From: Bugula neritina
Taxonomy: Eukaryota; Animalia; Bryozoa
Assembly (NCBI GenBank): GCA_964035545.1
Contig: CAXIUT010000197.1
Location: 1-16,913 of the forward strand
Direction: 5' to 3'
DNA: 16,913 bases
Below, one piece after another: positions 1-16,913 of this stretch. The notes beneath the pieces were generated by a model. It did not search any database, was not told where the DNA came from, and saw only the letters and a list, made by a program, of their open reading frames with translations. The position numbers and the translations under genes were made by a program. Each line of letters starts with the position of its first letter. Position 1 is the first letter of the stretch.

Positions 1-93
1 CCCAACCCCAACCCCAACCCCAACCCCAACCCCAACCCCAACCCCAACCCCAACCCCAACCCCAACCCCAACCCCAACCCCAACCCCAACCCC
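1..93. repeat. Left telomere, (CCCCAA)n
   Basis: Perfect C4A2 hexamer array from base 1 to 93, followed by an abrupt switch to AT-rich unique sequence. C4A2/G4T2 is the Tetrahymena-type ciliate telomere repeat. Confidence 0.98.
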
Positions 94-861
94 TTATCTT
101 TGAAATAATCAATTTTAGAATTAAAATTATTAAATAAATATTTGGATTAGTACTTATATCCAAATATTTTAAAGAAGTAAAGGCTTTTTTTTCGAACAAT
201 TGATCCACAATGAGAGAGTAGTTTATATAATCTCAGGTGCTATAACTAGTTAAATTAATTTTCTATATCTCATCTATTTTTAAACCTAAAAAAACTATTT
301 ACTAATGAACCTTTAAAAAATGTTTAACTCAATTCGAATTTTCAAAAAAGTGCCTTTTATTTCACCTGTTTAAATTAAATAATAGAAGATTGAATATGTT
401 CAATACTAATGTCTAGAAAATACTATATTAATGAGGTAGTCTTAACTTATCTTCAATCATCATTAGTTGAGAATTATAGCTGAGAATGTGGCATAGATCA
501 AGATTAAGAAAAATATTAACCAATAAAATAATATTTAAAAATAAATTTTGAGTGATATTTTCAAAATCAGCTAATATTTTCAGAAAAAAAAAATTGTTAA
601 AAAGGCTTAGATTTTCGAAAAAAATGGGAATAGTTAGTAAAAAAAAAATACAGTGCCTACACTTCATTTTTTCTAATCATTAGTTATTAAATATCTTTAA
701 AAGTAATTCATAAATCAATGAATATAATCTATTATATCAATTTCAAATATTTATTGTTGCTAGCTCTGTTGAACTTATGAAAAATATATATATAAAAAAA
801 TGTAAGAATAAAGCTAGCCTTATAAATCAAAGATGCAAAAAGAAAAAAAGATCGTACCCAC

Positions 862-1407
862 ATGTCACCCAAAGAATAGAACTCAAAAATGGTGCATTCA
901 CTGTGGGAAGTATTAAAATCCTGCTCAAAAAATGAAATGTAAACGACAGCGAGAGAAAATAGAAATGAAGCAGTTGGAATAGGACAATAAAAAAAACAAT
1001 AAATAGTAAAATAATAAAGTTAAATAGCTCTTTTTAAAGATAGCTAAGAAAAGATGTAGATTCTAAAACCATTAAGCTAGCTTCGTATAGGTGAATTAGC
1101 TATTAATATAGATGATAGTGAAGATAGAATGAGCTTAATCCTTCCTTAGAACGAGTCTAATAAAGATAAAATTTAATAAATTTAATTTTTTGAGAAAGAT
1201 GATGATAAGTTGAAAAGAAACTAATTTTCAGGCATTAATTAGTTAAAGAAATAAAAGAAATAAATAAAATATTGTTCGATTAATGATGTTAATTGGGATA
1301 AAGTAAACAGCATTCGAATGCTCAGTCGTAAAAAAGAAATTAATTAATACTTAACGAAGAATGAAAGTGCAATGGAAGCTATTAGAAGGTTTTTACAGAC
1401 AAAATGA
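862..1407 (+). CDS. Hypothetical charged (E/K-rich) protein, about 181 aa; start uncertain
   Basis: With TAR=Glu, frame +1 is TGA-free from 781 to 1404 (MSPKEENSKMVHSLWEVLKSCSKNE...AMEAIRRFLQTK*). The first ATG is at 862 and the stop at 1405-1407 is followed by a second in-frame TGA at 1414. No recognisable domain. Confidence 0.45.
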
Positions 1408-1686
1408 TCATATTGATCTTGGATTTATCTTATCAATAATTTATCATCTTAAAATTAAATATAAATCATTAATAGTTCTTTTAATATAAGTTAATAAAAT
1501 ATTATTCTGCTCAAATCATGTAGATCTTCAGTAATCCTCATGCTTCAGAATAGAAAAAAAGATCTCAAATGGTATGAGTAGCTTCTTGAGTCTCCAACAG
1601 TTAAAGGTGGACTTATTGGCGCTATAGTAACTGCTGTTATCAGTTGGGATAGTGAAAATGGCAGAATAGGCAACTTTATGAAATGA

Positions 1687-2337
1687 TGGAAGTTTATTAA
1701 ATACTTTATCTATTCCTAACAAATTTGTAACTTTCCTGAACTATCATCAATCTTGTCAAGATATACTGTGAATACCTTTTATTGCTGTCCTGGAGACTCA
1801 AACATCGAGAGTCAAGAATATTCAATAACTGATTTCAAGATAATCTCTTCAAGAACTTAGTTTATATTTTTCTTTTTAGAGAAAGGGTCAGTCGTGGAGG
1901 AATAGTTAGAGAATTAATTAATGCAGTCAAAAAAGATCAACAAATTAACTAAAGTTCTCATATGTTCAAAAAGAAAATATTAAAACACTATTGGTACTAT
2001 TGTTGCTTTGGAGAGAAGAATAACTCTTCTACCTGTTCCATTGTAGGTTAAAATTTTATCTATTGTCCTGTCTTTATTTTTTCATTGCTACTCTTACAAC
2101 ATCATACAACCAATCATGAAACAAGTCAAAAGAGGGGTTATTCCTTTCATAGTTTTTGATGATCTTTATAAACTTTAAAACTTATGTATGCGCCTTCCAA
2201 AAGAAAACTTAAGATTCGAAAAATTTCAACTAGCTTTACACAATATTAATATGAATGATTTTTATGAAAGAAATCTTATTCTTCTTAAATAAAGTGGAAT
2301 TCGTTTAAAGCTATATTTTAAAAGACAAAATGTATGA
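1687..2337 (+). CDS. Possible hypothetical protein; 5' structure unresolved
   Basis: Frame +1 is TGA-free for about 216 codons and ends ...LKESGIRLKLYFKRQNV* at 2335-2337, 3 nt from the convergent stop of the next gene. The first in-frame ATG is at 1921. An intron-like 20-mer (gtttatatttttctttttag, 1860-1879) may change the upstream frame. Confidence 0.3.
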
Positions 2338-2340
2338 TAA

Positions 2341-3498
2341 TCACATTCCTTTTTTAGGAGGTTTCTTTTTGGAACGTTCTCTTTCTTTTTACTTCCTTTT
2401 TATACAATTTTATAAATGTTTCTCAATGAAAACTTCATTAAATATCTTCTGGCAATATTGACACTACTTATTAACTATCTTAACTTCTTCCAGATTGTTC
2501 TCATTCTTCAAATTATCTATATTCTATCCCTCTGGTTCTTCCTATTTCTACTATTTCTAATTCTCATCTTTCTTCATAGCTTTGACTGCTGATCTAAAGT
2601 CTTCAGAAGCTGCCTTCCAGTTTTATCCTGTTTTTGTTCGATTAAAACCCTGTCCTCGAGTTGCATTCATCTTCTTTTTTTACTATAGCTTGCTATTTTT
2701 TGATACAACTGCCTAAATAAAAATAGAGATACTTGTTACTTTGAAACACGCTTGGCTTAGGAGTTAAACTCCTTCCTTTTAGACATAAAAACTAACTTAC
2801 AAGCTTTAGCATGTTTTTCTAATGCTTTTCGATTGAACTTTCTTCCACAACCTTCTGGGCATATCAGAAGATCAGTTTAACTTTCAACAGGCAATGACTA
2901 TTCTGCCTCTTATTCATGGATAGCCTTTTATTAGTTAGAATTTCCAAGTTGTCTTGATTCTTGTTGTTCAATTTTAGTTTGTAAAGGAACTTAATCTCTT
3001 CTTAGTTCCTCTCTTTTAGGAGGAGGAGGTTGCATTTTAGGTTATTATTTGGGAGCTTCTTTGGCTATAAGTATGCGTTTTTGCAATGGAATTTTTGGAG
3101 GTTCATTAATGGGTTTTTTTTATTCATAATTAGGTTATTCAGTGAGCACCAACTTCAAATTGGTTTTGTTTTAATTTTATCGGCTTATTTGTTGGGTATT
3201 ATGAAGAATTTTTGTTTAATTGATGCTGGTGCTGGACCCAATTTCTGTTTTATTAACTAAATACATGGCTTTTATGTGGACTGTCCTTTTTAAATTCTAC
3301 CTTTGAGCAATCTAAAAGAGGTTCTAGTATTGGAAAAGGTTGTAGATGGTTAATAAGTTGATTTGTCTGTGGGATCTGAAGGAAGAGTTAGTCTGAGTTA
3401 TTGTCCTGATTCTGAGTCGATGATGATATACATGGTTATTTGAGTTCAATTTTCTTTTAGCGAAGATTGGAAAGGCGAGAAGCAAAGGATGCTGCCAT
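2341..3498 (-). CDS. Zinc finger C2HC domain protein (ZC2HC1-like), about 365 aa, 4 exons
   Basis: ATG at 3498 and TGA at 2343-2341; three 20-nt introns restore one continuous frame. Two C2HC fingers are present: CPEGCGRKFNRKALEKHAKAC followed by KLVFMSKRKEFNS, and CQYCQKIFNEVFIEKHLENC. Between them lies NWKAASEDFRSAVKA, which resembles the WxxxSxxFRxAI helix of this family. Confidence 0.85.
2713..2732 (-). other. Spliceosomal intron 3 of C2HC gene (20 nt)
   Basis: gtatctctatttttatttag on the minus strand; joins the finger-1 frame to the finger-2 frame. Confidence 0.85.
3245..3264 (-). other. Spliceosomal intron 2 of C2HC gene (20 nt)
   Basis: gtatttagttaataaaacag on the minus strand; restores the frame. 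Confidence 0.7.
3412..3431 (-). other. Spliceosomal intron 1 of C2HC gene (20 nt)
   Basis: gtatatcatcatcgactcag on the minus strand. Together with intron 2 it joins ATG 3498 to the zinc-finger frame. Confidence 0.7.
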
Positions 3499-3888
3499 GA
3501 TAACTAAATAAAATATTGATAACAATGTTAAATTAATTAATAAGGTGTTAGTAGATTAAATAATAAAAGATTCTATTCTTTAATCGGAATAATTTATTTA
3601 ACAAAAGGAGAAACAGTTTTATATATGAATAAATGAACTAGTTTAAAACACCAAAATAATTCTGTTAATTTGAATTATATCAACTATTTATCCTTTTGTG
3701 AAGTATATTAATTGATTACCTAAATAGATTATCATTTAGTTTTAAAATATAATTAATAACTAAAACTATTCTTCTTTCTCTATCAAAAAATAACTACAAT
3801 TCATCAATAATTATTAAAACCAAGTTTCAGTTAATTAACATTAGAAATTTATTTATTTTTATCATTTGAATAAATAATATTCAGCTAT
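3499..3888. promoter_or_regulatory. AT-rich divergent intergenic region, probable bidirectional promoter
   Basis: 390 nt of very AT-rich DNA between the head-to-head starts of the C2HC gene and the Polo-like kinase. No specific motif identified. Confidence 0.4.
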
Positions 3889-5538
3889 ATGCTTTCAGCT
3901 GATAACAACTAAAACAGACGCATCTTTAGAGATAAAGTCAGAAACATCTCCTACACTAAAGGAAAATTATTAGGCACTGGAGGGTTTGCTAAATGCTACG
4001 AAGCCACTTCTAGCACAGATGGTAAACTATATGCAGCTAAAGTCATTCCCAAAAAATCAATCAACTAAAAAAGACAAAGATACAAACTACTCATATAAAT
4101 AAAAATACATAAATCTCTAAAACACAAATACATAGTAGAATTCATGGACGCCTTTTAAGATAAATAAAACATCTATATTTTGCTGGAATACTGCCGCAAC
4201 TACACTTTGAAAGATCTCGCCAAAAGAAGAAAAAGACTAACAGAGTTCTAAACAAGGGTCTACATCAGCCAAATTGTCAAAGCCATGGTCTACATCCACA
4301 GGCAAGGCATCATTCACAGAGACCTCAAGTTAGGAAACATTCTCATCAATGATCAAATGGACAGTAAAATATGTGATTTCGGACTCTCCACCAGAATCAA
4401 AAACGAAGGAGACAATAAAAAAACCATTTGCGGAACTCCCAACTACATCGCTCCAGAAATACTAGAAGAACAAGGACACTCTTATGAAGTAGATATCTGG
4501 TCTATTGGAGTCATCATGTACGCTCTCCTCTTCGGCAAACCTCCATTCGAAGATAATACAGTCGAACAGACCTATTAAAACATCAAAAACAACAGATACA
4601 TCTTCCCAGCCAACATTCCCGTTAGTCTAGACGCTAAAGACCTCATTAATCGCATTCTAGTCATGGATCCAGTCAAACGTCTGAGCCTGGAATAAATTTT
4701 GTCACACAAATACATGCAATTTCAAGAAGGAGTGCCTCATATATTGCCTGTATCTTCACTGGCAGTTCCACCCATCGACCACGATAAGCATCCTACTCGT
4801 ATTAACCTCAACGACATGCAGCTTGATATGTCAGAAGATATGGACGATGATGAAGGAGTATTGGAAGAGAAAGTGAAGCATTAGGAGGAATAAAAAAAGC
4901 AGATCAAAAAGGACAAGTTTGTTTATATCAGATAATGTTTTAAATTTTAGAAGACATTCGGCTATCTTCTGTCGAATGGAGTGGTGGGAAGTTTCAACAA
5001 ATAGACCAAAACCAACTTTATATTTGAGTTCGGACAATAGTATTACTATGTGGTAAAAGAAGGAACTAAACCAAAAAAGAATCAGATCCCATAGAACTAT
5101 TAGTAAGACACAGATCTTCTCCGACTTTTTCATTTCAAATCATTCTTTATTGCAAAATATTCTCTTTTTAAATTAGAACAAATGCGCAAAAGAACAGGAT
5201 AAAACTAAGTTCTTCTCTATCTTAGAAAATCAATAGCTATCAACGACCTCTAAATAGTCACTCGACTCAATAATAACATCATTCAACTTCATTTCAGTGA
5301 TTTAAGTTCTTTAGGAATTAACAGAGACGATGAAAAAGGTATTTACAGTGTCAACAAGAAAGGATAGCTTAAAGAAGTCAACTATAACTAATGCAAAAGT
5401 AAAAAAATAAAACTCAAAATAAGAAGATTCAGTAATCTCATCCAAAAGTTGTCATAAAAATATGATGAAGATAATTAATAGATATAAGAAGGAAGTTATG
5501 ATGAAGATTAAAACATCAATTAATCCTCATAAACTTGA
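3889..5538 (+). CDS. PLK: Polo-like Ser/Thr kinase with degenerate C-terminal polo boxes, 549 aa, intronless
   Basis: Single frame with TAR=Glu: LGTGGFAKCY, YAAKVIPK, LIEIKIHKSLKH, FEDKENIYILLEYC, HRDLKLGN, DFG, KKTICGTPNYIAPE, GHSYEVDIWS (Plk signatures). The C-terminal FGYLLSNGVVGSFN and RLNNNIIQLHFSD resemble polo boxes 1 and 2. TGA at 5536-5538. Confidence 0.93.
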
Positions 5539-5947
5539 TTAAACATCATCCTCACATATTAGTTATTTAATCATCTAAAATAATCTAAGATAGTCTTCTT
5601 AGATAGTTTCAATAATGCTAGAAGAAGATCTTTTCCATTTTCGAGACAATTTATTTCAATTAGATGTCCTTTTTGAGGATTAAAAATCATATATTTTATT
5701 AATAACTTAAAATATTTAGTTCAATTAAATACATTTGGACAGTATTCTATCAATCGATCTTTTTCTTTATAATCGTTGTTCTAAAATATAAATATTATTG
5801 ATATTCAAATCTACAACTCTAATAAATCATTTTCCCTAATATTTGATATCATATAATATTTCTTTATCTTCAAATTATATCAACTTAATTGATTCTTTAT
5901 AAGCTTAAAACTTATCTTTTAAATCTATAGTCATTATCTTCCGTTGT

Positions 5948-8900
5948 ATGAAAGAATAAAAACCTGTTTAGTACGAATAAGATAGGCCTTCTAGTCGTCA
6001 ATTCATCGCCAATACCTCCAACCAATAGTTTACAACCAACTAAATCAAAAGTACCACCACCAATGTCTTCACATTCATTCCTATCAACCTTTTCAATCAA
6101 CTCAAAGTCATGGCTAACAGTATCTCTTATTTTATTCAGTTTATTTCATAATCATTGCCATTCTACAAGTGATACCATCTATTTCCGTAACAGGAGGAAC
6201 TCCAACCATCCTCTTCCCTCTAGCAGCTGTCATGTTGGCAGTTCTGGTCAAAGATGCCTATGAATAATACTATAGATATCGGAAAGATAAAGAATAGAAC
6301 TAAAGGTAAGTCTAAGTGTTGGTCGAGGGTAGATTTGTAATAAAGCAATGGTAAACTTTGAGGGTAGGAGAAGTGATTAAAATAAGAAAAGATAATCAAA
6401 TTCCTTGTGATTGTTTAGTAGTTAAATCTTCTGATTCTTAAAACAAAGCCTTCGTGTAAACCAAAGGCCTCGATGGATAGACCAATCTTAAATTAAAAAA
6501 CTCTTTTATTAATAATATTCCCAATAGTATATCTAAACTAAAAAACTATTAAACCTACAAATATTAGATTACTTGTGGAGCTCCTGCCCAGCAAATCAAC
6601 AAATTCGATGGTTCAGTTTAAGTTCCTATGCCTAAATATAAAATACCTCTCTAGTCCTAAAATTTATTACTCAGAGGTTGTACTATCAAAAATGTTCATT
6701 AAGTAATAGCTATTTGTTGCTATACTGGCTCAGACACTAAACTTGTTCTCAATTCAGCTAAATTTGAACCAAAAAAATCAAAACTGATGTTAGAAGTTGA
6801 TAAAATTGTCATTTAAGTCTTCATCTGGCAAGTCATAATCGCCTTAGTCTGTTCTTTATTCAATACCATTCTATAAAACAGCTACCATGAAGTCACTCAG
6901 TTCATTCCGATGTCTAACTACTGGATAACTGCTTTGACATGGTGGCTTTTGATGACTTACTTCGTCCCTATCTCCCTCATGGTCACAATGGAAATGGTCA
7001 AACTCTTCCAAGGATCAGTCCTTGTAAAAGATCAGTTTGGCTATTCCAGTGAATACTAGTGCTTCACTTCAGCCAATAACACCTCTGTCAACTAAAATCT
7101 GGGACAGATAAAGTTTGTTTTCACAGATAAGACAGGAACATTGACAAAAAACAACATGGTATTTAGAAATTTGATATGTGGAGGATAGCTGTATGGAAGT
7201 CCTAATCAACCTAGAAAAGAAGAAGGTTAATAATCAGGAGTGGCATTGAGAAAGACAGTTAATTTTCGAGATTCTTCATTTGAAAATGCTAAATAGAATC
7301 CAAGGATACAAGAAGCACTAAGAGTGATAAGTTTATGCCATGAGATAAATGTTTAAGTATAAGAGGGTAAGAGAATATACAATTCAAGTTCTCCAGATGA
7401 AGTAGCTTTGATATACTTTGCCAAACAATCAGGAAAAGAACTCATTGGATAATAAAGAAAGATGATAAAGATTGCATAGAAAGATGGAAGACATTCCAGA
7501 GCAGTTTAGTATTAAAAATTAGCTTTATTAGAATTTAACTCAGTCAGAAAAAGAATGTCAGTTATCATTAGAGATCCATAAACTAAAAAAATATAAATAT
7601 TAACCAAAGGAGCTGACTCTACTGTTAAATTATTACTTAAAGATGGACAAAGAGAACTAACAAAAACACAAGAACATATTGATAAACTAAGCATATTAGG
7701 ACTAAGAACTCTGATGTTAGGAAGAAGATCTATTTCATAGTAATAGTTTATGCGTTTTAATAAAGAACTTCAAAAAGCAAAGAGTATAATAGGGGAATAG
7801 AAGAAGATAAAAATAGATGAATGCTATGAGAAAATATAAAAAAATCTAGATTTGGTAGGTGCTACTGCGATCGAAGACTAGTTACAGGATTAGGTAAAAA
7901 GTACTATTTAGACTATGAGACTATCAGGAATGACTTTTTTTATTCTAACTGGAGATAAAAGATAAACTGCTATTACTATTGGGCGTTCATGCGGACTTAT
8001 TGATTCAAAAATGCAAATCATCAACATCCCTCCCTATCAATAATAATTTGATCACTAGTGGCGTATGAACCTCTTGAAACTCAAATAAGGTAAATAATAA
8101 AAAGTATTTCTACTTGATGCCTAACACTCCATTCCTCCAGATCTACCTCTCAGTCCCACCATCTGCTACAGATGTACTCCCAAAAATAAATAATAAATTG
8201 TGAGATTTGTCAAATAACATACTCCCTACCTCACCATGGCAGTCGGAGATGGATCAAATGATGTCAATATGATCAAGTAGGCCAGTGTAGGCATCGGAAT
8301 AAAAGGAAAATAAGGTACATAAGCAGCTAGAGTGGCAGATTACGTCGCTGGATAGTTCAAATTCATTAAATTACTGACTCTCTACTACGGAAGAGAATGG
8401 TACAGAAAAAATTGTCAACTAGTTAACTATAGTTTTTACAAGAATTGGTTCCACGTTAGCTGTGTCATCGCTTATGGAGGTTTCTCGTACTTTTCAGGAG
8501 TAGTTCTTTACAATGTATACTTATACTAACTATTCAATGTTTTCTATGCTAGTTTACCCATCATCATCTATGCTCTTTTTGATTAATAATACACTCATAA
8601 AGAGTCATACAGAGACATTGATCTTTACCAGCCAGGTCCTGATAACCTTTACTTTAACCAAGCTGCCTTTCTCAAAAATATTGGATTTGCAGTTCTAGAA
8701 GGAGTCGTCACTATGCTTGTCATCTTCAACATTCTCTAATCTGAAGTTTTAGACTCCAATGGAAAAACAGGTTACTTGCAATTGAATGGATCAGTTCTTT
8801 TTGGCTTAATCATTATAGTAGTCAACCTGAAAATTCTTACTATGAGTACAGGAGTCAAAGTGCTTAATACTTTTCTTGTTTTTGGCAGTATTATTTTTTA

Positions 8901-9150
8901 TTGGGTGACTCAATTAATTTACGGTAAGTTGGGAGATCTTCAAGAGCTAGTCGTTTTCTATGAACAATGGTCCTATAGTCCGATTTATTTTGTACAAATT
9001 ATCTTAGTGTTTTTCCTTATTTTTATTTAGTTCGGATACTCTAAGTTTGAAGATATGAAGAGAAGACACAGCAAAATGAAAAGACAAGACTCAATCAACA
9101 AAAAAAACAAAGATTTCATCAATGCTATCGGACATAGCGTAAGAATCTGA
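5948..9150 (+). CDS. P4-type ATPase (phospholipid flippase), about 1060 aa, one intron
   Basis: Motifs [28 protein letters not shown] (P4 signature), FTDKTGTLT (phospho-Asp, 7126-7140), [57 protein letters not shown] and YSFYKN, plus C-terminal transmembrane helices. TGA at 9148-9150. Confidence 0.95.
6120..6139 (+). other. Spliceosomal intron of P4-ATPase (20 nt)
   Basis: gtatctcttattttattcag. Removal gives [21 protein letters not shown], matching the family motif QFxxxANxYF. Confidence 0.9.
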
Positions 9151-9306
9151 AAATGATATCAATACCTGCATCAATTTATCTACTATTATCATCTCAATAC
9201 CATCCAGCTTTCTCCCAAAGATTCCTTAAACAATCCATTATACTTATTTAAATCGATTATTGGAGGAGTAATTATAGTTTTAATATTTATAATACATTTA
9301 TTATTG

Positions 9307-10405
9307 ATGAGCGAGTTGTTTCAACCCTCTATCGATGACTATTAACTTTTATGCGTGATAGGCAGAGGAGTCTTTGGAAAGGTATATCTAGTTCGCTAGC
9401 TCAAAACAAGTCATGTTTTTGCTATGAAAGTAGTAAAGAAAAAGTTAATATAATAACAAAACAAACTCAAAAACATATTCACTTAAAGAAATCTACTAGT
9501 TTAAGTAAATTTAGCATTAAGTCAGTTTTAACATCCTTTCATCATTAAAATCACCACCACTTTCCAAAACTAAGACAAATTCTATTTCATTATGTAGTAC
9601 TGTCCAGGAGGATAATTATATAACCTTCTAGCTATCAAATAAAAATTTTCAGAAGAACAGTAACTTCATCATTAGATAGAACCAAATTCTATATATCTCA
9701 AATAGTCCTAGCACTTGACTACATGCACAACAAAGATGTTGTTTATCGAGACCTCAAACCTTAAAACATTATGATTGACAAGAAAGGGAACATCAAACTT
9801 ACTGATTTTGGGCTCAGTAAAAAGATAAAAAGAGGACAATAAAATGTTTTTTCTATTTCAGGAATGCCAGAATATACAGCTCCTGAAATAATAATGCAAA
9901 AGTAGTGCAATAAAGCAGTTGATTTTTGGTGTCTAGGCTCCCTACTCCATGAAATGCTTACAGGATTTCCTCCTTTCTTCTCAGAAAACCTGAATGAACT
10001 CTATGAAAGCATCAAGTCAGAAAATTTCGTTGTAGATTAATAATTTAAACTTTCAAAAGAATGCTCTAATTTGCTTTAAGGATTATTTCGAAAAGATCCA
10101 TAAATGCGCCTAGGCATGCATGTAACTACTCTTTTATCTAGGGAATAGAAGAATTGACCAGCCACCCTTGGTTCAATGGCATTAACTGGTAGGCTGTTAC
10201 TAAAAAGAAGTATAAATCTCCCTTTGTGCCTATTTTAAAAAGTGAACAAGACACTACTTACTATAGTGCTGCCATCACTTCAACCAGTTTGGAGTCAGTA
10301 AGTTCATACTCACACATGGGAGAAAGAGAAAAAGAAAAAGGATAAAATTTTTTTATTGGATTTGATTACAACCAAGATGAAAACGAAGAAAATGTATAGC
10401 AATGA
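9307..10405 (+). CDS. AGC-family Ser/Thr kinase (Akt/SGK/S6K-like catalytic domain, no PH domain), about 345 aa, 3 introns
   Basis: [87 protein letters not shown] and the AGC hydrophobic motif FIGFDY. TGA at 10403-10405. Confidence 0.93.
9505..9525 (+). other. Probable intron 1 of AGC kinase (21 nt, in-frame, stop-free)
   Basis: gtaaatttagcattaagtcag. Removal restores the canonical ERNLLVEFEHPFI spacing. Confidence 0.75.
9660..9679 (+). other. Intron 2 of AGC kinase (20 nt)
   Basis: gtaacttcatcattagatag; gives FSEEQTKFY. Confidence 0.9.
10122..10141 (+). other. Intron 3 of AGC kinase (20 nt)
   Basis: gtaactactcttttatctag; gives [16 protein letters not shown]. Confidence 0.9.
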
Positions 10406-10567
10406 TATCTTGTTCTTTAATACAAACTTTTTGATAAACTTTTATTTTCTATAAAATATAAAAAGCCAATTCTAACCATTTATTTCAAATTTGCACATTT
10501 ATACCTATTAATAAACTATTTTGATGCATATGAATCTAAAGTCAAGTCTATTTTATAATTTTTAATA

Positions 10568-11161
10568 ATGATGTAGGAGTAAAGTGACGAATAAATTCTT
10601 TCTTTTTCTATGTAAGATAGTTTCTTTATCGACGTCTCACCTCCTCAACCTTTCGACTATATGCAAGTCATCGACAACACGCTTATAGACTATTAAGATA
10701 TACATCTAGAATAAGTAGAAATGCTAGAGTAAGCCAATTAAAATCCTTTTCTTTATCTTACACATACCTACATGCATAACACTCATCATACTCTCGTTCC
10801 TATTGGAGCCAATTTTCAAGTCCCCATTCCTCCCGTCCTCACTCAAAACGCATACAGAGTCAAATCAGCATAAATGATGAACTCGCTCCAAAAGTTGAAA
10901 ATTAATGACCCTTAACAAGGCGGATAGTTCTTTGATAAATACAGTGAACTAATTAGGCGAAGGTTTGGAGAATAACGTACCTACGAAGATGTTAATCACT
11001 TGAGAAATGCTTTTAGACGGATGAACTCCAAACTGACTTTCGAATAATATCTAGCCAAAAACGCCAAATACTGGGAAACTCATTTCAAAAATAAAGATAG
11101 AGCCAATCTGCCAAAAGTACCAGTCAAAAAGAAAAAAAAAAGAGGCACCATTCCTATCTGA
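10568..11161 (+). CDS. Small putative nuclear protein with ELM2-like motif, 197 aa
   Basis: Clean ATG-to-TGA frame with an acidic N-terminus, VPIGANFQVPIP (similar to the ELM2 start motif I/VxV/IGxxY/FQAxIP) and a C-terminal basic NLS-like KKKKKR. Confidence 0.7.
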
Positions 11162-11258
11162 CCTTCTGATCATATTAGTCACTTATGTTTGAATTCATCA
11201 CTAACTAATCACCCTGGAACAAGCCTATTCCTTATTATAACTTTATAATTTAAACTAG

Positions 11259-12714
11259 ATGAGAAACACGATAGTTGCTACTTTGATTCTTTGGTTACTT
11301 TCTGCTGAGATAGTTAGTTGCCAATCTAAATCTTATAATCTATCTCTATGTGCAGGCATCTAGATCGATCAACTGCATTATTTCATCAATGAAGCATAGG
11401 ACAAATCAAACATTTAGTTTCAAAAATAGCGAACAAGTTATATCTATAATCTCTGTAGACAAGTATAAGTCTATTGTCCATACAATAACTCTGTCCTCAT
11501 AGCATCTATGGTCGCAATCAACCATCATCTAGAATCTTGTCTCACTTATTAACAAAAATAAATTACCTGGCTCGATAACTCAACTTCAACCAGTGGAATC
11601 AAAGTTCACTACATACTGCAAACATCCATTGATAACAACACTTAAGTAGTTCTAGAATATATTTGTAACAACTACACTCAACAGTATTGCCCAGAAGTGT
11701 CAGGAGGAGTGCTTTGGTCCTACTTTAGTCATCATTTAGTTACCTACACCATTTTAATTGAAATCATTGGAATCATCCTCATGGTTTTAGGAATATACAT
11801 ATATAGAGCCAGCATTGTCCTTATCGGCTGGGCAACTTCATTTATACTCCTACTCATGGTCTAGTCTCTCTTCATCTTCCTGAGAGGAGTCCCATAATCC
11901 ATCATCGAAAACGTCCTCATCATCTCCATCATTGTCAGCTTCTTTGTTGGATATATAGTCGGCTACTTTCCTCGAGCAGGCATCTTCTGCATGGGAGTCT
12001 GGATAGGTCTTGTCATCTCACTCACTCTTAACAATGTCTTCTTCTATTTCATGGATACGAATCCTCCAAATCTCATACTTTATATCGTCACTCCTGTACT
12101 CAGCATCGGTTTTGGCATCCTCATTCTCTTCATAAGAAAGAATTTCATAATATTTGCTTCATGTACTTTTATCTTACTCAGCTCTTATCGGTTCTTATCT
12201 TTGTCTGCGTGCTCTGAGTTGGTTTTTAGGAGCTTTTCCCAATTAGTTTTTACTATCAAAAAGATATCACTTAGGTTTATCATCAAAAGTGCCATGGCAA
12301 TTTTATCTCTACGTTCTAGCCCTTTTGATTTTAACAACGAGTGCTTCTTCTTTACAAAACTGGTTATTCAAGAAGAAAATGAGAAAAAACAATGAATCAA
12401 CGGACATTTAGAAGCATTTGTAGTAGATGGATAGTTCAATGAAAAAATAAAGAGATAAATTTATTGAGATGAAAAATGTATTTAAAGAATAGGCAAAGGT
12501 TCCAAAAGTATTATACAAGAACAGAAACAAAAAACAATTTGACAACGATATCAAATAAGTCGATCAATCCTTTTCAGTTTAATAATCAGAAGTTTCATCA
12601 TCAATTCCTGCTTATGATGACTCAGATGATAGCTAATCCTAGTAAGAAGATGAGCATAGAAAGGCACTTGGGTAAAAGTTGTTAGGCTATGGAGATAAAA
12701 ATCATGGAAAGTGA
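11259..12714 (+). CDS. Signal-peptide multi-pass membrane protein, DUF4203/TMEM198-like, about 478 aa, one intron
   Basis: N-terminal signal peptide and Cys-containing lumenal domain (YIYNLCRQVEVYC), then about 7 hydrophobic segments including IIFASSLIGSYLCLRALSWFLGAFPNE and PWQFYLY, and an acidic tail. TGA at 12712-12714. Confidence 0.8.
12163..12181 (+). other. Intron of DUF4203-like gene (19 nt)
   Basis: gtacttttatcttactcag. Removal gives FASSLIGSY and an open frame to 12714. Confidence 0.85.
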
Positions 12715-12947
12715 TATTCGTAGTTAATTTTATGTCCTACATTATTAATATTTATCTGAAACTAATTCAAAAAATAGTCAAATGCACTATCATCTTGTCC
12801 TTTACTCTCTACTACTCCTTCTAACAACTAACACAGTACCAACTATCACCTCTTCTTCAACAGAGATTCACTGGATGTTTAACCTGAAGAGGATAATCAT
12901 TGAGATAGAGTTTTGAATCAGTATTAAATTACCAATAAACAGGGTGA

Positions 12948-13778
12948 ATAAACTAAGCAGCTTCTGGAAGGTCGATAAGAGAAGAGAGAATATAATAGAT
13001 TTTTTTTGTTTTCGTCTCTTCCAATGTAGGCCATAGTAATCAACTTCAAAAGAAGATATCCCTCTCTATATATATTCTAAAGATTTATTAATTTTCCCTC
13101 TTCTCAAATATAGGAGCAATATTTGATCTTTATCGACTACTAGGCTGTGAATATCAATAAAACATCATGTTTTTATAGTAAAAGCAAATATGTGAAATAG
13201 AAAACAAAGATGAATTTTAAAATATAACCTTCTCCTTCAACCTGATGCTAATTCCTTCATTGAATAATATTTCTACAAGTAGTATGTTCTGCTTCCACCA
13301 AAAAGTTCATATTAATTCAGAGCATTGCCCATCTTATCTCACACTTAAATCCAGCCAAGTCTAACAAGATACGAATTAATAAAAAAGATATCAGATAGAA
13401 TATAAAAGGCAACACCTTTCACAGCATAAACAACAAATTATTTCGAATCTTGCAAAATAGTAGTTGAAAATCTTCAATAAAAAATTGATATCTCTGATTA
13501 ATTAACTTTTCTCTTAAAACCTAATAACTGATTCTCAAATAATAATTATTAAAGACCTCTTTGAACAAACTATTCTTATCTCGAAAAGATTCTTAGCCTA
13601 ACTTAATTATCAACAATAAAGCTTCCTTTTTAATTTTAAAATTAAAATCAATTGCTTCAACCATAACCTTGAATATCTACAATGTTTAAAGACTTCTTAA
13701 GGATTTTTTAAATATATTTTTGACATAAACAATAATATTAAAAATACTTTTTAAAGAATAAGATCCAAAAAATACTGA
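12948..13778 (+). CDS. Possible hypothetical protein; boundaries uncertain
   Basis: Frame +3 is TGA-free for about 276 codons (first ATG 13167; ...KRYQIEYKRQHLSQHKQQIISNLAKEELKIFNKK...RIRSKKY*). No recognisable domain. Confidence 0.3.
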
Positions 13779-14508
13779 GCTCATAACAAGTTTACTACGA
13801 AAATAGTTTCTAATGATTTCTTACTAAATTAAAAATATTGAACGAATGATAGCCAAAGCACTGAGATCGTCTTTTTGAAGAATGAATCTTTAAATATATA
13901 TTTTTTCTTACTTGAAAGCTAAATTCAATTTAATACTTGAGTCTTATAAACTTTTATGCCTTTCATTTGTATCATATTAAATAAAAATAGAATTAACCGA
14001 AAGTATTTTTTCCAGTATCTATCTTAATATTAACCTATTGAGTTATCATCCAGAGTTATTATTCTTTCTATCAATAAATCTTTTTATAACTTATCCAAAC
14101 TGTTTATCACAAAAACACCTTAAATACAACCAAAAAGTAGCTGTTTCTAAATTAAAATTAAAAACAAATTACCTTGTTTTGTCTTTCTCTAGAAATCAAA
14201 CTATTCTCTTTTTTTTGTTTTATCATTAAAATTTTAACTGTAGATATCACATCCCATTCAAGTTTTTTTCTTTTTTTCCTCCTAAAGAAAATCATTTTCT
14301 TTATTTTTAAGCTTTAAACAGAGTTTTTGAGTCTAAAAGAAGGACATCTTTTTGTTGCCTGTTGATGCTAATAGATGAAGTTGATGGTTGAAAGGTTGAC
14401 TAAGGTTTAATTCTGATATTTTAGATAAGATTTAAGTTTGGAAGTGTTTATAAATAAACTAGAAAGGTACTATCTCCTAAATACTCCAAGTTGTAGTTTT
14501 AATATGAT

Positions 14509-14584
14509 AATTAATATCAATAAAATCATATTCAATATCAATAAATCATAATTAATATCAATAAAATCATAATCAATATCAATA
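14509..14584. repeat. AT-rich tandem repeat of about 21 bp, about 3.5 copies
   Basis: aattaatatcaataaaatcat / attcaatatcaataaatcat / aattaatatcaataaaatcat / aatcaatatcaata. Confidence 0.8.
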
Positions 14585-14744
14585 TTAATCTCTTAGATAA
14601 TATAAATAGTATCAATAATATTGATTAAATTGACTTTGTTGATAATTCTAATAAATTAAATTTTGAGTTAATTCTTTTTATCTATTTATTTGCTAGCAAA
14701 CAATATATGAAGTAAACTAATTAAGTTCAATAGTATATAAATAA

Positions 14745-16712
14745 ATGGAATCGTCATCACCGAGCAATCTCCTCTTAAACCAATATAATGAACTTCCCAG
14801 AAACAAAGTCAGGAAGAATAAAACAAAAATACAATATTTTCTTCCGACAATTTCAAAAGGACTACTAGATATGATGATATATTTCCTGGTCTAAAATTAA
14901 AAAAAGTATCAAGAAACTGAGAAGAAGCGTAAAGTTGTCTTATTTTAGACAATTTCAATATTAGTAGCAACTAAGCTAAAAGAGGCTTACTTTGATTTGA
15001 AGGACAATTACAGATATGAAGTCAGAAAAATAATAGAACAACTGGCATTTTTCACTAAAAAAAAATCCTCAACAATAAAATATCATATAAGCGTGAGAAT
15101 AACAACATTATTGCCATCTATTATCTGTCGTCATATATTAGATAATAGAGACTTTAGCTATCCCTTGAAATATAGCAATTATCAAATATCCAACTAAGCT
15201 GAAGTAGAAGTATTGATAAGTAAATATAATAAAAATAGGATGTAAAACATGAGTCAAGAATAAACTGAAATTTGTCATTACATAAAAAATGAAAAACAAT
15301 TATTTAGATTTTCAGAGAAACAAAATAGAGTAATAGAAAATAAAATAAGACAAAAAAAATATTGGAGAATTGACTACTAGGAATAAATAAAACAATAAAA
15401 TCATAACGAAAAACCTAGCTAATAGATGAAATATAGACCAGATAAGTATATTTCGAAGAATCAGCCCATGTAAATAGAAAAACATGAGTCTATCCAGCAA
15501 CAACCTATCTAAAGAGTTCAAAAACCTATCTAACCTATCTAAGAGTCTATCTAACTTATCTAAGAGTCTATCTATCCTATCTAAGAGTTTATCTAAGAGT
15601 CTATCTAAGAGTCTCTCTAAGAGTCTATCTAAGAGTCTATCTAAGAGTCTCTCTAAGAGTCTATCTAAGAGTCTCTCTAAGAGTCTATCTAAGAGTCTCT
15701 CTAAGAGTCTATCTAAGAGTCTATCTAAGAGTCTCTCTAAGAGTCTATCTAAGAGTCTCTCTAAGAGTCTATCTAAGAGTCTCTCTAAGAGGTTTACTAA
15801 AAATTAGCTCAATAAATAATCTAACTTACCAAACAACTAGTTGAATAATTTATTCCAGGACTAGTTCAATAACCTGTTCAAGATCAGCTAAGAAATCGAC
15901 CAGAAAAGTATATTTCGAAGGATCACCCCATGTATATAGAAAAATATTAGTTGATCCTGAAAATAGTTCAAGAACTTATCTAAAAAAATATTTTTAGACT
16001 TTTCTAAGAGTCTAATTAAGAGCCTTTCTCAGAATCTCTTTCATCAATCAAACAACTAGTTGTTTAATCTATTCAAGGACTAGTTCAGCAAACTGTTCAA
16101 GATCAGCTAAGAAATCGACTAGAAAAGTATATTTCGAAGGATCAGCCCATGTAAATATAAAAATATTAGTCTATCCAGAAAATAGTTCAAAAACCTATCT
16201 AAAAAAATATTTTTAGTCCATCCGATGAGTCTATCTAAGAAGTTTTCTTTGAACCTACCAAAGAATCTATCTCAAAGCCTTTCTAAGAACCTGTCCAACT
16301 AACCGAACAACGAGTTGAATAACCTGTTCAAGATCAGTCTGAAAGAAAGTTAGATGAGGTTGAAGAGGTTTCATAGATATAATCAAATTAATTGACAAAT
16401 AAAGTCTAATAAGATTAAAAGGTAACAAAATCTTATTTATTGATTTAAGATGAAGAATAAAACCTATAGTAAGGAAAGGAACTAAAATAAAAGAAAGAAT
16501 CGTTGGAAAAAAAGCCTTTTCAACAAACAACAACATCTTTTAACAATAAACAGAGAAAGATAAAACCTCGGCAAAGTGTTCTAAGTCAACCTCGTTGGGA
16601 TATTTCAGGACCTCAGACAAAGAGTAAGTCAGCAATCAGATCGAACATAAGTCATTAAAAATAGTCGAGATAATCTTTTATCAATAAATCTTTGAAATCT
16701 AGAACTAAATGA
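14745..16712 (+). CDS. Hypothetical acidic repeat protein, 655 aa, with (EES[I/L])n tract and about 73-aa repeats
   Basis: Uninterrupted 1968-nt ATG-to-TGA frame under TAR=Glu. All internal repeat periods (12, 21 and 219 nt) are multiples of three. Confidence 0.85.
15435..16340 (+). repeat. Three copies of an internal coding repeat of about 219 bp
   Basis: The core (a/c)gacc/tagaWaagtatatttcgaagRatcaScccatgta recurs at 15435, 15897 and 16116. ctgttcaagatcag recurs at about 15874, 16093 and 16325. Confidence 0.85.
15581..15791 (+). repeat. 12-bp coding minisatellite (CTAAGAGTCTMT), about 17.5 copies
   Basis: Directly visible, with degenerate 12+9-nt units upstream from about 15520. It encodes EESI/EESL in the real frame. 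Confidence 0.95.
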
Positions 16713-16800
16713 TTACCTTCATTGATTTGATTTAAAAAGTTATCAATAATATAATTATTAATTAATTATTTTAGATATCATCAATACTTCTTCCCACTTA

Positions 16801-16913
16801 GGGGTTGGGGTTGGGGTTGGGGTTGGGGTTGGGGTTGGGGTTGGGGTTGGGGTTGGGGTTGGGGTTGGGGTTGGGGTTGGGGTTGGGGTTGGGTGGTTGG
16901 GGTTGGGGTTGGG
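16801..16913. repeat. Right telomere, (GGGGTT)n
   Basis: G4T2 array running to the end of the window, with one variant unit GGGTGGTT at 16891-16898. Confidence 0.98.

Follow-up and report, generated by a model that had tools for sequence, protein, structure and literature searches.

The 16.9-kb stretch of DNA analyzed in the present study (hereafter, the window) contains long reading frames in which TAA and TAG (collectively TAR) recur, and it raises the question of which amino acid these codons specify and to which organism the genes belong. A sequence-only reading of the window had proposed that both codons encode glutamate with TGA as the stop, and that the owner is either a ciliate resembling peritrichs or a lineage that acquired the same code independently. 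The window represents an entire macronuclear chromosome of a ciliate, with C4A2/G4T2 telomeres at each end (Table 1). The assembly that contains it amounts to 216 Mb, and its large chromosomes resemble those of an animal host. Our main reading, to which we assign a probability of approximately 0.93, is that the ciliate is an associate or a contaminant in this seemingly animal assembly, and that its nuclear genes use the code of NCBI table 30.

Table 1. Positions of the features of the window that are discussed in the text.
Feature	Position	Strand	Remarks
5' telomere	1..93		(CCCCAA)n, 15.5 perfect copies of the 6-nt unit
Polo-like kinase	3889..5538	+	34 in-frame TAR; TGA at 5536; TAA 4096, 4156 and 4249 proposed as Glu
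P4-ATPase (phospholipid flippase), conserved part	6007..9150	+	ORF frame from 5893; TGA at 9148
TAA, invariant Glu (VET)	6457..6459	+	Glu in 111/112; GAA in L092
TAG, Glu of catalytic DGET	6478..6480	+	Glu in 112/112; TAG in ortholog L092
TAA, Glu of TGDKxET	7963..7965	+	Glu in 111/112; TAA in L092
TAA, Glu of GxEG	8311..8313	+	Glu in 112/112; GAA in L092
TAA at Gln column	8320..8322	+	Gln in 109/112 distant homologues; GAA in close ortholog
AGC kinase exon 1	9307..9659	+	TAA 9484 (alphaC Glu), TAG 9595 (MEY), TAA 9613 (GGEL)
Inferred 20-nt intron, GTAA...ATAG	9660..9679	+	sequence reading; joins two kinase frames
AGC kinase exon 2	9680..10157	+	TAA 9762, Glu of DLKPEN; TGA at 10155
TM7S3/TM198-like membrane protein	11259..12714	+	two frames; TAG 12244 in the proposed FPNE motif
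3' telomere	16801..16913		(GGGGTT)n

Regarding the reading frames, the genes are open only when TGA is taken as the sole stop. The 12 codons singled out by the sequence-only reading are all TAA or TAG, in frame and at exactly the coordinates it gave, and its statement that the well-supported genes end in TGA also holds, since every ORF closes on this codon. In-frame TGA is absent from 1,879 codons of the window and also from an ORF of 1,424 codons in a related ciliate (L092). The ORFs run to TGA at homologous C-termini, the distance from the last aligned position of the ortholog being 4-9 codons; tubulin ORFs elsewhere in the assembly similarly close at TGA at the expected C-termini. The context-dependent codes of Condylostoma and karyorelicts (tables 27 and 28) were considered and discarded because sense TGA is missing from both of these codon sets.

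The P4-ATPase gene, pieces of which matched PhoLip_ATPase_N and PhoLip_ATPase_C, contains 43 TAA and 21 TAG codons in its ORF frame and was compared with a reference set of 112 full-length P4-ATPases, in which a column was regarded as conserved when 95% or more of the sequences agreed. At these columns, 7 of 11 TAR codons were located on Glu, while Glu columns overall accounted for 14 out of 187 (Fisher p = 7e-7). The four flippase sites previously assigned to Glu (6457, 6478, 7963, and 8311) correspond to columns with Glu in 111-112 of the 112 references, and the same level of conservation was observed for three additional TAR codons that had not been listed (6295, 7093, and 7837; the column of TAG 6295 is Glu in 111/112 proteins). 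In the profile of the 112 homologues, Glu was the top-scoring amino acid for both codons, with log-odds of -2.6 for TAA (Gln -28.0, Lys -46.8) and -5.9 for TAG (Gln -10.8). The margin of Glu over Gln was 25 nats for TAA and a modest 4.9 nats for TAG, the latter from the P4-ATPase alone. As a control, the method correctly assigned the codons GAA, GAG, CAG, AAA, AAG, GAT, GAC, AAT, TAT, ACT, TCA, and AGA, but failed with CAA.

The ordinary ciliate code (table 6), in which UAR specifies Gln, is more common than any other in Oligohymenophorea and would be in accord with the C4A2 telomere repeat, which is also that of Tetrahymena; however, considering the above margins and the fact that Gln would replace Glu at seven invariant flippase positions with a catalytic or structural role, we regard this code as highly improbable. 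Even less probable are the split code of Oligohymenophorea sp. PL0344 (UAA = Lys, UAG = Glu), which has TAG as Glu in common with the window, and the Mesodinium code (UAR = Tyr), because Lys scored 44 nats below Glu for TAA and Tyr was never among the top candidates. The data that assign Glu to both codons also reject Gln, UAA as Lys, and Tyr.

The related ciliate provided a closer comparison, namely, a flippase ortholog with 55% identity to which 59 TAR codons of the window were aligned. The partners of these 59 codons in L092 were GAA or GAG in 23 cases, TAR in 10, Asp in 8, and Gln and Lys in 3 each, the low share of Gln (3/59) being a further point against table 6. When TAA was counted separately, Glu was the partner 17 times and Lys twice, which argues against the PL0344 code. 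In the same alignment, Gln codons of the window were paired with Gln in 18 of 37 cases and never with TAR.

Three TAR codons of the flippase (8320, 8353, and 8527) occupy columns at which distant homologues have Gln. These sites speak for mixed or context-dependent decoding, in which Glu is the main meaning of TAR, while a second tRNA inserts Gln or some genes terminate at TAR; the alpha-tubulin of contig C16, which ends in TAA followed by TGA, is a further point in its favor. On the other hand, the close ortholog has GAR at all three sites, no TAR is positioned on any conserved Gln of the tubulins, and all ORFs reach TGA, as described above. Mixed decoding of this type is accordingly very unlikely, and dual Glu/Gln decoding, which the three sites had prompted us to consider, was ruled out by the GAR codons of the ortholog. 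On this comparison, the three sites are lineage-specific Gln-to-Glu changes and provide no support for the decoding of TAR as Gln.

The kinase genes lead to the same assignment. The identification of the Polo-like kinase in the sequence-only reading holds: a stop-free piece of 108 aa matched Pkinase (5.8e-41), with PLK1 as the best solved-structure match (5e-43). Concerning its three proposed Glu sites, the kinase of a related ciliate has GAA at 4156, which agrees with the proposal, and TAA at 4096, while the residue at 4249 is Ile and is uninformative. In the AGC kinase, a paralogue on contig C154 has GAG, GAA, and GAA at 9595, 9613, and 9762, respectively, as expected for Glu, and TAG at the alphaC Glu site 9484; the DLKPEN site 9762 is also GAG in an L092 kinase. 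TAR and GAR are interchanged between the window kinase and this paralogue at MEY, GGEL, DLKPEN, and APE. The two frames of the AGC kinase are separated by a putative intron, the removal of which would restore a continuous kinase sequence with FSEEQ followed by TKFYISQIV across the junction. The membrane protein gene matched TM7S3_TM198 (PF13886, 4.3e-9), presumably the family that had been called DUF4203; this match was obtained for a piece that neighbors the proposed FPNE site.

Tubulins encoded on other contigs of the assembly, in addition to differences between strains, extend the analysis beyond these genes. When the alpha-tubulins on C16 and C87 were compared, a sense codon was aligned to TAR 11 times and specified Glu in 9 of these cases, with Glu sites in MRE, CLEHG, GKEI, MERL, VEPYN, LEH, and GMEEGEF; TAA was on Glu eight times and on Lys never, in contrast to the expectation from the PL0344 code. 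When a divergent tubulin on C255 was compared with the beta-tubulin on C10, 15 of 26 TAR codons were Glu, as were 7 out of 9 TAG codons in the former. Neither tubulin comparison placed a TAR codon on Gln, which again opposes table 6, or on Lys. DNA matching this ciliate also appeared in sequencing runs that bear the labels of three other organisms, and 21 of the 24 strain differences were silent under the UAR = Glu code, including GAA to TAA (7795), TAA to GAA (9502), and TAA to TAG (7596). The runs compared were genomic contigs without joints, and there were no RNA runs among those carrying the window.

Taken together, the assignment of both TAA and TAG to Glu is supported by five independent tests: homologue columns, the ortholog, tubulins, the paralogous kinase, and strain differences. 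TAR codons did not fall mainly on Gln columns, nor TAA on Lys columns, in the profile, ortholog, or tubulin comparisons. Across the four well-supported coding regions of the window, Glu is encoded by 78 TAA, 31 TAG, 60 GAA, and 11 GAG codons, such that TAR is commoner than GAR (109 vs. 71).

The sequence-only reading had suggested a search for tRNA-Glu-derived tRNAs with UUA and CUA anticodons. Two tRNA(CUA) genes were found on sister contigs (C10:16787-16858 and C256:3981-4052), while tRNA(UUA) was detected in metagenomic relatives only. Patterns for the anticodon loop and T-loop yielded no tRNA(UUA) of the assembly among the matches listed, these searches being swamped by a host repeat; a tighter tRNA pattern recovered CUA tRNAs on small contigs and no tRNA(UUA), and when the two CUA tRNAs were used to construct a covariance model, it retrieved host tRNAs only. 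Host chromosome C1 contains a sequence that was considered as tRNA(UUA) and dismissed because ARAGORN did not call it as a tRNA. The absence of tRNA(UUA) is a weak counterpoint because of the host repeat in these searches and the partial assembly of the ciliate, although TAA is commoner than TAG.

Metagenome contigs contain tRNA(CUA) of the C10 type with a conservation of 97-99%, together with paralogues that have the UUA anticodon and are 89-90% identical. Near-identical tRNA(CUA) is present on dozens of these contigs, and, therefore, the lineage is widespread; the metagenome contigs also encode kinases with TAR at positions at which CDK and NEK kinases have Glu. In a multiple alignment, the tRNA(CUA) genes were approximately equally similar to the host tRNAs for Glu, Asp, Gln, and Lys (0.58-0.66). 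The tRNA(CUA) on C10 has an anticodon arm similar to that of host tRNA-Gln, which may be regarded as another point for mixed decoding; however, a tRNA-Glu(UUC) on metagenome contig L133, fetched with the same tRNA pattern, has the loop CUUUCAA, and, thus, a loop ending in AA is not specific to Gln tRNAs. A mosaic origin of tRNA(CUA), with a Gln-type arm on a Glu-type body, was also considered, and is unsupported as stated in view of the same loop in L133.

Based on these findings, the genes have four glutamate codons, UAA and UAG in addition to GAA and GAG, with UGA alone terminating translation. Suppressor tRNAs that carry Glu would decode UAR, among them the tRNA(UUA) seen only in metagenomic relatives, and the release factor would have lost the recognition of UAR.

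With respect to the owner of these genes, searches of the assembly with a 5.8S model and two conserved 18S patterns retrieved only host rDNA (C6, C9, and C135). In the literature, UAR = Glu has a single origin in Peritrichia (PMC10553269, PMC11687900, PMC10089648). Because of this single origin, the placement of the organism in Peritrichia is the parsimonious reading. A lineage in which UAR was independently reassigned to Glu is unlikely, although the lack of a ciliate 18S or 5.8S sequence in the assembly leaves room for it, and within Oligohymenophorea, Glu captured UAG on another, separate occasion, in PL0344 (PMC10553269). All published ciliates with UAR = Glu are peritrichs, the change has been mapped as a single event (PMC10553269), and both the recurrence of the ciliate DNA in runs labelled with other organisms and the wide distribution of its tRNA(CUA) are further points against it. 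Slightly less likely still is a ciliate outside Peritrichia with a second, independent change of UAA and UAG to Glu or, on a smaller scale, two distinct tRNA(CUA) families that record an ancestral UAR = Gln code overwritten by Glu. A peritrich thus continues to be the reading that we prefer. Peritrichs are common epibionts, which would fit the recurrence of this DNA across runs labelled with several organisms.

The UAR = Glu code is already known as the peritrich nuclear code (table 30); the observation on this window is correct, not new, and existing knowledge of the code is unchanged. The window adds a complete telomere-to-telomere chromosome of a ciliate with this code, and contigs of this type flag a eukaryotic associate, recurring in runs labelled with three organisms, within a seemingly animal assembly. 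Gene callers that operate on the standard code or table 6 will shred or mistranslate all genes on such contigs; database relatives of the flippase were limited to fragments of 37-379 residues. The conserved tRNA(CUA)/(UUA) family may be of use in tracing the UAR = Glu code in metagenomes.

In comparisons with known systems, the code of table 6 (Tetrahymena, Paramecium, and Oxytricha) also has UAR as sense codons and UGA as the sole stop, but UAR is Gln there and Glu here. Oligohymenophorea sp. PL0344 (PMC10553269) has UAG as Glu, tRNA(CUA), and the UGA stop in common with the window, and differs in UAA, which is Lys in PL0344 and Glu here. In the peritrich nuclear code, described for the sessilids Vorticella, Opisthonecta, Carchesium, and Campanella, Glu is encoded by TAA and TAG, and termination occurs at TGA only, as in the window. 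The code is identical and both are ciliate macronuclear systems, whereas the present genes were found on small telomere-capped chromosomes in the assembly of another organism.

TAA and TAG (together TAR) stand at Glu positions in the window well beyond chance, and the proposal of the sequence-only reading that both encode Glu, with TGA as the stop codon, is supported by distant homologues, an ortholog from a related ciliate, tubulins and an AGC kinase paralogue on other contigs of the same assembly, and strain variation. Long open reading frames (ORFs) appeared in the window only when TGA was taken as the sole stop. All 12 codons that had been singled out were TAA or TAG, in frame, at the positions assigned to them. 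The gene families named earlier were also recovered: a stop-free piece of the Polo-like kinase matched Pkinase and, among solved structures, scored best against human PLK1 (5e-43), stop-free pieces of the flippase matched PhoLip_ATPase_N and PhoLip_ATPase_C, and the gene called DUF4203-like matched TM7S3_TM198 (PF13886), which we take to be the family meant. Across the four well-supported coding regions, TGA was in frame at none of 1,879 codons, and TAA (78) plus TAG (31) outnumbered GAA (60) plus GAG (11).

Coordinates of reading frames, telomeres and candidate decoder tRNA genes
Feature	Location	Detail
5' telomere	window 1-93	CCCCAA, 15.5 copies
Kinase ORF	window 3637-5535	633 codons, TGA-only reading
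ATPase ORF	window 5893-9147	1,085 codons, TGA-only reading
3' telomere	window 16801-16913	(GGGGTT)n
tRNA(CUA) gene	C10:16787-16858	sister contig, also carries a beta-tubulin gene
tRNA(CUA) gene	C256:3981-4052	sister contig

Regarding the P4-ATPase, a 57-residue stop-free piece led via P0030 to a set of full-length P4-ATPases (112 proteins, many of them Stentor or Blepharisma sequences), with which the window translation was aligned after an X had been placed at every TAR. The columns at 6457, 6478, 7963 and 8311, which had been cited as invariant, were Glu in 111-112 of the 112 proteins, as were those at three further TAR codons (6295, 7093 and 7837). Although Glu accounts for only 14 of the 187 columns with at least 95% conservation, 7 of the 11 TAR codons in such columns fell on Glu (Fisher p = 7e-7). 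Profile log-odds were best for Glu with both TAA (Glu -2.6, Gln -28.0, Lys -46.8) and TAG (Glu -5.9, Gln -10.8); as a control, the same scoring returned the correct amino acid for 12 of 13 sense codons, CAA being wrong. Some mismatches are expected because the window ATPase is divergent, its sense codons agreeing with the conserved residue in 82% of columns that reach 95% conservation. No in-frame ATG was present upstream of 6232 (window 5893-6232), while flippase homology starts near 6007; the start codon is probably carried by an exon further upstream that is read in a different frame (ORF 4877-6169).

At three TAR codons (8320, 8353 and 8527) the alignment column is Gln in the distant P4-ATPase set, and mixed decoding was therefore considered. 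A closer ortholog was reached through P0001, a fragment 77% identical to the window piece, on L092, a 29-kb Logan contig (run SRR6307338) that belongs to a related ciliate with a GC content of 41%. L092 has TGA-only ORFs with TAR at Glu positions at 6752-11023, and its end (...GGGG) is probably the start of a telomere. The two ATPases are 55% identical over 1,033 columns. The 59 aligned window TAR codons faced GAA or GAG in 23 cases, TAR in 10, Asp in 8, Gln in 3 and Lys in 3; the 37 aligned Gln codons faced Gln in 18 cases and TAR in none, and 48 of the 86 aligned Lys codons faced Lys. L092 has GAA or GAG at all three Gln-column sites; the three are lineage-specific Glu residues, and mixed decoding is unneeded to account for them.

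Tubulins on sister contigs gave the same reading. The alpha-tubulin coding sequence of C16 contains 13 TAA and 1 TAG; when it was compared with that of C87, 9 of the 11 TAR codons facing a sense codon faced Glu (MRE, CLEHG, GKEI, MERL, VEPYN, LEH and GMEEGEF), and the remaining 2 were in variable regions. TAR fell on Glu at 15 of 26 positions between the divergent C255 tubulin and the C10 beta-tubulin, and neither comparison placed Gln or Lys opposite TAR. The two alpha-tubulins share only 80% protein identity, and the divergent one carries 14 TAR codons against 5 in the other, a disparity that may reflect expression-linked codon choice or the presence of two ciliate species in the assembly. 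Concerning the AGC kinase, the cited TAG 9595, TAA 9613 and TAA 9762 are GAG, GAA and GAA in the C154 paralogue, the APE motif is written with GAA in the window and TAA in the paralogue, and the alphaC Glu is TAR in both. The window gene lies in two reading frames that need a putative 20-nt intron (GTAA...ATAG, 9660-9679) to become continuous, and the paralogue is likewise split over two frames.

Contigs of four runs were compared with window 5893-10157; 21 of the 24 coding single-base differences between strains were silent under TAR = Glu, including GAA>TAA at 7795, TAA>GAA at 9502 and TAA>TAG at 7596. TGA follows 4-9 codons past the end of the alignment in both the window ATPase and its L092 ortholog, and is found at the usual acidic tail of the tubulin ORFs. 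Elsewhere in the window, a 12-nt unit repeated in tandem about 22 times (15535-15791) encodes (Glu-Ser-Ile/Leu-TAA)n within a 681-codon ORF (14667-16709) that contains 60 TAA codons, and the acidic repeat protein had no family match.

A search for tRNA-Glu-derived tRNAs with UUA and CUA anticodons had been proposed as a check. Two tRNA(CUA) genes were found, on C10 and C256, with about 75% mutual identity in a pairwise alignment; compared with host tRNAs, they were about equally similar to those for Glu, Asp, Gln and Lys (0.58-0.66 in the multiple alignment). tRNA(UUA) was found in this assembly neither with a covariance model built from the two CUA genes nor by pattern searches, which were swamped by a host repeat with TTTTAAACTTTTGGGTTATTTGTTCAAAAC that recurs many times. 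This repeat family, on C1 and C2 (e.g. C1:388056-388085), made up well over half of 100 places listed. A scan of public metagenomes with the anticodon loop and T-arm common to both genes recovered 78 contigs with 60 tRNA(CUA) and 22 tRNA(UUA) genes; about 35 of these contigs had a gene of the C10 type (97-99% identical), and UUA-anticodon paralogues (L112, L105) were 89-90% identical to it. Several tRNA-bearing contigs carry kinases with TAR at motifs (L151, YTH-TAG...RAP-TAG; L117; L128), positions that we take to be Glu in CDK and NEK kinases. On the minus strand of metagenome contig L133 (tRNAs at about 366-436 and 659-730), a tRNA-Glu(UUC) has an 88%-identical paralogue roughly 290 nt away with an 8-nucleotide anticodon loop (CCUUUAAA); this paralogue could be a nascent suppressor, a suppressor of frameshifts or a copy in decay.

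The window is the entire contig C206 (GC 24-38%) of a 216-Mb assembly of 321 contigs, and the telomere repeats at both ends identify it as a complete ciliate macronuclear chromosome. The large contigs C1-C9 (24-36 Mb where lengths are known), with rDNA arrays, clustered tRNA genes and tubulin genes split by introns, look like an animal host. DNA of the same ciliate recurs, with differences of about 0.3-0.5%, in DNA runs under three organism labels from three studies, which makes the ciliate an associate or a contaminant in this assembly and not its main subject. No ciliate rRNA was found in the assembly. Eleven tRNA genes within 1.2 kb (Met, Asn, His, Ser, Phe, Lys, Pro, Ser, Glu, Met and Tyr) at C214:42657-45903 (L002/L013) look like organellar or bacterial genes and unlike those of a ciliate nucleus.

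UAR = Glu is the published nuclear code of peritrichs and has been mapped as a single event within Oligohymenophorea, from an ancestor that read UAR as Gln (PMC10553269; PMC11687900; PMC10089648). Since this code has already been published, that of the window is a known one and not a new phenomenon, and the window agrees with the peritrich nuclear code in the meaning of TAA, TAG and TGA alike.
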